From an uncultured Eubacteriales bacterium (GTDB taxonomy: Bacteria > Bacillota > Clostridia > Saccharofermentanales > Saccharofermentanaceae), in the NCBI GenBank assembly GCA_900317035.1, contig ONFC01000001.1, forward strand, positions 462 to 64,461: a DNA stretch of 64,000 nucleotides. Reading direction: 5' to 3'. The notes beneath the pieces were generated by a model. That model was given only the letters and a program-made list of their open reading frames with translations, was not told where the DNA came from and searched no databases. The translations under genes and the position numbers were made by a program. Positions 1 through 64,000 of this stretch are shown here, piece by piece (the stretch's first letter is position 1; each line of letters begins with the position of its first letter).

Positions 1-72
1 AAGATTGAAACAGTTTGAGCGGGTCCGGCGGATGCCGGAGGATGACCCCGCACAAAGGAAGGAAGTAGAAAA

Positions 73-309
73 ATGGCAGAAATTAAGTCTGAAGTCGTTA
101 AGGAGATCGGTATCCTTTCGACAAGTAAATCTAACTGGAACCGTGAGGTCAACATCATCCGCTGGAATGATGGTAAGCCGAAGCTGGATATCCGTGACTG
201 GGCTCCGGAGCATGAGCGTGCCGGTAAGGGCATCACTCTGACGGCTGAGGAAGTAGCCGTTCTTAAGGAACTGCTTGCTGATTACGATCCGTACGAGTTC
301 GAAGATTAA
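73..309 (+). CDS. PC4/YdbC-like small ssDNA-binding protein
   Basis: 78-aa ORF. The pattern W.REVN.IRWNDGKPKLDIRDW...GKGITLT.EE..L matches the bacterial YdbC/PC4 fold family as I recall it. The overlapping 5..241 ORF is in another frame and has no recognisable features. Confidence 0.6.
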   Translation: MAEIKSEVVKEIGILSTSKSNWNREVNIIRWNDGKPKLDIRDWAPEHERAGKGITLTAEEVAVLKELLADYDPYEFED

Positions 310-331
310 TTTATTCTGAAAGGCAAAAGCC

Positions 332-973
332 GTGCGAAGCGATTTACGGGCATTGATTGTTTCCATATTGTTGTTTCTTCTTTGGGGAACTGTCCTTACA
401 TATCCGTTTCGCATCATTTCAGATATTACGAGTCAGGCAACGGAAGCAGTTGTGGGCAAGATGCACTTGCCTGCGATTGCTTTTGCTGTTTTAGTTTTGT
501 TTGTGATCATCGGTATCACTTGTGTGATGCTGTTTCTGGGACGTATGGAGAGTTCGGAAGCGATTGCTCTTTCTCTTTCGGTACTGGCATGTATTGTATA
601 CTGCGTTCGGGTGTTCAGATCACGTTCTTTCTCGATCGAGTCCGTCTTCGTGGCAGTCGTTCTTGCCGGAACGATCGTGCTTATTCTTCTTAGAAAGACG
701 GAGTGGACGAGATATATTGCGGATGCTTTTATCATGGCGCTTCCTGTCCGTATGTGCTATGAATGTGTCATGAATCCGCTGTACCGTCTTCTTAAGACGG
801 ATCTTTATAAGCTGTCTCCGTTTATTACAGTGCCTCAGACCGGCATCTTCTCGAAGGTCGGAAACCTTCTGGGTGTGGATCTTCTGGTATGGAGCGGCTT
901 CTTTTTTATTCTTTCGATCCTTCCGGTCATCTACCTTTCCGGTGGCCGTAAAGAGGGAGAAATCAGAAGATAA
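332..973 (+). CDS. hypothetical polytopic membrane protein
   Basis: 213-aa ORF with a GTG start and 5-6 hydrophobic helices. No family recognised. Confidence 0.45.
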   Translation: MRSDLRALIVSILLFLLWGTVLTYPFRIISDITSQATEAVVGKMHLPAIAFAVLVLFVIIGITCVMLFLGRMESSEAIALSLSVLACIVYCVRVFRSRSFSIESVFVAVVLAGTIVLILLRKTEWTRYIADAFIMALPVRMCYECVMNPLYRLLKTDLYKLSPFITVPQTGIFSKVGNLLGVDLLVWSGFFFILSILPVIYLSGGRKEGEIRR

Positions 974-3611
<2,638 letters not shown>

Positions 3612-3615
<4 letters not shown>

Positions 3616-4106
3616 GTTATTTCTGGGCGAATTTAGGCGGACATCTGCTTATTAGTCTGCTTCTTCTGATCGTTTTTCTCTGGTCGGTTAAGAATACACA
3701 GCAGAACCGGTGGAAGAAAGGATTTCTTTTCCTTCTTCCTGTCGTGCTGGTGATCGTTCTTCTTGTGCAGCTTGCTCTTTTTTCCATCCCCCGCCTTCTG
3801 GATACGACGACCGTTCTCCGTTCTTCCTATCGTATGAAAAGTGGGACGATCGAGTCGGTGAGCAGCTTTAAAGATAAGGTGAAGATCGACGGGACCACTT
3901 ATTATGTCAATCCGTTCTCTTTTGATCGCGAGGTTGGAGATGAGGTCACCGTAAAATACACTCCTTATGCTAAGTACGCATACTCCCTGGAATTAGTGGA
4001 GACGGAGGAGGAAAAGGATAGTAGGGAATCGAAAGAAACAAAAGATTCCAAGGATTCCAAAGTATCTAAAAACTCTAAAGAAAAGAAAGACGCAGATCCT
4101 TCTTAA
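3612..4106 (+). CDS. hypothetical membrane protein with Ser/Lys-rich C-terminal tail
   Basis: 164-aa ORF with a TTG start overlapping the upstream stop. Two N-terminal TM helices, and a low-complexity tail DSRESKETKDSKDSKVSKNSKEKKD. Confidence 0.45.
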
Positions 4107-4198
4107 TAAATTGTTTTCAAAACTACTCATATATCATATTGCTTGTCAAATCACAGGCATGCTTTAATACGGAAAACGAAAAGAAAGCAGGCAGATAT

Positions 4199-4795
4199 AT
4201 GAGACAATACAAATCAGTTGGAACTGTTGAAAAAAGTATACATTCTCCCAGAACGCAGAGGAAGGAATACGGTTTTTATATTGCCTGTGATGACCGGGCG
4301 ATACTTAACTGTGTGAATGCAATGCTTTTAAGTCACGGGCTGGTGGGCCTGAGTGATACGGAAGGGAAGATCCATTATCTGATTGACGGCAGGAGAGGGA
4401 AGAATTATATCTTAGGACAGGTGAAAGAGAGAGTTCTTCCGCTGCGCGAGGCATCTCCGGAGAATTCTATGTATGAGGATGCGGTAACATACAGGGCGAT
4501 CGATACTGTAATCAGAAGATATGGCTTTCAGGAGACCCTTATGGGAACAAGGATCCTGCGTGTGTTGCTTTTCCGGCTGTATAAAGAACCGAAACTTCTT
4601 AAATGCGCGTCTAAAAGCCTGTATCCGCTGGCTCAGCCGGAGTTTCATATCACGGCTTCGCAAGTTGAGAGGAATCTTCGGTATGCGATAAGAAAAAGTA
4701 CGAGACTGAAGGAGAATACACGTGTGATCACAGTATTAAGGCTCCTTCTGGATGCAACGATGAGTGAAGTGGTGGATAAATATGGGAGAGCGTAA
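4199..4795 (+). CDS. Spo0A C-terminal (DNA-binding) domain protein lacking a receiver domain
   Basis: The segment ...SLYPLAQPEFHITASQVERNLRYAIRKS resembles the Spo0A_C signature (LYP..A....T...VER.IRHAI). No CheY-like N-terminus. I chose the ATG at 4199; the ORF track starts at a TTG at 4139. Confidence 0.6.
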   Translation: MRQYKSVGTVEKSIHSPRTQRKEYGFYIACDDRAILNCVNAMLLSHGLVGLSDTEGKIHYLIDGRRGKNYILGQVKERVLPLREASPENSMYEDAVTYRAIDTVIRRYGFQETLMGTRILRVLLFRLYKEPKLLKCASKSLYPLAQPEFHITASQVERNLRYAIRKSTRLKENTRVITVLRLLLDATMSEVVDKYGRA

Positions 4796-4796
4796 G

Positions 4797-4829
4797 TAAA
4801 AAAAGAGCTGCCTCATTGGAGACAGCTCT
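4797..4829 (-). terminator. rho-independent terminator of the HU gene
   Basis: Stem AGAGCTG/CAGCTCT (4804-4810/4823-4829). It is followed by a run of 7 T on the minus strand (the A-run 4797-4803 on plus). Confidence 0.6.
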
Positions 4830-4853
4830 CTAAAAGATCTTAATTAACAAAAA

Positions 4854-5138
4854 TTACTTCTTGTTGACCTTGTCCTTCAGACCCTTACCAGCCTTGAAAA
4901 CAGGAGCCTTGGAAGCAGGAATGGAGATAACTTCCTTTGTGCTCGGGTTTCTGCCCTTACGAGCTGCACGCTTCTTTGTCTCGAATGTACCGAAGCCAAC
5001 GAGAACTACTTTCTCCGGCTTCTTAGCAGCAAGTGCATCACCGATAGCATCGAGAGTAGCGTTGATAGCTGCCTCAGCCTGCTTCTTTGTCATGTTTGTC
5101 TTCTTTGCAACTGCATCAATAAGTTCTGATTTATTCAT
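4854..5138 (-). CDS. hup: HU family DNA-binding protein
   Basis: MNKSELIDAVAKKTNMTKKQAEAAINATLDAI...GFGTFE...R.GRNP.T is classic HU. The second ATG (5138) has better spacing to the AAGGAGG RBS than the ATG at 5144. Confidence 0.95.
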   Translation of the reverse strand: MNKSELIDAVAKKTNMTKKQAEAAINATLDAIGDALAAKKPEKVVLVGFGTFETKKRAARKGRNPSTKEVISIPASKAPVFKAGKGLKDKVNKK

Positions 5139-5173
5139 TTTCATTGCCTCCTTCAGGGCTTTATTTCAAAGTT

Positions 5174-5202
5174 ATTATGTACGTGTAAGCGCCTATTGTC
5201 AA
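5174..5202 (-). promoter_or_regulatory. sigma-A type promoter for hup
   Basis: On the minus strand: TTGACA (5202-5197), a 17-nt spacer, then CATAAT (5179-5174). Confidence 0.5.
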
Positions 5203-5279
5203 GGGTTTTTTCGTTTTTTCTGCCAAAAAGGCAAACAAGCATATTATTTAATTTTGTCAAGACACTTTTCTAATTTGCG

Positions 5280-6617
5280 TTAGATATCCATTTCTTCAAA
5301 AGCATCCAGCCCTTTGGCGGGAACTACCCTATTGTCACCATGCTTTACGAAGAGCATAGTGATAAAACTCAAAAATGCAAAAAATGCTGCATAAGGGAAG
5401 AGAATACGGTAGTCTACATTCTTCAGAAGGGCGCCTGCAAGCACAGGAGTTACGACCTGTGCGCTCATTGAGGCTGTGTAGTAGTAACCTGTAAACTTGC
5501 CGGTGTCGGCGCCGCTGCACATCTCGACACACATGGGAAGCGAGTTGACATTGATCAGTGCCCAGGCGGCTCCTACGATAAAGAAATCGATATACATGGT
5601 GAAAAGTGCACTGCTGCCCGCCTGGGTAGTGACGAAATACGCGAAAACAAAGCACAGGCTGAAACTGAGAGTCCCGATCAGAATGGTCTTTCTTCTTCCG
5701 ATGCGGGATGCCAGAATACCTGCCGGGATAAAGAAGATGATGGCTCCGATATTGGTGATCAGAAAACAGGTCGAGGCAAAGCCCAGATTCTTTCCCATCA
5801 GATTTGAACAGTAAGAGGTAAACCATGTGGTAAGGGAATTATAGGCAAAATACCATAGTGCCACGGAAGCGAGAAGGAAGAGCATCGATTTTCTGACAGC
5901 TGCCGGAAGACGTGCATGGTCATCTTTTCCATGCTCTGTGAGATCCCATTCCGGATGCTCTTTCTCGATGAGTTCATTTTCTTTCGACCATTTCGGCTCT
6001 TTGACTGTCAGCAGCATGATGCCGATCGCAAGAAACATCAGTGCGGCGATAAAGATGAAGAGCGGCTGATAATTCACGTGGTCGAGTTCTTTTGTCTTCG
6101 ATTCCGGATACATCAGAGCAGAGAAGATCAGGTAGAGGATGCCGCCAAGCGCACCCATAAGATTAATGATTGCATTTCCGCGGGAGCGCAGGGGCTTCGG
6201 GGTAATATCCGGCATCAGGGCTACGGAAGGTGAACGGAAAACGGACATGGCTATAAGAAGAAGCCCGAGCGTGATAATAAACGAGACGAGTTTGAACTGG
6301 GACGGGGATCTCGCATAACTGTTGTCCCAGACCGGCAGAAGATTGGTGAGAATGATCGATACTCCTGTGCCGAAAAGAATATACGGCATTCTTTTTCCGA
6401 TGCGCGTCTTTGTTCCGTCTGAAAGCTTGCCGAAAAGAGGCAGAAGAAAGAGTGCCAGAATATTATCGGAAGCCATAATGGCTCCGGTAACGCTCTCGTT
6501 CAGATGAAAAGTATTACCGAGGATCAAGGGAAGGACATTATCGTACATCTGCCAGAAGGCTGTAATAGCAAGAAATGCAAGGCCGGATAGAAATGTTCTT
6601 TTGTAGTTGAGCTTCAT
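5280..6617 (-). CDS. MFS transporter (glycoside/SLC45-like)
   Basis: 445 aa with about 12 TM helices. N-terminal motif LPLFGKLSD..KTR.GKR is typical of an MFS loop 2-3. Confidence 0.8.
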   Translation of the reverse strand: MKLNYKRTFLSGLAFLAITAFWQMYDNVLPLILGNTFHLNESVTGAIMASDNILALFLLPLFGKLSDGTKTRIGKRMPYILFGTGVSIILTNLLPVWDNSYARSPSQFKLVSFIITLGLLLIAMSVFRSPSVALMPDITPKPLRSRGNAIINLMGALGGILYLIFSALMYPESKTKELDHVNYQPLFIFIAALMFLAIGIMLLTVKEPKWSKENELIEKEHPEWDLTEHGKDDHARLPAAVRKSMLFLLASVALWYFAYNSLTTWFTSYCSNLMGKNLGFASTCFLITNIGAIIFFIPAGILASRIGRRKTILIGTLSFSLCFVFAYFVTTQAGSSALFTMYIDFFIVGAAWALINVNSLPMCVEMCSGADTGKFTGYYYTASMSAQVVTPVLAGALLKNVDYRILFPYAAFFAFLSFITMLFVKHGDNRVVPAKGLDAFEEMDI

Positions 6618-6747
6618 AGGAACCTCCCGGCGATCAATATATCTTTACTATACCATGAAAAGGTCAAAAAAACGAAATTGCATTCTATATCAACTAGTGG
6701 TAATGTACTTGTGTATATGAAAGAATAAACCAATGGAGGAGAAAAAT

Positions 6748-6951
6748 ATGGTTATTACAAAAGATATGATCATTGCTGAAGTTCTCAACGAGCATGAGGA
6801 ACTGGTTCCTGTATTTATGAATAACGGTCTGCACTGCCTCGGCTGCGCGATGGCTCATGGTGAGTCCATCGAGGGTGCCTGCATGGTTCACGGTCTGGAC
6901 TGTGACGCTCTTGTAGATGCTCTGAATGTTGCTCTCGGAGAGAATGCATAA
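6748..6951 (+). CDS. DUF1858 / hybrid-cluster-protein-associated redox disulfide domain protein
   Basis: Small protein ITKDM.I.EVL......VPVFM..GLHCLGC..A..ESIE.A. The ATG at 6748 is preceded by GGAGGAG. Confidence 0.7.
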   Translation: MVITKDMIIAEVLNEHEELVPVFMNNGLHCLGCAMAHGESIEGACMVHGLDCDALVDALNVALGENA

Positions 6952-7018
6952 TACATTTTAAACGTATTATAGATATTAATGTAAAAGAACTGCTATCTGT
7001 ACGGATCGCAGTTCTTTT

Positions 7019-9199
7019 TTATTCTTCTTCCGGTTCTTCGTCAAAGGAATATTCAGAAGCCTTAAAGACGATATGGAATTCGGATCCTTTTCCTTCCTCG
7101 CTTTCGGCCCAGATCTTTCCGCCGTGCTTATCCATGATGCTCTTTACGATAGAAAGCCCGAGGCCGGATCCGGTCTTATTGATACCGGAATTCTCGGCAC
7201 GGTAGAAACGGTCGAACACGTAAGGAACTTCGTTTGCGGGAATGCCGACTCCGTTATCCTTGATCAGTACTTCCACGGCATTTCCGCCGAGCATGGCCGG
7301 ATCATCGTAGCGGTGACAGGTAATGTCGATCACGCCATCGTCACGGGTGTATTTCATGGCATTTACTATAATATTCTCGAATACGCGAAGCAGTTTCTTC
7401 GGATCACCGTCGATGAGAAGGTCATCATCTTCCGGGGCATGGAAATGCATGACTTTTTTTGTGCCCTCACACTCGGCATGATACAGCTGGAAAAGATCCT
7501 GTACCATTTCCTTTATGCTGATGGGCATCTTTTCGATCGTGTCATTCTCGGATTCCATTCGCGTCAGCTGTACAAGGTCAGAGATCAGCTGCTCCATCTG
7601 AACACTTCTGGTATGCATGTTCGAAAGATACTGTACTTCCTGCTCCCGTGACAGCGGTTCTTTCGCATTGAGCATTAATTCGATATACCCGCGGATGGCG
7701 GTGATCGGAGTCCTTAAGTCATGGGAGACATTGGACATGACTTTCTTTCTGGCATCCTCATTTTCCAGAAGTCTCTCGTGATTATGGAGAAGGTCCTGAT
7801 TTACGCGGGTGATGTATTTCGTCTTTTCTTCCACGGCGCTTTCCAGATTGCGGTTGTTATCCTCCAGCATCTCATAAGTGTGTACATAATCCTTGACGAA
7901 GTACAGTGTAAAGCCGATCGCAAGAAAGATGAGAAGGAATGCGTGAAGGGTGATATAGACGAAGTACTGGTATCGGACAAAGAAAGAGACATGCATCGCC
8001 GAAGAAAGAATAACGGAGGCAATATAAAGGAGCTTACCATGCTCGTAGCGCTTCGTCATATAAAATACCCGGAATATGTTATAGATACTGGTGACCAGTA
8101 TCAATACCATGTTCGCAACAACGGAAGAAGGCAGATACAAAAGACTCGGGAAGCACCAGAAAGTAAGAAGGTAGCAGCAGGTCAGCATCGAGAAGATGGA
8201 GATCTCGAAGAAACGAAGTTTATCGAAAAGCTTGCTGGTCCCCTTGGGATACAGCGAAAGGAAGAACAGGAATGACCAGTAGTTCGCGAAGATCATAAAG
8301 GTGATCGTGATCAGTTTATTCCAGTTCCCCGGCAGGATCGTAACCATCGGTGAACAAATTTCATACAGGATCTCGGAAAGGAACATTAGAAGGAAGAAGT
8401 GGAACTTGGCCCTTCCGTTGAAGGTCTTGGAGATGTAGTTTCCTCCGATGGCAAAGAAGACCCAGAACGCGCAAAGAACGGTAAGGTACATACGTACAGA
8501 ATACTCGATCATGCCGATCGTTGTGGTGGAGGCGATACACGGGCTGTAAAGAATACCTCCATATGGAGAGGAGTAGTTGGCGCAATCGATCACGATCTCG
8601 ATCTTTCCGTCGACAGGTACAAGCTGGATGTCCGTGCAGACCTGTGCCGGTTCGTATCGTTCTTTTAAATCGGAGACAGTACCGTAGTGACGGACCGCCT
8701 TGCCGTTTACCCAGATCGTCGCGGACTGGGCAATGTCCGGGATATTCAGGGTTACATAGTCGACAGACTTATTCAGGACAAGTTCGATACGGTATGTTCC
8801 TACGCCGAAACGCCCCATCTTCTGGACTTCTTCGCCGAAAGAATAAAGCTCTGCCTTATCTCCGAGATCCATCCAGCCGTTAGAGGATATCGTGACGCCC
8901 TTATAATACGGGTATTTGACCTTGCTGTTTTCCAGACGGCTGATACGGATCATCTCCGGAGTGAGAAGACGGTTCGGATAGAATTCCCAGCCGCTCTTGA
9001 TCGTGACCGGTGTTCCTTTCGTTTCTGTCCAGTTATTGAGATTCACAGCACCGGTGATCGTATAAGAAAAATCACTGCCATGCCGCTGGTTTACTGCTAA
9101 AAATGCCAGTGACATGACAGTGAGAATAATAACTAAGATAACTGCAGATATGCCGACAGAAAGAGGGTGCTTCTTTGATTTGCTACGATCTGACGACAT
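7019..9199 (-). CDS. sensor histidine kinase with extracytoplasmic domain and multi-TM (7TMR-DISM-like) sensor
   Basis: 726 aa. N-terminal TM, about 200-aa external domain and about 7 TM helices. H-box SHDLRTPITAIRGY, N-box NAMKYT, G-boxes DNGVGI and GSGLGLSIV. Confidence 0.9.
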   Translation of the reverse strand: MSSDRSKSKKHPLSVGISAVILVIILTVMSLAFLAVNQRHGSDFSYTITGAVNLNNWTETKGTPVTIKSGWEFYPNRLLTPEMIRISRLENSKVKYPYYKGVTISSNGWMDLGDKAELYSFGEEVQKMGRFGVGTYRIELVLNKSVDYVTLNIPDIAQSATIWVNGKAVRHYGTVSDLKERYEPAQVCTDIQLVPVDGKIEIVIDCANYSSPYGGILYSPCIASTTTIGMIEYSVRMYLTVLCAFWVFFAIGGNYISKTFNGRAKFHFFLLMFLSEILYEICSPMVTILPGNWNKLITITFMIFANYWSFLFFLSLYPKGTSKLFDKLRFFEISIFSMLTCCYLLTFWCFPSLLYLPSSVVANMVLILVTSIYNIFRVFYMTKRYEHGKLLYIASVILSSAMHVSFFVRYQYFVYITLHAFLLIFLAIGFTLYFVKDYVHTYEMLEDNNRNLESAVEEKTKYITRVNQDLLHNHERLLENEDARKKVMSNVSHDLRTPITAIRGYIELMLNAKEPLSREQEVQYLSNMHTRSVQMEQLISDLVQLTRMESENDTIEKMPISIKEMVQDLFQLYHAECEGTKKVMHFHAPEDDDLLIDGDPKKLLRVFENIIVNAMKYTRDDGVIDITCHRYDDPAMLGGNAVEVLIKDNGVGIPANEVPYVFDRFYRAENSGINKTGSGLGLSIVKSIMDKHGGKIWAESEEGKGSEFHIVFKASEYSFDEEPEEE

Positions 9200-9222
9200 A
9201 ACGGCCTACGCTTCCGGAAAAA

Positions 9223-9930
9223 TTACTCGGCGCGCATAGTGTTACGGATCGGCGGGTAGGTGAAAGAATAACCGGAACCCCACTCGGTCTTAACGAACTG
9301 GACGGTCGGATCTGCTTTTTCCATTTTCTTTCTAAGATAACTGATGTTAACCATAACGAGGTGATTGTCGCAAAGACCGTCATCTCCCCAAACATGAGAG
9401 TAGATGCGGGCAAAAGGAACGATCACGTTCGGTGTCTCTGCCAGGAGGCGGAGAATATCGAATTCGCGGTTTGTAAGATGAACCGGAACGTTATTCAGGG
9501 TAACTTCACGGGTCTTAACATTCATCGTCAGCGGAGGGAACTCCATCAGGAAGCCGTCACGTGTCATATTGCGGCGGATATGCGCCGAGATACGTGCGGA
9601 AAGCTCCGGAAGGTTATATGGCTTGGTCATATAGTCATCTCCGCCGGCCTTAAATCCGGTGATCTTATCCTCGAGCTGATCCTTTGCCGAAAGGAAAATG
9701 ATCGGAGCATTTGAATATACATGGATCTTGGAAGGAAGATCATATGCATTTCCATCCGGAAGCATAATATCGAGAACGATGCAGTCGTAAGAGTTTGTCT
9801 CTACCTTCTGAAGCGTCTGTGCGATATTGGTGGCTACACTTACGTCATAGCCCTCGTTTGTCAGGAATGAGCGGTTGATCTCTAAGATGTCGGTATCGTC
9901 GTCAACCAGTAGAATACGATGTTTTGCCAT
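9223..9930 (-). CDS. OmpR-family response regulator
   Basis: MAKHRILLVDDD... receiver domain plus a winged-helix C-terminus (...LT.REFDILRLL...GSGYSF). The ATG at 9930 is preceded by AAGGATGG. The track ORF extends further, to 9981. Confidence 0.9.
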   Translation of the reverse strand: MAKHRILLVDDDTDILEINRSFLTNEGYDVSVATNIAQTLQKVETNSYDCIVLDIMLPDGNAYDLPSKIHVYSNAPIIFLSAKDQLEDKITGFKAGGDDYMTKPYNLPELSARISAHIRRNMTRDGFLMEFPPLTMNVKTREVTLNNVPVHLTNREFDILRLLAETPNVIVPFARIYSHVWGDDGLCDNHLVMVNISYLRKKMEKADPTVQFVKTEWGSGYSFTYPPIRNTMRAE

Positions 9931-10157
9931 TTTTGCACCATCCTTTTGAAAATCATGTCCCAAATTGAATGGGATCCCCAAAATTTACAACAACAAAAAA
10001 ACTTGTGTTCTTTGCTATTATACAATTCTCAAAGACAAAATGAAAGCAAAATTACGAAGAAAAGATGGACAATTTGTAAAAGCATGGAAAACAGGACACC
10101 TTTGTGATAAAATCTAAAAACAAACAAACGTTTGACAGTGGGGAGAGATAAAGCGAG

Positions 10158-11399
10158 ATGGTTGAGCGGAGTATTCTGCATGTGGATCAGAATTGCTTCT
10201 TTGCTTCGGTGGAGATGAAGAGCCACCCGGAGTGGAGATCTGTTCCTATGGCTGTCGGTGGCGACAGCGAGCAGCGTCACGGAATCATCCTCGCGAAGAA
10301 CCAGCTGGCACAAGGGTATGGTGTAAAGACGGCGGAAGCGATCTGGCAGGCCAGGCAGAAGTGCCCGGATCTTCTTGTCGTACCGGCGCACTTTGATCAG
10401 TATGTTTACTACTCCGAGCGTATCCGGGAGATGTTTCTGCAGTATACCGATATGGTCGAGCCGTTCGGCCTGGATGAGTGCTGGCTGGATGTTACCGGGT
10501 CATCGATGGGTACTCCGAAAGAGATCGCAGATGAGATCCGTATGAGAGTAAAAGACGAGCTGGGACTTTCTTGCTCTGTCGGCGTTAGCTTTAATAAGTC
10601 ATTTGCCAAACTCGGATCCGATTATAAAAAACCGGATGCTACGACGGTGATCACGAAAGAGAACTTCCGGGAGATAGTATGGCCGCTGCCGGTGTCGGAT
10701 CTTCTTTTTGTCGGGAAGGCGACGAATCAGGCGCTGGCAAAGATGAATGTACGTACTATCGGGGATCTGGCAGTGCTTTCGCCGGAGTTTGCGGTATCGG
10801 TGCTCGGGAAAAACGGCCATTACCTCTGGCGAAGTGCGAATGGCCTGGATGACGATCCGGTCAATCCGGCATCGTATGTGCGTCCGATGAAATCGGTCGG
10901 TAACAGCACAACCACTCCCCGTGATATGGAAAACAGAGATGATGTCTGGAAGGTGGTATGTACGCTATCCGCGCAGGTGGCGTCCCGGCTTCGGAAACAT
11001 CACTTCTTCGCCGGTACTGTTGTGATCTGGGTAAGAGATACCGATCTTAAGTCTTACGAGAAGCAGCGTGCGCTTCCGGCAGAAACGAATGATGAAAAAG
11101 AAATCGCGAAACTGGCGATGGAGCTTTTCGACGAGAGTTATGACTGGCATGCGCCGCTTCGGAGTTTCGGAGTCCGGACGACACATCTTTCAGACGAAGA
11201 AGACTATCACCAGATGACGATCTTCGAAAACGTGGAGAAGATACAGAAAGACGACCGCGTCAACCAGACGGTCGATGAATTGCGTGCAAGATACGGGTAT
11301 AATATCGTCATGAGGGGAACGCAGCTGGAAGGAAAAAACGATCTTACGGAAGATGGCCGGGAAGATCATCCGCACGGCGGTTTTCGGGAGGACCTGTGA
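10158..11399 (+). CDS. dinB: DNA polymerase IV (Y-family)
   Basis: 413 aa. ILHVDQNCFFASVE at the N-terminus is the Y-family palm motif; also ...LDECWLDVTG. Confidence 0.93.
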   Translation: MVERSILHVDQNCFFASVEMKSHPEWRSVPMAVGGDSEQRHGIILAKNQLAQGYGVKTAEAIWQARQKCPDLLVVPAHFDQYVYYSERIREMFLQYTDMVEPFGLDECWLDVTGSSMGTPKEIADEIRMRVKDELGLSCSVGVSFNKSFAKLGSDYKKPDATTVITKENFREIVWPLPVSDLLFVGKATNQALAKMNVRTIGDLAVLSPEFAVSVLGKNGHYLWRSANGLDDDPVNPASYVRPMKSVGNSTTTPRDMENRDDVWKVVCTLSAQVASRLRKHHFFAGTVVIWVRDTDLKSYEKQRALPAETNDEKEIAKLAMELFDESYDWHAPLRSFGVRTTHLSDEEDYHQMTIFENVEKIQKDDRVNQTVDELRARYGYNIVMRGTQLEGKNDLTEDGREDHPHGGFREDL

Positions 11400-12319
11400 G
11401 ATATAAAAGTGCAAATGAATATTACCGGTCCGTTTTCGGGCAGAAGATATACCGTCTGGCGCTGGATGCCGGATGCACATGTCCGAACAGAGACGGCACG
11501 CTGGGCTATGGCGGCTGCATATTCTGCAGCGGTTCCGGATCCGGTGAATTTGCCGCGGACAGAAATCTTCCCATTAAGGAACAGCTTCTTCAGGCAAAGG
11601 AAAAAGTGGCGGGAAAGTGCAGTTCCGGACGCTATATCGCGTATTTTCAGAATTTCTCCAATACATACGGTGATGAAGATGTATTAAAGCAGAAGTACGA
11701 AGAGGCTGTTTCCGATCCGGAGGTAGTAGGGATATCGATCGCGACCAGACCGGATGCGATCAGTGAGAAGATGTACGGCATCCTGGAGGAACTATCTGAA
11801 AAGACCTATGTATGGGTGGAACTGGGGCTTCAGACGATCCATGAAAAAACAGCGGAATGGATGAGAAGAGGATATGCTCTCTCTGTGTTTGATGAGGCAG
11901 TCCGCCGTCTTGCCGGAATATCAGGACATCTTGGTGTGATCGTGCATGTGATCATGGACCTTCCCGGGGAGGATGAGGAAATGATGCTTCAGACGATCGG
12001 GCATCTAAATGAGCTTCCGGTCCACGGGGTCAAGATCGCCAATCTCAACATCCTGAAGGACACAGATCTGGCAGGAGCATATCAGAAAGATCCGTTTCCG
12101 CTTATGGAGATGGATGAATACATCGGGCTCCTTGAAAAGATCATCCGAAGACTGCGGCCGGATATCGTGGTGTACAGGATGACCGGTGACGGCGCGAAAA
12201 GAACTCTCATCGCACCTTTGTGGGTCGGCAACAAAAGGCTCGTACGAAATAGTATCGAGGCATCTTTCCGCCTTCATGATGTTCAGCAGGGAGCCAACTA
12301 TATCCCAAAGAGGGCATAG
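11396..12319 (+). CDS. TIGR01212-family radical SAM protein
   Basis: 307 aa. ...KIYRLALDAGCTCPNRDGTLGYGGCIFCS is typical of the YtqA/YhcC-like family. The start overlaps the dinB stop by 4 nt. Confidence 0.85.
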   Translation: MRYKSANEYYRSVFGQKIYRLALDAGCTCPNRDGTLGYGGCIFCSGSGSGEFAADRNLPIKEQLLQAKEKVAGKCSSGRYIAYFQNFSNTYGDEDVLKQKYEEAVSDPEVVGISIATRPDAISEKMYGILEELSEKTYVWVELGLQTIHEKTAEWMRRGYALSVFDEAVRRLAGISGHLGVIVHVIMDLPGEDEEMMLQTIGHLNELPVHGVKIANLNILKDTDLAGAYQKDPFPLMEMDEYIGLLEKIIRRLRPDIVVYRMTGDGAKRTLIAPLWVGNKRLVRNSIEASFRLHDVQQGANYIPKRA

Positions 12320-12322
12320 TGA

Positions 12323-13834
12323 TTACTGGATATCTTTGCGGACGAATCCGTCATAAGCGATAAAAAGCAGTATGAAAGCAAGAACTGCCAGATAGCAAAG
12401 CGAGAAGGATAGTGGCAGGGAATTGCTGGATATTCCGAAAATTCCGGCTTCGTCTGATCCCGAGTACCCGCACAGATTTAAATACGGAAAGATCTTTCCT
12501 ACCAGGTCCATATGGGAAGATGGAAGGAAATCGATCCAGCGCTGGCGTCCGAAGATCTCTATCAGAAGAGGAGAGAGCCCGGAGGTCACGGCAAAACCTG
12601 TGGAAACGCCGACGGCAATTCCGGTATTTTTCGTAAGACATGAGATCGTAAACGCACCGAGAAGATATACGAAAAGAGAGATGTTATCCACCAGAAAGAA
12701 AAGAAAGGTAAAAATGTAATTGGGCATGACGTTTACTTTTCCGCCGGAACAGTAGTAGTAAGGCGAAAGTGAGGAAAACCCGTAACACATGCCGGTAGAT
12801 ATCGTGGAGAAAGCCGTGATCAGGATGCTTCCGAAAAGCGTCCATGTAATAAGCGCCATAAGTTTGGCAGTAAAGATCTTCCATCGCTTGACCGGAGCAA
12901 TGATCAGCGACTTGATCGATCCGGTCGCCATCTCCTGGGAGATGCTGGAGCCGGCGATAATGACCAGCATAATGATCAGGAGGAATCTTGCGCCTCTTTG
13001 ACCGAACTGTCTTGCCCGGGTCGCGTGAGCTGTCATATCAGGCGGGAGAGCATTGTTTTCGATCTGGTAATCCAGGATCTTTATCGAATCTTCAAGCTGC
13101 TTTCTTTTCTCTGCGTTGAGCGGCCGGTAGGAGTTGTTTTCTTCATACACTCCCATCTGAAGGTTGGACTTATAGTCATCACGCAGAATGATGGCGTTCG
13201 CGATCCGCTCAGCATCTTTCATGGTCATTTTACCTTCCGGATCCAGCGTTGCGAGTTGGCGGACGATATTCCTGTTAGCAAAGCCTGTCTTTTCGGACAG
13301 AGCTTCCAGAGACGCAAAATCATGGGAGAAGAGAGCCTCTTTGGCGAGATCCAGTGATTCGGTGGCTGAAGTGTACGCCTGAAACCAGTTGGAATCTCTT
13401 TTCCCGAATGGTTCCGTATTCAGTCTGCAGACAGATGAGTAAGCTGTAGTGTACTGTAAGTATGCACAGCTTGATAAATAAGTACCTTTGATCGGATACT
13501 CATCGAAATCATAGTTTGCCAGCAAAGCGTTGTAGCAGGAAAGCATAACATAACTACGGAGTGTCTCCTCATCCATATTGAGCCTTGTGGCAAAGAGCTC
13601 TGCAGTCACGTTCTGCATCGTGAATCGGAGAGTGGTGTGTTCAACATATCTGTTCGGATCCCCAAGATTGTTTTTCTCGGTATCTCTGGCTTTCGTGATC
13701 TCGGTTTTTCCGTAAGGTTCGTCCAGCGTTTCCTCAGAAAGATCTCTGTTTTGAAGGATCGGAGCGAAGAAAGCAGTGACCGTCATCAGGGCCACGAGGA
13801 TCCAGACAGAGAGCTTCCTTGAGAGCTTGGTCAT
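12323..13834 (-). CDS. ABC-2 type transporter permease
   Basis: N-terminal TM, a large (about 270-aa) external domain and 5 C-terminal TM helices. It lies downstream of the ABC ATPase. I chose the ATG at 13834 (MTKLSRKLSVWIL...); the upstream extension to 13993 overlaps the ATPase. Confidence 0.65.
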   Translation of the reverse strand: MTKLSRKLSVWILVALMTVTAFFAPILQNRDLSEETLDEPYGKTEITKARDTEKNNLGDPNRYVEHTTLRFTMQNVTAELFATRLNMDEETLRSYVMLSCYNALLANYDFDEYPIKGTYLSSCAYLQYTTAYSSVCRLNTEPFGKRDSNWFQAYTSATESLDLAKEALFSHDFASLEALSEKTGFANRNIVRQLATLDPEGKMTMKDAERIANAIILRDDYKSNLQMGVYEENNSYRPLNAEKRKQLEDSIKILDYQIENNALPPDMTAHATRARQFGQRGARFLLIIMLVIIAGSSISQEMATGSIKSLIIAPVKRWKIFTAKLMALITWTLFGSILITAFSTISTGMCYGFSSLSPYYYCSGGKVNVMPNYIFTFLFFLVDNISLFVYLLGAFTISCLTKNTGIAVGVSTGFAVTSGLSPLLIEIFGRQRWIDFLPSSHMDLVGKIFPYLNLCGYSGSDEAGIFGISSNSLPLSFSLCYLAVLAFILLFIAYDGFVRKDIQ

Positions 13835-13859
13835 TTCATTATGATATAGCGCAAATATC

Positions 13860-14831
13860 TTACTCAACCTGGATACCTCCTCCCGTGATCTCCAGGAAGA
13901 CATCCTCCAGGGAAGATTCGAGTTTCTGCACACCGAGAATATCAGAACCGCCGGATACAAGCGTTCTGACACATTCATTGATCTGCGTCTCATCTATATC
14001 GATATCCAGTGTATCGGCCCCGACATTTGAAATACGGTTCTTATAGGCTTCGGACAGGATCTCTTTTGCTTTAGAAGGATCGGAAGTTTTGATGCGGTAC
14101 ACAGAGGATGTCTGCGCTCTGTGCATCAGATCATCGATAGAACAGATCTGGAGAAGTTTTCCATGATTGATGATGCCGATCCGATCGCACATCAGCTGCA
14201 TCTCGGAAAGAAGATGGCTCGATACCATAACAGCGACTCCTTCTTCGTGCGCGAGTTTCTTTAGAATATCGCGGAGCTGGTGAATGCCGGCGGGATCAAG
14301 TCCGTTTGTCGGCTCGTCCAGGATAAGGACCTTCGGATGGTGAAGCATTGCCTGCGCCAGACCGATGCGCTGCTTCATGCCCAGGGAATACTTCTTCACC
14401 GGTTCATCTGCACGTTCGGAGAGACCTACAAGTTCGAGGACCTCATTGATCCTTTCGGGAGTGACGCCCTTGTGAAGGCGTGCGTACATCTTCAGGTTCA
14501 GACGGGCAGACAGCGTGTTATACATCTCCGGATTTTCGACGATGCCGCCGATCGAGGACATCGCTGCTTCATAGTGCGTCTTCCGGTTATATCCGTTTAT
14601 GATGATCGTTCCTTCATCCGGACGGAAAAAGCCCATGACCATCTTGATGATCGTGGTCTTTCCGGCTCCGTTAGGGCCGAGAAAACCGAATACTTCACCC
14701 GGGTACAGCTCAAAAGAGACATTGTCTACGGCGGTTTTTCTGCCGAATGTCTTAGTGACGTTCTGTATCTGTAGAGCAGGTTTTCTTTCGCTTGAGGTCA
14801 TTACGTTCTCCTTCGCCGGATCAAAATTCAT
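13860..14831 (-). CDS. ABC transporter ATP-binding protein
   Basis: Walker A GPNGAGKTT, signature YSLGMKQR, Walker B LILDEPTNGLD. An alternative start is at 14801. Confidence 0.92.
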   Translation of the reverse strand: MNFDPAKENVMTSSERKPALQIQNVTKTFGRKTAVDNVSFELYPGEVFGFLGPNGAGKTTIIKMVMGFFRPDEGTIIINGYNRKTHYEAAMSSIGGIVENPEMYNTLSARLNLKMYARLHKGVTPERINEVLELVGLSERADEPVKKYSLGMKQRIGLAQAMLHHPKVLILDEPTNGLDPAGIHQLRDILKKLAHEEGVAVMVSSHLLSEMQLMCDRIGIINHGKLLQICSIDDLMHRAQTSSVYRIKTSDPSKAKEILSEAYKNRISNVGADTLDIDIDETQINECVRTLVSGGSDILGVQKLESSLEDVFLEITGGGIQVE

Positions 14832-15402
14832 AGCCGGATTGTATGTTTAGATTCGACTTAGTCTGCACCAGTTTCCATTCTCCATCTGTATAGAGGAACT
14901 GAAGGTCGTCCTGTGTTGCAAGTTCTTCATATGTGATAGTGCCATCTTCGTTTATAAAGTCGATTTTAGTCGTCGAACGGACGACGACAGAAGCTGAACC
15001 GTTATATAGTTCAAGGATCTCGACACTTTCGGGAACCCTGGTGCATTTGTCAGGGCGCATCTTTAAAGAAGAATAATAACGGAAAAAGTCGAAAGACTGA
15101 TCGAAAGCCTGATTGCGGACCAGCTCATTATCTGCAAAGTAATGGGAAAGGGAGCCGGCCTGCGAATGGACCGCAGGAAGGAGAGTATCGGAATCGATGC
15201 TGTTCCAGGAAAAGAAATCAAAATCTGATGGAGCAATAAAAAGAGGAGAAGAGTCAATAATATACTGAGATGCGATCTCCTTTACTTCTTTTCTCTCCCT
15301 ACTGTTATGAATAGAATCAGACACAAGATAGGAGACAACAGCGATAATGACAGCAAGGAGGAGAATAATGCCTCTATTCACATGCTGCCACCATTTTTTC
15401 AT
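14821..15402 (-). CDS. hypothetical membrane-anchored protein (first gene of the ABC operon)
   Basis: 193 aa with a single N-terminal TM (GIILLLAVIIAVVSYLV). Its stop overlaps the ATPase start. Confidence 0.5.
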   Translation of the reverse strand: MKKWWQHVNRGIILLLAVIIAVVSYLVSDSIHNSRERKEVKEIASQYIIDSSPLFIAPSDFDFFSWNSIDSDTLLPAVHSQAGSLSHYFADNELVRNQAFDQSFDFFRYYSSLKMRPDKCTRVPESVEILELYNGSASVVVRSTTKIDFINEDGTITYEELATQDDLQFLYTDGEWKLVQTKSNLNIQSGYEF

Positions 15403-15697
15403 GCCGATTCCTCCTAAAAAAGTTAGGTATATTTTACCACACGAAAATCAGATGAAAAGTGACAGTGATGTCATAAGAAAATATGACGAAAATGTAAATA
15501 GTTCTAGGCGTTTTTCGGGAAAAACACTATCCCGGAACAGGTGATCCTTCTCCTCCGAAAACTCTCCGAAGATCCTCAAATACCTGAAATAACGGCATTC
15601 TTGTAATCGCTGTGTAATGTGCTGTAATAATCGCGTAACGTTTTGTGCAAGGTGCATAAATCGCAGAAAGATTTCGCGCGTTTCGTGATGAAAAGTG

Positions 15698-15725
15698 TTG
15701 ACAACACATTAATACATGTTATACT
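15698..15725 (+). promoter_or_regulatory. near-consensus sigma-A promoter with extended -10 driving the large RNA
   Basis: TTGACA (15698-15703), a 16-nt spacer, then TGtTATACT (15717-15725). Confidence 0.65.
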
Positions 15726-15731
15726 GAAACT

Positions 15732-16321
15732 AGCTCCAGGGAATGCGGGTTCACACCAAGTCCTAATCGGAGAGCCGCCAGCTACAGATGCACAAGGCGA
15801 GGCTGAGAAAAACCGAAAGACCAGAAAGTGGTCAGGAAACGAAGATGGAGATACCGGGAATCGGATCCAGTGAGGTTCGAGTGGTAAGGAAGTCGGAGCC
15901 GACAGAGCCATAGCAGAAGCAGTTGGAAAGCGAACAGCGATTGACGGTACGCGATGGCGGACACAAGTCGCAGGTCAGGTTGAAGACCATGGTTTCAGAT
16001 CCGGGCGGTAGCTGCTTGAGGTGGCAGGCCGGAGGAAGGGACCCAGGTGAAATGACAGGAGACGGGTCATAACTGAGTAAGTTACGATAGCCGGTTCGAC
16101 AGGGATGCAGTGGCACGGGGTCATTGCCGGATGGATGGATCGGAATAGTGATGGAAAAGAGGCCGCGTAGAACACATCATTTCAGGTCGGACTGGTTGGA
16201 AAGGGGCTTCGTAAGAGGCTTTGAGTAACTCCAAGAAGAGGGTGTTCAGCAGGATTGGGAAGGTTCGCAGATAATAAAGGGCGACCGAAGGAAATGGATG
16301 GAAAGTTGGTTCGCTGGAGCT
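15732..16321 (+). ncRNA. large (about 590 nt) structured stand-alone RNA, family unassigned (large ornate RNA or atypical RNase-P-like RNA candidate)
   Basis: About 970 bp with no credible ORF on either strand. Promoter just upstream. AGCTCCAG (15732-15739) is perfectly complementary to CTGGAGCT (16314-16321). Purine-rich sense strand with many local hairpins, including a GNRA loop. Terminator immediately downstream, and no downstream + strand gene. Confidence 0.6.
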
Positions 16322-16346
16322 TTTATTTGTCCTCATTTTACGTGCG

Positions 16347-16376
16347 CGGAGATCCGACAGGGTCTCCGTTTTCTTT
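16347..16376 (+). terminator. rho-independent terminator of the large RNA
   Basis: CGGAGATC / GGTCTCCG stem (16347-16354/16361-16368) followed by TTTTCTTT. T-tract only on the + strand. Confidence 0.55.
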
Positions 16377-16923
16377 AGTGTTCCATCTCTGCGATAAAGG
16401 GCAGGTTCCTTCCGTATTCCCCGGAATCCATACCGTATCCGATCAGCCAGGACCGGTCAACCTCGAATCCGTAGTATTTCACCGGAAGGTCGATGAGCTG
16501 GCGCTCCGGGTTGTAAAGGAGCGTGCATACCTCTACGGAAGCAGGACGCCTGGCCTCCAGAGTCTGGAGCAGATATGCGGTAGTAAGACCTGTGCGGATG
16601 ATGTCCTCCACGACGATCACATGCTTCCCGGTGATGTTGATGTCCAGATCTTTCGTGATCCTGACGATACCGGTGCTGCTGGTGGTATCCGGGATGCTGC
16701 CGATGGCGATCATGTCCATCTGCATAGGAAGATCGATGGCGCGCGCCAGGTCTGTGCAGAAGAAGAGCGAGCCCTTAAGAACACCGAGAAGTACGATCTC
16801 CTGTCCTTCATAGTCAGCTGTGATCTTCTTTCCGAGTTCCGCTATTCTTTCGCTCAGCTGCTGCTGCGTGTAAATGATCTTTTTATATGAGATCTTATTC
16901 AATCTGATCCCCCGCTTCCTCAT
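16375..16923 (-). CDS. hpt: hypoxanthine phosphoribosyltransferase
   Basis: 182 aa. PRPP-binding motif HVIVVEDIIRTGLT. LLGVLKGS.FF is typical of Hpt. Confidence 0.9.
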   Translation of the reverse strand: MRKRGIRLNKISYKKIIYTQQQLSERIAELGKKITADYEGQEIVLLGVLKGSLFFCTDLARAIDLPMQMDMIAIGSIPDTTSSTGIVRITKDLDINITGKHVIVVEDIIRTGLTTAYLLQTLEARRPASVEVCTLLYNPERQLIDLPVKYYGFEVDRSWLIGYGMDSGEYGRNLPFIAEMEH

Positions 16924-17872
16924 TGTTTTCCTGTGGACTGAAACTCTTCAGGCGTTCCGCCAGCTCGAGAAAATCCTTTTTATAGACGATCTTGATATTG
17001 GTTCCCGGATAGAGTTCCTTTACTTTTTTCAGTTTCTTATTCTTCTTTGTCACATATTTCTGGTTCATCGTCGTCAATTCGAGATACGTATCGAACCGCG
17101 TCAGATAAAAGTCCGGGCTGAAAGCCAGAGTGACGTTCCCTTCACTGTCCCATTCTACTGGGAATGTCTTCGGTTCATACTTCCAGTCGATATGGTACAT
17201 ATCCAGGATCTTCGCAAATTCCGCTTCGGACGGATTTTTAAAGACGGGAGTCTCGCTCTGATGATCCATCGATCCTTCAGATCTTGTTTCCGTCTTGATC
17301 CGGGCACGAAGCTCGTGCTCATGGAATGCAGCCAGGATCGAGGCTACGCATTCATCCACGGTAAGATGGTCTGTATTTAAGATCAGATGATAAAGAGAAA
17401 GATCGGAAAGGTCCTTTCCGAAGACGTGAGACACGAAGCGCTTATGTTTTCTGTCGGCGGATGCTAAAAGAGCATCGGAAGCTTCACCGGACAGGTGATA
17501 GTGCTTTTCGATACGGGAAAGCCGGGTGGAATCGGAAGCCACGATGCGTACATGCAGCGCGTCATCACTTTCCGATAAAAGAAGCTGGGATCCGAATCCG
17601 AGAAGGACGGCGGAAGATTCCTTCGACATAGAAAGAAGAGAATCATAAAGTACATCTTTGAAGCTTTTTCCGTCTTTATACTCAGATAAATAGAATTTCG
17701 CACTTTCTGCCAGGCGGGAACGCTGCTCCGGCTGGATATCCGGGAAGAAACGCTCCATCAGAAGATCTCGCGTGATGAGCTCCCAGCCGAGTTTGCTGGA
17801 AAGGACGGAAGCGATCTCGTCGCCTAAACTGCCCATCTGTCGTGAAATCGTAATGACCGGCATAAAACTCAA
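16895..17872 (-). CDS. cytidylate-kinase-like (AAA/P-loop-like) family protein with an extra C-terminal domain
   Basis: The N-terminus MPVITISRQMGSLGDEIA..L...LGW.. is typical of the cytidylate kinase-like family. The C-terminal 120 or so aa (YEPKTFPVEWDSEGNVTLAFSPDFYL...YLELTT) is unassigned. Confidence 0.6.
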   Translation of the reverse strand: MSFMPVITISRQMGSLGDEIASVLSSKLGWELITRDLLMERFFPDIQPEQRSRLAESAKFYLSEYKDGKSFKDVLYDSLLSMSKESSAVLLGFGSQLLLSESDDALHVRIVASDSTRLSRIEKHYHLSGEASDALLASADRKHKRFVSHVFGKDLSDLSLYHLILNTDHLTVDECVASILAAFHEHELRARIKTETRSEGSMDHQSETPVFKNPSEAEFAKILDMYHIDWKYEPKTFPVEWDSEGNVTLAFSPDFYLTRFDTYLELTTMNQKYVTKKNKKLKKVKELYPGTNIKIVYKKDFLELAERLKSFSPQENNEEAGDQIE

Positions 17873-17878
17873 TCTCCT

Positions 17879-18259
17879 TTACTTTTTCCGGCGGGTAAGC
17901 TTGCCGAAATCATTTACGACGTACATCTCGGCAAAGGCCGGGTTGATCTTCGCGATCTCATCATAAGAAGCTCTGCCGTCATTGACATAGTTATAGGCAA
18001 CGATAGGATTGGTACGGATCTTTTTCCGGAAATCATTCTTCGCGATGACCGAACCTACCTTTTGGCCGAGGACAAAGTAGAAGATAATAGCGGCTACGAT
18101 GCAAAGAATGCCGGTCAGGACACTCCAGGAGCCGAGTTTCCCGGCCAATACGAAAAACACAATGGCCGCGATCGAAAGACCGTAAGCGATAAGGTCCATC
18201 AGGATCGCAAAAAAGGTTGCTTTGTTGGAATACTCGAAAGATGTAAAGAAAAAGATCAT
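17879..18259 (-). CDS. hypothetical small membrane protein
   Basis: 126 aa with two or three TM helices and a basic C-terminus. Confidence 0.45.
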   Translation of the reverse strand: MIFFFTSFEYSNKATFFAILMDLIAYGLSIAAIVFFVLAGKLGSWSVLTGILCIVAAIIFYFVLGQKVGSVIAKNDFRKKIRTNPIVAYNYVNDGRASYDEIAKINPAFAEMYVVNDFGKLTRRKK

Positions 18260-18415
18260 TCTGCGGACCTCCTTAACTGATATTTCTATTTTAGCACAAA
18301 GGACTTTTTTAGAAGCGCATTTATGCGCAAAAAAGACATTGAAATACTTTCTGTTCTATGCGAAAATCAACCTACATTAGGGAAAAGACAACAGAAGAAA
18401 AAAGGAAAAAGACAG

Positions 18416-19747
18416 ATGCGTAATCAGAATACTAAACTATACCGCTTATTAGCGCTGATACTGGTGATGTCAGTCGCTTTCTCATGCTCATGCAGTAAGA
18501 AAAAGGATTCTTCTGAAGAGTCTTCGAAAACGGAAGAAACAACTGCCGGGTCGCAGGAATCTGCTTCGGAAACATCTGAAACGGAACAAACATCTGAAAC
18601 TACGGAAAGTACTACGGAAACTACTTCGGAAAGTACGACAGAGAGCACCACAGATACTTCGGTATCTGACAGTTCGGACACACAAAATACATCTTCCGGA
18701 TCATCGGCCGCATTCGCCACGACTTTTGATAGCGGTAAGGCCGACAGTTACCTCGACTCTATTAAGCTGGACGGAGTCGTTCTCGTCGCTGAGAAAGATC
18801 AGATCATCTATACAAAAGCGTCGGGATATGCTGACCGCGACAGTAAGACCCCAAATACTATGGAAACGGTCTTTGAGCTCGGTTCGATCACGAAGCAGTT
18901 TACCGCGGTAGCGATCATGCAGCTGGTGGAACAGGGGAAGTTAAGTCTGGATGATACACTCGATAAATATATTCCCGAGTATAAGTATGCAAAAGATGTC
19001 ACGATCCATCAGCTCCTGAACATGACATCCGGAATTCCGGATTACCTGTACTGCGGTGTTCTGGGATTCACTATGGATGATCTTAAGCATGTTTCTATTT
19101 CAAGCTTTCTCTCGCTTCAGTCCATGCTGGGAGAGGTGGCGACGACACCGCTGGAAAAGGATGACCTGGTGAGACGCATCTCAGAATATGACCTGAATTT
19201 TACACCGGGAACGAAACTCGAGTATTCGAATACGAATTACTATTTCCTCGGTATGATCATCGAGCAGCTGAGCGGACTTTCTTATGAAGATTATATTCAT
19301 AGAAATATACTTGATCCTCTCGGACTTACCGAACTTTATCCGGATATCAGACATCTCACGTCCAACGGAAGAACGGATTTTACGCTCTTTCACTTCGATT
19401 TCCCGCATCAGCATGAGACGCTGAGCTATGCGGTCGGCGTCATGACCGGAACGGCGGAAGGCCTTCTCAAGTGGGAGAACAAGGTCATGGAGCATGCACT
19501 TCTGACGGAGGACAGCTGGAATAAGATCTTTGACGGCGGAACATTCGGATACGGTTATGGCTGGTATATCTGGGGCGGATATATCGAACACTCCGGTATG
19601 ACGCTGGGTTATAACACCAATGTCCGGGTCGATCCCGATACGGGAAGAGTCGTTATCGTTCTTTGCAATATCCAGTCTTTCACCGGAACAAAGGAGCGTC
19701 CGCTTGCTGCTGATGTTTGCGCGGAGCTTTGGAGCTATTTCGGATGA
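18416..19747 (+). CDS. serine hydrolase (beta-lactamase/class C family) lipoprotein
   Basis: Signal peptide plus lipobox (MSVAFSCSC), a Ser/Thr/Glu-rich linker, and the SxxK motif in LGSITKQF. The ATG at 18416 is preceded by AAAGGAAAAAG. Confidence 0.8.
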   Translation: MRNQNTKLYRLLALILVMSVAFSCSCSKKKDSSEESSKTEETTAGSQESASETSETEQTSETTESTTETTSESTTESTTDTSVSDSSDTQNTSSGSSAAFATTFDSGKADSYLDSIKLDGVVLVAEKDQIIYTKASGYADRDSKTPNTMETVFELGSITKQFTAVAIMQLVEQGKLSLDDTLDKYIPEYKYAKDVTIHQLLNMTSGIPDYLYCGVLGFTMDDLKHVSISSFLSLQSMLGEVATTPLEKDDLVRRISEYDLNFTPGTKLEYSNTNYYFLGMIIEQLSGLSYEDYIHRNILDPLGLTELYPDIRHLTSNGRTDFTLFHFDFPHQHETLSYAVGVMTGTAEGLLKWENKVMEHALLTEDSWNKIFDGGTFGYGYGWYIWGGYIEHSGMTLGYNTNVRVDPDTGRVVIVLCNIQSFTGTKERPLAADVCAELWSYFG

Positions 19748-19768
19748 TATAAAACGCAGGGAGAATGT

Positions 19769-20251
19769 ATGAAGAAGGAAAATAAAACGAATGCCATGCG
19801 CATCCTGGATACGGCCAAGATCCCGTATGAGCCGTTCTATTATGAATGTGACGAGTTTATCGACGGCGTACATATCGCCGATATGCTCGGACAGCCCTAT
19901 GAGAGTTCTTTTAAAACACTGGTCATGCAGGGAAAATCGAAGAATTACTTCGTTTTCGTGATCCCGATCGCAGAAGAAGTGGATATGAAAAAAGCAGCGA
20001 AGGCCGTCGGGGAGAAGGCGCTTGAGATGGTGCATGTCAAGGATATCATGGCCGTAACCGGATATATCCGCGGCGGTGTGACCTCGATTGGTATGAAGAA
20101 AAAGTATCCGACTGTGATCGATGAGACGGCGCAGCTCTTTGATACGATCATCGTAAGCGGCGGTATGCTCGGCACCCAGATCCATCTGGCGCCGGATGAT
20201 CTGCTGAAAATAGTGGAGGGCCAGTACGCCGATATAACTCTGGCACACTGA
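19769..20251 (+). CDS. ybaK: Cys-tRNA(Pro)/Cys-tRNA(Cys) deacylase
   Basis: 160 aa. N-terminal KTNAMRILD...IPYE and the overall YbaK/EbsC pattern (..GYIRGG.SP.G). Confidence 0.85.
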
Positions 20252-20281
20252 CCCTGTTTTTCAATTTGTGGATGGATGAGC

Positions 20282-22016
20282 CTACTGTACGGTGTGATAT
20301 AGCCGGGAGTAGGCTCCGTTTTTAGAGAGCAGCTCTTCATGTGTACCCTCTTCCTCGATGCCGTTTTCCGAGAGCACCAGGATCCTCTTGGCGTTCTGGA
20401 TCGTGGACAGACGGTGCGCGATGACCAGAGTCGTTCTGTCTTTGGCAAGTTCTTCCAGCGACTCCTGGATAGCGACTCCTGGATGACGCGCTCACTCTCG
20501 TTGTCGAGAGAAGAGGTTGCTTCATCAAAAATAAGGATCGGCGGGTTCTTCAGGAAAACACGGGCGATGGAGAGCCGCTGCTTCTGTCCGCCGCTGAGCT
20601 TGATGCCTCTTTGTCCGATATCCGTATCGTAACCGTTCGGAAGCTCCATGATGAAATCATGGGCGTTGGCACGCTTGGCGGCATCGACCACATCTTCGAA
20701 AGTTGCATCCGGCCGACCATAGCGGATATTTTCCAGAACTGTTCCTGCTGCACGATGCCGATCTGTTTTCTCAGCGATCTCTGGGTGACAGAGGTGATAT
20801 CGGTCCCGTCGATCAGGATCCTGCCGGACTGCGGTTCGTAGAATCTCGGGATCAGGCTGCAGATCGTGGTCTTGCCGACACCGGAATGACCGACCAGCGC
20901 GACATATTCGCCCGAATCGACGTGAAGATTCAGATGAGAGAATACATTGGCGGCTTTGGAAGACTCGCTGTTATACGCGAAGGATACATCCTGAAAATCG
21001 ATATCTCCCTTTATGCCGGACATTTCAGCTGCATCAGGAGCGTCCTCGATATCCGGCTCGATGCAGATCATCTCGTAGAAACGTTCGAATCCGGACATGC
21101 CGTTCTGGAACTGCTCGGTAAAGCTGACGAGCTTTCGGATCGGCTCGGTGAAGTTGTTCACATAAAGAAGAAATGCGATCAGATCCTGAAGTGTCAGCGC
21201 ATCCTTTCCGATCATGAGGGATCCGACCGTGGCGACGACGATCGTGATCAGTCCGGTCGTTCCCCAGAGGACAGCGTGATAGATCGCCATATACCGGTAG
21301 TTATCCTTCTTGCTTCTGAGGAACATGTCGTTGCCCTCTGTGAACTTATGGATCTCCATATCCTCGCCGGTAAAGGACTTGACGACCCGGATGCCCGAGA
21401 GGCTGTCCTCCATGCGGGTGTTGATCTCGGCGATCTTTTCGCGGTTCTTTTTGAACGTCCTTTTCATTTTCTTATTCAGAACAGAAGCGAAGACGATCAT
21501 GAACGGAACCGGAACCAGTGCGACCAGCGCCAGAGGGACATTGATCATGCACAGGATGACCAGGGAGCCGATCAGCTTGATGGCGGAGATCATAAGGTCT
21601 TCCGGCCCGTGGTGATACAGCTCCGTGATCTCGAAAAGGTCATTGGTCACGCGCGACATCAGGGAACCGACCTTCTGGTCGTCGTAGAACCGGAAGGACA
21701 GCTTCTGATAATGCGTGAAAAGCTCATTTCTCAGGTCATATTCCATCCTGGCGCCGACCATATGGCCGACGTAGGCGATGAAGTAATTACAGCCGAATTC
21801 GATGCCGAGAAGCCCCAGCATGATCAGGAACAGGTTTAAGATCGTCTGCGAGGCATTGGAAAAGCCTTCTGTAAGGACAGTGCCCGTGATGTACCGGATG
21901 ATAAGAGGGATGATCAGGGAAGTGGCGGCCCCGATAAGTGCGAAGCACATGTCGGCAATAAACCCTTTGAGATAGGGCCGGTAATACGATAGGAATTTGC
22001 GCCATTTTGCGCTCAT
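20282..22016 (-). pseudogene. ABC exporter (fused TMD-NBD, MsbA-like) disrupted by two frameshifts
   Basis: TMD plus Walker [10 protein letters not shown] reads in one frame up to [34 protein letters not shown]...[13 protein letters not shown]...[23 protein letters not shown] continues in a second frame. [44 protein letters not shown]...YSRLYHTVQ* is in a third frame. Confidence 0.8.
20457..20484. repeat. perfect 14-bp tandem duplication (AGCGACTCCTGGAT x2) inside the ABC exporter
   Basis: Read directly: copy 1 is 20457-20470 and copy 2 is 20471-20484. Removing one copy restores the frame ...[24 protein letters not shown]... Confidence 0.9.
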
Positions 22017-22157
22017 TTGACCGCCTCCTTTCAAGTCATTTCCGGTGCCCGGATCCGATAAATTAAGAGGTATTCTAGCAGATTTGGAATTGACTTTCCA
22101 GCAATTAGTAAGCAATAATAGTAGCGGTATAAAATCTTATGTAAGAGGTGACTGATA

Positions 22158-23267
22158 ATGGCTTTTGAAAAAGTGCTTTTTGACACGACAAAAGACGGTA
22201 AAGACGTAGCTGAATTCGTTATTACACGCCCGAACGGAGAAAGTTTCTCCGTTATTGAATACGGTGCGGCGATCCATACTCTGAAAGTATTTGATAAGGA
22301 AGGAAAACTCGACGATGTCATGCTCGGTTTTGACACGATCGAAGGATATTTGGGCTCCGGGTCCGGACACGGCTCCATCATCGGCCGAACGGCGAACCGT
22401 ATCAAGGGCGGTGCTTTTACCATCGATGGCGTGGACTATCAGCTGCCGAAAAATGAAGGCGAGAACAACCTCCACGGCGGTCCGGGCAACTTCCAGAACA
22501 GCTTCTGGACAGGTGAGATCATCTCTCGTGATGAGGCACAGGAGTTTATCGGTGACCTGAAGATCAAGAATGATTGGACGATCGAGACCGAAGGCGTGCT
22601 GCTTTCGTTCCTTCTTGCGGACGGTGTCTGCGGAGTGCCGGGCAACATGGATATGAAAGTCCTCTATACCTGGGCAACCGACGGAACACTCATTATCTGC
22701 TATCGTGCAGTTTCTGATAAGAAGACGATTTTTGCTCCGACAAACCATTCGTATTTCAATATAGATGGACAGGCTGCCGGCAGGATCGGCGAGCAGCTCC
22801 TGTGGATCGATGCGGATCAGGTAACAGAGAAGGATATGGATAATGTTCCGAACGGTAAGTTTATCGACGTTGCAGGCACCGAGTTTGATTTCAGAACTCC
22901 CTGCGCGACCGAAAAAGTACTTGTGGAGACTTCTTCCAATCCGCAGCTGAACTGCAGCCGCGGTGCAGACTCGAACTATGTACTGAAGACGACACAGGAT
23001 AAGGTCTCCCTGGTCGCATCTGTCGAATCTCTGAAGTCCGGAAGAAAGATGGAAGTACTTACCAACTTCCCGGGCGTGCAGCTCTACTGTGCTTGTAATC
23101 TGAACGAAGACGGAAAAGGCGGCGTACACTATAATCCGTACGAAGCGATCTGCCTCGAGACACAGATGTTCCCGGATGCTATCCATCACGAAAACTTCGC
23201 ATCAGCGGTCATCGATAAGGATGAAGTCAAGGGATTCCTTACAGGTTATCGCTTTTCGGTAAAGTGA
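22158..23267 (+). CDS. galM: aldose 1-epimerase (galactose mutarotase)
   Basis: 369 aa. ...GRTANRIKGG.F..DG..Y.L..NEG.N.LHGG is a mutarotase hallmark. Confidence 0.9.
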   Translation: MAFEKVLFDTTKDGKDVAEFVITRPNGESFSVIEYGAAIHTLKVFDKEGKLDDVMLGFDTIEGYLGSGSGHGSIIGRTANRIKGGAFTIDGVDYQLPKNEGENNLHGGPGNFQNSFWTGEIISRDEAQEFIGDLKIKNDWTIETEGVLLSFLLADGVCGVPGNMDMKVLYTWATDGTLIICYRAVSDKKTIFAPTNHSYFNIDGQAAGRIGEQLLWIDADQVTEKDMDNVPNGKFIDVAGTEFDFRTPCATEKVLVETSSNPQLNCSRGADSNYVLKTTQDKVSLVASVESLKSGRKMEVLTNFPGVQLYCACNLNEDGKGGVHYNPYEAICLETQMFPDAIHHENFASAVIDKDEVKGFLTGYRFSVK

Positions 23268-23280
23268 GGAACGCTTTGCC

Positions 23281-24039
23281 GTGAGTTCCCAAAAGCTCTA
23301 TCTACGCGGTTTGAAAGACGGGTTCCCGATCTGCCTCGGGTACCTGTCTGTTTCCTTTGCCTTCGGTATTTTTGCCGTAGGTGCAGGCCTTTCTGTGTGG
23401 CAGACGATCCTGGTATCAGTGGCGAACCTGACCTCCGCCGGACAGCTGGCCGGTGTGCCGATCATGGTTGGGTCTTTGCCGCTTCTGGAGATGGTACTGA
23501 CGCAGTTTGTTATCAATCTCCGGTACTCGCTGATGTCAGTTTCTCTTTCCCAGAAGGTGAGCCCGCGTGTGAAACTTCTGCATCGAATTGCGATCGCTTT
23601 TGGCGTGACGGATGAGATCTTCGCGGTGGCTATAAGTCAGAAAGAGGAGCTCGAAACTCCTTATATGATGGGTCTTATTACCGCGCCTTTCTGGGGCTGG
23701 ACCATCGGTACCGCACTGGGTGCTCTGGCAGGAGATATACTTCCGGAAATGGTCGTATCGGCACTGGGCATCGCGCTTTATGCGATGTTTGTGGCGATCG
23801 TGATTCCGCCTGCAAAGAAGAATCATGCGGTGGCGCTGTGCTGCCTTCTGGCGATGGCGATGTCAGCGGCATTTTACTATATTCCGGTACTCTCGGATGT
23901 TTCTGCCGGGATCTCGATCATTATCTGTGCTCTGGTCTCCGGACTTCTGTTTGCCTGGATTGCACCGATCCAGGATGAGGAGAAGAAGGATCCGTCCGGT
24001 GATGACCGGAATAACGAAGGAAAGGCGGTGACCGCCTGA
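23281..24039 (+). CDS. azlC: AzlC family branched-chain amino acid exporter subunit
   Basis: 252 aa, polytopic. N-terminal GL.DG.PI.LGY....AFG is typical of AzlC. It is followed by azlD. Confidence 0.85.
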   Translation: MSSQKLYLRGLKDGFPICLGYLSVSFAFGIFAVGAGLSVWQTILVSVANLTSAGQLAGVPIMVGSLPLLEMVLTQFVINLRYSLMSVSLSQKVSPRVKLLHRIAIAFGVTDEIFAVAISQKEELETPYMMGLITAPFWGWTIGTALGALAGDILPEMVVSALGIALYAMFVAIVIPPAKKNHAVALCCLLAMAMSAAFYYIPVLSDVSAGISIIICALVSGLLFAWIAPIQDEEKKDPSGDDRNNEGKAVTA

Positions 24040-24359
24040 TGCGTACAGATGTTTTCTTCCTGTATCTTATCGTAATGGCCGGGGTCACCTATCTGATCCG
24101 TATGCTGCCGCTGGTCCTCTGCCGGAAAAAAATAGAGAACCGGTTCATCCGTTCGTTTCTCTATTATGTCCCTTATGCGGTTCTGTCTGCGATGACGATC
24201 CCCGCGATCTTTTATTCGACGGGCTGCCTTATTTCCGCGATCCTGGGATTTGCCTGCGCGGTGATCCTGTCGCTTCTGGAAAAGAAACTGCTGACTGTCG
24301 CCATCGGCGCCTGCGGAACAGTATTTATAGTAGAATATGTGATGACATTCTTCGGCTGA
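24039..24359 (+). CDS. azlD: AzlD family branched-chain amino acid transport protein
   Basis: 106 aa with 4 TM helices. Start overlaps the azlC stop. Confidence 0.8.
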   Translation: MRTDVFFLYLIVMAGVTYLIRMLPLVLCRKKIENRFIRSFLYYVPYAVLSAMTIPAIFYSTGCLISAILGFACAVILSLLEKKLLTVAIGACGTVFIVEYVMTFFG

Positions 24360-24395
24360 CAGTGCTTTTGCCGGAGAAAAGAGAGGAGATATAGC

Positions 24396-24827
24396 ATGGC
24401 ACAGATAGATCCGATTATTGAGGGAAGAGATCTCGAGTGGGCAAGAAAGACATTTGCCAATGACCGTTTTGCGACCGAGGCGGCCGGCGTTATTATCGAA
24501 GAATCCGGTGATAAGGTCTGCCGGTGCAGCATGAAGATCACACCAGTCCACAGAAATGCGGCAGGCGGAGTAATGGGAGGTGCCATCTTTACCCTTGCGG
24601 ATCTGACATTCGCCGTAGCAGCAAATTTCGGCGGGAGAATGACCGTTTCTATCTCCAGTAATATCTCCTTTATCGGTCCTTGCAAAGGGGATGTCCTGTT
24701 TAGTACGGCGACATGCGTGAAGTCGGGAAGAAGTACCTGTTTTTATGAGGTGGATATCGTCGATGATCTCGGAAACAAAGTGGCGGTCGTGACATTTACA
24801 GGCTTCGTAAAAGACCAGAAGTTCTGA
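24396..24827 (+). CDS. PaaI-family hotdog-fold thioesterase
   Basis: 143 aa. ...N..G..MGGAIFTLAD... pattern typical of PaaI/YbgC-like thioesterases. Confidence 0.75.
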   Translation: MAQIDPIIEGRDLEWARKTFANDRFATEAAGVIIEESGDKVCRCSMKITPVHRNAAGGVMGGAIFTLADLTFAVAANFGGRMTVSISSNISFIGPCKGDVLFSTATCVKSGRSTCFYEVDIVDDLGNKVAVVTFTGFVKDQKF

Positions 24828-24898
24828 TCCGGAATGCCTGAAAAACAGTGCGTATACTATGCCTGCAAAAAAACTTCTTCTTATTTTCAGAATTGTTG

Positions 24899-24927
24899 TT
24901 GACAAGCAACCGAGGTTTCGGTATACT
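24899..24927 (+). promoter_or_regulatory. consensus-like sigma-A promoter of the tRNA cluster
   Basis: TTGACA (24899-24904), a 17-nt spacer, then TATACT (24922-24927). Confidence 0.65.
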
Positions 24928-24967
24928 CTTTCTTGCGCTTGAAAAAGCGCTCCGGAAACGGATAGAT

Positions 24968-25043
24968 GGAAGATTAGCTCAGCTGGGAGAGCACCTGCCT
25001 TACAAGCAGGGGGTCACAGGTTCGAGCCCTGTATCTTCCACCA
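24968..25043 (+). tRNA. tRNA-Val (anticodon TAC)
   Basis: Manual cloverleaf: acceptor GGAAGAT/ATCTTCC, anticodon arm CCTGC-CTTACAA-GCAGG, T arm ACAGG-TTCGAGC-CCTGT, encoded CCA. Confidence 0.95.
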
Positions 25044-25047
25044 ATAT

Positions 25048-25125
25048 GGCGCAGTAGTTCAGCTTGGTTAGAATGCCAGCCTGTCACGCTGGAGGTCGAG
25101 GGTTCGAGCCCCTTCTGCGTCGCCA
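25048..25125 (+). tRNA. tRNA-Asp (anticodon GTC)
   Basis: Acceptor GGCGCAG/CTGCGTC, anticodon arm CCAGC-CTGTCAC-GCTGG, T arm GAGGG-TTCGAGC-CCCTT, encoded CCA. Confidence 0.93.
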
Positions 25126-25159
25126 AGATGATCGGTCCATATCGGACCGATTATCATTT

Positions 25160-25235
25160 GCCCAGATAGCTCAGTCGGTAGAGCAGGGGACTGAAAATCC
25201 CCGTGTCGTTGGTTCGATTCCGACTCTGGGCACCA
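25160..25235 (+). tRNA. tRNA-Phe (anticodon GAA)
   Basis: Acceptor GCCCAGA/TCTGGGC, anticodon arm GGGGA-CTGAAAA-TCCCC, T arm GTTGG-TTCGATT-CCGAC, encoded CCA. Confidence 0.95.
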
Positions 25236-25275
25236 AAGAGATCGTCACACCGGCGGTCTCTTTCTTTTTATTTTG
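25236..25275 (+). terminator. rho-independent terminator of the tRNA cluster
   Basis: About 10-bp stem AAAGAGATCG / CGGTCTCTTT followed by CTTTTTATTTT. Confidence 0.65.
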
Positions 25276-25383
25276 CAGTTTTGCAGGGAATAGAGTTACA
25301 AATCTTCCGAAAACTGACTTTCCTATATTTTTTTAATATGTTATATTTTGATACGCACGTATATATGTGCAGGAGGTAGGAAA

Positions 25384-28125
25384 ATGAATCACCCGTTTTC
25401 GAAGGAAACCGAAAGTGTTATCAAAGAACTTCAGACCGACATAAAAGCCGGCCTCACAAAAACAGAAGCCGACAAAAGACTTGCCAAGTATGGTCCCAAC
25501 TCATTAGGAGAAGAAAAGAAAGTCCCGCTGTGGAAAAGATTCTTAGGCCAGTTCGCGGATGCGATGGTCCTGATCCTTATCGGAGCTGCAGTATTGTCTG
25601 CCATCATGGCAATCAAGGAAGGCGGTTTTTCCGGATGGATCGATGTTATCGTTATCCTTGCGATCGTAATCATCAATGCGATCCTCGGTGTCTATCAGGA
25701 AGGTAAAGCGGATGAGGCGATCGCTGCTCTTAAGAAGATGAGCTCACCGCAGGCAAAAGTCATCCGTGACAACATGCAGCAGATGATCGATTCGGATAAA
25801 CTGGTTCCGGGTGATGTTGTTGTCCTCGATGCAGGTGATCTGGTTGCTGCGGATATCCGACTGACGGAAGCAAGCTCCATGAAAGTGGAAGAAGCATCCC
25901 TGACCGGTGAATCAGTTCCGGTTGATAAAGATGCGACAGTAGTTCTTGAAGAAGACTGCGGCATCGGTGATAGAAAGAATATGCTGTACATGGGTACGGC
26001 GGTAACCTACGGACGCGGACGCGGTATCGTCGTGGAAACCGGTGCGAATACGGAACTGGGTAAGATCGCCAGCCGCCTTTCCTCTATTGATAATGAAGAG
26101 ACTCCTCTTCAGAAGAACCTTACAAAACTCGGTAAGATCCTCGGTATCGTCTGTGTTGCGATCTGCCTGATCGTCTTTGTAGTTGATGTATTTGCTCAGG
26201 GCGAGCCCTGGGAAGATGCTCTTATGACTGCTGTCAGCCTTGCGGTTGCAGCTATTCCGGAAGGCCTTGCCGCTGTAGTTACTATCGTTCTTGCGCTCGG
26301 TATGACGAAGATGGCAAGTAAAAATGCGATCGTACGCCGCCTGCTCGCTGTTGAGACGCTGGGCTGCGTAGATGTTATCTGCACAGATAAGACCGGTACT
26401 CTTACTCAGAATGAAATGACAGTCCGTAAGGTCTTTGATGGTGAGAAATCCTTCGATGTTACCGGCATCGGTTATGCACCGGAAGGCCAGATCCAGGATG
26501 AAAACGAAACCAAGATCACTCCGGACGCAAAGCTTGTAAGACTTCTTCAGGCCTGTGTACTCTGTAGTGATGCAGTTACACCGAAGGGCGAAGATGGCAG
26601 ATATTCCTGCATTGGTGACCCGACGGAAGCAGCCCTTGTCGCACTGGGCGCCAAGTCCGGTCTTCCTAAGGAGGAAACAAATAAGTTGTACCCGCGTATC
26701 GCGGAACTTCCTTTTGACTCGGACAGAAAGATGATGACCACATATCATCCGAATATCATTCCGGGTGCGATCGTGTCCTTTACCAAGGGTGCTCCGGATA
26801 TCGTTCTTGACCGCTGTATCGAGTACTTTGACGGACAGAAGAATGTTCCGATGACAGACGAGATTAAAAAGCGTATCGCCGAGACGAATCACGGTTATGC
26901 TACAAAAGCACTTCGAGTACTTGCTTTCGCGTACCGTTCTTTTGAAGGAAAGTCAGAGATCGAGGCGGATTTTGCTCATGAAGCCGATATGTGCTTCATC
27001 GGACTTGTCGGTATGATCGATCCTGCAAGAACAGAGGTTAAAGACGCGATGGCGATCTGCCGTGAAGCAGGTATCCGTGCCGTCATGATCACAGGTGACT
27101 ATAAAGATACTGCTGTTGCGATCGCAAATGACCTCGGCATGATGGATGAGAACTCCGGAAGCCTGTCCGGTGCAGAGCTGGATAAGGTCTCGGATGAGGA
27201 CTTCCAGACTGTCTGTGAGACCACAAACGTATATGCCCGTGTTTCTCCGGATCACAAAGTCCGTATTGTTACCGCACTGAAGAAGAATGACCACATCGCA
27301 TCCATGACCGGTGACGGCGTAAACGATGCGATGGCACTGAAGTCTGCGGATATCGGTGTTGCGATGGGTATCACCGGAACGGATGTCGCGAAGAATTCTT
27401 CTGACATGATCCTTACCGATGATAACTTCGCTACGATCGTTTCGGCGGTCGAAGAAGGACGTGTTATCTACAGTAATATCAGAAAGTTCGTCGGATTCCT
27501 GCTTTCCTGTAATGTGGGTGAGATCCTGATCATCTTCCTGATCTCCCTGATCCCGACATCCCTGATCACGGGTATCGGAACACCGCTTACCGCGATCCAG
27601 CTTCTGTGGCTGAATCTGGTTACAGACAGTTTCCCGGCACTGGCTCTCGGAAGAGAGAAGGGTGAACCGGACATCATGAAACAGCCGCCGAGAAGAAAGT
27701 CGGAGTCGATTATCAATAAGAGTATGAAGATCAATATCCTTGTACAGAGCCTGGCGATCTTTGCCGCTGTATTCACTTCCTTCGTACTTGGCCTGACCGT
27801 CTTCTTCAAGGATGAGATCGCACCGATCGAAGGTGCCAGAACTATGGCGTTTGCCACATTGATCCTGGCAGAGCTCTTCCGTGCATATGGTGCCCGTTCC
27901 GAAAGGATCTCGGTATTTAAGCTCGGTGTGTTCAGCAATAAGTTCATGAACATCTCGGTGGCCGGTTCCATCGCACTGCTCTTAGCGGTCATCTATATTC
28001 CGGGAGTGAACGGTATCTTCGATAATATCGCTCTTGCTCCGCTTCTCTGGATTCCGATCGTACTCCTGGCGCTTATCCCGTTTACGGCAAGCGAGATCCA
28101 TAAGATGATAAAGAATAGAAAATAA
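25384..28125 (+). CDS. cation-transporting P-type ATPase (Ca2+/PMR1-SERCA-like, type IIA)
   Basis: Phosphorylation motif CTDKTGTLT, hinge MTGDGVNDAMAL, and 10 predicted TM helices. The ATG at 25384 is preceded by AGGAGG. Confidence 0.92.
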   Translation: MNHPFSKETESVIKELQTDIKAGLTKTEADKRLAKYGPNSLGEEKKVPLWKRFLGQFADAMVLILIGAAVLSAIMAIKEGGFSGWIDVIVILAIVIINAILGVYQEGKADEAIAALKKMSSPQAKVIRDNMQQMIDSDKLVPGDVVVLDAGDLVAADIRLTEASSMKVEEASLTGESVPVDKDATVVLEEDCGIGDRKNMLYMGTAVTYGRGRGIVVETGANTELGKIASRLSSIDNEETPLQKNLTKLGKILGIVCVAICLIVFVVDVFAQGEPWEDALMTAVSLAVAAIPEGLAAVVTIVLALGMTKMASKNAIVRRLLAVETLGCVDVICTDKTGTLTQNEMTVRKVFDGEKSFDVTGIGYAPEGQIQDENETKITPDAKLVRLLQACVLCSDAVTPKGEDGRYSCIGDPTEAALVALGAKSGLPKEETNKLYPRIAELPFDSDRKMMTTYHPNIIPGAIVSFTKGAPDIVLDRCIEYFDGQKNVPMTDEIKKRIAETNHGYATKALRVLAFAYRSFEGKSEIEADFAHEADMCFIGLVGMIDPARTEVKDAMAICREAGIRAVMITGDYKDTAVAIANDLGMMDENSGSLSGAELDKVSDEDFQTVCETTNVYARVSPDHKVRIVTALKKNDHIASMTGDGVNDAMALKSADIGVAMGITGTDVAKNSSDMILTDDNFATIVSAVEEGRVIYSNIRKFVGFLLSCNVGEILIIFLISLIPTSLITGIGTPLTAIQLLWLNLVTDSFPALALGREKGEPDIMKQPPRRKSESIINKSMKINILVQSLAIFAAVFTSFVLGLTVFFKDEIAPIEGARTMAFATLILAELFRAYGARSERISVFKLGVFSNKFMNISVAGSIALLLAVIYIPGVNGIFDNIALAPLLWIPIVLLALIPFTASEIHKMIKNRK

Positions 28126-28200
28126 CTGTTGCACATGGAAAAGTCTTGTGTTACTATTTAACGGTTATTAGAATTGAGAACAGTCTCGGAGGCTGATATA

Positions 28201-28452
28201 ATGAATACATTAGCAGTAGTACTTACATGTGTTGATATCGTTGTTTGCATCGCACTGATCATCCTGGTTATGTCCCAGGAAGGAAATGACCAGGGTATGG
28301 GTGTTGTAGGCGGTTCCGGAAGTAATTCCTTCTACGAGAAGTCGAAGGGCAGAACTCTGGATGAGAAACTCAAGAAGATCACGCTGTTTACAGCGGTTCT
28401 CTTCGCGATCCTTACCGTAGTGCTTTTCCTGGTGCTGGCAAGAGGCCTTTAA
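28201..28452 (+). CDS. secG: preprotein translocase subunit SecG
   Basis: 83 aa with two TM helices. The Gly-rich loop GGSGSNSFY is typical of SecG. RBS GGAGG upstream. Confidence 0.85.
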   Translation: MNTLAVVLTCVDIVVCIALIILVMSQEGNDQGMGVVGGSGSNSFYEKSKGRTLDEKLKKITLFTAVLFAILTVVLFLVLARGL

Positions 28453-28478
28453 TACACATTTAAATCAAAAAACAAGTG

Positions 28479-28516
28479 AGCTGCTGACCGGTTACCGGAA
28501 AGCAGCTTATTTTTTA
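28479..28516 (+). terminator. rho-independent terminator after secG
   Basis: AGCTGCT...AGCAGCT stem with an inner CCGG pairing, followed by TATTTTTT. Confidence 0.55.
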
Positions 28517-28531
28517 GTATAAGGAGTACCG

Positions 28532-30385
28532 ATGGGAAGACATAATCGAAGACATATTAAGATCCGTCCGAGCGGAAAGACGGAAAAATCTAAAATGAAG
28601 ATCCCGGCGGCCCGTGAGATCACGATCTCGCAGCTTCCGCCAAGAGGCCCGCAGGCACTTGAGAATCAGTGCGTCGGACTTCTGAAAGAAACCAGAGATG
28701 GTGGAGTGGTCGTTCCGGATCCGGGCTATCCTGCATCCTCTTATGGCCATATTATTATCCGGAAAAACCAGATGAACGGTGCACCGTTCGGTATGAAAGT
28801 CGTCTGTGAGATACTGAATCCTTCTGCCAAGAGAGCGGAGTATGAAGGACGTATCGTCGAAGTGCTCGGCGATCCCGGAAATAATGATGTGGAGATGCTT
28901 GCTATCCTGCGACAGTATGGACTTTCTCCGGTATTTCCTGCGGCGGTTATGGATGAGGCATCCCGCCTTCCGCTTTCTCCTACGGAGAAGGATATCGAAG
29001 AGGCTCTGCTCCATGGACGTAAGGATCTGCGCCATCTGACGACGATCACGATCGACGGTGAAGAGGCGAAAGATCTTGATGATGCGATCTCCATCCAGAA
29101 ACTGGATAAGGGGTGTTATCGTCTTTGGGTACATATCGCGGATGTTTCCGAGTACGTGACAGACGGGTCCTGCCTGGATATCGAGGCACAGACCAGAGGA
29201 ACGTCAGTATATCTTGTGGACCGTGTTATTCCTATGCTGCCGCCGCGCCTGTCTAACGGCCTTTGCAGCCTGAATCCGAATGTCCCGAGATTTACGATGA
29301 CCTGCGAGATGAAGATCGGCCCGCAGGGGGAGATCGTTGACAGTGATATCTATGAGAGCATTATCGAGAGTGATGCCAGAACGTCATATAACGAGATCAA
29401 CGGGATCCTTTTCGAAGACAAAGTCATCGAAGACTATAAGCCACTGGTTTCGATGTTTCAGCAGCTGCTAGAGCTCCGTAATATCTTGAAAGAGAAGAGA
29501 CAGAAACGCGGTAATATCGATTTTGTGTTCCCGGAGACGCATGTGGAACTTGATGATGAGGGAAAACCGGTCGATGTATATCCGTATCCGATCAATACGA
29601 TCCATAGTGTGATCGAGGAATTCATGATCGCCGCTAATGAAGCGGTCGCGGAACGGTTTAATAAGATGGAAAGTCCGTTCATATATCGTATCCACGAGGA
29701 ACCGGATGAGCTGAAGATCAATGAATTTATGCATGTGGCACGGCTTTTCGGTGAAAACAGAAGACTCGTCGGAAAAGCGACCCCGCTGTTCTTCAGTGAA
29801 ATGCTGGAGGATATCAAGGATAAGGAGTATGCTCCTGCCCTGAACCAGCTTCTTCTTCGGAGCATGGCGAAGGCGAAGTATTCGGAGAAGAACGTCGGTC
29901 ACTTCGGCCTGGCATCGCAGTATTACTGCCATTTCACGTCACCGATCCGAAGATATCCGGATCTTTATATCCATCGTATTATCAAGAGCTGGCTCCATCA
30001 GAAACACCAGAAGCAGTATTTCCAGGGAAAAGTGGCTGATGTGGCCTATCACAGCTCGGAAATGGAGAAAAACAGCGTTGATGCGGAAAGAGCGTCCGTT
30101 GACCTGAAGTGTGCCGAGTATATGATGGCACATGTGGGAGAGGAATTCCCGGGTACTGTCTCGGGGGCTTGTCCTGGAGGTATTTTTGTAAAACTTGAGA
30201 ATACGATCGAAGGCATGGTGCCGTTTTCCTCGTTGAATGAATACTTCGAGTTCGATGAACGAAAACTCGAGGCGAAAGGATCGCGGGGAACGGTGTACCG
30301 TATTGGAAAGAAGGTCCGGATCAAAGTCGCGGCCGCCGATCCGCTGACCCATCATATCGATTTTGTTTTCTGCGAAGAGAAATAG
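28532..30385 (+). CDS. rnr: ribonuclease R
   Basis: 617 aa. Cold-shock-like N-terminus, RNB domain (EEAKDLDDAIS, ...YLVDRVIPMLP), C-terminal S1 domain (G.V.G....G.FV.L). Confidence 0.92.
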   Translation: MGRHNRRHIKIRPSGKTEKSKMKIPAAREITISQLPPRGPQALENQCVGLLKETRDGGVVVPDPGYPASSYGHIIIRKNQMNGAPFGMKVVCEILNPSAKRAEYEGRIVEVLGDPGNNDVEMLAILRQYGLSPVFPAAVMDEASRLPLSPTEKDIEEALLHGRKDLRHLTTITIDGEEAKDLDDAISIQKLDKGCYRLWVHIADVSEYVTDGSCLDIEAQTRGTSVYLVDRVIPMLPPRLSNGLCSLNPNVPRFTMTCEMKIGPQGEIVDSDIYESIIESDARTSYNEINGILFEDKVIEDYKPLVSMFQQLLELRNILKEKRQKRGNIDFVFPETHVELDDEGKPVDVYPYPINTIHSVIEEFMIAANEAVAERFNKMESPFIYRIHEEPDELKINEFMHVARLFGENRRLVGKATPLFFSEMLEDIKDKEYAPALNQLLLRSMAKAKYSEKNVGHFGLASQYYCHFTSPIRRYPDLYIHRIIKSWLHQKHQKQYFQGKVADVAYHSSEMEKNSVDAERASVDLKCAEYMMAHVGEEFPGTVSGACPGGIFVKLENTIEGMVPFSSLNEYFEFDERKLEAKGSRGTVYRIGKKVRIKVAAADPLTHHIDFVFCEEK

Positions 30386-30414
30386 AAAAAAGACCTCGAA
30401 ATGAGGTCTTTTTG
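30386..30414. terminator. bidirectional rho-independent terminator between rnr and the HPr-like gene
   Basis: AAGACCTC-GAAAT-GAGGTCTT stem flanked by an A-run on the left and a T-run on the right. Confidence 0.7.
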
Positions 30415-30440
30415 ATAGAAAACTATTTAATCTTGTGGAA

Positions 30441-30674
30441 TCACTCTTCTACGCGGAACGGAGCAAGTGCTTCTACGAGGTCGTCGCATGAGTTGCTGTG
30501 GATCTCGAGATTGATAGCACTCTGAAGCTCGAGGCTGAAGATTCCCATGATGGACTTGGCATCCACTACATAACGGCCGGAGGAAAGATCGACATCATAA
30601 GGAAAAGAATTGACGATCTGGACAAAGTCCTTGACATCGGAGATGGATTGAAAACGAATTGGAAAACGAACCAT
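30441..30674 (-). CDS. HPr-fold protein lacking the His15 phosphorylation site
   Basis: 77 aa. VVDAKSIMGIFSL aligns with the HPr/Crh Ser46 region (VNAKSIMG.MSL). There is no GLHARPA-like motif. The ATG at 30674 is preceded by AGGAGG. Confidence 0.7.
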   Translation of the reverse strand: MVRFPIRFQSISDVKDFVQIVNSFPYDVDLSSGRYVVDAKSIMGIFSLELQSAINLEIHSNSCDDLVEALAPFRVEE

Positions 30675-30805
30675 GCTGTTTCCTCCTATGGCGAAAATAC
30701 TATGAAAATAGTTTATCACAGGAGTCTGCTATGTCAATGTGGAAATCATTGAAAGAATAGAGAATATGGGTATAATAAGTTCATCAATTTGACGAAAGGT
30801 TATCT

Positions 30806-32107
30806 ATGGCATATCAGGTATATTTTCAAACCTTGGGATGTAAGGTCAACTCCTATGAAACCGCCGCAATTGCGAAACTTCTTGCTGAAGAAGGATTTGA
30901 GGAGACGCAGTCCTGTGAAAATGCGGATGTCTATGTGATCAATACCTGCGCGGTCACTGGAGAGGCGGACAGGAAGTCCCGGCAGATGATCAGAAGGGCC
31001 AAGCGTCTCGCACCGCATGCGGTCGTTGTCGCTATGGGCTGTCATACCCAGATGTGCCGTGATGAAGAAGGCGCCGATATCGTCGTCGGAACGGATGACC
31101 GTCCGGCCCTGATCCCGCTTCTTAAAGAAAGACTGAAGATCCAGGACGGGGAGAAGAACTGCGATGATCTCGATGCCGGGACACGTTTCTTCGAGTATGG
31201 TTCTGTCAATTATCAGGAGAACACCCGCGCGGTCGTGAAGATCGAGGACGGATGCAATAATTTCTGTACATACTGTATCATCCCGTATTCCCGTGGCCGT
31301 GTAAGGAGCAGAAGCAGGGAAGCGATCCTTTCCGAGATCCGCGATATGGCCGGTAAAGGCTATCGCGAATTCGTAATTACCGGCATCCATCTGTGTTCTT
31401 TTGAAAAAGAACTCGGCCGTGACAGCATGGCGCTGGGGGAACTTCTTACGGAGATTGCCGCGATCGATGGTGTCGAGAGGATCCGGCTCGGTTCTCTCGA
31501 ACCGTCCTGTATGACGCCTGAGCTGATAGATGTACTTAAGGGTATCCCACAGATCTGCCCGCATTTCCATCTTTCGCTGCAAAGCGGATCTGACTCCGTG
31601 TTAAAGCGAATGAACAGAAAATATGATACTGAAGTATTCCGGAGAGTCGCAGCTGACCTGAGAAGTGCTTTTGCGGATGCAAGTCTGACAACAGACATGA
31701 TCTGCGGTTTTCCGGGTGAAACGGATGCCGAACATCAGGAATCGTGTGCTTTTGCCAGAGAAATCGGGTTTACGCATATCCATGTTTTCCCGTTCTCGCC
31801 TAGGGAAGGAACCAAGGCCTGGAATATGGAAGGTCAGATCGATGGTGCTGTAAAAGCGGCTCGGACGGCTGAGCTGAGAGGTATTTCCGATGAGATGGAA
31901 AAAGCACGTGCAGAGGAGTTTGTCGGGAAAAATGTGCAGGTCCTTCTGGAGCGTCAGCTGGAAGATGGGACGTGGGAAGGCTATTGCCGGGAGTACATCC
32001 GCGTTATCGTGTCGGCAGATCCTGCACTTCAGGCTGGAAAGATCGTGGACGTAAACATCCGCGAAACAAGGGACTTTTCGGTCGCCGGATGTGTTTCCCA
32101 CGAATAA
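30806..32107 (+). CDS. mtaB: tRNA (N6-threonylcarbamoyladenosine-37) methylthiotransferase MtaB
   Basis: 433 aa. N-terminal YFQTLGCKVNSYE (UPF0004 domain), radical SAM motif CNNFCTYCIIP, C-terminal TRAM-like region. Confidence 0.85.
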   Translation: MAYQVYFQTLGCKVNSYETAAIAKLLAEEGFEETQSCENADVYVINTCAVTGEADRKSRQMIRRAKRLAPHAVVVAMGCHTQMCRDEEGADIVVGTDDRPALIPLLKERLKIQDGEKNCDDLDAGTRFFEYGSVNYQENTRAVVKIEDGCNNFCTYCIIPYSRGRVRSRSREAILSEIRDMAGKGYREFVITGIHLCSFEKELGRDSMALGELLTEIAAIDGVERIRLGSLEPSCMTPELIDVLKGIPQICPHFHLSLQSGSDSVLKRMNRKYDTEVFRRVAADLRSAFADASLTTDMICGFPGETDAEHQESCAFAREIGFTHIHVFPFSPREGTKAWNMEGQIDGAVKAARTAELRGISDEMEKARAEEFVGKNVQVLLERQLEDGTWEGYCREYIRVIVSADPALQAGKIVDVNIRETRDFSVAGCVSHE

Positions 32108-32236
32108 ACTGCCCGTTTTTTGCTAAAAAAACACAAAAAAATTAACAAGCATGACAAATTTATAATGAAAAGTTGATTTCTCATGTGTTAGAATAAGAAC
32201 AGCTTAGTCTTGAGATGATAAGGAGGTGCGTCAACT

Positions 32237-32500
32237 ATGCAGGATTCAGGAACAGCCAGATTCTCTTTCAATATGGAAAGATCAGAAGATGCTAAAGTTT
32301 TGATGATGCAGGTCTTGGATGCATTGCAGGAGAAGGGCTATAACCCGATCAATCAGCTGGTAGGATACTTTATGTCCGGCGACCCGACTTATATTACGAA
32401 TTATAAGGGTGCACGCGGCATCATCCGCCGTATGGAGCGCGATGAACTTCTCGAAGTTATCGTGCGCGAATATTGCGAGCGTCTGGCAGACGATAATTGA
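32237..32500 (+). CDS. IreB family regulatory phosphoprotein (UPF0297)
   Basis: 87 aa. ...[38 protein letters not shown]... is the family signature. It lies upstream of ruvX, as is usual. Confidence 0.85.
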
Positions 32501-32519
32501 ATCAGGAGAAATTTGAAGA

Positions 32520-32942
32520 ATGAGTCGGGTAATGGCCATTGATTTCGGCATGCGAAGGATCGGTGTGGCTGTGTCCGACCCTCTTCGTATTATGGCGTCC
32601 GGTCTGGAGACGATCAACTGGAACGGCGTCGATAGTGATTATGCGATAGACCGGCTGGCACAGATCGTGAAAGAGATGGAGATCTCTGAGATCGTACTGG
32701 GGCGGCCGAGCCGCACGGACGGTACGGTCAGTGAATCAGAAGAAAAAGCAGTGCTTTTCGGGCAGCTTCTGGAAGAAAAGGTCGGGATCAAGCCTGTTTT
32801 CCGGGATGAGAGATATACCACGGTGATTGCTTCCCAGTTTCTGAGGAGTACAGGTGTTTCCGGGAAGAATAAAAAGAAAGTCGTGGACCAGGTCGCGGCG
32901 GAGATCATTTTACAGGAATATCTCGATATTTCCCGAGCATAA
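32520..32942 (+). CDS. ruvX: Holliday junction resolvase-like protein RuvX/YqgF
   Basis: 140 aa. RVMAIDFG.RRIGVAVSD at the N-terminus; ...DER.TT..A. Confidence 0.9.
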   Translation: MSRVMAIDFGMRRIGVAVSDPLRIMASGLETINWNGVDSDYAIDRLAQIVKEMEISEIVLGRPSRTDGTVSESEEKAVLFGQLLEEKVGIKPVFRDERYTTVIASQFLRSTGVSGKNKKKVVDQVAAEIILQEYLDISRA

Positions 32943-33020
32943 GAAGATATTCATGATATAATGTATAAAAAGCCGCTCTCATGTGGCACATTTGGTTTAG
33001 AAGATTCGGAGGACGGTATT

Positions 33021-33392
33021 ATGTTATTTGATTGTGGACGTAGCTGTGATAATGGCGATTGTGATAACTGTGAAGAAAACATCGAAGGCATCGAAGAGAT
33101 CTATGATGATGAAGCGATCATTACCATGGTCGATGCCGAGAGTGGTGAAGAATACCAGTTTGCAATGGTAGATGATTTCGAGTATAAGGATCAGTCCTAC
33201 TGCGTTCTGGTTACTACGGATGAGGAAGAGCCTGAGATGGTCATCACCAAGGTCGTTAAGATGGAAGACGGTGAAGAGGGCCTGATGAGTCTCGATGAAG
33301 AGGAAGCAGACGAGATCTACGAAGAGTATGACCGTCTTTGCGCGGAGGCTGAGCTCGACGATGAAGAAGACTTCTCAGACGAAGAAGAGTAA
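33021..33392 (+). CDS. DUF1292 (UPF0473) family acidic protein
   Basis: The core ...ITMVDAESGEEYQFAMVDDFEYKDQSYCVLV... with a highly acidic C-terminus. The ATG at 33021 is preceded by GGAGGA, and the position after ruvX is the conserved synteny. Confidence 0.7.
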   Translation: MLFDCGRSCDNGDCDNCEENIEGIEEIYDDEAIITMVDAESGEEYQFAMVDDFEYKDQSYCVLVTTDEEEPEMVITKVVKMEDGEEGLMSLDEEEADEIYEEYDRLCAEAELDDEEDFSDEEE

Positions 33393-33771
33393 ATCCAAAT
33401 CCATACGACAGCCGATTTTTACGCATCATTCTCCGAAGGAGGGTGATGCGCTTGCTGTTATTCGCGATGCGAGTAACGGGAAAGAGTATTATCTTTCTAT
33501 GATCGATACATTTATGATCGAGAAGATCGAGTACGCGGTGATGTACAACTACGAACCGGATGACGGAAACCATGCCGATCCGGAACTGGTGATCATGCGA
33601 ACCGAGTATGCGAAGAATGGCGACCAGTATTTCTACTCCATCAAGAATGAGAGTGAGCTTGAAGCTGCTTTTACCGTGTTCATGCGCAGATATGCCGCGA
33701 ATGTAAAGCAGACGAAGAAAAAGAGTACGGTCAGAACACCGATGCCTTCCGGGAATGAGGACCACGTATGA
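33361..33771 (+). CDS. second DUF1292-like protein
   Basis: ...VIRDASNGKEYYLSMIDTFMIEKIEYAVMY... repeats the DUF1292 pattern. The start is uncertain; the ATG at 33361 overlaps the previous gene by 32 nt. Confidence 0.5.
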   Translation: MKKTSQTKKSKSKSIRQPIFTHHSPKEGDALAVIRDASNGKEYYLSMIDTFMIEKIEYAVMYNYEPDDGNHADPELVIMRTEYAKNGDQYFYSIKNESELEAAFTVFMRRYAANVKQTKKKSTVRTPMPSGNEDHV

Positions 33772-34625
33772 GTAACCGGCGCAAGTTTGCCTTCCGGTTT
33801 CTTTTGGTTCCGGTTATATGTATCCTTGCGTATTTTACGGTGATCTTTATGGCAGCATTGCCGGTTGCTGCTTTTTGTGGAGAGAATTATCTCGATTATG
33901 AGGGAACGATCTACTTTGTGGAGGGGATCATCGGTGTTGTTGCCATCACATTATGGATCCTTATCCGAAAGAACAGCTCCGCTTCTATTCCGCCTTGCTC
34001 GCCGGGAAATCCCATCGACTGGACATTTGGTATCCTTTCGGCGCTGACGATGCTGGGGATAGCCGTCATTTATTTCTATCTTGCATCGCATATGTCCGTT
34101 TCTTTTGTGAAAAAAGCACTGGAAGATTACGATGATATGATGGAAGTCCGCAGCGTGACCAGGCTCGATGTATATTTGAATGCGATTGCCACCTGCTTTA
34201 TGATCCCGGTTATTGAGGAAGTGCTTTTCCGTGGGATCATTCTTGAGGGAATGCTCGAATTCAAGCGCCCTGTGCTGGCGATCGTTTTCAGTTCCCTGTA
34301 TTTTGGCGGTATGCATGGTCAGATCGTTCAGATCGGATATGCACTTCTGGCCGGAATGATCCTGGGGGCTGTTTACTATCTTACCCGAAACCTTCTTATG
34401 TCGATATTGGCGCATATTATCTTTAATATCTTCGGGAGTGGGATATATCTGCTGTTTAACGTTTCGGAAAAAGCGGATAATGTGCTTACCATTATTCAGA
34501 TCGCTTCGATCCTGCCCTTTACAGTATTGTTCATCTACATCGTATGGAAGAAAAAGAAAGATGCCCGTGTAAAGAACGGTGAAACCAGGGGCGAAGGTAT
34601 AACTGCAGGGGAGGAAAGCGTATGA
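33768..34625 (+). CDS. CPBP family intramembrane glutamic endopeptidase (CAAX protease family)
   Basis: 285 aa, polytopic. Motif 1 is EEVLFRG. Later motifs are FGGMH and AHIIFN. Confidence 0.85.
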   Translation: MSNRRKFAFRFLLVPVICILAYFTVIFMAALPVAAFCGENYLDYEGTIYFVEGIIGVVAITLWILIRKNSSASIPPCSPGNPIDWTFGILSALTMLGIAVIYFYLASHMSVSFVKKALEDYDDMMEVRSVTRLDVYLNAIATCFMIPVIEEVLFRGIILEGMLEFKRPVLAIVFSSLYFGGMHGQIVQIGYALLAGMILGAVYYLTRNLLMSILAHIIFNIFGSGIYLLFNVSEKADNVLTIIQIASILPFTVLFIYIVWKKKKDARVKNGETRGEGITAGEESV

Positions 34626-37600
34626 TCGGTTCTATCCGTAAGATGTTCAGACGGGACCGGCGGGTGCATAAGCGTCCGTTTCTGACGGCTGTCACCGTGT
34701 TTATCGTATTCCTTCTCGGCGCATCGATTCTGTTTGTCAATCTCGGTATCTTACGGATGTCTTCTGACTATCCGAAGGTGGCGGTGCAGCGCGATCCTTC
34801 CGGTGTAGTATCTTCCGGCCTGGCGGTGAATCTGTCCTATATTCCTTCGACGAATCTGGTGTGGGATCCTTCGTTTGAAAATTACTATTCGGAAGCGGTC
34901 TTTAGCGTGGCGGAAGCCCGCGGCGATTCCGTATTTCTCCACAACGAAGCAGAAGACGGTTCGAAGCTTTCCGGGGTAAATAAAGACGGAAGTCTCCGTA
35001 TCCTTTCCTATGATGAAGAAGGCCAGCTGAATCAGGTCGTACGTGCAGGTGTTCTTGACTTTCAGACCGAGCAGCTCGGTATCTGGCGTCCTGTCGACAG
35101 TGAGCAGCAGGGCGGGCTCTATGTAAATAAGATCCGTTCATCGGAAAACGGCATGCTGATCCTTCTGAATAACGGGGAGATCCTTTCTGATCTTAGCGCT
35201 GCGGCATCGGATAATCTTACCCCGCCTGAAGATGATAATTTTGCAGATGTGTCGCTTACCGGTTCGCATTATTATGCGGTTACTAAGAAAGGTATTTTCT
35301 ATTTCTCGGCAAACGGTAAGACCTGGGATAATGTATCCGGCGGACAGAACGACGTTGAGGTCAATGCACTGACGAACCTTGGAAAACTCGGGATCGCATG
35401 TGGCGCCGGCGGAAAGATAATGGTCTGCGATACTTCGTCTGTCATTTCCCCTCTGTCCGGAACAGAGAATGATTTCTATACTGCGGCTACAAACGATTCC
35501 AGAGCACTGCTGGCCGGATCCGGCGGATATGCCTGTACGACAGTAAATGGTACGATGTTCCGTCCGCTGACAAAAGATGAGCTTGAAACCAAAGAAGGAG
35601 ATGAATGGGTCATTTCCGGATATTCTGAGGGAGAGTTCGTCCTTATCGGCCGTCATGGTGAAGTAGCTATCGGTACTGTCGATGAGGAGAAAGATCTTTT
35701 CAGTTTCACCCGATATGAGGCTGTTCTTCCGGATTCCATCGAACCGAAACAGATCTCCGTGTTTTCCGGCGGCGACATCTGGGTGCTTACGGATAACGGC
35801 TTTATCTATGCGTTCTCCCGAAGTAGGGACAGCTGGCATCAGATATTTGCCGAGAAAGATAACGGGATCGATGCGATCTGTCATTCCTCGGGTGACAGCA
35901 TCCTGATTTCCAGAGGCGGCACTCTATATTCAGCTTCAATGTACACAAAAGTCACGCTTGATCATTCTATCGGAGATATCGAGATCCAAAATGGAGATAT
36001 GTGCCTGATAACGTCGCCTGTTCCGTCGGTGTCCGGTTCCGAAGGAAATGCCTGGAGTGCTTTTGGAGCGGAAACAAAGACCCAGATCGTCTCTTCTGCG
36101 CCTAAAACGGCCGGTGCAAAAGCACTTCGTGTCTCATCCTCGAACAAGGATGCTAAAGAAGCGCATTTTATCTCCCAGGTGATTTCGAGAGATGAAGTTA
36201 GCCCTCTTAAAGAAAAAGTCTTTTATCATGTCCGGCTGTGGCTGAAACAGACGAATATAGAAAAAGAAGAAGTGCTGTTTTGGATATCCGGTCTTTCTGA
36301 ACCTATCGGCACGACTTTTACTAGTGTCAATGGCAACTGGAAAGAGTATACGTTTACATTTGCCTGGCCGTCGGAAAAGATCTCCGCGGAAGACATGGAG
36401 ATCCGCCTGAATATCGGATTTTATGGAAGCGGGGATATGTTTGTCGACTCTGTCCGTCTCGAAAGAGAAGCCAATTCTTCTCCGAAGATCAAGCCCGAGG
36501 TTGTAGATCTGATCTCAGACAGCCATCCGGAGTTCCTGCGCCTTGAAAGCCTGGCGCTTGGAAGGCTCGGAAGTAATATTTCATCGAATCTTTCTCAGAT
36601 CGGAAATGAACGCGTTACTGCCGACAGAAAAGGGAATATCACAGATAGCGGCGTTATCTCTCTGGAGTCGACGCTGCGGCTGGTAAAGCAGGTGGGCGCA
36701 AAACCGTGGCTCGTAATCGATTCGTCGTTTGGATCAGAAGAAATGGATGTGCTTCTCGGTTATGTCAGCGGAGGTATCACGGATACATATGGAAAGATCC
36801 GTGTAGATAACGGAACTGCTGTGCCGTGGAATAAACAGTTTGAAAAAATCGTTATTGAATTCGCTGATCAGGATGCCCTTTTTGAGACGGATCTTCAGAG
36901 AAGAGCATATGTAGATTTTATGATCTCACTGATCGTGAACTCCAAATACTATTCTGACCTTAAGGATAAACTGTTCTTCGTTGATGGAATGAACTATGAA
37001 AGCGGTACGATGACATCATCGGCAGACTATCATGTCTCGTCCCTGAATATCGGAAATCATGCAGAGAATAAGAATTCCGACGCTTCTGTAAAGGATATGA
37101 GCACCCTCATCAGCAGTGCATATACGGACTATGTGGATGCTATCCCGAGGAATGCTTCCTACATTCAGGATACGACAGGTGAGTGGATCGGTGATCTCTC
37201 ATTCTCTATTGTATCCTCCCGTGTATCAGAGAATCAGATCGTATTTGACGAGAATTCCCTGAGTGCGGCGGAAATCGTGGAGATCCTTCTGAAAGACCTC
37301 GGTGACCATACCTCGATGATCGCGGTCGATCTTCCGATCAGCAGAGCAGGCGGTGATGCTGACAGTGATTATCTTTTTGCTCCGGATAATGATACGATGG
37401 CGAACAGAAAAATCAAGACAGCAAACATGAAGACAATGATGCGGCTGGTCGGAGTGCTTACCGGTGCAGCAAAAGGCGGAAAGACCGATACTGTCTGGAT
37501 GGTACCTCTGTCACACCAGAAGGATGAGGATTATACGATCGGCCTTCACTCCTTTGCCTATGTTTCAGATAAGAATATCTATCTTATCGTTACCAATCCG

Positions 37601-37783
37601 ACCAAGGAACAGCAGCAGTTCCTGATCGAATCGCATACTTCGATGAAAAATGTCTCTGTAAAGCGGTATTCGGCTGAAGGAGAGGAGATCGCACTGGCCT
37701 CCACCAAGAACTTCTTTAATGGAAATGAACGCAGATATACGCTTCAGCCCGGGCAATTCTGCATCGCTGTGATGCCTCTGTAA
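34622..37783 (+). CDS. large membrane-anchored extracytoplasmic protein with beta-propeller-like, CBM4/9-like and C-terminal glycosidase-like regions
   Basis: 1053 aa. N-terminal TM (FLTAVTVFIVFLLGASILFV). BNR/Asp-box-like segments (SANGKTWDNV). A CBM-like segment (NAWSAFG...ALRVSS...NGNWKEYTFTF...VDSVRLE). ATGA overlap with the CPBP gene. Confidence 0.6.
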   Translation: MIGSIRKMFRRDRRVHKRPFLTAVTVFIVFLLGASILFVNLGILRMSSDYPKVAVQRDPSGVVSSGLAVNLSYIPSTNLVWDPSFENYYSEAVFSVAEARGDSVFLHNEAEDGSKLSGVNKDGSLRILSYDEEGQLNQVVRAGVLDFQTEQLGIWRPVDSEQQGGLYVNKIRSSENGMLILLNNGEILSDLSAAASDNLTPPEDDNFADVSLTGSHYYAVTKKGIFYFSANGKTWDNVSGGQNDVEVNALTNLGKLGIACGAGGKIMVCDTSSVISPLSGTENDFYTAATNDSRALLAGSGGYACTTVNGTMFRPLTKDELETKEGDEWVISGYSEGEFVLIGRHGEVAIGTVDEEKDLFSFTRYEAVLPDSIEPKQISVFSGGDIWVLTDNGFIYAFSRSRDSWHQIFAEKDNGIDAICHSSGDSILISRGGTLYSASMYTKVTLDHSIGDIEIQNGDMCLITSPVPSVSGSEGNAWSAFGAETKTQIVSSAPKTAGAKALRVSSSNKDAKEAHFISQVISRDEVSPLKEKVFYHVRLWLKQTNIEKEEVLFWISGLSEPIGTTFTSVNGNWKEYTFTFAWPSEKISAEDMEIRLNIGFYGSGDMFVDSVRLEREANSSPKIKPEVVDLISDSHPEFLRLESLALGRLGSNISSNLSQIGNERVTADRKGNITDSGVISLESTLRLVKQVGAKPWLVIDSSFGSEEMDVLLGYVSGGITDTYGKIRVDNGTAVPWNKQFEKIVIEFADQDALFETDLQRRAYVDFMISLIVNSKYYSDLKDKLFFVDGMNYESGTMTSSADYHVSSLNIGNHAENKNSDASVKDMSTLISSAYTDYVDAIPRNASYIQDTTGEWIGDLSFSIVSSRVSENQIVFDENSLSAAEIVEILLKDLGDHTSMIAVDLPISRAGGDADSDYLFAPDNDTMANRKIKTANMKTMMRLVGVLTGAAKGGKTDTVWMVPLSHQKDEDYTIGLHSFAYVSDKNIYLIVTNPTKEQQQFLIESHTSMKNVSVKRYSAEGEEIALASTKNFFNGNERRYTLQPGQFCIAVMPL

Positions 37784-37905
37784 CGTGATAGTTATCCATT
37801 TTCTAAACATTAGAAATAAAACATGATATAATAAATAGTGGCTTACGCTTGGGAATATGAAAGAGCCGGCGTATTTTGTAGTTTTTGATCAGGAGGGTTT
37901 CAAAT

Positions 37906-38697
37906 ATGATTTGTCCTAATTGTCAGTCTGAGTTTCCGGATGGAGTAAAATTCTGTTCATCCTGCGGTACGCCGCTGACTGCTCCGGTGGAGAAGGTGGA
38001 AGAGGCTATTGCTGAAGTTAACGAAGAGCTTTCGGTCCCGGAAGTTCAGGAAGTTCCCACAGAGGATATGCCGAGCGCATCCTTTGATCCGGGTGCTCCG
38101 ATCGCTATGCCGAAACAGGCAGACGAGGCTGTTTCATCTGAGATCTCTTCCGTTATTCCTGAGGCTTCTGTACCTGAGGTAGCACCGGTAGAAGAAGTGC
38201 TGCCCGAGTATCCGCAGACGGCACCGGCCTTTGCACCGGCACCGGCTCCGGCATTTACACCTGCTCCTGCACCTGCAGTATCTGAACCGGTGATCGCTCC
38301 GATCCCGGCACCGTCACCGATTTCCCTTACTCCGGAGACAGTACCTGCACCGGTTGTTTCAGCAAATGATAATTCTTTAAAGAATTTTGCAGATGATAAG
38401 AATGCTGACCAGAAAGTACTGAAGACGGGTACTGCATTCTGGCTGAGTCTTCTTTTTGCAATTCCGGTTATCGGTCTGATCTTTGCCATCATTTTTGCAG
38501 CATCCGGCAAGAAGTGTCAGAGCCGCAAGAACTTCGCGAAGGCTGCACTTATCTGGCATATCCTTCTTATTATCATTGCTCTTTCTCTGGTTATCGTTTG
38601 CCATTTCCTTGCTCCGGATCTCTTTGATGCGGTGATCAACGGTACAGCATATGATGTGATCGACGAACTGGATAAGATCATTCCTTTCATCGCATAA
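37906..38697 (+). CDS. zinc-ribbon protein with Pro/Ala-rich linker and C-terminal TM helices
   Basis: MICPNCQSEFPDGVKFCSSCG zinc ribbon, a PAPAPAFTPAPAPA linker and 2 TM helices. RBS AGGAGGG upstream. Confidence 0.6.
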   Translation: MICPNCQSEFPDGVKFCSSCGTPLTAPVEKVEEAIAEVNEELSVPEVQEVPTEDMPSASFDPGAPIAMPKQADEAVSSEISSVIPEASVPEVAPVEEVLPEYPQTAPAFAPAPAPAFTPAPAPAVSEPVIAPIPAPSPISLTPETVPAPVVSANDNSLKNFADDKNADQKVLKTGTAFWLSLLFAIPVIGLIFAIIFAASGKKCQSRKNFAKAALIWHILLIIIALSLVIVCHFLAPDLFDAVINGTAYDVIDELDKIIPFIA

Positions 38698-38842
38698 CGG
38701 CTGTATAGTGCTTTTTCTTTGAGATAAAAAGGAATTGCAATTGCTATCTGCCTGTTTAGAAGTTGTAACATTGTTTCACTAAAATGATAGCTGTGGATGT
38801 TTATGAAGCGTCCACAGCTATTCTTATGTGAGGTGAAACGCC

Positions 38843-39475
38843 ATGTTTGAGAATGAAGAATTGATTTCGAAAAAGCAGCTTCTGCGTGTGGCACGTATTT
38901 CCTATGGTACACTTTACCGCTGGAAAAGAATGAATCTTATCCCTGAGAGCTGGTTTATTCACAAAGCTACCAAGACAGGACAGGAGACGTTTCTCCCGAG
39001 AGACCGGGTACTTGCGCGTATCGAGCGGATCCAGGATCTTAAGGGCGAGCTCACAGTTGAGCAGCTTCAGGAGATCTTCTCTCCAAATGTAAAGAGCTTC
39101 CTGATCCCGGTGGAAGACTTCATAAAACTGAATCTGGTCTCCAAGATCTCGATGACTGTTTTTACTTCTGTTTTCCCGGACAAGAAGAATATGAAATTTG
39201 ATGATGTGTTCGGTGTGTATGTGATCGATCATCTCATGCGTCTTTCCGGGATCTATCTGGAAGATGCAAAGCAGATTCTCCGCATGCTTAGCAAATATCT
39301 TGCCAGCCAGCCGAGTAAGGAGTATCAGCTCCTGCTGCTGCGTAAACTCGGTGTTCCGATGACACTTCTGGTAAAAGAGGATGAGGATATTCTTTTAGAG
39401 GACAATACGGAAGTGGTAGCATGCGCAAATCTTTCTGATTTTGAAGAGGCACTTAAAGGACAACTGATCGCATAA
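38843..39475 (+). CDS. YhbD/DUF4004-family HTH protein
   Basis: The N-terminus LISKKQLLRVARISYGTLYRWKRMNLIPESWFI.K.T.TGQETF.PR..VL.RIE.I closely follows the B. subtilis YhbD pattern as I recall it. Confidence 0.55.
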   Translation: MFENEELISKKQLLRVARISYGTLYRWKRMNLIPESWFIHKATKTGQETFLPRDRVLARIERIQDLKGELTVEQLQEIFSPNVKSFLIPVEDFIKLNLVSKISMTVFTSVFPDKKNMKFDDVFGVYVIDHLMRLSGIYLEDAKQILRMLSKYLASQPSKEYQLLLLRKLGVPMTLLVKEDEDILLEDNTEVVACANLSDFEEALKGQLIA

Positions 39476-39489
39476 TCTGGAGGTAAGCT

Positions 39490-39846
39490 GTGGAAAACAT
39501 CAACTCACGCTTTGAAGTATTAAGTGATTCCACCCGTATGCAGATCCTTTCGATTTTATCTGAAGGGAAAAAGCTCCGTGCGAAAGATATTCTGGAGCAT
39601 CTTAAGATCTCGCAGCCGACGCTGTCGCATCATATGCAGCTTCTGGTCGCTGAAGAGATCGTTTCGGTGAATAAGATCGGACGTGAGTGTTTCTACAACA
39701 TCAATGAAGCCAGTATCCTTTCGATGATCTCCAGTCTTCAGAGCCTTGTCTCCGTAAAAGAAGAAAAGGTGAAAGAAGTAAAGGAAGATCGCGAGAAGAA
39801 AGATAAGAAAGAAAAGAAAAAGAAGAAGAAAGACAAGAAAAAATAG
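39490..39846 (+). CDS. ArsR/SmtB family transcriptional regulator with Lys-rich tail
   Basis: LSD.TRMQILSIL..G...A.DILE.L.ISQPTLSHHM..L winged HTH. GTG start. C-terminal tail KEDREKKDKKEKKKKKKDKKK. Confidence 0.8.
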   Translation: MENINSRFEVLSDSTRMQILSILSEGKKLRAKDILEHLKISQPTLSHHMQLLVAEEIVSVNKIGRECFYNINEASILSMISSLQSLVSVKEEKVKEVKEDREKKDKKEKKKKKKDKKK

Positions 39847-39909
39847 TTCACAAATTATTCCGAAAGGAATATAGTGGAATAAAGTAAAAAACAAACGGAG
39901 GGTTGTTTT

Positions 39910-40374
39910 ATGTGGAAAGATTTTAAAGCTTTTCTTATGAGAGGAAACGTTATCGACCTGGCAACCGCAGTTGTTATCGGTGCCGCTTTTGGTAAGATCG
40001 TAACAGCACTTGTCGATAACATCATCATGCCTTGCATTGGTATGCTCACATCCGGCGTTGACTTTGCGAACATGAAATATGTTTTAAAAGAAGGCACACT
40101 GAATGCTGAAACGCTTGAAATGGAAGGCGAAGTTGCTATCGGTTATGGTGTTCTGATCAATGCGATCATCCAGTTCATCATCATCGCTTTCGTTATCTTC
40201 ATCGTTATCCGTCTTATGAATAAGGCAAAGGATAAGCTCGCTAAGAAGCAGGAAGAAGAGAAGAAAGAAGAAGAGACACCTGCAGATATCGCTCTTCTTA
40301 CTGAGATCCGCGATCTCCTTAAGAATTCCGACAAGGCAGAAGAAGTTGCTGAAAAACTTGCTGACGCAAAATAA
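39910..40374 (+). CDS. mscL: large-conductance mechanosensitive channel
   Basis: MWKDFKAFLMRGNVIDLATAVVIGAAFGKIV is the MscL signature. Confidence 0.93.
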   Translation: MWKDFKAFLMRGNVIDLATAVVIGAAFGKIVTALVDNIIMPCIGMLTSGVDFANMKYVLKEGTLNAETLEMEGEVAIGYGVLINAIIQFIIIAFVIFIVIRLMNKAKDKLAKKQEEEKKEEETPADIALLTEIRDLLKNSDKAEEVAEKLADAK

Positions 40375-40398
40375 TTCCTTACGGATTTCACTAAAGAA

Positions 40399-40429
40399 AG
40401 ATCCTCCCGAAAAGGAGGGTCTTTTTTTG
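40399..40429 (+). terminator. rho-independent terminator after mscL
   Basis: AGATCCTCC-CGAAAA-GGAGGGTCT followed by TTTTTTT. Confidence 0.7.
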
Positions 40430-40592
40430 TTATTTGATAAAATCGTTGCATTTTAGGATATTTTGTAGCGCTTGTTCAATATGTATGCTGAATGAGTTGA
40501 AAACGTTCAGTTTCCTAGCCTTTTGCCATGTTGATTTATATAGGGGGCAAGACTATAATGCATATTACGCAATAAAATATCAGGAGGAATAT

Positions 40593-40799
40593 ATGGCTAA
40601 AGTATCTTTTCAAGAAGATCTGTGTAAGGGCTGTGGCCTTTGTGTTTATGCTTGCCCCAAGAAGATCCTCGTGCTCGACAAAGAGCGTCTGAACAGTAAA
40701 GGCTATCATCCTGCTTCCTGTACCGATCTTTCCCAGTGCGTCGGCTGCGCTTTCTGCGCGACCCAGTGCCCGGATTCTGTGATCACGGTAGAAAGGTAA
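40593..40799 (+). CDS. 4Fe-4S ferredoxin-type delta subunit of 2-oxoacid:ferredoxin oxidoreductase
   Basis: 68 aa with two CxxCxxCxxxCP motifs (CKGCGLCVYACP, CVGCAFCATQCP). The ATG at 40593 is preceded by AGGAGG. Confidence 0.8.
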   Translation: MAKVSFQEDLCKGCGLCVYACPKKILVLDKERLNSKGYHPASCTDLSQCVGCAFCATQCPDSVITVER

Positions 40800-40808
40800 G
40801 GTGGAGAC

Positions 40809-41879
40809 ATGGCAAAAAGAGTATTGATGAAAGGTAATGAGGTAATCGCAGAAGCGGCGATCCGTGCAGGATGCCGTCACTATTTCGGTTACCCGATCAC
40901 ACCTCAGACTGAGGTCATGCACTACATGGCCCGTGAGATGGTAAAGCACGGCGGTACATTCGTACAGGCTGAGAGTGAAGTTGCTGCGATCAACATGGTA
41001 TATGGTGCTGCGGCAACAGGAGAGAGAGTACTCACATCCTCTTCCTCTCCGGGAATCTCCCTCAAGCAGGAAGGTATCTCCTATATCGCCGGTGCTGAAC
41101 TTCCGGCAGTAGTCGTAAACATCATGCGTGGCGGTCCTGGACTTGGCGGTATTCTTCCGTCCCAGGGTGACTATTTCCAGGCAACAAAGGGCGGCGGACA
41201 CGGTGATTACAGAAACCTCGTTATCGCACCTGCTTCCGTTCAGGAGCTTTATGAGCTGACAGTTAAGTCCTTCGATCTTGCGGATAAGTACAGAATGGTC
41301 TGCATGATCTTAGGTGACGGTACCATCGGTCAGATGATGGAGCCGGTTGCTTTTAAAGAGAAGGAAGAAACTCTGGAAGTAGCTAAGCCGTGGGCAACCA
41401 CAGGTATGCACGGCCGTGAAAAGCACAATACGATCACCTCTATCTATATTGATCCGGATGATCTGGAAGCAAAGAACAGAGAGCTTCAGGACAAGTACCG
41501 CGAGATCGAGGAGAAGGAAGTTATGTTTGAGTCTTCCAACCTCGATGATGCAGAGATCGTTATCGCTGCTTACGGTACATGTAGCCGTATCTGCAAGAAT
41601 GTTATCCGTCAGGCTGCTGAGCTTGGCATCAAGGTCGGCATGGTCCGTCCGATCACTCTGTGGCCTTTCCCGAGCAAGGAGTTTGCACGCGTTGCAGACA
41701 TGCCGAGCGTAAAGGGATTCCTCGATGTGGAGCTTTCTTCCGGTCAGATGATCGAAGATGTACGTCTTGCTGTTAACGGAAAGAAGCCGGTTTATTTCCA
41801 TGGTCGTATGGGTGGTAACCTGCCGACTCAGAAAGAGATCCTGGATGAGATCGTAAAGATTCATAAGGGGGAGATGTAA
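40809..41879 (+). CDS. 2-oxoacid:ferredoxin oxidoreductase alpha subunit (KorA/VorB-like)
   Basis: 356 aa. ...GNEVIAEAAIRAGCR.YFGYPITPQTE... and ...AESEVAAINMVYGAAATG. Confidence 0.9.
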   Translation: MAKRVLMKGNEVIAEAAIRAGCRHYFGYPITPQTEVMHYMAREMVKHGGTFVQAESEVAAINMVYGAAATGERVLTSSSSPGISLKQEGISYIAGAELPAVVVNIMRGGPGLGGILPSQGDYFQATKGGGHGDYRNLVIAPASVQELYELTVKSFDLADKYRMVCMILGDGTIGQMMEPVAFKEKEETLEVAKPWATTGMHGREKHNTITSIYIDPDDLEAKNRELQDKYREIEEKEVMFESSNLDDAEIVIAAYGTCSRICKNVIRQAAELGIKVGMVRPITLWPFPSKEFARVADMPSVKGFLDVELSSGQMIEDVRLAVNGKKPVYFHGRMGGNLPTQKEILDEIVKIHKGEM

Positions 41880-41880
41880 G

Positions 41881-42627
41881 ATGGCAGTTGTATTTCAGAA
41901 AACAAAAGGTCTGACCGATAAGCCGTTCCATTACTGCCCGGGTTGTATGCACGGTATCATTCACCGCCTGATCGCGGAAGTAATGGAAGAGATGGACATC
42001 ATCGATAAGACCATCGGTGTAGCATCTGTAGGATGCACATACAATAACTATGATTATTTTTCCTGTGATATGGTACAGGCAGCTCACGGCCGTGCTCCGG
42101 CAGTAGCTACTGGTATCAAGCGCTGCAAGCCGGAAGAAATGGTCTTCACCTATCAGGGTGACGGTGACCTTGCATCCATCGGTACAGCCGAGATCGTTCA
42201 TGCTGCAGCACGTGGTGAGAAGATCTGCACTTTCTTCGTAAACAACGCTGTTTACGGAATGACATCCGGCCAGATGGCTCCGACAACACTCCTTGGTCAG
42301 GTTACAACGACCTCTCCTCTGGGACGTGATGCCGAGACACGCGGTTATCCGATCAATGTCAGTGAGATGCTTTCCACTCTGACCGGTGCTGTTTATATCG
42401 AGCGTGTTGCACTCTTCGATTACAAGCACATCCAGGAAGCAAAGAAGGCGATCGCTAAGGCATTCCGCGTTCAGCAGGCAGGCCTTGGTTTCGCAATGGT
42501 TGAGTTCCTTTCCACCTGCCCGACAAACTGGGGCAAAGAGCCGATCGAGGCTCTGGAATGGTGCAAAGAGAAGATGGTTCCGCAGTATCCGCTGGGCGTC
42601 TTCAAGGGCAAGGATCTGGAGGTGTAA
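41881..42627 (+). CDS. 2-oxoacid:ferredoxin oxidoreductase beta subunit (TPP-binding)
   Basis: 248 aa. ...CPGC.HG... and GDGD.ASIG, the TPP-binding motif. Confidence 0.9.
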   Translation: MAVVFQKTKGLTDKPFHYCPGCMHGIIHRLIAEVMEEMDIIDKTIGVASVGCTYNNYDYFSCDMVQAAHGRAPAVATGIKRCKPEEMVFTYQGDGDLASIGTAEIVHAAARGEKICTFFVNNAVYGMTSGQMAPTTLLGQVTTTSPLGRDAETRGYPINVSEMLSTLTGAVYIERVALFDYKHIQEAKKAIAKAFRVQQAGLGFAMVEFLSTCPTNWGKEPIEALEWCKEKMVPQYPLGVFKGKDLEV

Positions 42628-42631
42628 TGAT

Positions 42632-43174
42632 ATGATCGATTTTTCTATTATTCTCGCCGGATTCGGTGGTCAGGGCGTTCTTTCCGCAGGAAAGATGGCA
42701 GCAGAGTCTGCTCTGATCGAAGGTAAAGAAGTTTCCTGGTTCCCGTCTTACGGTCCGGAAATGCGTGGCGGTACAGCAAACTGCTCCGTCGTTATTTCCG
42801 ATGAACCGATCGGTTCTCCGGTCATCAACGAGCCGGATGTTCTGATTGCTCTGAACCAGCCTTCTCTGGAGAAGTTCGAAGATACACTTAAGCCGGGCGG
42901 AATCATTATCATTGACTCTTCGCTCGTTAAGGTTGCTCCGAAGCGTACAGATATCCGCTTCATCCCGATCAACTCTTCCGAGATCGCATCTGAACTTGGT
43001 TCCATGGCATATGCGACCATCGTTCTTCTCGGATGTGTATCTGCGGCGACCGGTGCTTTTACCAGAGAGTCTTTCGAAAAAGCACTGTACGACGTACTTC
43101 CGGAGAGAAGACATCACATGATCCCGAACAACTTAAATGCGTTCGATAAGGGTGCTGAGTTCGCTAAACAGTGA
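42632..43174 (+). CDS. 2-oxoacid:ferredoxin oxidoreductase gamma subunit
   Basis: 180 aa starting MIDFSIILAGFGGQGVLSAGK... and then YGPEMRGG. The upstream extension of the track ORF overlaps the beta subunit. Confidence 0.87.
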   Translation: MIDFSIILAGFGGQGVLSAGKMAAESALIEGKEVSWFPSYGPEMRGGTANCSVVISDEPIGSPVINEPDVLIALNQPSLEKFEDTLKPGGIIIIDSSLVKVAPKRTDIRFIPINSSEIASELGSMAYATIVLLGCVSAATGAFTRESFEKALYDVLPERRHHMIPNNLNAFDKGAEFAKQ

Positions 43175-43261
43175 GTTTCCGCTTACTGGCTGAGGAGTTA
43201 ACAAAATTTTAACAAAATGCTTTAATAGTTGATATTAAAGGAAAGAATTGTGACATGTTAT

Positions 43262-43292
43262 AAAAGAGAGCCGAGAAATCGGCTCTCTTTTG
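43262..43292 (+). terminator. rho-independent terminator after the oxidoreductase operon
   Basis: AAAGAGAGCCG-AGAAAT-CGGCTCTCTTT followed by TG. Confidence 0.65.
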
Positions 43293-43384
43293 TTAATTGT
43301 GCTAGAAACTTTCTCAAGGTTGATTTATAATATATGAAATGAAACAATGTGGGTGTTTATGCCCATGGATGTAGGAGAAATTTC

Positions 43385-45400
43385 ATGGATCAGGCGTATC
43401 TTTTCAATACAGGAAAAGACTATAAGAGTTATAACTACCTGGGATCAAGACCATATTTCAAGCCGGACGGTGATAAGGGATATCTTTTCCGTGTATGGGC
43501 ACCAAATGCAAAGGCAGTCAGCGTCGTAGGCGATTTCAATGACTGGAATCCTGAGGCCTACTATATGTATAAGATCGGAGATTCCGGCATCTGGGAAGCA
43601 TATATCAGTGGTGCCAAACAGTGGGACCGATATAAATACCATGTGTACGGAGCGGATGGATCCGAGGTCAATAAAGTCGACCCGTATGCCAGACACTGCG
43701 AGACGAGACCGGCAGACGCATCGATCCTTTATGATCCGAATGACTATGAATGGCATGATGAAGCATTTACAAGCAAGCGTGTTCACGCCTGTTCTCCGCG
43801 TCCGATCTCTATCTATGAAATCCATCTTGGTTCCTGGAAGAGACATGAGGACGGCAACTTCATGAATTACCGCGAGATCGCGAAAGATCTTGCCAAGTAC
43901 TGTAAGAAGATGGGATATACCCATGTCGAACTGATGCCGGTCCTGGAGCATCCGCTGGATGATTCCTGGGGTTATCAGGTCATCTGTTATTATGCGGTAA
44001 CCAGCCGCTTCGGTACGCCTGCGGACTTTAAGTTCTTCGTGGATCATCTTCATAAGAACGGGATCTCGATCATCCTTGACTGGGTGCCGGCACATTTTCC
44101 GAAGAACTCCGAAGGTCTGGTCCATTTTGACGGATCTGCCTGCTATGAATACAAGGATCCCCGTATTGGCGAACATAAAGAGTGGGGCACGTTCGTTTTC
44201 GATTATGCGAAAGCGGAAGTACAGTCATTCCTGATCTCCAATGCCGTGTTCTGGATCGAGGAATTCCATCTCGACGGTATCCGTATGGATGCGGTATCGA
44301 GTATGCTCTACCGTGATTACGGAAGAACCGAATACATCCCGAATATTTATGGCGGAACAGACAATCTGGAAGCTATCGATTTTATCAGAAACCTGAATAC
44401 CATCATGTCGGAGAATTATCCGTATGTCATGATGATCGCGGAAGAGTCCACGGCCTGGCCGAAGGTCTCCCATCCGGTATCGGACGGCGGTCTCGGATTC
44501 ACACATAAGTGGAATATGGGTTGGATGCACGATACGCTTGACTATTTCCAGACAGACTCCTATGCCAGAGAATGGCATCACGACCAGTTCTGTTTCTCCA
44601 TGATGTACGCATTCTCTGAGAACTTTATCCTGAGCCTTTCACATGATGAGGTCGTTCATGGAAAGAAGAGCCTGATCGATAAGATGCCGGGCGATACATG
44701 GAGAAAGTTTGCCAATCTCCGTCTTATGTTTATGTATATGATGGCTCACCCCGGTGCCAAGCTCAATTTCATGGGTTCGGAATTCGGCCAGTTTATCGAG
44801 TGGCGCTTCTATGAGCAGCTCGAATGGTTCATGCTTCAGTATGAATCCCATAAGCTTCTTCAGGATTATGTTGCCGATCTGAACCATTTCTATATCAAGA
44901 ATGCGCAGTTCTGGCAGGACGATCATTCCTGGGGCGGCTTCGAATGGGTCGATGCTTCGGATGTGAAGAATAACGTCTTTGTTTTTAAGCGCAAAGGTGT
45001 GGCAAATCAGGAAGATATTTACGTGGCGCTCAATATGGTGCCGGTACCGCTGGAAAACTACAACATCGGCGTAACCGAGAGCGGACGGTATAAGATCCTC
45101 ATGAATACGGATGACATGAAGTACGGAGGATCCGGATATCCGGATGGCTCTGATAGTAAGGGTACCTTTAAGGCTGTAGAAGAAAGCTGGAACGGCAAGC
45201 CTTGCCATATCTCGGTAAATCTTCCTCCTCTCGGCGGAATCTACTTCCAGAAAGTGAAGACTTCATCGTCTTCTAAGACAGCTTCCACGAAGAGTACGAA
45301 ATCTTCGGCAAAAACATCTACGGCAAAGAGTACTAAAACTACAGAGAAGAAGTCTTCTGCGAAGACAACGAAAACAGTGAAAACAAAGAAGAAACAATAA
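43385..45400 (+). CDS. glgB: 1,4-alpha-glucan branching enzyme with Ser/Thr/Lys-rich C-terminal tail
   Basis: GH13 motifs (DWVPAHF, GIRMDAV, MIAEEST, SHDEV). The ATG at 43385 is preceded by AGGAGA. The last 45 or so aa are the low-complexity tail KTSSSSKTASTKSTKSSAKTSTAKSTKTTEKK... Confidence 0.93.
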   Translation: MDQAYLFNTGKDYKSYNYLGSRPYFKPDGDKGYLFRVWAPNAKAVSVVGDFNDWNPEAYYMYKIGDSGIWEAYISGAKQWDRYKYHVYGADGSEVNKVDPYARHCETRPADASILYDPNDYEWHDEAFTSKRVHACSPRPISIYEIHLGSWKRHEDGNFMNYREIAKDLAKYCKKMGYTHVELMPVLEHPLDDSWGYQVICYYAVTSRFGTPADFKFFVDHLHKNGISIILDWVPAHFPKNSEGLVHFDGSACYEYKDPRIGEHKEWGTFVFDYAKAEVQSFLISNAVFWIEEFHLDGIRMDAVSSMLYRDYGRTEYIPNIYGGTDNLEAIDFIRNLNTIMSENYPYVMMIAEESTAWPKVSHPVSDGGLGFTHKWNMGWMHDTLDYFQTDSYAREWHHDQFCFSMMYAFSENFILSLSHDEVVHGKKSLIDKMPGDTWRKFANLRLMFMYMMAHPGAKLNFMGSEFGQFIEWRFYEQLEWFMLQYESHKLLQDYVADLNHFYIKNAQFWQDDHSWGGFEWVDASDVKNNVFVFKRKGVANQEDIYVALNMVPVPLENYNIGVTESGRYKILMNTDDMKYGGSGYPDGSDSKGTFKAVEESWNGKPCHISVNLPPLGGIYFQKVKTSSSSKTASTKSTKSSAKTSTAKSTKTTEKKSSAKTTKTVKTKKKQ

Positions 45401-45427
45401 GAGATTATATAAACGGAGGTTCTCATT

Positions 45428-46690
45428 ATGGCGAAAGCGCAAGTAGTCGCAATGATTTTGGCGGGTGGACAGGGCTCCAGACTGGGTGTGCTGACAAAGA
45501 GTATTGCCAAGCCGGCAGTTCCTTTCGGAAGCCGTTATCGGATCATCGATTTTCCACTTTCCAATTGCGCAAACTCAGGAATTGAAACAGTTGGTGTTCT
45601 GACACAGTATCAGCCTTTGGCGCTGAATACTTACATCGGAAACGGTCATCCTTGGGATCTTGACAGAAATAACGGTGGTGCATTTATTCTTCCGCCTTTC
45701 CAGAAGACGGGAAAGAGCGACTGGTACAAAGGTACAGCGAACGCGATCTACCAGAACCGCGATTTTATCGATGACTGCGAACCGAAGTATGTACTGATCC
45801 TTTCCGGTGACCATATCTATAAGATGAACTACGCCGAGATGCTCCGTCAGCATATCGAAAATGAAGCAGATGCGACCCTGGCAGTTCTCGAAGTACCGTG
45901 GGAAGAAGCTTCCCGTTTCGGTATCCTCAATACAAAAGAGGACTCCGATGTGATCACTGAATTTGTTGAGAAGCCGGCAAAACCGGAGAGTAATCTCGCT
46001 TCCATGGGTGTGTACATTTTCACCTGGGATGTTCTTAGAAAAGCACTTGTCGAGGATGAAGAGGATCCGAAGTCGAACAATGACTTTGGTAAGAACATCG
46101 TTCCGCTTCTCCTTGAGCAGGGAAAGAAACTCTGTGCTTACCGCTTCTCCGGTTATTGGAAAGATGTTGGAACGATCTCTTCACTCTGGGAGTCCAATAT
46201 GGATATTCTTGACCGTCCGCATGAGATCAACCTGATCGACCGTTCCTGGAGGATCTACAGCAGAAATCCTGTGAAACCTTCCCAGTTCCTCGGTGATAGT
46301 GCTGAGGTAAGAGGATCGGCACTGACAGATGGCTGCCAGATCTTCGGATCTGTCCAGCACTCCGTGCTTTCCAACTCAGTTACGGTAGAGAAGGGCGCGG
46401 TCGTAAAAGACTGTGTGCTTTTCCCGGGTGTAACGGTAAAAGCCGGTGCACATCTTAACCGCTGTATCGTTGCTTCGGGAACGATCATCGGAGAGAACGT
46501 CAAGGCCGGTTCGGACGTCAAGGGTAAGAGTCCGTATCTCAACGAGAAGATCTGCTCTGAAGGTATTGTTGTTATCGAGGGTGGCCTGAAGATCAAGGAC
46601 AACGCCGTGATCCCTGCCAATTGTCAGGTGGATAAGGATGTCCATGTATCGGCGAAAGACAATGTCATCGAAGAAGTCTTTCGTGTATGA
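45428..46690 (+). CDS. glgC: glucose-1-phosphate adenylyltransferase
   Basis: 420 aa. [14 protein letters not shown]...[17 protein letters not shown]. Confidence 0.93.
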
Positions 46691-46713
46691 CCGGAAGTTG
46701 GGAGGAATAAAGA

Positions 46714-47826
46714 ATGTTTATTGATGCAATGGGTTTAATCCTTGGTGATAATAAGAAAATTACACTTGGCGAGCTTTCAAAGCCTCGCGCTCTTTCCGCG
46801 ATCCCGTTTGGCGGCAGATACCGTATCATTGACTATATGCTGTCGAATATGGTGAATTCCGGTATCAAAAATATCGGTATTCATACATATACGAAGTATA
46901 AGTCACTGATGGACCATCTCGGAACAGGTTCTTCCTGGGATCTCGATAGAAAGAATTCCGGCGGACTTCATATCCTGCCTCCGTATGTTAACTCTGAAGC
47001 CACATCGGTACAGGGAGATGAAGAGATGGCCGGTCTCCTCGATTTCGTACGTTCCAGTAAAGCATCGTACGTGATCATGGCGGCAAGTAATGTCATCCTC
47101 AATACGACATTTACTGATTTTGTTGAAGACTTCAAAGCCTGCGGCGCAGATATTTCCGTAATGTATAACCGTGACGGCACGAAGTTCGGCGGCCCGAACT
47201 ACATTCTCGATGTTGACAGAAGAGGCTGGGTCAAGGATATGCTCTTTAATCCGGAAAAGAGCGGTCTTACCAAGAGCAGTATGGGTATCATCGTTCTCCG
47301 TAGAGAACTTCTTATCGATCTGATCGCCGAGATGATGGCACGTGGAACGAATCATGTAGGTATCCATTCCTTCGTTAAGAAGTACGACACGCTTCGCGTC
47401 CATGCGTATGAATATAAGGGCCTGGTACTTCGTATCAATAGTATCCAGTCTTACTTCAATTCATCGATGATGCTTCTGAATAATCAGATCCGTGCGGAGC
47501 TTTTCTGGAACGGAATGCCGATCTTTACAAAAGTAAAGGACGAGGCTCCGACGCTGTATTCGGATGACTGTAAGGTCACAGACGCAATCGTATCTGACGG
47601 CTGTCGTATCTCCGGTAATGTTACGGAATCTATTCTGTTCCGTGGTGTGGCAGTAAGCAAGAACTGTACGATCAAGAATTGTGTAATTATGCAGGATGTG
47701 CATATTTCAGATAACTGCTATCTGGAGAATGTTATTCTCGATAAAAATTCTGTGGTCCGTCCGGGAATTAAGCTTGTAGGACACAAGGATTACCCGGTCG
47801 TGATCGGTAAAGGAGCGATCGTATGA
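46714..47826 (+). CDS. glgD: glucose-1-phosphate adenylyltransferase regulatory subunit GlgD
   Basis: 370 aa. A paralogue of GlgC without the GGxGxRL motif (...RALSAIPFGGRYRIIDY.LSN), in the position typical of Firmicute glgCD. Confidence 0.85.
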   Translation: MFIDAMGLILGDNKKITLGELSKPRALSAIPFGGRYRIIDYMLSNMVNSGIKNIGIHTYTKYKSLMDHLGTGSSWDLDRKNSGGLHILPPYVNSEATSVQGDEEMAGLLDFVRSSKASYVIMAASNVILNTTFTDFVEDFKACGADISVMYNRDGTKFGGPNYILDVDRRGWVKDMLFNPEKSGLTKSSMGIIVLRRELLIDLIAEMMARGTNHVGIHSFVKKYDTLRVHAYEYKGLVLRINSIQSYFNSSMMLLNNQIRAELFWNGMPIFTKVKDEAPTLYSDDCKVTDAIVSDGCRISGNVTESILFRGVAVSKNCTIKNCVIMQDVHISDNCYLENVILDKNSVVRPGIKLVGHKDYPVVIGKGAIV

Positions 47827-49571
47827 ACAAAGTGAAGGTCCTGTTTGTCTCTTCGGAGGTCTATCCGTTTGCTAAAGTCGGTGGTCTGGCTGATGTTGTC
47901 GGTGCTCTGCCGGTGGAACTTCAGCATCACCACTGCGATGCCAGAGTAATCATGCCTCTTTATAAGAGCATCAAGCAGAAGCATGAGCACAACCTGGATT
48001 TTATCGGATGGAAAATGATCAAGATGGGCTGGAGATCCCTTTATGCGGGTCTTTACACTCTGACAATGAATGGTGTCCAGTTCTACTTTGTTGACAACGA
48101 GTATTATTTCAACTTTGATCAGGTCTATGTAGAGTACGTTTTCGATATCGAGCGTTTCTGCTTCTTCCAAAGAGCAGTGCTTGATTTCCTGGGAGACTTC
48201 ATGGGATTTGAGCCGGACGTACTGCACTGTAATGACTGGCAGGCCGGCATGATGCCGTTGCTTCTTGATGCACATTATAAGAAGTACGGTTATCACACGA
48301 ATATTAAGACGGTTTATACGATTCATAATCTGAAATATCAGGGTATTCACGGCATTGAAGTTATCCAGGATCTTCTCGATCTCCCGAGCGAGTATCTTAC
48401 AGATGAACTGTCGATCAAGGATGGTGCCGTAAACTTCATGAAGGCCGGTATCGTTTACAGTAACTCTGTAACGACTGTATCTCCGACCTATGCGTATGAG
48501 ATAATGACGGATTATTACGGCGAGGGCCTGAATCATACACTTCAGCGCTATGCGTATAAAGTATCCGGTATCCTCAATGGAATCAATGCGGAAGAGTATA
48601 ATCCTTCGAAAGACCCGATGATCCCTCAGAAATATTCGATCAAGAATTATGCAGAGGGAAAGGCCGTAAACAAGAAGTCTGTTCAGGAACAGCTGGGACT
48701 GGAAGTTAATCCGGGCGCTCCGCTTTGTACTATGATCTCTCGTCTTGTTGATCAGAAGGGCCTCGATCTTCTTCTTCGTGTCGTAGAGGAGATGCTTTAT
48801 GATGGCATGCAGATCGTTATTCTCGGAACCGGCGATGCATATTATGAGCGCTCTCTTGCAGATATCGCCGCGAGAAATCCGGGTAAGATGTGTGCATGTA
48901 TCTCCTTTGATAACGGACTGGCACATACGCTTTATGCCGGATCGGATATTTTCCTGATGCCGTCTCTGTTTGAGCCATGTGGCCTGTCTCAGCTGATCGC
49001 CATGACATATGGTACGATCCCGATTGTCCGTGAAACCGGCGGTCTTCGTGATACCGTTGTTCCGTATAACGAGTTTACAGGCGAAGGAAACGGATTCTCT
49101 TTTGCCAATATCAATGCGCATGAGTTCCTGTTCGTTACGAAGTATGCCTGTGACCTGTATCGTCACAATAAGCCCGTATGGAACAAACTTATCGAAGAAG
49201 GCATGAAAGCGGATTACTCCTGGAAGAAGTCTGCGGAAGAGTATGCCGGTCTGTATTCCTTCATTACGGGAATTTCTATTGCCGATGAAGAGGAACCTGA
49301 AAAGAAGCCTCTTACGGAAGAGATCCTCGATATCGGAAAAGAGAAAAAGGAAGAAGTACCGAAAAAGACGAAGAAAACTGTAGCGAAGAAGCCTGTAGCG
49401 AAAAAGACGGTAACAAAGGAACAGGTTTCCTCCGAGAAGAAGCCGTCTGCCGCCAAGACAGCTTCCAAGACTTCGAAACCGGCAGCGACTCCTGCGAAAA
49501 AAACATCGAAAGCTTCTTCGGATAAACCGGCATCAAAAGCAACCGGTACGAAGGAGAATAAGAAGTCATGA
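47823..49571 (+). CDS. glgA: glycogen synthase with about 100-aa Lys/Pro/Ser/Thr-rich C-terminal extension
   Basis: KVLFVSSEVYPFAKVGGLADVVGALP at the N-terminus. The catalytic core ends around aa 475. It is followed by EEEPEKKPL...KKTKKTVAKKPVAKKTVTKEQ...KPAATPAKKTSKASSDKPASKATGTKENKKS. Confidence 0.93.
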   Translation: MNKVKVLFVSSEVYPFAKVGGLADVVGALPVELQHHHCDARVIMPLYKSIKQKHEHNLDFIGWKMIKMGWRSLYAGLYTLTMNGVQFYFVDNEYYFNFDQVYVEYVFDIERFCFFQRAVLDFLGDFMGFEPDVLHCNDWQAGMMPLLLDAHYKKYGYHTNIKTVYTIHNLKYQGIHGIEVIQDLLDLPSEYLTDELSIKDGAVNFMKAGIVYSNSVTTVSPTYAYEIMTDYYGEGLNHTLQRYAYKVSGILNGINAEEYNPSKDPMIPQKYSIKNYAEGKAVNKKSVQEQLGLEVNPGAPLCTMISRLVDQKGLDLLLRVVEEMLYDGMQIVILGTGDAYYERSLADIAARNPGKMCACISFDNGLAHTLYAGSDIFLMPSLFEPCGLSQLIAMTYGTIPIVRETGGLRDTVVPYNEFTGEGNGFSFANINAHEFLFVTKYACDLYRHNKPVWNKLIEEGMKADYSWKKSAEEYAGLYSFITGISIADEEEPEKKPLTEEILDIGKEKKEEVPKKTKKTVAKKPVAKKTVTKEQVSSEKKPSAAKTASKTSKPAATPAKKTSKASSDKPASKATGTKENKKS

Positions 49572-51700
49572 CCTCACGGATCGCAAAGAATTCGGACTGT
49601 GTGGTGCATTGTTCGAGGCTTGCGGAGTACAGAACTCCTTTTGGAGCCCAGAAGACGGGCGGTTATGTGGATCTTTATATCGATGTAACTGTTCCTGTCG
49701 ATCAGATCGTTCTTTGTTATGCTTATGGTCTTTATGGCCTGTCGTATAACGAACTGCGGATGAAAAAATATGAAACAGTCCCGGACCGCTGGCATTGCCG
49801 TCTTCGCATGCCCTCTGAGCCGGGGCTGCTTTTTTACTGGTTCTGTTTGCGCAGCAGTGCAGAAGATATTGAAAGAATCGTTGATCCGGAGTGTCACGAT
49901 CTCCTGTATCGTAAATACGACGAAAGCCATACTTATCTTTATTATGTAGCATGCTGGGAAGGCGAAGACGGAAAAGGAAAGTTTGCGTTTAGCGCACCTC
50001 GTGTCGGTGTGGAAGAAGAGAAATACCCGCATGCTTTCCAGATCACGGTCTATGAAGACGGTTTCGTTACACCGGACTGGATGAAGGGTGCGGTTATGTA
50101 TCAGATATTCCCAGACCGTTTCTATCGCGGTTCAGATTACTCTTTTTCTGCAATGGAAGAGACAGGAAAAAGCCGTCCGGAACGGATATTCCATGAGGAC
50201 TGGAATGAAGATGTCGATATTGAAGGAAAACCGGAGACGGGATACCTTGCCTGTGACTTTTATGGAGGAACGCTCAAAGGTATCGCGGAGAAGGCGGATT
50301 ATCTTAAAACCCTGAATATTGATGTGCTTTACCTGAATCCGATCTGTGAAGCGAGATCAAATCACCGCTATGATACGGCAGATTATCTGAACGTCGATCC
50401 GATCCTTGGTGGGAAAAGCGGGTATAAGGCGTTTTCTGCCGTAATGAAAGAAAACAATATCCGGTACATTCTGGATGGCGTATTCAGCCACACCGGAGCG
50501 GACAGCCGGTATTTTAACAAGTATGGAAGATACGAAGCACCCGGGGCTTACAGTGCTTTTGCCGAAGGAAAAAACAGTGATTACTCATCCTGGTATGCTT
50601 TCTACCGTAATGAGAACGGGGACGTGGCCTACGATTCCTGGTGGGGTTTCCCGGAGCTTCCTAATACGAAAGAAGATGACCTTAGCTACCGCGAGTACAT
50701 ACTGGGACCTAATGGTGTTATCGCAAACTGGATCCGTGGAGGCGCCAGCGGTGTGAGACTCGATGTTTCAGACGAACTTCCGGATTCGTTTTTAAGGGAA
50801 ATGAGATCGGCTGTCAAACGATCCTCGGATGGAAACGCTCTGGTACTTGGCGAGGTCTGGGAAGAGGTAACCACGAAAATCAGCTATGGAAGCTAGCGTG
50901 ACTTTGCATTCGGAAGAACGCATGATACTGTCATGGGATATCCGTTCCGTGAGGCTCTTCTTTCTTTCCTGAAAGGGGAGACGAGCGCCCGTACATGGAG
51001 CCTGACCATGGAAAAGTACAGGGAGAATCTTCCTGATCAGATGTTCTACTGTATGATGAACCTGATCTCCAGTCATGACGTGCCTCGTGCGATCACGATG
51101 CTTGCAGGAGCTCCGGATCCGGGGAATCGGGAAGCACAGAAAGAGCTCCGTCTGACGAAGCATATGAAGAGCCGCGGGGCTGCATTGATGAAAATGGCAT
51201 TTGCACTTCAGATGACGTATCCTGGATGTCCTTGTACATACTATGGTGATGAAATCGGCATGGACGGTTATCGGGACCCGTTTAACCGAAGGACGTATCC
51301 GTGGGGAAAAGTCAGCGAGTGGCAGATGAATATCCTTTCAACATACCGCGAACTCAGTTCTCTTCGTTCCAGGTATGAAGTCCTTCGCTGCGGTGAGGTG
51401 AAGATCCTTTATGCGGATGGGGATGACCTGGTTTTCGAGAGATCCCTGGACAGCATGGGAAAAGACCATTTTGGCAAGCTTTGCAGTGGCCCTAAAAAGG
51501 TTTTGTGTATAATGAACCGTAGTGATAAAATAAAAATGCTGGTCCAGTTGGATGGAGAAACCGGGCTGAAGTCTATCGAACATATTCCGGAAATCTTTAC
51601 CGGAAGTGGCGAAACAGGATGTTTGGTGATCGGGCAGGATCAGAATGAGGAGAAAGTTGAGATACATCCTCTTTCAGCAATGATTTGTATCTTACATTAA
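49568..51700 (+). pseudogene. GH13 alpha-amylase/neopullulanase-like glycosidase interrupted by an in-frame TAG (50894-50896)
   Basis: ORFs 49568..50896 and 50933..51700 are in the same frame. The translation reads straight through as ...GVRLDVSDELP...[36 protein letters not shown]..., the conserved GH13 regions. Confidence 0.75.
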
Positions 51701-51734
51701 TATATATAGGATAAGGGTATTAAGGGAGGTAATT

Positions 51735-52832
51735 ATGGCAGATGTTGATGAGCAGGGTCGTCAGATCCAAACCGAAGTAACCGAGGACGTTACCGACAAA
51801 AAGTGTCCGAATTGCGGCGCAACGGTTGTTTTTGATCCGGAATCCGGCGGAATGTTATGTGAGTTCTGCGGTTATAAATGTGAATTGCCGAAGGCGGATT
51901 CTGAGAATGCTATCTGCGAGCTGGATTTTGAATCAGCAGAGAAGACAGCAAGCTTTGAATGGGGAGCACAGAAGAAGTCGGTAGTTTGTAAGCAGTGTGG
52001 AGCTGAGACGATCTATGACGCGCTGGAGACAGCTGCTGTATGTCCTTTCTGTGGTTCTACGAGTGTAATGCCGGCTGCATCGAATGACTCTATGTCTCCG
52101 GGAGCTGTTGTACCGTTTGCTGTTCCGAAAGATAAGGCAGGAGAGAAGTTCACTTCCTGGCTGAAAGGAAAGATCTTTACTCCGTCTAAGGCTAAAAAGA
52201 GTGCTAAGCCGGATTCTTTCCAGGGTGTTTATCTGCCATACTGGACATATGATGCACAGACCACATCCCAGTTCACGGCCCGTGCCGGATATGACCGCCG
52301 CGTAAAGAGAGGAGACAGCTATGTAACAGAGACCACATGGCGTCCGGTAAGTGGTGTATACCAGGAATTCATTGACGACGAGACAGTAATGGCCTCCAAG
52401 AGAAGTGATAATACAATTGTGAAGAGATGTGAACCGTTTGATTTTTCCAAACTCGTTCCATATTCTCCCCAAGTTGTCGCCGGATTTATTGCAGAGCGTT
52501 ACTCGATCGGTCTGAAAGAAGGATGGGGAATTGCCCAGGAATCCATTAAGAAACAGCTGAGAAATCACATGGATCAGTACATCCGTAGAAACTGGCGCTG
52601 TGATCGTGTGGATTCACTTCGTTTCTCCACCTTATATAGTAATATTACCTATAAATATTTACTGGTTCCGGTCTGGATCTCTTCGTTCAAGTATAACGAT
52701 AAAGTATATCAGTTTGTGGTTAATGGACAGACAGGAAAAGTCGGCGGACGTGCACCGGTATCTGCACTCCGTGTACTAGCGGCAATCGGTATCGGCTTAT
52801 TGATCATCGGATTGCTCCTGCATTTCACCTGA
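51735..52832 (+). CDS. double zinc-ribbon protein with C-terminal TM anchor
   Basis: 365 aa. CPNCG...CEFCG and CKQCG...CPFCG ribbons. C-terminal hydrophobic helix VLAAIGIGLLIIGLLL. Confidence 0.55.
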   Translation: MADVDEQGRQIQTEVTEDVTDKKCPNCGATVVFDPESGGMLCEFCGYKCELPKADSENAICELDFESAEKTASFEWGAQKKSVVCKQCGAETIYDALETAAVCPFCGSTSVMPAASNDSMSPGAVVPFAVPKDKAGEKFTSWLKGKIFTPSKAKKSAKPDSFQGVYLPYWTYDAQTTSQFTARAGYDRRVKRGDSYVTETTWRPVSGVYQEFIDDETVMASKRSDNTIVKRCEPFDFSKLVPYSPQVVAGFIAERYSIGLKEGWGIAQESIKKQLRNHMDQYIRRNWRCDRVDSLRFSTLYSNITYKYLLVPVWISSFKYNDKVYQFVVNGQTGKVGGRAPVSALRVLAAIGIGLLIIGLLLHFT

Positions 52833-52857
52833 TCACTATAAACAATAGGCTTTTAAT

Positions 52858-52895
52858 GAAGAAGTTCGCAACGATTGTTACGAACTTCTTTATTA
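52858..52895 (+). terminator. putative rho-independent terminator
   Basis: AAGAAGTTCG...CGAACTTCTT stem (52859-52868/52881-52890) followed by TATT. The T-tract is weak. Confidence 0.45.
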
Positions 52896-53035
52896 ATTGT
52901 GTACAAATTGTGAAATTTGTGCATTTTGCACAATCAAAAACGGTTGAGCAAATTCATTTGATAGTTTAATATGAATTTGGTTGGGTCTGCTTAGCAGACA
53001 TATATTCATCGATTGGTGACAATTGGAGGGTTATC

Positions 53036-54931
53036 ATGACAGAAGAGAAGACACAGAAATTTACTGCTGGTAATCGGTTTGGCCGCTGGATCAGAGTTTT
53101 ATCCTGCACTCTGGTAATTGCTTTCTTAGGAGCACAGGGAATTGCAGCACTCCCGTCCGGATCGGCCAATAATCATCTTTCTAACGAAAGTTCGAACGGA
53201 TTAAATCCAGAAAACCCATTTAATTATGCACTTTATTGCTTCGGTAACCTCGAGGTTGGCGGAGGTCAGGGTCATCACTCTACCGGTGCTTTTGCCATCG
53301 GCGGTGACGCAAAGTTCGGTGACTTCTCCTTTGCAGCAAGCAACACCGCTCCGGGTGAGCGTGGTCTTTCTCAGCTTGTTGTTGTAGGTCAGCTGAATTT
53401 CGAAGCTCTCAATACACTCCGTGGTAATCTTGAAGTTTCTTCTGTGTCTAACATTCATGGTTCCACATATGGTTTCAGTTCTGATTCTTATCACATCGTT
53501 GAAGGTATTTCTCTTAACTTTGGTGAGAGAAAAGCAGCGATGGTTTCCCGCGCAAACAGCGCGAACAGTTTTGCACAGACAAATTCCAACGCGATCCTGA
53601 ATAAGCAGGGCGGCGGCGGATGGCTGGAAGTTGAAGCTAAGACTCCGGCTGGTTTTGATGCTGAGAATGATGTTCTTATCTTTAATCTCCCTGAAGGTAC
53701 AAACAAACTGTACATTCCGGAAGGCGTAAATGTTATCATCAATGTTCGCGGCGATTCTGTTAATTATTTCCCGCAGCTTATGTATGGTTCATTTAATGGA
53801 GCCAGCACACCGAACGATGGTGGTGACGATCGTGACCGTCATGTAGTTTGGAACTTTGCTGAAGCAAAGAGCATCTATGTTCCGGATAACCTGGCACTTC
53901 ATGGTGCAGTTCTTGCTCCGAACGCTTATATTCAGAAGCTCGGTGGTAATACAAACGGTGCGATCATCTGTGCATCTATGTTTACTACATCTGAGTTCCA
54001 TACTGTTTCTAACAGCGTAAAGTATAAGTTCAATACACCTACGCCGACACCGACAAACACACCGGTTCCGACACCGACAAATACACCTACGCCGATTCCG
54101 ACAAATACGCCGGTCCCGACACCGACAAATACACCTACGCCGATTCCGACAAATACGCCGGTCCCGACACCGACAAATACACCTACACCGACTCCGAAGC
54201 CGACGGCTACGCCAATCCCGACAGCAACACCTGTTCCGACGGCAACTCCGATCCCGTCTCCGACAGTGACACCGTCTCCGACGCCTACGCCGATTCCGAC
54301 ACCGACAAATACGCCGGTTCCGACTCCGACAAATACACCTACGCCGATTCCGACACCGACTAATACGCCGGTTCCGACTCCGACGAACACGCCGACTCCG
54401 ACACCGAAGCCGACAGCGACGCCGATTCCGACACCAACCCCTGTCCCGACGGCGACACCTATCCCGTCTCCGACAGCGACACCGTCTCCGACGCCTACAC
54501 CGGAACCGACAGCAACTCCGACTCCGTTGCCGACTGAGACGCCGACACCGTCGCCGACTCCGATCGTGGATGATGATGAGGATGAAATGACTCCTACACC
54601 TACACCGACGGCGACACCTACACCGACGGCAACTCCGATCCCGACAGCAACACCTGTTCCGACAGCTACTCCGTTGCCGTCACCGACTGAGACACCGGTA
54701 CCGACAGCGACTCCGCTCCCGACAGCAACTCCTGTTCCGACAGAGACACCTGTTCCGACGGATCCGCCGACACCGACTCCTGAAGGAACTGTATTGGGTG
54801 CGACCCGTGTTCCGAAGACAGGTGATACAGGAACTTCTGTGAAGCTCCTCGCAGGTCTGTTCTTCCTGGTTGTTTCCGCAGCAACATTAACTGTAGTTGT
54901 TGTTAAGAACAAAGAGGAAGAGGAAAATTAA
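53036..54931 (+). CDS. cell-wall-anchored surface protein (choice-of-anchor-A-like N-domain, Pro/Thr repeat stalk, LPXTG-like VPKTG sorting signal)
   Basis: 631 aa. Signal peptide. N-domain with [15 protein letters not shown]...[11 protein letters not shown]. About 250 aa of PT-rich repeats. C-terminal VPKTGD plus a hydrophobic helix and a charged tail. Confidence 0.75.
54032..54790 (+). repeat. in-frame tandem repeats encoding the Pro/Thr-rich stalk
   Basis: Near-identical DNA units (for example ACACCGACAAATACACCTACGCCGATTCCGACAAATACGCCGGTCCCGAC x2). There is also a higher-order repeat of about 240 nt encoding [47 protein letters not shown]. Confidence 0.85.
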
Positions 54932-54950
54932 ACAGATATTTCTAAACTTA

Positions 54951-54981
54951 AAAGGCTGCCTTTGAAAGGCAGCCTTTTTTG
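54951..54981 (+). terminator. rho-independent terminator after the surface protein gene
   Basis: AAAGGCTGCC-TTTGAAA-GGCAGCCTTT followed by TTT. Confidence 0.75.
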
Positions 54982-55031
54982 ATTTCCTATTTTAGAGTAA
55001 AATGGTTATGTACTAGGGGGGATAATAGTAT

Positions 55032-58000
55032 ATGATCGATCATTATGATGCGTTTATTTCTTATAAACATGCACCTTTGGATAACAAAGTAGCTGCACAT
55101 GTTCAGTCTAAACTGGAACATTTCCATATTCCTGCGAAAATCCGCAAGAAAACCGGTATGAAGCGCATCCAGCGTGTCTTCCGTGATAAAGATGAATTAC
55201 CTATTACCAGTGATCTAGGTGCGACCATTTCCCATGCGCTTGAAAACTCTAATTATCTGATCGTCATATGCTCTCATAACACTAGAAAGTCTGAGTGGGT
55301 CAGAAGAGAGATCCAGTATTTCCTGAAATATCATTCCAGACGGCAGATCCTTGCTGTTCTTGCAGAAGGTGAACCTTATGAAGTGCTTCCTGAAGATCTT
55401 CTTCGTGAGGAGGTCCGTGTTGTTCGCCCGGATGGGACGGAAGCCATTGTACTTCATGAGAAAGAACCTCTTTGCGCTGATTTCAGACAATCCATGCATA
55501 AAGCTGATAAAGAAGAACTGCCTCGTCTTGCGTCTGCTTTGATCGGATGTTCTTATGATGAACTGATGAATAGAAGACGTGCTTATCAGATGCAGAGAAT
55601 AACTGCGCTTAGTCTTGCATTTGTTACCCTTGCTTTTAGTGTCTTGTTATATCAGATTTGGAACCGTTCGAGATTACAGAAGAGTTATCGGGATACACTT
55701 CGTAATCAGGCTATATATCTTGCTAATGAATCTGAGAATTTTCTTGAACAGGAAAAACGTATAGATGCTATTCAGATGGCACTTGCAGCTCTGCCATCAG
55801 AGGATAATGACCGCCCGGTTACATCTGAAGCTGTTCGCGCGCTTACAGATGCGACATTGGCTTACAAGCCTTTAATGGGGACGAATATCGAAGCGGTTTG
55901 GAACTATAAAATGCCGTCAATGATAGAAAAAATGGCTCTGTCCCCGGAGCGAACATCACTGGCTGTATCAGATCAGACAGGTCTTTTGAATGTTTGGGAT
56001 ACAGAGGAACATCATCTTATTCTTGAAAAATCGTTTTCCGGTAAAGAGATCCTTTCTATTGAGTATTTGAAGGATGATTATCTTCTAGTCACTACATATT
56101 ATGAAGTGTATATGTTTCGTTTATCTACGCAGAAACAGGAATGGAGTTTCCCTATCGAAGATGGACAGAAACTGAATACATATTATGGATTGCTTCGTAT
56201 CGAATCCGATGAATCGTTTTTTCTTCTGACTAATAAGGACAAGATATATCATATTTCTACCGAGGATGGAGAACTTCTAGATTCGTATCAGCTACCTTCC
56301 CAGATTGATAATAATTTTGTAATTGGTAATGTATATTCTATTTCACCGGACGGTAAAAAAATAGCTGTCTGTATGGATTATGAGTTATCTCCTCATGTTG
56401 GAGTATATGATTTTTCTGATGGATCTTATAAATTGTGTCAAATTCAAGGTCCTGTTGTTCGCAACCTATTGTGGGCAGATGCTGAGACAATCATCGTTGT
56501 TGGATATGATATAAATTCTACGAATAATCTTCTTCGTTCGGATAGAATAATCGTTCAGCCTCATGCCGATGAAGTTTCCTGCATTGATGTATCTTCCATG
56601 ACACTTAGGTGGAGCCGTGAATGCTGTTATAATGTCGCACTTTATTACAATGAACTCCTTAAACTGCCGGCAAGAAATGCCGTAGCATATTCCACTGGAG
56701 ATGTGATGGAGATCTACGATCTCACAAGCGGAGATGTTCTTGGATCATATCAGGTGCAGCAGCTGATCGCAGACATTAGTGATAATGATGGTGATGGTAT
56801 ACCGACTTTTGTTACAGAATCAGGAGCTCTGGGTACAACTGTTGATTCTATGAATACGAATACTACGATGTACACCTTTGAGTTTGTGAAAAATATCGAT
56901 AATGTTCTTATTGGGAACGGGGTGTATATTCATCAAAAGGGAGCATCTGAAATCATATATTATGACACATTTGTAATGGATGATGAGTGGAAGGAAATGA
57001 ATCCTGATGTTGTCCTTTCTCAACCACAAAATTATTTTCTTGATGATGATTATCTGGTATTGCTTTCGCATAATGACAACTTTCCACATATAACTGTGTA
57101 TGATGCTGAAAAAAAGACCCTTATACGCGACATCGATATAGAAGATGCAGCTTCTTCTGAGGGAAGGATCCTTCAAATTGTTGATGACTTACTATATATA
57201 GCTGTAATTAATCAGGATGATGGTATTTTTATCTATAGTATTTCTTTGAAAGATGACAATCGGGAAGTAGTTTATGAAATCCAGGATCCGTTTTTTTTCC
57301 GTCAATTATTATGCTCTATGACAGGCGATTTTGTGACTTATATTTCCGAGGATAAAGAGACGCGTCAGGATCGGATATGTTTATACAATATCCGAAGTGG
57401 CGAGAGAGAATCATTCTCACTGCCGATGACGAGCTTTAATAGTTATGGTTTGCCGGTTTATTATCCGGAGCAAAATGCAATCATATATAATGACGAGGCT
57501 GGAAGTTTTGTGATTAATGTTGATAATAAAGATGTAAAACAGCTGCGTCTTCCGTCCAATTGGAGTAATACTACTTTTGTTGAACATGATAAAGATGGGA
57601 AAAGATGGATCATAGCGGATATGAGCCGCATTCTGGTTTTCGACTCAGAATGGAATCAGGAGATGGAACTTCAGACAAACGGCCGGACTGCGGTTGGAGC
57701 TGTATTTTATAAAGAGGGAACATCTTCTGAACAGATCCTGGTTGCTTTTAATGACGGATCATTTTACCGGTATGATGCTGAAAACGGCAATTTTATTGGA
57801 AAGACAGAAGTGGAGATGTATTATAACAGCTTGTATGACGCGAAAATGACAATCGATGAAGAACAAGGTCTGCTTTTTATTCAAACCGGTTTTATCACAG
57901 ATGTCGTTGATACAGAATCCTGGGTAGAGTTGGCGGTAGTATGGAATTCATACGGGTATCACAAACCGACGGATACTTTCTTTGCAAGCAGCTACAAAGG

Positions 58001-58127
58001 TAATTATGATTATCGCATCGGATATTTCAGGCATTATACATTACAGGAACTTAAGGATAAAGCATACAGGATCCTGAAAGGTTCGGAAATGTCTGAAGAG
58101 CAGAAAATGAGGTATGGTATCAGCTGA
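55032..58127 (+). CDS. TIR domain - single TM - large beta-propeller-like repeat protein
   Basis: 1031 aa. N-terminal TIR hallmarks (HYDAFISYKH..., NYLIVICSHNTRKSEWVRREIQYF). Hydrophobic helix ITALSLAFVTLAFSVLLYQIW near aa 190-212. About 800 aa of repetitive beta-rich sequence with WD40-like strings (LNVWDTEEHH). RBS AGGGGGG upstream. Confidence 0.8.
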   Translation: MIDHYDAFISYKHAPLDNKVAAHVQSKLEHFHIPAKIRKKTGMKRIQRVFRDKDELPITSDLGATISHALENSNYLIVICSHNTRKSEWVRREIQYFLKYHSRRQILAVLAEGEPYEVLPEDLLREEVRVVRPDGTEAIVLHEKEPLCADFRQSMHKADKEELPRLASALIGCSYDELMNRRRAYQMQRITALSLAFVTLAFSVLLYQIWNRSRLQKSYRDTLRNQAIYLANESENFLEQEKRIDAIQMALAALPSEDNDRPVTSEAVRALTDATLAYKPLMGTNIEAVWNYKMPSMIEKMALSPERTSLAVSDQTGLLNVWDTEEHHLILEKSFSGKEILSIEYLKDDYLLVTTYYEVYMFRLSTQKQEWSFPIEDGQKLNTYYGLLRIESDESFFLLTNKDKIYHISTEDGELLDSYQLPSQIDNNFVIGNVYSISPDGKKIAVCMDYELSPHVGVYDFSDGSYKLCQIQGPVVRNLLWADAETIIVVGYDINSTNNLLRSDRIIVQPHADEVSCIDVSSMTLRWSRECCYNVALYYNELLKLPARNAVAYSTGDVMEIYDLTSGDVLGSYQVQQLIADISDNDGDGIPTFVTESGALGTTVDSMNTNTTMYTFEFVKNIDNVLIGNGVYIHQKGASEIIYYDTFVMDDEWKEMNPDVVLSQPQNYFLDDDYLVLLSHNDNFPHITVYDAEKKTLIRDIDIEDAASSEGRILQIVDDLLYIAVINQDDGIFIYSISLKDDNREVVYEIQDPFFFRQLLCSMTGDFVTYISEDKETRQDRICLYNIRSGERESFSLPMTSFNSYGLPVYYPEQNAIIYNDEAGSFVINVDNKDVKQLRLPSNWSNTTFVEHDKDGKRWIIADMSRILVFDSEWNQEMELQTNGRTAVGAVFYKEGTSSEQILVAFNDGSFYRYDAENGNFIGKTEVEMYYNSLYDAKMTIDEEQGLLFIQTGFITDVVDTESWVELAVVWNSYGYHKPTDTFFASSYKGNYDYRIGYFRHYTLQELKDKAYRILKGSEMSEEQKMRYGIS

Positions 58128-59625
58128 CTGTTTCTACCTGCTTATAAAGAAGCGGGAATAAGTGCTTCTTTATGATATAGATGTCATGCTCATCCTCTTC
58201 ACGAACGGCGATATAATCACCGACGTTCCCGAGATAGTATTTTTCTTCGTCCCACTGTGTAAAGATCTTCACACTGCGATCGAGAGGCTTTGCGTAGATC
58301 AGTCCGCCACCACTGCTGACCACTGCCTGCGCATACTGCATGACGTCGATCCTCTGACCGGTAGCGAGATTCTTGATACTTGGCGAGTACTCGACTTTTC
58401 TTGAGTAAGGACGATGAAGCTCCGAATACCTGGAGCGGATCTTTTCTTCACTTGTCGGATAGACTTCACCCTCGATGCCGACCATGAGGTAACTATCGTC
58501 CTCTACAGTAATTACAACATCACCTTCAAGAGTTCGGATCTCAATCTGTGTCTTGGCAGGGAAGAGGTCAGCAAGGCGCACAATACCAACTTCCTGAGGA
58601 AGCTTCTCGTAAAGGGGCATTGAAGATGTGTCCAGAACGGTATCTTTGGTATAAAGTATCGTGAACATATCGAAGTATTCTTTCATACGCTCCTTCAGAA
58701 GTTCGGAAGGATCTTTATCCAGTTTCTCCGGGCGAAGGGAACCGCCGGCCTTTAAAATATGACCGCCGCCGCCGCCAAGGCCATCCGCAAGAAAAGCGGC
58801 GAGTTCATTGGCATGAACTTCTTTCGTACAGCTTCTTACTGAAAATTTGATCTCGTACTGGCTGACAAAATATGCCAGGCATACATCCACTTTATCTGTC
58901 TCAAGGGAAAAATCTGAAATAACGCCGAGAATGTTCGGATCACATGGCTCGGCCTGAAGGATCAGATAGTTGTGATCCTCGAAGAATTCAAAATCCAGGA
59001 TCGCTTTACCGGTAATTTTTAATTCGGAAAGAGATATGTTGGCATTACTCATTTTAGTAATCAGACTGCGCTGGATGCCGGGATTTAAAGAATCGATCAT
59101 ATCACGGTCGAGTGGGTGGGACACTTCGGAAAGACGGTTAGTGTCAGAATAAAGGCCGTAATAGAGCGCGGTAGCTAAGTTCTTGTCCTCGCACACATCC
59201 AGTCCCTCAGAACGGATCAGATCCCAGACAACGGTTGCGCAGCTGCCGATGTTGCTTCTGATCTCGGCAAGTTCAGGCAGGGCGACAGTAAGCTGATGGT
59301 GATCTATGATGGCAATATTTTTCGCTTTCGTTTGAGTAACATTTCTCTGTCCGTACTGACAGTCAACAGTGATGAGAAGATCCGGTTCTTCGTCAAAACC
59401 GTCAAACCCGGGCTCGTATGAAACCGGGATCGATAGCTCAGTCAGCATGATCACAAGATTGCTTTTCTGGACCTTGTTATTACCGCGGTAGATGAAACGA
59501 ACCTGTTTGCCTTGCTTGGCAAAGTACCAGTGAAGGGCCATTCCGCTGGCCAGAGCATCCGCGTCCGGATTGTCATGGCACTGGATCACGATGTTGTTAA
59601 ACGGTAAAAGATCACTAAGTCTCAT
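58120..59625 (-). CDS. DHH/DHHA1 family phosphoesterase with C-terminal extension
   Basis: 501 aa. DHH motifs (QCHDNPDADALAS, IIDHH) and the DHHA1 motif GGGGGHILKAGG. There are about 170 extra C-terminal residues. The stop overlaps the TIR gene stop by 8 nt (convergent). Confidence 0.8.
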   Translation of the reverse strand: MRLSDLLPFNNIVIQCHDNPDADALASGMALHWYFAKQGKQVRFIYRGNNKVQKSNLVIMLTELSIPVSYEPGFDGFDEEPDLLITVDCQYGQRNVTQTKAKNIAIIDHHQLTVALPELAEIRSNIGSCATVVWDLIRSEGLDVCEDKNLATALYYGLYSDTNRLSEVSHPLDRDMIDSLNPGIQRSLITKMSNANISLSELKITGKAILDFEFFEDHNYLILQAEPCDPNILGVISDFSLETDKVDVCLAYFVSQYEIKFSVRSCTKEVHANELAAFLADGLGGGGGHILKAGGSLRPEKLDKDPSELLKERMKEYFDMFTILYTKDTVLDTSSMPLYEKLPQEVGIVRLADLFPAKTQIEIRTLEGDVVITVEDDSYLMVGIEGEVYPTSEEKIRSRYSELHRPYSRKVEYSPSIKNLATGQRIDVMQYAQAVVSSGGGLIYAKPLDRSVKIFTQWDEEKYYLGNVGDYIAVREEDEHDIYIIKKHLFPLLYKQVETVS

Positions 59626-59710
59626 AGGCTTGCTCCTGCATTTTATGTCTTTATTATTCTACCATTCTCTTTCTGTAAAAGGAAATGAGAATGGAAATAG
59701 AAAATCGCTA

Positions 59711-59739
59711 TTGACACGGTTCGGGTCTATCAGTATAAT
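59711..59739 (+). promoter_or_regulatory. consensus sigma-A promoter of tRNA-Leu
   Basis: TTGACA (59711-59716), a 17-nt spacer, then TATAAT (59734-59739). Confidence 0.7.
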
Positions 59740-59759
59740 AATTCATGCTTCAAAGCCAT

Positions 59760-59842
59760 GCGGCGGTGGCGGAATTGGCAGACGCGCACGTTTGAGGGGC
59801 GTGTGGGCGACCATACGGGTTCAAGTCCCGTTCGCCGCACCA
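59760..59842 (+). tRNA. tRNA-Leu (anticodon GAG)
   Basis: Acceptor GCGGCGG/TCGCCGC, anticodon arm CACGT-TTGAGGG-GCGTG, variable arm TGG-GCGA-CCA, T arm ACGGG-TTCAAGT-CCCGT, encoded CCA. Confidence 0.9.
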
Positions 59843-59846
59843 GAAT

Positions 59847-59886
59847 AAGGACTATCCAGGGTAACCGGATAGTCCTTTTCTTTTTC
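59847..59886 (+). terminator. rho-independent terminator after tRNA-Leu
   Basis: AAGGACTATCC...GGATAGTCCTT stem followed by TTCTTTTT. Confidence 0.75.
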
Positions 59887-60004
59887 CTCGGTTTATCCGG
59901 TGCTGTCCATGCCCGGCTTTTTCTAAGATTGATTTGATTTTTACGAGAGAGTATAATTTTTATGGGCTCAGATTGAATGAAATCATGCCCGAAGGAGGAT
60001 TATT

Positions 60005-61975
60005 ATGGGGTGTAGATTTAAAAGACTTGCCAGCTTGGTGCTGTCTGTTTCAATGATAGTTTCTCTTACTGCCTGTGCATCTAAAAACGAAAAAAAAGAG
60101 GATGAGCCATCCTTTGTTTCTTCCGCCACAACATTCCTTGATGCGGCAGTAAAACTTGATTCGAAAAAAATCAAGAAACTGGATAAAGAATTCGGTGTCG
60201 GAAAAAGCTTTGTAAATGAACTAAGTGATATCGCCGATAATAAATATGTGCAAACGATCATGGATAAGGCTTCCTTTGAGATCGACGAGGACTCTATTAA
60301 AGAAACAAAGAAAAAAGCATCCTGTGAGGTTGCTGTTACCTTACCGGATTACGAGAAGGCTTTTAACGAAGCAGAGAGCTTTGGGGAGTTTGAAGATCTC
60401 ATCTCTTCACAAAAGGAAAAGAAATACAAGGTACAGAATCTTGATCTGGAGTTTAAGATCAAAGACGGCGAGTACATCCTGGAAAGTGAAGAAGCCGGAG
60501 ATTTTATCGAGGATCTCTATGATGAGATGCTTGAAATGATTAGTGATTTTGAGTATGTTATCTCCCGATTCACAGATAGACCAACTCCTACTACAACTAC
60601 GGATATGCCAACAGCTACTCCTGAACCAACTCCAGAACCGACTACGACAGAACCTACTTATACGGATGGCGCTGTTACCCAAAAAGACAGCTATGGTAAT
60701 GGTTCGGTCGTGATCAATCTTTATACGATGAGCCCGGAAGTTCCGAATATGGTCCGTGTTTTTATGGAGCAAAATCCGGATATGGCATCAAAGTATGTTG
60801 TCATTACTATGGTATGCCAGAATGCGAGCAAGGCATATGAGACGCGGCTGAATGCGGCTTTGACTGCAGGAGGAGCCGGAGCACCGGACATTTATGTTGC
60901 TGAGGCCGATTATCTTCTGCCATATAGCCAGGGTGCTTTTGCACAATATGCGGCACCTTATTCTGATTTTATCGATAATTTCAACGCGAAACTGAACGAC
61001 GCGCAAATTGCCCAGTATACGGTCGATCTTGGTACGAATCCGGATGGGAAAACAGTAGCACTGGGGTATCAGAGCACCGGTGGAGCGATGATCTATTCTT
61101 CATCTATCGCCAGAAAAGTATTTGGATCAGATGATCCTGCTGTAATCGAGGAAACAGTTGGAGCCGGATCCGGAAACTGGACGAAATTCGTTGAAGCCTG
61201 TAAGAAACTGAATCAGAAAGGCTATGCACCCGTTGCTGATATTAATGACCTTTGGACAGTCTGTTCAAAGGGCTCTGCTACACCGTGGGTCGTTGATGGT
61301 CAGCTTAATATCGATCCATTGAAAGATGAATATTTAGATCTTGCAAAGCAGATGATCGATAATAACTGGACAAATGAGACGCGAAACTGGTCGATGGACT
61401 GGTATGATGCTATGAATGGCAAATCCAAGGACCCTAAAACAAATAAAGTCCGTAAGGTGTTTGCTTTCTTTGGACCGGCATGGCTGATCAATTACTCTAT
61501 GGCTGCTGAAGCAACAGATACGAGAGGGGACTGGCGTGTCTGCAAATCACCGGTTAGCTTCTGGTGGGGAGGAACGTGGATCTTCGCCAATAAAGATAGT
61601 ATTGGAAACGCAGACAAAAAAGAGTTTATTTCCCGTTTCCTGGATTGGGTAACTCTGGATACATCTGATACAGGTCTTCAGTATATGTGGGCTTCCGGTT
61701 TATTAAATGACGCAGGAACAAAGGATACGGTAGCATCGGGCAAAGTTCTGTCCATGATAGATGGAAGCATGGATTTCCTGGGAGGTCAGAATGCGTTCCC
61801 TATCTTTATTGAAGCTAGTAACAGCGCTTCTTCTTTAGATGTTACTGAGTATGATGCGCCTCTGAATAGTGAATTCTCATTCCAGGCTGAAAGCTATGCA
61901 CGTGGTGAGATTTCAAAAGATAAGGCGATATCGGATTTTAAAGAATATTGTGCTTCGTTGGGCTTATCTGTCTGA
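60005..61975 (+). CDS. ABC-type extracellular solute-binding lipoprotein with extra N-terminal lipoprotein domain
   Basis: 656 aa. Lipobox LTAC. An N-terminal domain of about 190 aa is paralogous to the next gene. A PT-rich linker follows, then a family-1 SBP-like body of about 440 aa. No permease or ATPase genes are adjacent. Confidence 0.7.
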   Translation: MGCRFKRLASLVLSVSMIVSLTACASKNEKKEDEPSFVSSATTFLDAAVKLDSKKIKKLDKEFGVGKSFVNELSDIADNKYVQTIMDKASFEIDEDSIKETKKKASCEVAVTLPDYEKAFNEAESFGEFEDLISSQKEKKYKVQNLDLEFKIKDGEYILESEEAGDFIEDLYDEMLEMISDFEYVISRFTDRPTPTTTTDMPTATPEPTPEPTTTEPTYTDGAVTQKDSYGNGSVVINLYTMSPEVPNMVRVFMEQNPDMASKYVVITMVCQNASKAYETRLNAALTAGGAGAPDIYVAEADYLLPYSQGAFAQYAAPYSDFIDNFNAKLNDAQIAQYTVDLGTNPDGKTVALGYQSTGGAMIYSSSIARKVFGSDDPAVIEETVGAGSGNWTKFVEACKKLNQKGYAPVADINDLWTVCSKGSATPWVVDGQLNIDPLKDEYLDLAKQMIDNNWTNETRNWSMDWYDAMNGKSKDPKTNKVRKVFAFFGPAWLINYSMAAEATDTRGDWRVCKSPVSFWWGGTWIFANKDSIGNADKKEFISRFLDWVTLDTSDTGLQYMWASGLLNDAGTKDTVASGKVLSMIDGSMDFLGGQNAFPIFIEASNSASSLDVTEYDAPLNSEFSFQAESYARGEISKDKAISDFKEYCASLGLSV

Positions 61976-62002
61976 AACTAAATTATTTGGAGGAAATAGT
62001 AT

Positions 62003-62644
62003 ATGAAGAAATCAGTAAAATTCGTTAGTGCAATTCTTTCGGGGGTCATGGCACTTTCACTGGCTGGCTGCAGTTCCGGTTCGAGCAATAAGAAGGTAGT
62101 CAAAGAAGCGGAAGCTGTGCTGGAAGAGATCACATCCTTAGACTATAAGAGTATGAAGGCTCGTGATGCATACAGTAAACAATATATCGATATGGTTAAG
62201 TCGATCTCCAAAGATGAGATGAATGTATTGCTGTGGAGTAAAGCGAAAATATCTGTCGATTCCGATAGCGTTAAGACGAAAAAGGGAAAAACAACTTGTG
62301 AAGCTACGGTAGATATTATCGAGTACAAAACTTTAGTAAAAGTATTTACTAAAGAATATAGAATGGATGAATTCGATGATGACGATGAAGCTATGGAAGC
62401 CATGAAGGAAATCATCGATAAAGTGAAAGAAAAAGATTATACATCCATTGATGTAACGCTGGAATTCGAAGAAGATGATGGTGATTATCTGCTGGAGAAC
62501 GGGGATGAGATTTTCCAGGATCTGTTTTTTGAAGTTTTCCAACAGGTGGATGGGAATCCATATGTAGAAAAATCAAAAGAGAATCAAGAGAAAGAAAAAG
62601 CACGTAGAGAGAGCATCGAATCTGCTGCTGCAGAGGATGATTAA
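62003..62644 (+). CDS. lipoprotein of unknown function (paralogue of the N-terminal domain of the preceding gene)
   Basis: 213 aa. Lipobox LAGC. Shared strings with the SBP N-domain: K..SCEV.V..PDY versus KTTCEATVDIIEY, and LEFKIKDGEYILE versus LEFEEDDGDYLLE. Confidence 0.6.
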   Translation: MKKSVKFVSAILSGVMALSLAGCSSGSSNKKVVKEAEAVLEEITSLDYKSMKARDAYSKQYIDMVKSISKDEMNVLLWSKAKISVDSDSVKTKKGKTTCEATVDIIEYKTLVKVFTKEYRMDEFDDDDEAMEAMKEIIDKVKEKDYTSIDVTLEFEEDDGDYLLENGDEIFQDLFFEVFQQVDGNPYVEKSKENQEKEKARRESIESAAAEDD

Positions 62645-62659
62645 TCCTGAACTGAGTAT

Positions 62660-63442
62660 ATGAAAGTTACGGTTCTTTCGGATAATATGAGTAAAAACGG
62701 ACTTTTGACCGAGCATGGCCTGAGTCTTTATATAGAGACGCAAAAGCACCGGATCCTTTTTGATTTCGGTGCAAGCGATCTCTTTATTCAGAATGCGGAA
62801 AAACTCGGGATCGATCTCGGTCTGGTGGACATAGCATTTCTTTCGCACGGGCATTATGACCATGGCGGCGGACTTATGGCGTTTTTGGAAAGAAACGGTA
62901 TTGCTAATATCTATATGCACGAAGCGGTATTTGAACCGCATTATAACGGAAGAAATGAGTATATCGGGCTGGATCCGACTCTTGATGGACATCCGCGCTA
63001 TGTCAAGGTGCAAGGTGATGTGAAGATCGACGATGAGCTCTCGTTTGTCTGTATGACCCGATTGAAGTCTCCTGTTCATACGAATGGCCAGAAGGTGAAA
63101 CTCGGACCATATATGCAGAACGAAAGATATGAACATGAGATGTATCTCCTGATCCATGAAGGGTATAAGGATCATCTAATCAGCGGATGTGCGCATAAAG
63201 GGATCATCAATCTTGTGCATGCGTTCCGATTTCAGACATTCATCGGCGGGCTTCATCTGATGAAGCTTGATCCCCTGTGGGATGAGGAGATCCTGGATGA
63301 TACGGTAAAAGCGGTCAAGGACTCTTATGCGGAGTATTACACCTGTCACTGTACCGGCAAGGAACAGTTCCTCTATTTAAAAGATGAAATCGGGGAGAAG
63401 ATGCATGAGATCTCCTGCGGGGAGACAATAGAAATACAGTAG
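62660..63442 (+). CDS. MBL-fold metallo-hydrolase
   Basis: 260 aa with the HxHxDH motif as SHGHYDHGGG. Confidence 0.85.
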   Translation: MKVTVLSDNMSKNGLLTEHGLSLYIETQKHRILFDFGASDLFIQNAEKLGIDLGLVDIAFLSHGHYDHGGGLMAFLERNGIANIYMHEAVFEPHYNGRNEYIGLDPTLDGHPRYVKVQGDVKIDDELSFVCMTRLKSPVHTNGQKVKLGPYMQNERYEHEMYLLIHEGYKDHLISGCAHKGIINLVHAFRFQTFIGGLHLMKLDPLWDEEILDDTVKAVKDSYAEYYTCHCTGKEQFLYLKDEIGEKMHEISCGETIEIQ

Positions 63443-63471
63443 TTTCACGCTTTTCCATTAACTTAGATAAG

Positions 63472-63557
63472 AATAAGCGGTAAGGAGATATCTTGAGAGG
63501 CGAGTTTTGCGTAAGCAAACTGTTTGAGCCTGGAGGGATATACCCTTACTGCTTATT
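63472..63557 (+). other. long imperfect hairpin (about 86 nt) between the MBL gene and the symporter gene
   Basis: AATAAGCGGTAAGG (63472-63485) pairs with CCTTACTGCTTATT (63544-63557). Inner pairings lead to an AGTTTTGC-GTAA-GCAAACT apex with a GNRA loop. Confidence 0.4.
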
Positions 63558-63705
63558 TATATAATTCTATATGGAAAAGCGGGAAACCCCTTGCATCTTT
63601 ATTTTTCTCTGTTATCATGGGAATGTAGTTTTTATGCCTCTTTTCAGGGGTGAAAGTAAATTGTAGGGCTGTCATCTCACATCGGCAGCGGAAGGATGGT
63701 AGAAT

Positions 63706-64000
63706 ATGGATTCTCTTGATCTCTTGTACGGGATAGTCATTGTCGTGTTCTTCGCGATGATTATCGGTGTAGGTCTGTACTCTAGAAAAAACACCAAAGA
63801 TGTTTCTTCTTTTGTACTTGGTGGCAGAAGGGTAGGACCGTGGCTTACGGCATTCTCCTTCGGCGCGACTTATTTCTCCGCAGTTATTTTTATCGGTTAT
63901 GCAGGTAAGTTCGGATGGGATTTCGGTGTTTCGGCACTGTGGATCGGTCTCGGAAATGCCTTCATAGGTTCTCTTGCCGCATGGGTGGTCCTTGGTAAGC
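63706..64000 (+). CDS. sodium:solute symporter family transporter (5' partial, runs off the window)
   Basis: Not in the ORF track because it has no stop. The ATG at 63706 follows GAAGGATGG. Translation MDSLDLLYGIVIVVFFAMIIGVGLYSRKNTKDVSSFVLGGRRVGPWLTAFSFGATYFSAV is typical of the SSS family (PutP/PanF-like) N-terminus. Confidence 0.8.
   Translation, partial: MDSLDLLYGIVIVVFFAMIIGVGLYSRKNTKDVSSFVLGGRRVGPWLTAFSFGATYFSAVIFIGYAGKFGWDFGVSALWIGLGNAFIGSLAAWVVLGK

Follow-up and report, generated by a model that had tools for sequence, protein, structure and literature searches.

What is encoded in the gap between hpt and an ABC operon in the window, as we call the whole 64-kb stretch of DNA analysed here, when the longest ORF of this gap is 111 aa? 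An earlier note had placed here a stand-alone, ORF-free gene for a structured RNA, complete with promoter, closing helix and terminator. The observation was real, and its main features were found in the DNA as described. The sigma-70-type promoter (15698-15725, + strand) consists of TTGACA at 15698-15703, a 16-nt spacer and a TG-extended TATACT ending at 15725, and matches the consensus at 11 of 12 positions. The RNA body occupies 15732-16321 of the + strand, about 590 nt with the outermost bases of the closing helix as its ends. It is followed on this strand by a 3' tail and an intrinsic terminator (16322-16376), comprising a conserved UUUAUUUGUCCUCA in the tail, a 10-bp stem at 16346-16369 and the U-tract TTTTCTTT. 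The stop codon of hpt (16375) abuts this terminator. Two repeated words were also present, GTTGGAAAG at 15922 and 16195 and ATGGATGGA at 16131 and 16294. The sequence signals suggest transcription on the + strand between a near-consensus promoter and an intrinsic terminator that both belong to the RNA alone. A riboswitch or cis-regulatory leader would sit in the 5' UTR of a regulated gene on the same strand. Here the RNA is closed off by a terminator, and in all species the gene beyond it, hpt, is convergent, so that the earlier note was right to rule out a leader or riboswitch.

We compared the window with stretches of about 1-14 kb from relatives. A scan of genome collections found homologues in at least 30 species-level metagenome-assembled genomes (MAGs), one copy each, and further homologues were found on 26 metagenome contigs. 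Together they gave 44 distinct sequences and one more divergent clade (clade D). The hosts are Clostridia from the rumen and from anaerobic digesters, uncultured relatives of Saccharofermentans and Mageeibacillus. At each fetched locus with an hpt-like gene the RNA lay convergent to and just downstream of this gene, with hpt identities of 62% to 98%; the deeper clade D was reached via hpt homologues of 59-62% identity. The RNAs of the relatives fall into four size classes between 402 and 624 nt, a range that results from whole arms being optional. The promoter was found in all relatives, at a constant distance of 6-7 nt from AGCUCC at the RNA 5' end. Every clade has a terminator, the stem sequences of which are unrelated between clades. 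That promoter, ends and terminator are kept in more than 40 relatives puts the feature far beyond chance. No description of such an RNA was found in the literature, including by searching for the core sequence itself.

Conservation could also come from a decayed protein gene or a small-protein gene, which we consider extremely improbable. The + strand of the RNA region is purine-rich (65%), as the earlier note had remarked, and the pyrimidine-rich - strand has stop-free stretches of 80-160 codons, both of which would suit a coding region. One gene-calling pipeline called genes of 44 to 157 aa in the gaps of loci L014 and L023, whereas gene callers left the gap empty at most loci. Substitutions showed no 3-base periodicity (p = 0.14-0.99). 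In nine pairwise comparisons only 12 of 95 indels were multiples of three, most being 1-2 nt long, and the longest open stretch differed in frame and position between relatives. The RNA does not code for protein, and the pattern of conservation is accounted for by compensatory base-pair changes.

Those changes were examined together with the folding of the RNA. By minimum free energy, the + strand folded better than shuffled sequences (z = -3.5), unlike the - strand (z = -1.0). A partial model of 111 pairs was 89.8% paired across the sequences, versus 24-48% when it was slid along them; its helices were chosen after inspection of the alignment. Compensatory changes on both sides were found at 42 pairs, compared with 29.4±2.6 in shuffles (0/500), and in 194 cells, compared with 70.8±6.8 (0/500), although the covariation events are fewer than the cell counts suggest because the sequences form only about 6-8 lineages. 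Both the conservation and the covariation that the earlier note had made decisive for its reading were therefore found. An independent RNAalifold prediction gave the terminal stem and helices X and Y, as well as those of the core. Several arms had competing pairings. APC-corrected mutual information, computed for every pair of columns, mainly reflected clade splits and was of no use in finding helices. Since MAFFT misaligns the variable hairpins, a strict automatic search for helices in the global alignment overlooked them.

The RNA folds into a closed architecture, in which a long irregular terminal stem joins both ends and leads, via a small side hairpin and helix J, to a junction with two domains. 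The 5' strand of the stem (15732-15758, + strand) comprises P1 (15732-39), P2 (15741-44), extensions (15746-48 and 15751-52) and helix K (15756-58). These pair with the 3' strand (16295-16321, + strand), where K is at 16295-97, the extensions at 16301-02 and 16306-08, P2 at 16309-12 and P1 at 16314-21. P1, the closing helix of the earlier note, has 8 bp, AGCTCCAG at 15732-15739 being complementary to CTGGAGCT at 16314-16321, with G-U variants in L030, L075 and clade D. The extensions of the stem showed 11-17 double-sided changes, and helix K a change from CCA/UGG to CCG/CGG. The side hairpin Hb (UCC-UAAUC-GGA, 15761-15771, + strand) showed a UA to CG change and is replaced in clade D by UUCG-GACA-CGAG. 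The long-range helix J (aGCC at 15773-15776 with GGCg at 16280-16283, + strand) closes a three-way junction. One of its pairs changed from G:C to A:U in 4 sequences and the neighbouring pair occurred as U:A, A:U and G:U; the 3' strand of the helix sits within a conserved AAAGGGC..CCG block.

Arm X (15778-15926, + strand) has a closing helix at 15778-82/15922-26, inner helices and hairpins at 15819-33 and 15861-80. Pair 15790/15914 changed from GC to AU in 14 sequences, and 5 of the 7 pairs of hairpin 15861-80 covaried. The other hairpin, already pointed out from the sequence of the window, was borne out by compensatory AU to GC changes in 6 sequences. In the short form S2 arm X is reduced to about 70 nt. 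A pairing of the invariant UGACGG with CCGUCA of arm X was rejected as a universal feature because this arm is truncated in the short forms.

The second domain holds an invariant module of 35 nt and several arms, some of them dispensable. The long-range helix Y is formed by GCGAAC (15930-15935) and GUUCGC (16263-16268) of the + strand. A CG pair of this helix changed to UA in 12 sequences, and clade D, with ACGAGC/GCUCGU, adds two further compensatory pairs. A conserved AGAUAAUAAAGGG directly follows its 3' strand. In the core module (15936-15972, + strand), the helix GCGAU/GUCGC encloses the hairpin CGC-GAUG-GCG and an internal loop, UGACGGUA/GACACAA, that is asymmetric and rich in purines. 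All 44 sequences had this module almost unchanged, and this extended to the hairpin stem and to internal-loop base 15949, both of which were unconstrained in the first search pattern. In clade D the core hairpin is swapped compensatorily for ACGG-GCGA-CCGU or GUGG-GUUU-CCAC.

Two optional arms (15989-16183, + strand; about 195 nt) have inner helices that covary. The 402-404-nt form has neither arm, the 426-429-nt form has them in shorter versions, and the 553-nt form lacks part of them. For two hairpins proposed in this region the outcome differed. That at 16052-16070 was recovered independently by RNAalifold, with 4 GC compensations set against 5 A·C mismatches. That at 16070-16084 is ambiguous: UA changes to CG in 7 sequences, but the competing GUUAC/GUGAU pairing (16081-85/16148-52) covaries too. 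Arm W/V (16185-16256, + strand) has a conserved internal loop of UGGAAAG and GAGUAA and a variable terminal hairpin at 16203-16222. The hairpin reported at 16205-16220 is kept here as a hairpin, but its sequence varies by clade and its MAFFT alignment is poor. The window and the 44 sequences share the family-defining ends that form the terminal stem, AGCUCCAGGGAAU at the 5' end and GGUUCGCUGGAGC at the 3' end, together with CCGCC...AAAGGG of helix J and the core GCGAUUGAMGG-hairpin-ACAAGUCGC. Clade D has the same motifs, with one-base variants in the end motifs and core.

To place the RNA among known families, we scanned the window with Rfam 15 cmscan at the gathering threshold; at E<=10 the scan covered 15400-16500 and four relatives, namely L013 (404 nt), L025 (429 nt), and L086 and L084 (the two remaining lengths being 558 and 624 nt). 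Only chance matches were obtained at E<=10 for these five architecturally different members, among them a CRISPR repeat, snoRNAs and twister-sister at 14 bits. The OLE, ROOL, GOLLD, raiA and HEARO models gave no match at E<=10. ARAGORN gave no result on 15400-16500 and Rfam no tmRNA match, so that nothing pointed to a tmRNA with its tRNA-like domain and tag reading frame. No group I or group II intron was matched by Rfam in the window, L025 or L013. Such introns are inserted in a host gene, but here, with the promoter 6-7 nt before the RNA and the terminator about 25 nt beyond it, there are no exons. The scans support the conclusion, reached earlier from the letters of the window, that the RNA belongs to no assigned family.

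The earlier note had also considered an aberrant rnpB. A divergent or expanded rnpB of this lineage, or an RNase-P-derived RNA, would explain the paired ends, the strong promoter and the single copy. The core of about 400 nt and the short forms (402-429 nt) are within the rnpB size range, and near the 5' end a hairpin is followed by a long-range helix, as in RNase P RNA. Nevertheless, neither RNaseP_bact_a (RF00010) nor RNaseP_bact_b (RF00011), the models proposed for this comparison, matched at E<=10 in the window or in the four relatives, which lack long insertions that might mask a match. The short resemblances to RNase P that had been pointed out (15886-, 16001-16021, 16047- and 16090-) did not hold up, since they belong to arms that the short forms lack or replace, or that are unconserved among long ones, most of them within 15989-16183. 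RNase P has universal conserved regions, a GGAAAGUCC-type CR-I and an ACAGAA..GGCUUA-type CR-V, which form the P4 pseudoknot of the catalytic core. Neither type of sequence occurs in the columns invariant across the 44 sequences. Moreover, helix J is nested, whereas P4 is pseudoknotted relative to P2, and the new RNA is confined to one lineage, whereas rnpB is universal. We therefore regard a relationship to RNase P as highly improbable.

The loose description of a large ornate RNA survives, but ROOL, OLE, GOLLD and raiA, which the earlier note had brought up as comparisons or named for scanning, are excluded as families by the Rfam scans. The RNA shares with ROOL and GOLLD the ROOL size class, the rumen association and many covarying arms. 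ROOL and GOLLD are located in phages or prophages, often near tRNA genes. The new RNA, in contrast, gave no blastn match in phage and plasmid collections, is not near tRNA clusters, and occurs once per genome in a housekeeping context with hpt and transporter genes as flanks in all species. A fragment of it was found in one IMG/VR contig; this 4.7-kb 'viral' contig ends inside the RNA, equals metagenome contig L081 in length and matches at the same position. The flanks held no reverse transcriptase, recombinase, nuclease or phage genes. An ornate RNA of a mobile element or phage (ROOL or GOLLD type), or a guide or partner RNA that serves a neighbouring enzyme (such as an omega RNA, retron or bridge RNA), is thus scarcely probable, for all the likeness in size class and habitat. 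The raiA motif and other orphan Firmicute ncRNAs are likewise stand-alone structured RNAs with their own promoter and terminator. However, raiA RNA is roughly 200 nt long, and the new RNA is about two to three times larger, with another architecture.

OLE (RF01071) is probably the closest analogue for the likely mode of action, as a ribonucleoprotein or RNA assembly. Both RNAs are ornate, multi-arm, chromosomal, single-copy transcripts of about 600 nt from anaerobic Firmicutes or Clostridia, with a fixed gene neighbourhood, and both are transcripts of their own and not leaders; the function of neither can be deduced from sequence. They differ in sequence and structure, with no match even at E<=10, and the new RNA adjoins hpt and has a much narrower taxonomic range. 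OLE has an oapA-type protein as partner, whereas no plausible partner gene was recognised among the neighbours of the new RNA, which are hpt, genes for a cytidylate-kinase-like protein and a small membrane protein, and ABC or MscS genes.

We consider that the hpt-adjacent locus is probably the gene for a new family of large structured ncRNA acting in trans. The RNA would act as a folded molecule, most likely within a ribonucleoprotein, for which it would be the RNA subunit or scaffold, or in an assembly of RNA only; OLE and further large RNAs of bacteria work in this way. Its functional site, for binding or catalysis, would be formed by the invariant internal-loop module together with the junction, and the variable arms may be structural decoration. 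The core module 15936-15972 is the probable functional site. More tentatively, the RNA may represent a new class with its own biochemical activity, as a ribozyme or as the core of a ribonucleoprotein or RNA-only assembly, with module 15936-15972 as the active or binding site. That the hosts are represented almost exclusively by MAGs from rumen and digesters would explain why such a class had gone unnoticed.

Alternatively, the strict hpt synteny could point to a local, cis-linked role. The RNA gene would then serve in transcriptional interference, as an antisense to read-through hpt mRNA, or by supplying an hpt terminator. Its convergent position after hpt was kept at every locus that included hpt, its terminator abuts the hpt stop codon, and the terminator of other clades looks bidirectional. 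Read in the direction of hpt, the hairpin of the window has no U-tract, and transcription of hpt may thus continue into the RNA gene. Yet antisense action or interference needs neither 400-600 nt of covarying helices nor a 35-nt invariant module; the strongest conservation (15936-15972) is far from hpt, whole arms on the hpt side are dispensable, and synteny can be inherited passively within one lineage. We judge a cis-linked element unlikely.

A CsrB-like sponge RNA that titrates a GGA-binding regulator such as CsrA was also considered and dropped as very unlikely. Purine richness, 28 GGA triplets and repeated AUGGAUGGA and UGGAAAG words would agree with it, but dinucleotide-preserving shuffles contained 23.4±3.3 GGA, so that the triplet is not enriched. 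Many GGA sites are inside conserved helices and not in hairpin loops. Sponges are repetitive, loosely conserved hairpins, whereas this RNA has an invariant unique core and long-range helices.

Apart from rRNA, RNase P, tmRNA and introns, very few large bacterial RNAs (>400 nt) with an intricate fold are known. OLE, GOLLD, ROOL and raiA each opened unexpected biology, which includes RNA-only multimeric assemblies (PMC12286853). The present locus offers a well-delimited gene and at least 44 natural variants in four size classes that show which arms are dispensable, and its invariant core is an obvious target for mutagenesis, SHAPE, cryo-EM and pull-downs. Lineages represented only by MAGs still hide conserved housekeeping-type RNAs left blank by family-based annotation (Rfam).

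Upstream of the promoter, the alignments revealed an imperfect palindrome, TGTGCA-N3-TGCAtA (15644-15658, + strand), centred about 81 bp upstream of the RNA start, and in all clades a half-site TGCACAA at about -75 to -80. The palindrome is probably a transcription-factor operator, and a factor binding the conserved TGCACAA box at about -80 would probably control expression of the RNA. Comparison of the upstream boxes by eye with Spo0A, PurR and Crp sites gave no convincing likeness. Tandem TTTCGC/TTTCGTG boxes (15672-15687, + strand) lie upstream of the -35 element and are kept only in the long-form clades.

Comparative analysis showed the locus to be a conserved, structured, non-coding gene with predicted transcription signals of its own. 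The gap of 972 bp between the first gene of the ABC-2 transporter operon (14821-15402, minus strand) and hpt (16375-16923, minus strand; HGPRTase by Pfam and NCBIfam) had the contents described in the earlier note. The promoter at 15698-15725 (TTGACA, 16 nt, TG-TATACT) agreed with 11 of 12 consensus positions, and the closing helix was formed by AGCTCCAG (15732-15739) and its complement CTGGAGCT (16314-16321). A G+C-rich 10-bp hairpin (16346-16369) followed by TTTTCTTT made up the terminator, and no ORF in the gap exceeded 111 aa. The plus strand was 65% purine and folded at -216.7 kcal/mol (z = -3.5 against dinucleotide-preserving shuffles); the minus strand folded no better than shuffles (z = -1.0).

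The exact hpt protein of the window was found on many rumen metagenome contigs, which were assigned to the same species because their gap was 99.6-99.9% identical to that of the window. Contigs carrying hpt homologues from 90% down to 64% identity all had, after hpt, an ORF-free gap of 740-1010 bp homologous to that of the window. Alignment of these relatives revealed a conserved promoter, 5' end (AGCUCCAGGGAAU), 3' end (GGUUCGCUGGAGC) and terminator, together with an invariant central block. A search pattern built on this block, in which the inner hairpin was unconstrained, gave 30 stretches with a single match each in a collection of one genome per species. All were uncultured MAGs labelled Clostridiales, 'Oscillospiraceae', 'Mageeibacillus sp. 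UBA' or 'Clostridiaceae', from rumen, omasum, reticulum, duodenum or anaerobic digesters. A complementary pattern matched 26 contigs from metagenomes, which belonged to the same clades. The viral collection yielded one 4.7-kb fragment (L057, IMGVR_UViG_3300020072_000089, match 4618-4718), equal in length to metagenome contig Ga0180031_1083478 (L081) and with the same match coordinates; its viral assignment is doubtful, since it ends inside the RNA and matches L081 in length and position. Pooling these searches gave 44 distinct full-length sequences. Homologues of hpt at 59-62% identity, one of them in a Saccharofermentans sp. MAG, pointed to a divergent deep clade that the exact patterns had missed. 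At a further locus (L088, hpt 60% identical), nhmmer found no RNA homologue in the 332 bp (4535-4866) between hpt and a P-type ATPase gene, which marks a limit of the synteny or of the RNA family. Many metagenome contigs (L057, L065, L066, L067, L070, L072, L074, L079, L081) began or ended inside the RNA near its core, resembling contig breaks at rRNA genes. Probably, species that occur together share an identical core, at which assemblies break, so the RNA would often be absent or truncated in MAGs.

All relatives kept TTGAC(A) and TGnTATA(C/A)T, 6-7 nt before a conserved AGCUCC, and a hairpin with U-tract 20-60 nt downstream of the conserved 3' end. Between clades, the stems of the terminators had unrelated sequences (GCGGAGAUCC.., GGGACGGUUGC.., AAGGUGGUUUC.., AGAAGCGGCC.., GUGCCCGC..). 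The tail between closing helix and terminator (16322-16345, UUUAUUUGUCCUCA) was kept in long forms and replaced by a small GUCCC..GGGAC hairpin in the 426-429-nt forms. At 15644-15658 lay a palindrome, TGTGCA-N3-TGCA(C/T)A, whose half-site is TGCACAA. It was conserved in every clade at some 75-81 bp before the RNA start, the most divergent clade included (about 75 nt upstream in L084 and L086), and looks like a transcription-factor operator.

The gene is non-coding. When the window was compared with ten relatives, mismatches were without 3-base phase (p = 0.14-0.99); the variable columns fell 132/130/137 by codon phase, and indels were nearly all of 1-2 nt, with large length differences of 42, 75, 99 and 190 nt. 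The minus strand has long stop-free stretches; these shifted in frame and position between relatives and are as expected from a pyrimidine-rich strand.

A structure model was made on a MAFFT alignment of the 44 sequences; it is partial and fully nested, with 111 pairs in 24 helices. The terminal stem comprises P1 (15732-39/16314-21), P2 (15741-44/16309-12) and helix K (15756-58/16295-97), and is followed by hairpin Hb (15761-71), long-range helix J (15773-76/16280-83) and arm X with its closing helix (15778-82/15922-26). Long-range helix Y (15930-35/16263-68) encloses the core (15936-72), a small hairpin, two optional arms and arm W/V. Lengths fell into classes of 583-610, 553, 426-429 and 402-404 nt, and members of the deep clade measured 558-624 nt. 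The 402-404-nt form lacks the equivalent of 15989-16183 altogether, and the 426-429-nt form has both arm X and the middle arm shortened.

Standard pairs occupied 89.8% of cells, against 24-48% when the 3' partners were slid by 1-3 columns. Changes on both sides were found in 42 pairs and 194 cells, against 29.4±2.6 and 70.8±6.8 in shuffles (0 of 500 reached the observed values), for helices picked after inspection of the data and 44 sequences that represent perhaps 6-8 independent lineages. Examples are 15790/15914 (GC in 23 sequences, AU in 14), 15935/16263 in helix Y (CG in 32, UA in 12), 15774/16282 in helix J (GC in 39, AU in 4) and 15758/16295 in helix K (AU in 30, GC in 7); five of seven pairs covaried in hairpin 15861-80 and five of six in hairpin 16107-27. 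P1 showed no covariation in any sequence, its only variants being G-C to G-U or U-G (L030, L075 and the deep clade) with pairing kept. An independent RNAalifold run on the same alignment recovered P1, P2, X, Y, both core helices and part of hairpin 15861-80, and added terminal-stem extensions (15746-48/16306-08 and 15751-52/16301-02) with 11-17 double-sided changes. The hairpin proposed earlier at 16052/16070 was likewise recovered by RNAalifold. Some arms have competing pairings in the model: for example, this hairpin competes with the inner half of 16049-54/16178-83, and that proposed at 16070-84 competes with 16081-85/16148-52. No pseudoknots were established in the fold. The conserved words GAGUAA and GGAAA(A)G occurred twice as a pair on opposite strands of a helix junction (16075-16080 with 16153-16159; 16223-16228 with 16198-16203), which points to an internal-loop module present in two copies that may resemble loop E.

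The core (AGCGAUUGACGGUACGCGAUGGCGGACACAAGUCGCA, 15936-15972) was essentially invariant in 44/44 sequences, in a set in which hpt protein identity falls to 62%. Among the invariant positions were the hairpin stem and the internal-loop base 15949, both unconstrained in the first search pattern. The deep clade adds independent support for the fold: its helix Y is ACGAGC/GCUCGU with two compensatory pairs, its Hb is UUCG-GACA-CGAG, and its core hairpin is changed from CGC-GAUG-GCG to ACGG-GCGA-CCGU or GUGG-GUUU-CCAC, while the core flanking helix and ACAAGUCGC persist. Given the invariance of the core, and its persistence around the swapped hairpin, we infer that the best candidate for the functional site is the asymmetric internal loop, in which UGACGGUA faces GACACAA.

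Rfam 15 cmscan of the whole window at gathering thresholds returned four tRNAs only (a three-tRNA cluster and one further tRNA, 24968-25232 and 59760-59839) and nothing at the RNA locus. With permissive filters at E<=10, 15400-16500 gave chance matches only (a CRISPR repeat, a miRNA, RybB over the terminator), and scans of four other members at this threshold (one of 429 nt, one of 404 nt and two from the deep clade) were negative as well. ARAGORN identified neither tRNA nor tmRNA, and low-stringency blastn against 50,697 records of phages and 72,556 of plasmids gave no match. The RNA is not a member of OLE, ROOL, GOLLD, raiA, RNase P, tmRNA or another Rfam family. Short stretches (15886-, 16001-21, 16047-, 16090-) had earlier been likened to type-A RNase P, but no RNase P model scored on any architecture scanned. 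These stretches sit within arm X or the optional arms and are absent or substituted in short forms, or variable among long forms, and no motif of CR-I or CR-V type was seen in the invariant columns. That the RNA is RNase P RNA or a relative is thus highly improbable. Full-text search of the literature, incomplete as far as it is searchable, found no description, the core sequence included. We rate the RNA, with some reservation, as a new family.

Action in trans is the most probable mechanism. The folded RNA would serve either as a scaffold for a ribonucleoprotein or as an RNA assembly, and its active surface would be formed by the core and junction; a catalytic role is possible but not likely. 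OLE RNA would be closest in mode of action, being likewise chromosomal, about 600 nt long, found in anaerobic Firmicutes and fixed in neighbourhood, although the present RNA is not an OLE member. A CsrB-like sponge is unlikely (28 GGA, against 23.4±3.3 in shuffles).

The RNA was convergent to and immediately downstream of an hpt-like gene in 27/27 hpt-containing loci (28 genome loci tabulated); the other flank was variable (ABC operon, MscS or YjbQ). This strict synteny, and a window terminator without a U-tract in the hpt direction, are consistent with a cis-antisense role at hpt. Such a role is possible as an added function; on its own it leaves the conserved fold unexplained. In the window hpt has no terminator of its own, the shared hairpin at 16346-16377 having a U-tract in the RNA direction only; in several other clades the hairpin lies between A- and U-tracts and appears bidirectional.

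Upstream of the RNA, hpt was kept together in many species with genes for a membrane protein of 126 aa and a cytidylate-kinase-like protein of 325 aa, which has PF13189 and an additional C-terminal part (16895-18259, minus strand, and homologous loci). The kinase-like gene adjoined hpt in all loci examined. As listed, the ORFs of the ABC ATPase (13860-14831) and the permease (12323-13993) share 134 nt (13860-13993). In related loci the permease is called from a later start, giving 503 aa rather than 556 aa, so the mechanically called start is probably too far upstream.

Follow-up and report, generated by a model that had tools for sequence, protein, structure and literature searches.

An uncultured Eubacteriales bacterium carries, on the 64,000-nucleotide stretch of its DNA analysed here (the window), a gene for a 1031-aa protein made up of four parts (from the N-terminus, a TIR domain, one hydrophobic helix, a conserved stalk of helices and a tandem beta-propeller), next to a gene for a DHH/DHHA1 phosphoesterase. 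We favour, tentatively and at a little under even confidence, the reading that a ligand-gated TIR receptor enzyme is here paired with a nucleotide phosphodiesterase in a resident two-gene module of rumen Clostridia; a regulated signalling pair is our best reading of the locus, in preference to a mobile suicide system. The coordinates, strand and length of the reading frame agree with those in an earlier note written from the DNA alone (the sequence-only reading). The features of the TIR gene are the following, with the evidence in brackets:

55032..58127, + strand: TIR - TM - stalk - tandem beta-propeller gene (ORF, 1031 aa)
55032..55544, + strand: TIR domain, residues 1-171, predicted cytoplasmic (Pfam, structure-profile matches, model)
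55308..55310, + strand: codon of Glu93, the putative catalytic glutamate in SEWVRREI (invariance; alignment to Roq1/7uxr)
55599..55661, + strand: predicted single TM helix, residues 190-210, ITALSLAFVTLAFSVLLYQIW (hydropathy; model)
55665..55871, + strand: juxtamembrane stalk and helical bundle, residues 212-280 (conservation; helices 175-239, 243-252 and 265-274 in the model)
55887..58031, + strand: tandem beta-propeller ectodomain, residues 286-1000, about 15-16 blades, predicted outside the membrane (AlphaFold2, Foldseek)
56781..56804, + strand: D-x-D-x-D-G loop DNDGDGIP, residues 584-591 (near-invariance)
58041..58124, + strand: C-terminal tail of conserved helices, GYFRHYTLxELIxKA...YGI (modelled as helices 1004-1015 and 1022-1027)

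The protein belongs to a family that is large and uncharacterised and varies little in length. More than 1520 homologues were found, the best 120 of which are mostly 1012-1045 aa long, and relatives are encoded by at least 522 species genomes, the hosts being mostly rumen Lachnospiraceae and other Clostridiales. Purifying selection acts on the gene, and the AlphaFold2 model of its product has a mean pLDDT of 89.1 and a pTM of 0.76. The TIR-TM-stalk module is common to paralogues of about 580, 800 and 1000 aa, and a single genome can carry several copies. Every size class of the superfamily keeps the C-terminal helices, the variants of 587 aa and 477 aa among them; linkage to a DHH gene is absent in the other TIR-TM size classes.

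The TIR domain was recognised over residues 8-116 by two Pfam models above their cut-offs (TIR_2, 44.2 bits, cut-off 28; ThsB_TIR, 39.5 bits, cut-off 21.2), with the Pfam TIR model exactly at its own (21.3 bits, cut-off 21.3). The profile of the region also matched solved TIR structures (7uxr, Roq1, L6 and TLR2), and strands alternate with helices in the modelled TIR residues. Glu93, within SEWVRREIQYF, is invariant in 116/116 aligned homologues and is paired in the profile alignment with the catalytic glutamate of Roq1 (residue 86, WCLEEL) and with the glutamate of WTEYEL in the bacterial TIR 7uxr. Both the N-terminal TIR domain and the catalytic-type glutamate that had been proposed from the DNA were thus recovered. 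The same profile pairs E93 with the glutamate of WCKYEL in TLR2, whose TIR is a scaffolding one and for which no NADase activity is known, so that the glutamate is insufficient by itself as a sign of an NADase. W89, S87 and the FRDKxELP loop are, like E93, invariant or nearly so, and the omega of the TIR part is 0.03-0.06 against L002; this invariance, together with an omega of about 0.03, suggests that the domain holds an active site and is more than an interface. We infer that the TIR domain is probably an enzyme that cleaves or cyclises NAD+.

The segment ITALSLAFVTLAFSVLLYQIW is the only strongly hydrophobic one in the protein, in keeping with the one helix that had been read there, and in the model residues 190-210 lie inside a single continuous 65-residue helix (175-239). 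An uncharged stretch of 19-27 residues was present in 116/116 family members, one segment per protein, with a mean 19-residue Kyte-Doolittle hydropathy of 1.99 versus 1.18 for the next-best segment. Across the family the sequence of this stretch changes but stays hydrophobic, as membrane-spanning segments typically do. The appeal of the sequence-only reading to the positive-inside rule holds for the family, in which the helix is flanked by a mean of 4.99 K/R on the N-terminal side versus 3.54 on the C-terminal side (N-terminal excess in 82% of members), but not for the 1031-aa sequence itself, where the charge rule is indecisive because 4 K/R precede the helix and 5 follow it. No N-terminal signal sequence was found in the 1031-aa protein. 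Across the helix, arginine drops from 7.3% to 2.4% and the net charge goes down to -9 per 100 residues, the ectodomain being acidic and arginine-poor in composition. The helix and the family-wide charge bias support, as a prediction, the architecture that had been put forward, with the TIR domain in the cytosol, one TM helix and an extracytoplasmic propeller; the outside location of the propellers hangs on that one predicted helix. Beyond the helix, the stalk (consensus RNQxxYLANES...AIQxALAALP...RPVTxEAVRALTDATLAY) is as conserved as the TIR part.

Residues 286-1000 are all-beta in the AlphaFold2 model (63 beta-strands, with most 10-residue blocks at a pLDDT >90), and Foldseek matched the ectodomain to the tandem WD40-type double propellers of Apaf-1, Utp21 and COPI (E about 1e-20), bearing out the beta-propeller that had been suspected from repeat-like strings. 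Pfam reported no canonical WD40 repeats (PF00400) for the 1031-aa protein. ANAPC4_WD40 scored 29.1 bits against a whole-protein cut-off of 22.9, with none of its stretches passing alone, and the remaining propeller models, whose weak matches include BamB-type PQQ_2 and TolB, were all under their cut-offs; because the Pfam propeller and WD40 matches fall under the curated cut-offs, the assignment is based on the structure model. The ectodomain has a median pairwise identity of 29% and an omega of 0.2-0.3, and diverges at about the rate of the neighbouring lipoproteins. Synonymous divergence (dS) jumps at residue ~285, a sign that recombination has exchanged the ectodomain: the segment that encodes it has moved within a resident gene, between close relatives. 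In the DNDGDGIP loop, D584, D586, D588, G589 and P591 are each kept in at least 90% of sequences. The loop resembles a calcium-binding one and is a putative site of that kind, the DxDxDG motif being the calcium-binding motif of integrin FG-GAP repeats and dockerins. This loop, the acidic, arginine-poor composition and the lipoprotein-like rate of divergence all favour an outside location of the ectodomain.

The neighbouring gene has two features:

58120..59625, - strand: 501-aa DHH/DHHA1 phosphoesterase, cytoplasmic (Pfam, motifs, Foldseek, adjacency)
58123..58695, - strand: beta-rich C-terminal domain of the DHH protein, residues 311-501 (no fold assigned)

Pfam assigned DHH (57.5 bits) and DHHA1 (30.4 bits) to this protein, and the DxD, DHH and GGGH motifs are invariant in its family. 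In Foldseek comparisons its fold was most like that of phosphodiesterases of nucleotides and dinucleotides, with E about 1e-17 for TmPDE, DhhP, Rv2837c, NrnA and the catalytic domain of GdpP. None of the named DHH subfamilies (NrnA, GdpP, family II pyrophosphatase and RecJ) exceeded its NCBIfam equivalog cut-off, the top score being 45 bits versus a cut-off of 283 (NrnA, 16.6 versus 350). The best Foldseek matches span only ~346 columns, about what the DHH-DHHA1 core alone would take up, and therefore appear to leave the C-terminal domain (~190 aa) uncovered; this domain gave no Pfam match and no meaningful PDB sequence match. Many of its polar and aromatic residues are invariant, among them R364, T365, E367, D369, E387, K453, W458, D470, D478 and D481. 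The omega of the DHH gene is ~0.03.

The TIR and DHH genes share 8 bp, in agreement with the convergent overlap that had been described. The DHH gene is the only conserved neighbour of the TIR gene and is adjacent to it in 66 of 80 related loci; since these loci were picked by their TIR gene, the sample cannot show related genomes that are without it. When loci were chosen by the DHH gene alone, a TIR gene was adjacent in 7/7, and the claim of a single-gene module does not survive this linkage. All four relative orientations of the two genes occur, amid unrelated flanking genes. About two thirds of the loci, the window included, are convergent, an arrangement that precludes co-transcription of the pair there; among co-directional DHH-to-TIR loci, 15/17 have a stop-start spacing of -4 to +2 nt. 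Some double-propeller copies are also found without an adjacent DHH gene. Divergence in the DHH protein goes with divergence in the TIR protein's cytoplasmic part (correlation r = 0.74). As the DHH protein is conserved at housekeeping level, the TIR gene might simply have remained next to a core gene, but adjacency through all the changes of orientation and flanks, together with the overlapping stop and start codons, makes inherited gene order alone unlikely.

Two further features lie outside the gene pair:

54950..54986, + strand: intrinsic terminator of the upstream adhesin gene (13-bp stem with 6 G-C pairs, then a T-run)
59760..59842, + strand: tRNA-Leu(GAG), outside the module (ARAGORN)

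The sequence-only reading had seen an AT-rich composition, the strong upstream terminator, the convergent overlap and the nearby tRNA gene as compatible with horizontal acquisition. The observations themselves are correct: the GC content of the gene is 0.393 versus 0.471 for neighbouring genes (GC3, 0.339 versus 0.493), the 13-bp stem and T-run (54950-54978) lie ~50 nt ahead of the TIR start codon, and tRNA-Leu lies 1.63 kb from the TIR stop codon. The reading of them as marks of acquisition fails. The GC content of the TIR gene is lower than its surroundings in 84% of loci, so that the low GC is real but partly a family trait, and the locus is syntenic. Synteny of the whole neighbourhood, tRNA-Leu included, extends to relatives with just 37-75% identity in the TIR protein. 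tRNA-Leu was rejected as an integration site, being a syntenic neighbour at the same relative position in 10/10 syntenic relatives. No att-like repeats flank the TIR gene, searches of viral contigs and of phage genomes found no relative, and plasmids gave no full-length copy. Glycogen genes and genes for surface proteins flank the locus, housekeeping flanks were found in every locus inspected, and no defence, phage or plasmid context surrounds the locus. The TIR-DHH locus is resident and not an acquired island.

Under the favoured reading of a regulated receptor-phosphodiesterase pair, the protein would be a single-pass receptor enzyme with its N-terminus inside and its TIR domain right beneath the membrane, and the continuous 65-residue helix would join this domain rigidly to the stalk and the outside propellers. 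A ligand on the variable propellers would alter receptor association within the membrane, and the TIR domains would thereby reach the oligomeric contacts that TIR enzymes require and would cleave or cyclise NAD+ to an ADP-ribose-derived nucleotide. The cytoplasmic DHH/DHHA1 enzyme, acting in the same pathway, would hydrolyse this nucleotide as signal turnover or off-switch; alternatively, its C-terminal domain may sense the nucleotide and control the phosphodiesterase. Both the ligand gating and the DHH substrate are inferred. Taken as a specific chain, in which binding outside the cell leads directly to cytoplasmic synthesis of an NAD+-derived nucleotide messenger and the linked DHH protein is the dedicated phosphodiesterase or sensor, the proposal is possible but somewhat doubtful. 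Candidate cues are a variable macromolecule met at the surface, belonging to a phage or to a competitor, or else a glycan of plant or cell-wall origin, the latter being a plausible cue type in rumen bacteria by analogy with the glycan-binding tandem propellers of Bacteroides. If true, this would be the first prokaryotic TIR receptor signalling from outside to inside in a TLR-like manner, and a new second-messenger pathway not necessarily confined to immunity.

The sequence-only reading had named, among its options, abortive infection triggered at the envelope. In such a system adsorbing phage or a damaged envelope would be what the ectodomain senses, and the TIR domains, once clustered, would exhaust NAD+ and so halt growth, with the DHH protein at most removing basal product and so preventing self-activation. 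Characterised bacterial TIR proteins with the conserved glutamate do act in conflict systems, a hypervariable ectodomain exchanged by recombination between close relatives would suit a phage sensor, and several paralogous receptors are possible per genome. One short variant overlaps by 4 bp a gene for a patatin phospholipase, patatins being a common defence effector, and related TIR-TM-WD40 genes stand in tandem on a conjugative Methylorubrum plasmid. We nevertheless consider this reading unlikely, since genomic context lends it no support: the locus is syntenic across relatives, with housekeeping flanks and no defence island in the loci inspected, and neither viral contigs nor phage genomes carry the family, while plasmids carry no full-length copy of it. 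PADLOC gave only weak, partial matches of ThsB models to the TIR protein (E 1e-4 to 1e-3) and no match for the partner. The cytoplasmic module and the DHH partner are conserved at housekeeping level, NAD+ depletion alone needs no dedicated, tightly linked phosphodiesterase, and fast evolution is expected of any surface-exposed protein, the neighbouring lipoproteins evolving about as fast.

Less probable still is a non-enzymatic role, in which the TIR domain would do no more than scaffold protein interactions, the protein as a whole would serve the structure or assembly of the cell envelope by means of BamB/TolB-like propellers, and the DHH gene would be a neighbour by inherited gene order with no shared function. 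The aligned glutamate in the scaffolding TIR of TLR2, the weak PQQ_2 and TolB matches, a Mur ligase gene that adjoins the TIR gene in some clades and the mostly convergent pairs are consistent with such a role; the (near-)invariance of E93, W89, S87 and FRDKxELP at a TIR omega of ~0.03, and an adjacency that persists through changes of orientation and flanks, overlapping stop and start codons included, argue against it. Finally, it is very improbable that the whole protein is cytoplasmic, like the soluble TIR-WD40 proteins of conflict systems, with a hydrophobic helix that does not span the membrane and serves oligomerisation or peripheral membrane attachment. WD40-type propellers are cytoplasmic as a rule, tandem ones such as Apaf-1 are typically intracellular sensors and TIR domains fused to repeats are a known intracellular architecture, but the uncharged, hydrophobic stretch of 19-27 residues in all 116 members, the charge bias fitting a cytoplasmic N-terminus and the sharp change of composition across the helix speak for a membrane protein.

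Among known systems, a cytoplasmic signalling enzyme with an extracytoplasmic beta-propeller sensor is found in the M. tuberculosis kinase PknD and in the hybrid two-component systems of Bacteroides, in the latter of which tandem periplasmic propellers bind glycans. The TIR-propeller protein shares with these the predicted order of cytoplasmic enzyme, membrane helix or helices and outside propeller, and differs in having a TIR domain where they have a kinase output; no sequence relation to them was detected, save a faint Reg_prop match in an unrelated gene next to L086. The partner shares its two-domain catalytic fold and a complete set of catalytic motifs with TmPDE, the GdpP catalytic domain, DhhP, Rv2837c/CnpB and NrnA/Pde2, at low sequence similarity (at most 39 bits to any solved structure), and unlike those stand-alone phosphodiesterases it has the extra conserved ~190-aa C-terminal domain and the linkage to a TIR gene. 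TIR-TM-WD40 and TIR-TM-TPR proteins, uncharacterised and annotated only as 'TIR domain-containing protein', are encoded by the Methylorubrum extorquens CM4 plasmid pCMU01 and a Rhizobium leguminosarum plasmid. These alphaproteobacterial proteins have the same order of parts and a similar SxWVxxE motif, and the LALAALP stalk of the Methylorubrum ones resembles the stalk described here; they differ in their plasmid-borne tandem copies, canonical WD40 or TPR repeats and want of a DHH partner. At the Methylorubrum TIR-TM-WD40 locus there is a gene for a metallophosphoesterase at a distance of 2.3 kb.

Thoeris, for which a 2025 survey predicted 29 types, shares with the present pair a TIR of TIR_2/ThsB_TIR type with the conserved glutamate and a two-gene layout whose partner could act on or respond to an NAD+-derived nucleotide. 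ThsB is short, soluble and responsive to intracellular cues, whereas the TIR-propeller protein combines a TM helix with a ~800-aa ectodomain; the Thoeris partner is a ThsA-type effector, whereas here it is a DHH/DHHA1 phosphoesterase. No ThsA-type effector (signal-binding plus toxic domain) was found beside the TIR gene, the DHH gene being its sole conserved neighbour, and the main text of the survey makes no mention of DHH. TIR-DHH loci lie amid housekeeping genes, outside the defence islands and mobile locations by which Thoeris systems are recognised. An E. coli TIR system with a TM domain and Dictyostelium TirC, which has an N-terminal TM helix, are membrane-attached TIR NADases; the accessible parts of their sources describe a large ectodomain for neither, so that they would seem to be tethered enzymes and not outside-sensing receptors. 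In the searchable literature we found no bacterial TIR protein described as having a large ectodomain, in line with the departure from soluble bacterial designs that had been claimed, and a 2024 survey of E. coli TIR systems states that TLR-like features seem absent from bacterial TIR systems. Compared with animal Toll-like receptors, the TIR domain here is N-terminal and the ectodomain C-terminal, the reverse of their order, tandem beta-propellers stand in place of leucine-rich repeats, adaptor proteins are absent and the TIR domain is likelier an enzyme than a scaffold. The likeness is one of logic rather than of shown common descent: both designs have, here as a prediction, a single membrane pass, a repeat-built ectodomain and a cytosolic TIR domain, and both join a conserved signalling domain to a variable ligand-binding one.

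The gene for the TIR protein lies where the sequence-only reading had placed it. The AlphaFold2 model of its product (mean pLDDT 89.1, pTM 0.76; 116-sequence alignment) is divided as follows, given together with the convergent gene for a DHH/DHHA1 phosphoesterase.

Features of the TIR gene, the modelled TIR protein and the DHH gene
55032..58127, + strand: TIR gene, an ORF of 1031 aa
Residues 1-171: TIR-like domain of alternating strands and helices (AlphaFold2 model)
Residues 175-239: one unbroken helix enclosing the hydrophobic segment 190-210 (AlphaFold2 model)
Residues 243-274: small helical bundle (AlphaFold2 model)
Residues 286-1000: beta region of 63 strands (AlphaFold2 model)
Residues 584-591: nearly invariant D-x-D-x-D-G loop of the ectodomain
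C-terminus of the TIR protein: helices (AlphaFold2 model)
58120-59625, - strand: DHH gene, 501 aa

The N-terminal domain is a bona fide TIR. Residues 8-116 matched the Pfam models TIR_2 (44.2 bits; cut-off 28) and ThsB_TIR (39.5 bits; cut-off 21.2), and every match of the protein to the Pfam propeller models fell under its cut-off. The SEWVRREIQYF motif read from the sequence is present, with the codon of Glu93 at 55308-55310. Across 116 aligned homologues, most of them full-length, no or almost no variation was seen at E93, W89 and S87, in the AFISY strand or in the FRDKxELP loop. A profile of the TIR region compared with solved structures aligned E93 to residue 86 of Roq1 (WCLEEL; E86 is the catalytic residue of Roq1) and to the WTEYEL glutamate of the bacterial TIR 7uxr. 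The same profile also paired E93 with a glutamate of TLR2, so the residue is necessary for catalysis, yet no proof of it.

Foldseek searches with the beta region matched tandem WD40-type double propellers (Apaf-1, Utp21 and COPI; E ~1e-20), in agreement with the propeller expected from the sequence. Each family protein carried exactly one strongly hydrophobic segment (mean 19-residue hydropathy 1.99, against 1.18 for the next-best), which is an uncharged stretch of 19-27 residues across the family. Lysine and arginine residues numbered on average 4.99 on the N-terminal side of the helix versus 3.54 on the C-terminal side, with an N-terminal excess in 82% of the family. The window's own protein has 4 versus 5, so that the positive-inside argument by which the sequence-only reading had put the TIR domain in the cytoplasm is valid at the family level only. 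An N-terminal signal sequence was absent from the protein. NAD+, the expected substrate of the TIR domain, is cytoplasmic. The ectodomain is acidic (net charge -9 per 100 residues), contains 2.4% arginine versus 7.3% in the TIR part, and bears the D-x-D-x-D-G loop, presumably a calcium-binding motif of the kind typical of extracellular proteins. The missing signal sequence, the expected use of NAD+, the acidic and arginine-poor ectodomain and the loop all fit export of the ectodomain, and we infer a cytoplasmic N-terminus and an exported C-terminus. An exported, propeller-only paralogue was considered as separate proof of topology and rejected, because the gene concerned (477 aa, in locus L087) aligns to the TIR-TM-stalk part.

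The inside and outside parts have evolved differently. Identity to the nearest relatives was 95-100% for flanking proteins, 95-97% for the DHH protein and 74-75% for the TIR protein. Synonymous divergence (dS) from L001, one of the loci compared with the window, was 0.04-0.16 for residues 1-285, 0.7-2.2 for residues 286-1031 and 0.25-0.55 for the flanking genes; this jump marks a recombination breakpoint at the stalk-propeller junction. Relative to a second such locus, L002, the DHH gene had an omega of 0.03 and the TIR part one of 0.03-0.06; most of the ectodomain reached ~0.2-0.3, which resembles the neighbouring lipoproteins. Across the family, median pairwise identity fell from 65% in DHH and 61% in the cytoplasmic module to 29% in the ectodomain. 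As the sequence-only reading had noted by eye, the TIR gene has a GC content below that of its neighbours; the same drop, chiefly in the ectodomain part, occurs in 84% of loci, so that low GC is largely a family trait, although it is unusually strong in the window and its two closest relatives (GC3 ~0.34-0.36 versus ~0.50). Downstream of the tRNA, two predicted lipoproteins (window 60005-62644) diverge at about the rate of the TIR ectodomain; they are 62-75% identical to their closest relatives, and dS of the first reaches 2.3. In this neighbourhood, hypervariability appears to be general among surface-exposed proteins.

Clustering of ORFs across 80 related loci returned the 501-aa DHH protein as the sole conserved neighbour family of the TIR gene, present in 66 of the 80 loci in addition to the window. 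It is downstream and convergent in ~46 of the 67 loci (window counted), often with the window's 8-bp overlap, and directly upstream on the same strand in ~21 of the 67. Of 17 full-length co-directional pairs, 15 had the DHH stop -4 to +2 nt from the TIR start, a spacing typical of translationally coupled operon genes. When sampling was anchored on DHH homologues picked irrespective of TIR, all seven adjoined a TIR-TM gene; these loci include the TIR-to-DHH same-strand order and a divergent DHH beside a 587-aa short TIR-TM variant, and their flanks are wholly different (among them ribosomal protein genes, folate enzymes, a methionine synthase-like B12-binding gene, a melibiase, an antiporter). 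That adjacency is kept through every orientation and context suggests a shared function. The sampled 585-, 803- and 997-aa TIR-TM classes had no adjoining DHH gene, and a superfamily-wide linkage was therefore rejected; the linkage is specific to the double-propeller family and one short variant. A second conserved partner was likewise rejected, since the unannotated genes of ~480-600 aa beside several pairs are mutually unrelated.

At L086 (3238-5891), the 587-aa short variant, divergent to its DHH gene, shares a 4-bp overlap with a gene for a patatin-like phospholipase that also has DUF6363, which could be the effector in this sub-type. Cyclic-di-GMP genes (EAL, GGDEF-EAL and response regulator-GGDEF) adjoin TIR-TM genes in several unrelated loci (L081:10572-12503; L086:1404-3134 and 7506-8876; L098:9737-10864). 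This proximity may be chance, as these genomes appear to hold several such genes.

The DHH protein consists of DHH and DHHA1 domains with invariant DxD, DHH and GGGH motifs (model pLDDT 90.3), followed by a strongly conserved C-terminal domain of ~190 aa. Its closest folds (Foldseek, E ~1e-17) are nucleotide and dinucleotide phosphodiesterases, namely TmPDE, the GdpP catalytic domain, DhhP, Rv2837c and NrnA/Pde2; these matches appear to leave the C-terminal domain uncovered. Against named DHH subfamilies the protein scored far under every cut-off, and the C-terminal domain had no match in Pfam and no sequence match in the PDB.

More than 1520 homologues of the TIR protein were collected, of which the best 120 show 34-99% identity, mostly measure 1012-1045 aa and are known by automatic names only. 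Relatives are encoded in at least 522 species-representative genomes, nearly all from rumen or herbivore-gut Lachnospiraceae and other Clostridiales, and the family is abundant in fibre-degrading Clostridia of the rumen. Cultured carriers include Eubacterium ruminantium ATCC 17233, Butyrivibrio sp. CB08 and the Lachnospiraceae bacteria C6A11 and AC2031. An exhaustive representative search with the ectodomain only gave 134 clusters at E <= 1e-30, a number that rose to 630 when the threshold was relaxed to E <= 1e-3. Among the 150 matches listed, the match begins nearly always at about residue 215 of a protein of ~1020-1060 aa, and this near-constant start and length indicate a fixed architecture. 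Apparent exceptions with another N-terminus, P0023 (an apparent ABC ATPase fusion) and P0020 (no TIR), are truncated or chimeric gene calls. In the wider superfamily the TIR-TM-stalk module is held in common at ~50% identity and the ectodomain varies in size (proteins of ~580, 800 and 1000 aa). Plasmids of Methylorubrum and Rhizobium encode the parts in this order as well, the repeats being canonical WD40 or TPR, so that the receptor-like TIR architecture reaches beyond Clostridia.

Several loci carry more than one such gene. The conjugative plasmid pCMU01 of Methylorubrum extorquens CM4 (L096:1884-7850) encodes tandem TIR-TM-stalk-WD40 proteins of 982 and 973 aa, with a metallophosphoesterase gene 2.3 kb downstream, and a Rhizobium leguminosarum plasmid (L097) encodes a TIR-TM-TPR protein and a TIR-TM-unknown protein. 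At L087 (5001-8201), a 585-aa TIR-TM-short-ectodomain gene is followed after 9 nt by the 477-aa paralogue, which keeps the TM helix, stalk and C-terminal tail and has a TIR without FISY, Trp and Glu (KSEWVRREI replaced by DSDAAMDLI); from the sequences, this looks like a pair of intact and degenerate receptors. Double-propeller genes without an adjoining DHH gene are found in tandem in Butyrivibrio sp. X503 (L079:6863-13129) and convergent at L012 (2528-9697). The metagenome-assembled genome RGIG7868 has two double-propeller copies on separate contigs, one of them DHH-linked.

The window pair is flanked on one side by glgC, glgD, starch synthase, alpha-amylase, a zinc-ribbon membrane protein and an LPXTG-like adhesin, and on the other by tRNA-Leu, lipoproteins and a protein of the metallo-beta-lactamase fold. 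Relatives with a TIR-protein identity of only 37-75% keep this gene order, tRNA-Leu(GAG) included. We found no att-like or direct repeats around the TIR gene, no family member in 2.9 million viral contigs (IMG/VR) or in deposited phage genomes, and no full-length copy on plasmids. On these negatives and the syntenic tRNA a mobile-element origin was rejected, and the horizontal acquisition raised by the sequence-only reading is not upheld. Rfam returned only the tRNA at the locus, with no regulatory RNA; directly upstream of tRNA-Leu(GAG) is a perfect 12/12 sigma-70 consensus promoter (window 59711-59739; TTGACA, 17 nt, TATAAT). The gene upstream of the TIR gene (window 53036-54931) encodes a 631-aa surface protein that is poorly conserved among relatives. 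It combines a pAdhesive_15 domain with a long Pro/Thr-rich stretch encoded by tandem DNA repeats of 12-36 nt, and its C-terminus (VPKTG, then a hydrophobic tail) resembles a sortase signal. The alpha-amylase-family gene (window 49568-51700) is broken into the ORFs 49568-50896 and 50933-51700, which match separate portions of one Pfam domain; the break could reflect a frameshift, a pseudogene or a sequencing error.

Our preferred reading, held tentatively and with each functional statement a prediction, is that the TIR protein is a ligand-gated receptor enzyme forming a resident signalling module with the DHH protein. The constant inside, variable outside and rigid helical link fit a receptor, and the intact TIR active-site motif fits an enzyme output. 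With a dedicated partner that resembles a phosphodiesterase, turnover or sensing of a nucleotide product is a better fit than plain exhaustion of NAD+. The abortive infection put forward in the sequence-only reading, for which the known biology of bacterial TIRs and the hypervariable ectodomain speak, is a less likely rival. It is disfavoured by housekeeping surroundings, by synteny that is conserved, by defence-model matches that are weak for the TIR protein and absent for its partner, and by the kind of partner. A pure structural or scaffold role is improbable, and a wholly cytoplasmic protein highly improbable, both being less likely than the receptor or abortive-infection readings.

If the preferred reading is true, a TIR enzyme on one membrane helix with a large, fast-evolving outside sensor would extend bacterial TIR chemistry to the cell surface. 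It would inform two questions: by what route a receptor logic like that of animal Toll-like receptors comes about, and whether NAD+-derived nucleotides serve as ordinary second messengers beyond phage defence. The tight pairing offers a biochemical handle, the DHH protein being a candidate hydrolase or sensor for TIR products, and the cultured carriers make direct testing possible.

To our knowledge, characterised bacterial TIR systems are all soluble and sense intracellular events. The main text of a 2025 survey of 29 predicted Thoeris types contains no DHH partner or propeller, and according to a 2024 survey of E. coli TIRs, TLR-like membrane features seem absent from bacterial TIR systems. 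The earlier comparative-genomics papers that we searched do not describe a TIR-TM-propeller architecture, and a full-text literature search returned no account of any large ectodomain on a bacterial TIR, nor of TIR and DHH as a pair. The chemistry of TIR domains is known, as is the single-pass receptor, but neither the union of the two nor the pairing with DHH seems to have been described before. The window system lacks a ThsA-type effector and a defence context, which sets it outside Thoeris. From Toll-like receptors the protein is separated by its reversed orientation, a propeller in place of LRRs and the absence of adaptors; its logic nevertheless resembles theirs, and also that of PknD and the hybrid two-component systems of Bacteroides, bacterial receptor enzymes that sense through propellers.
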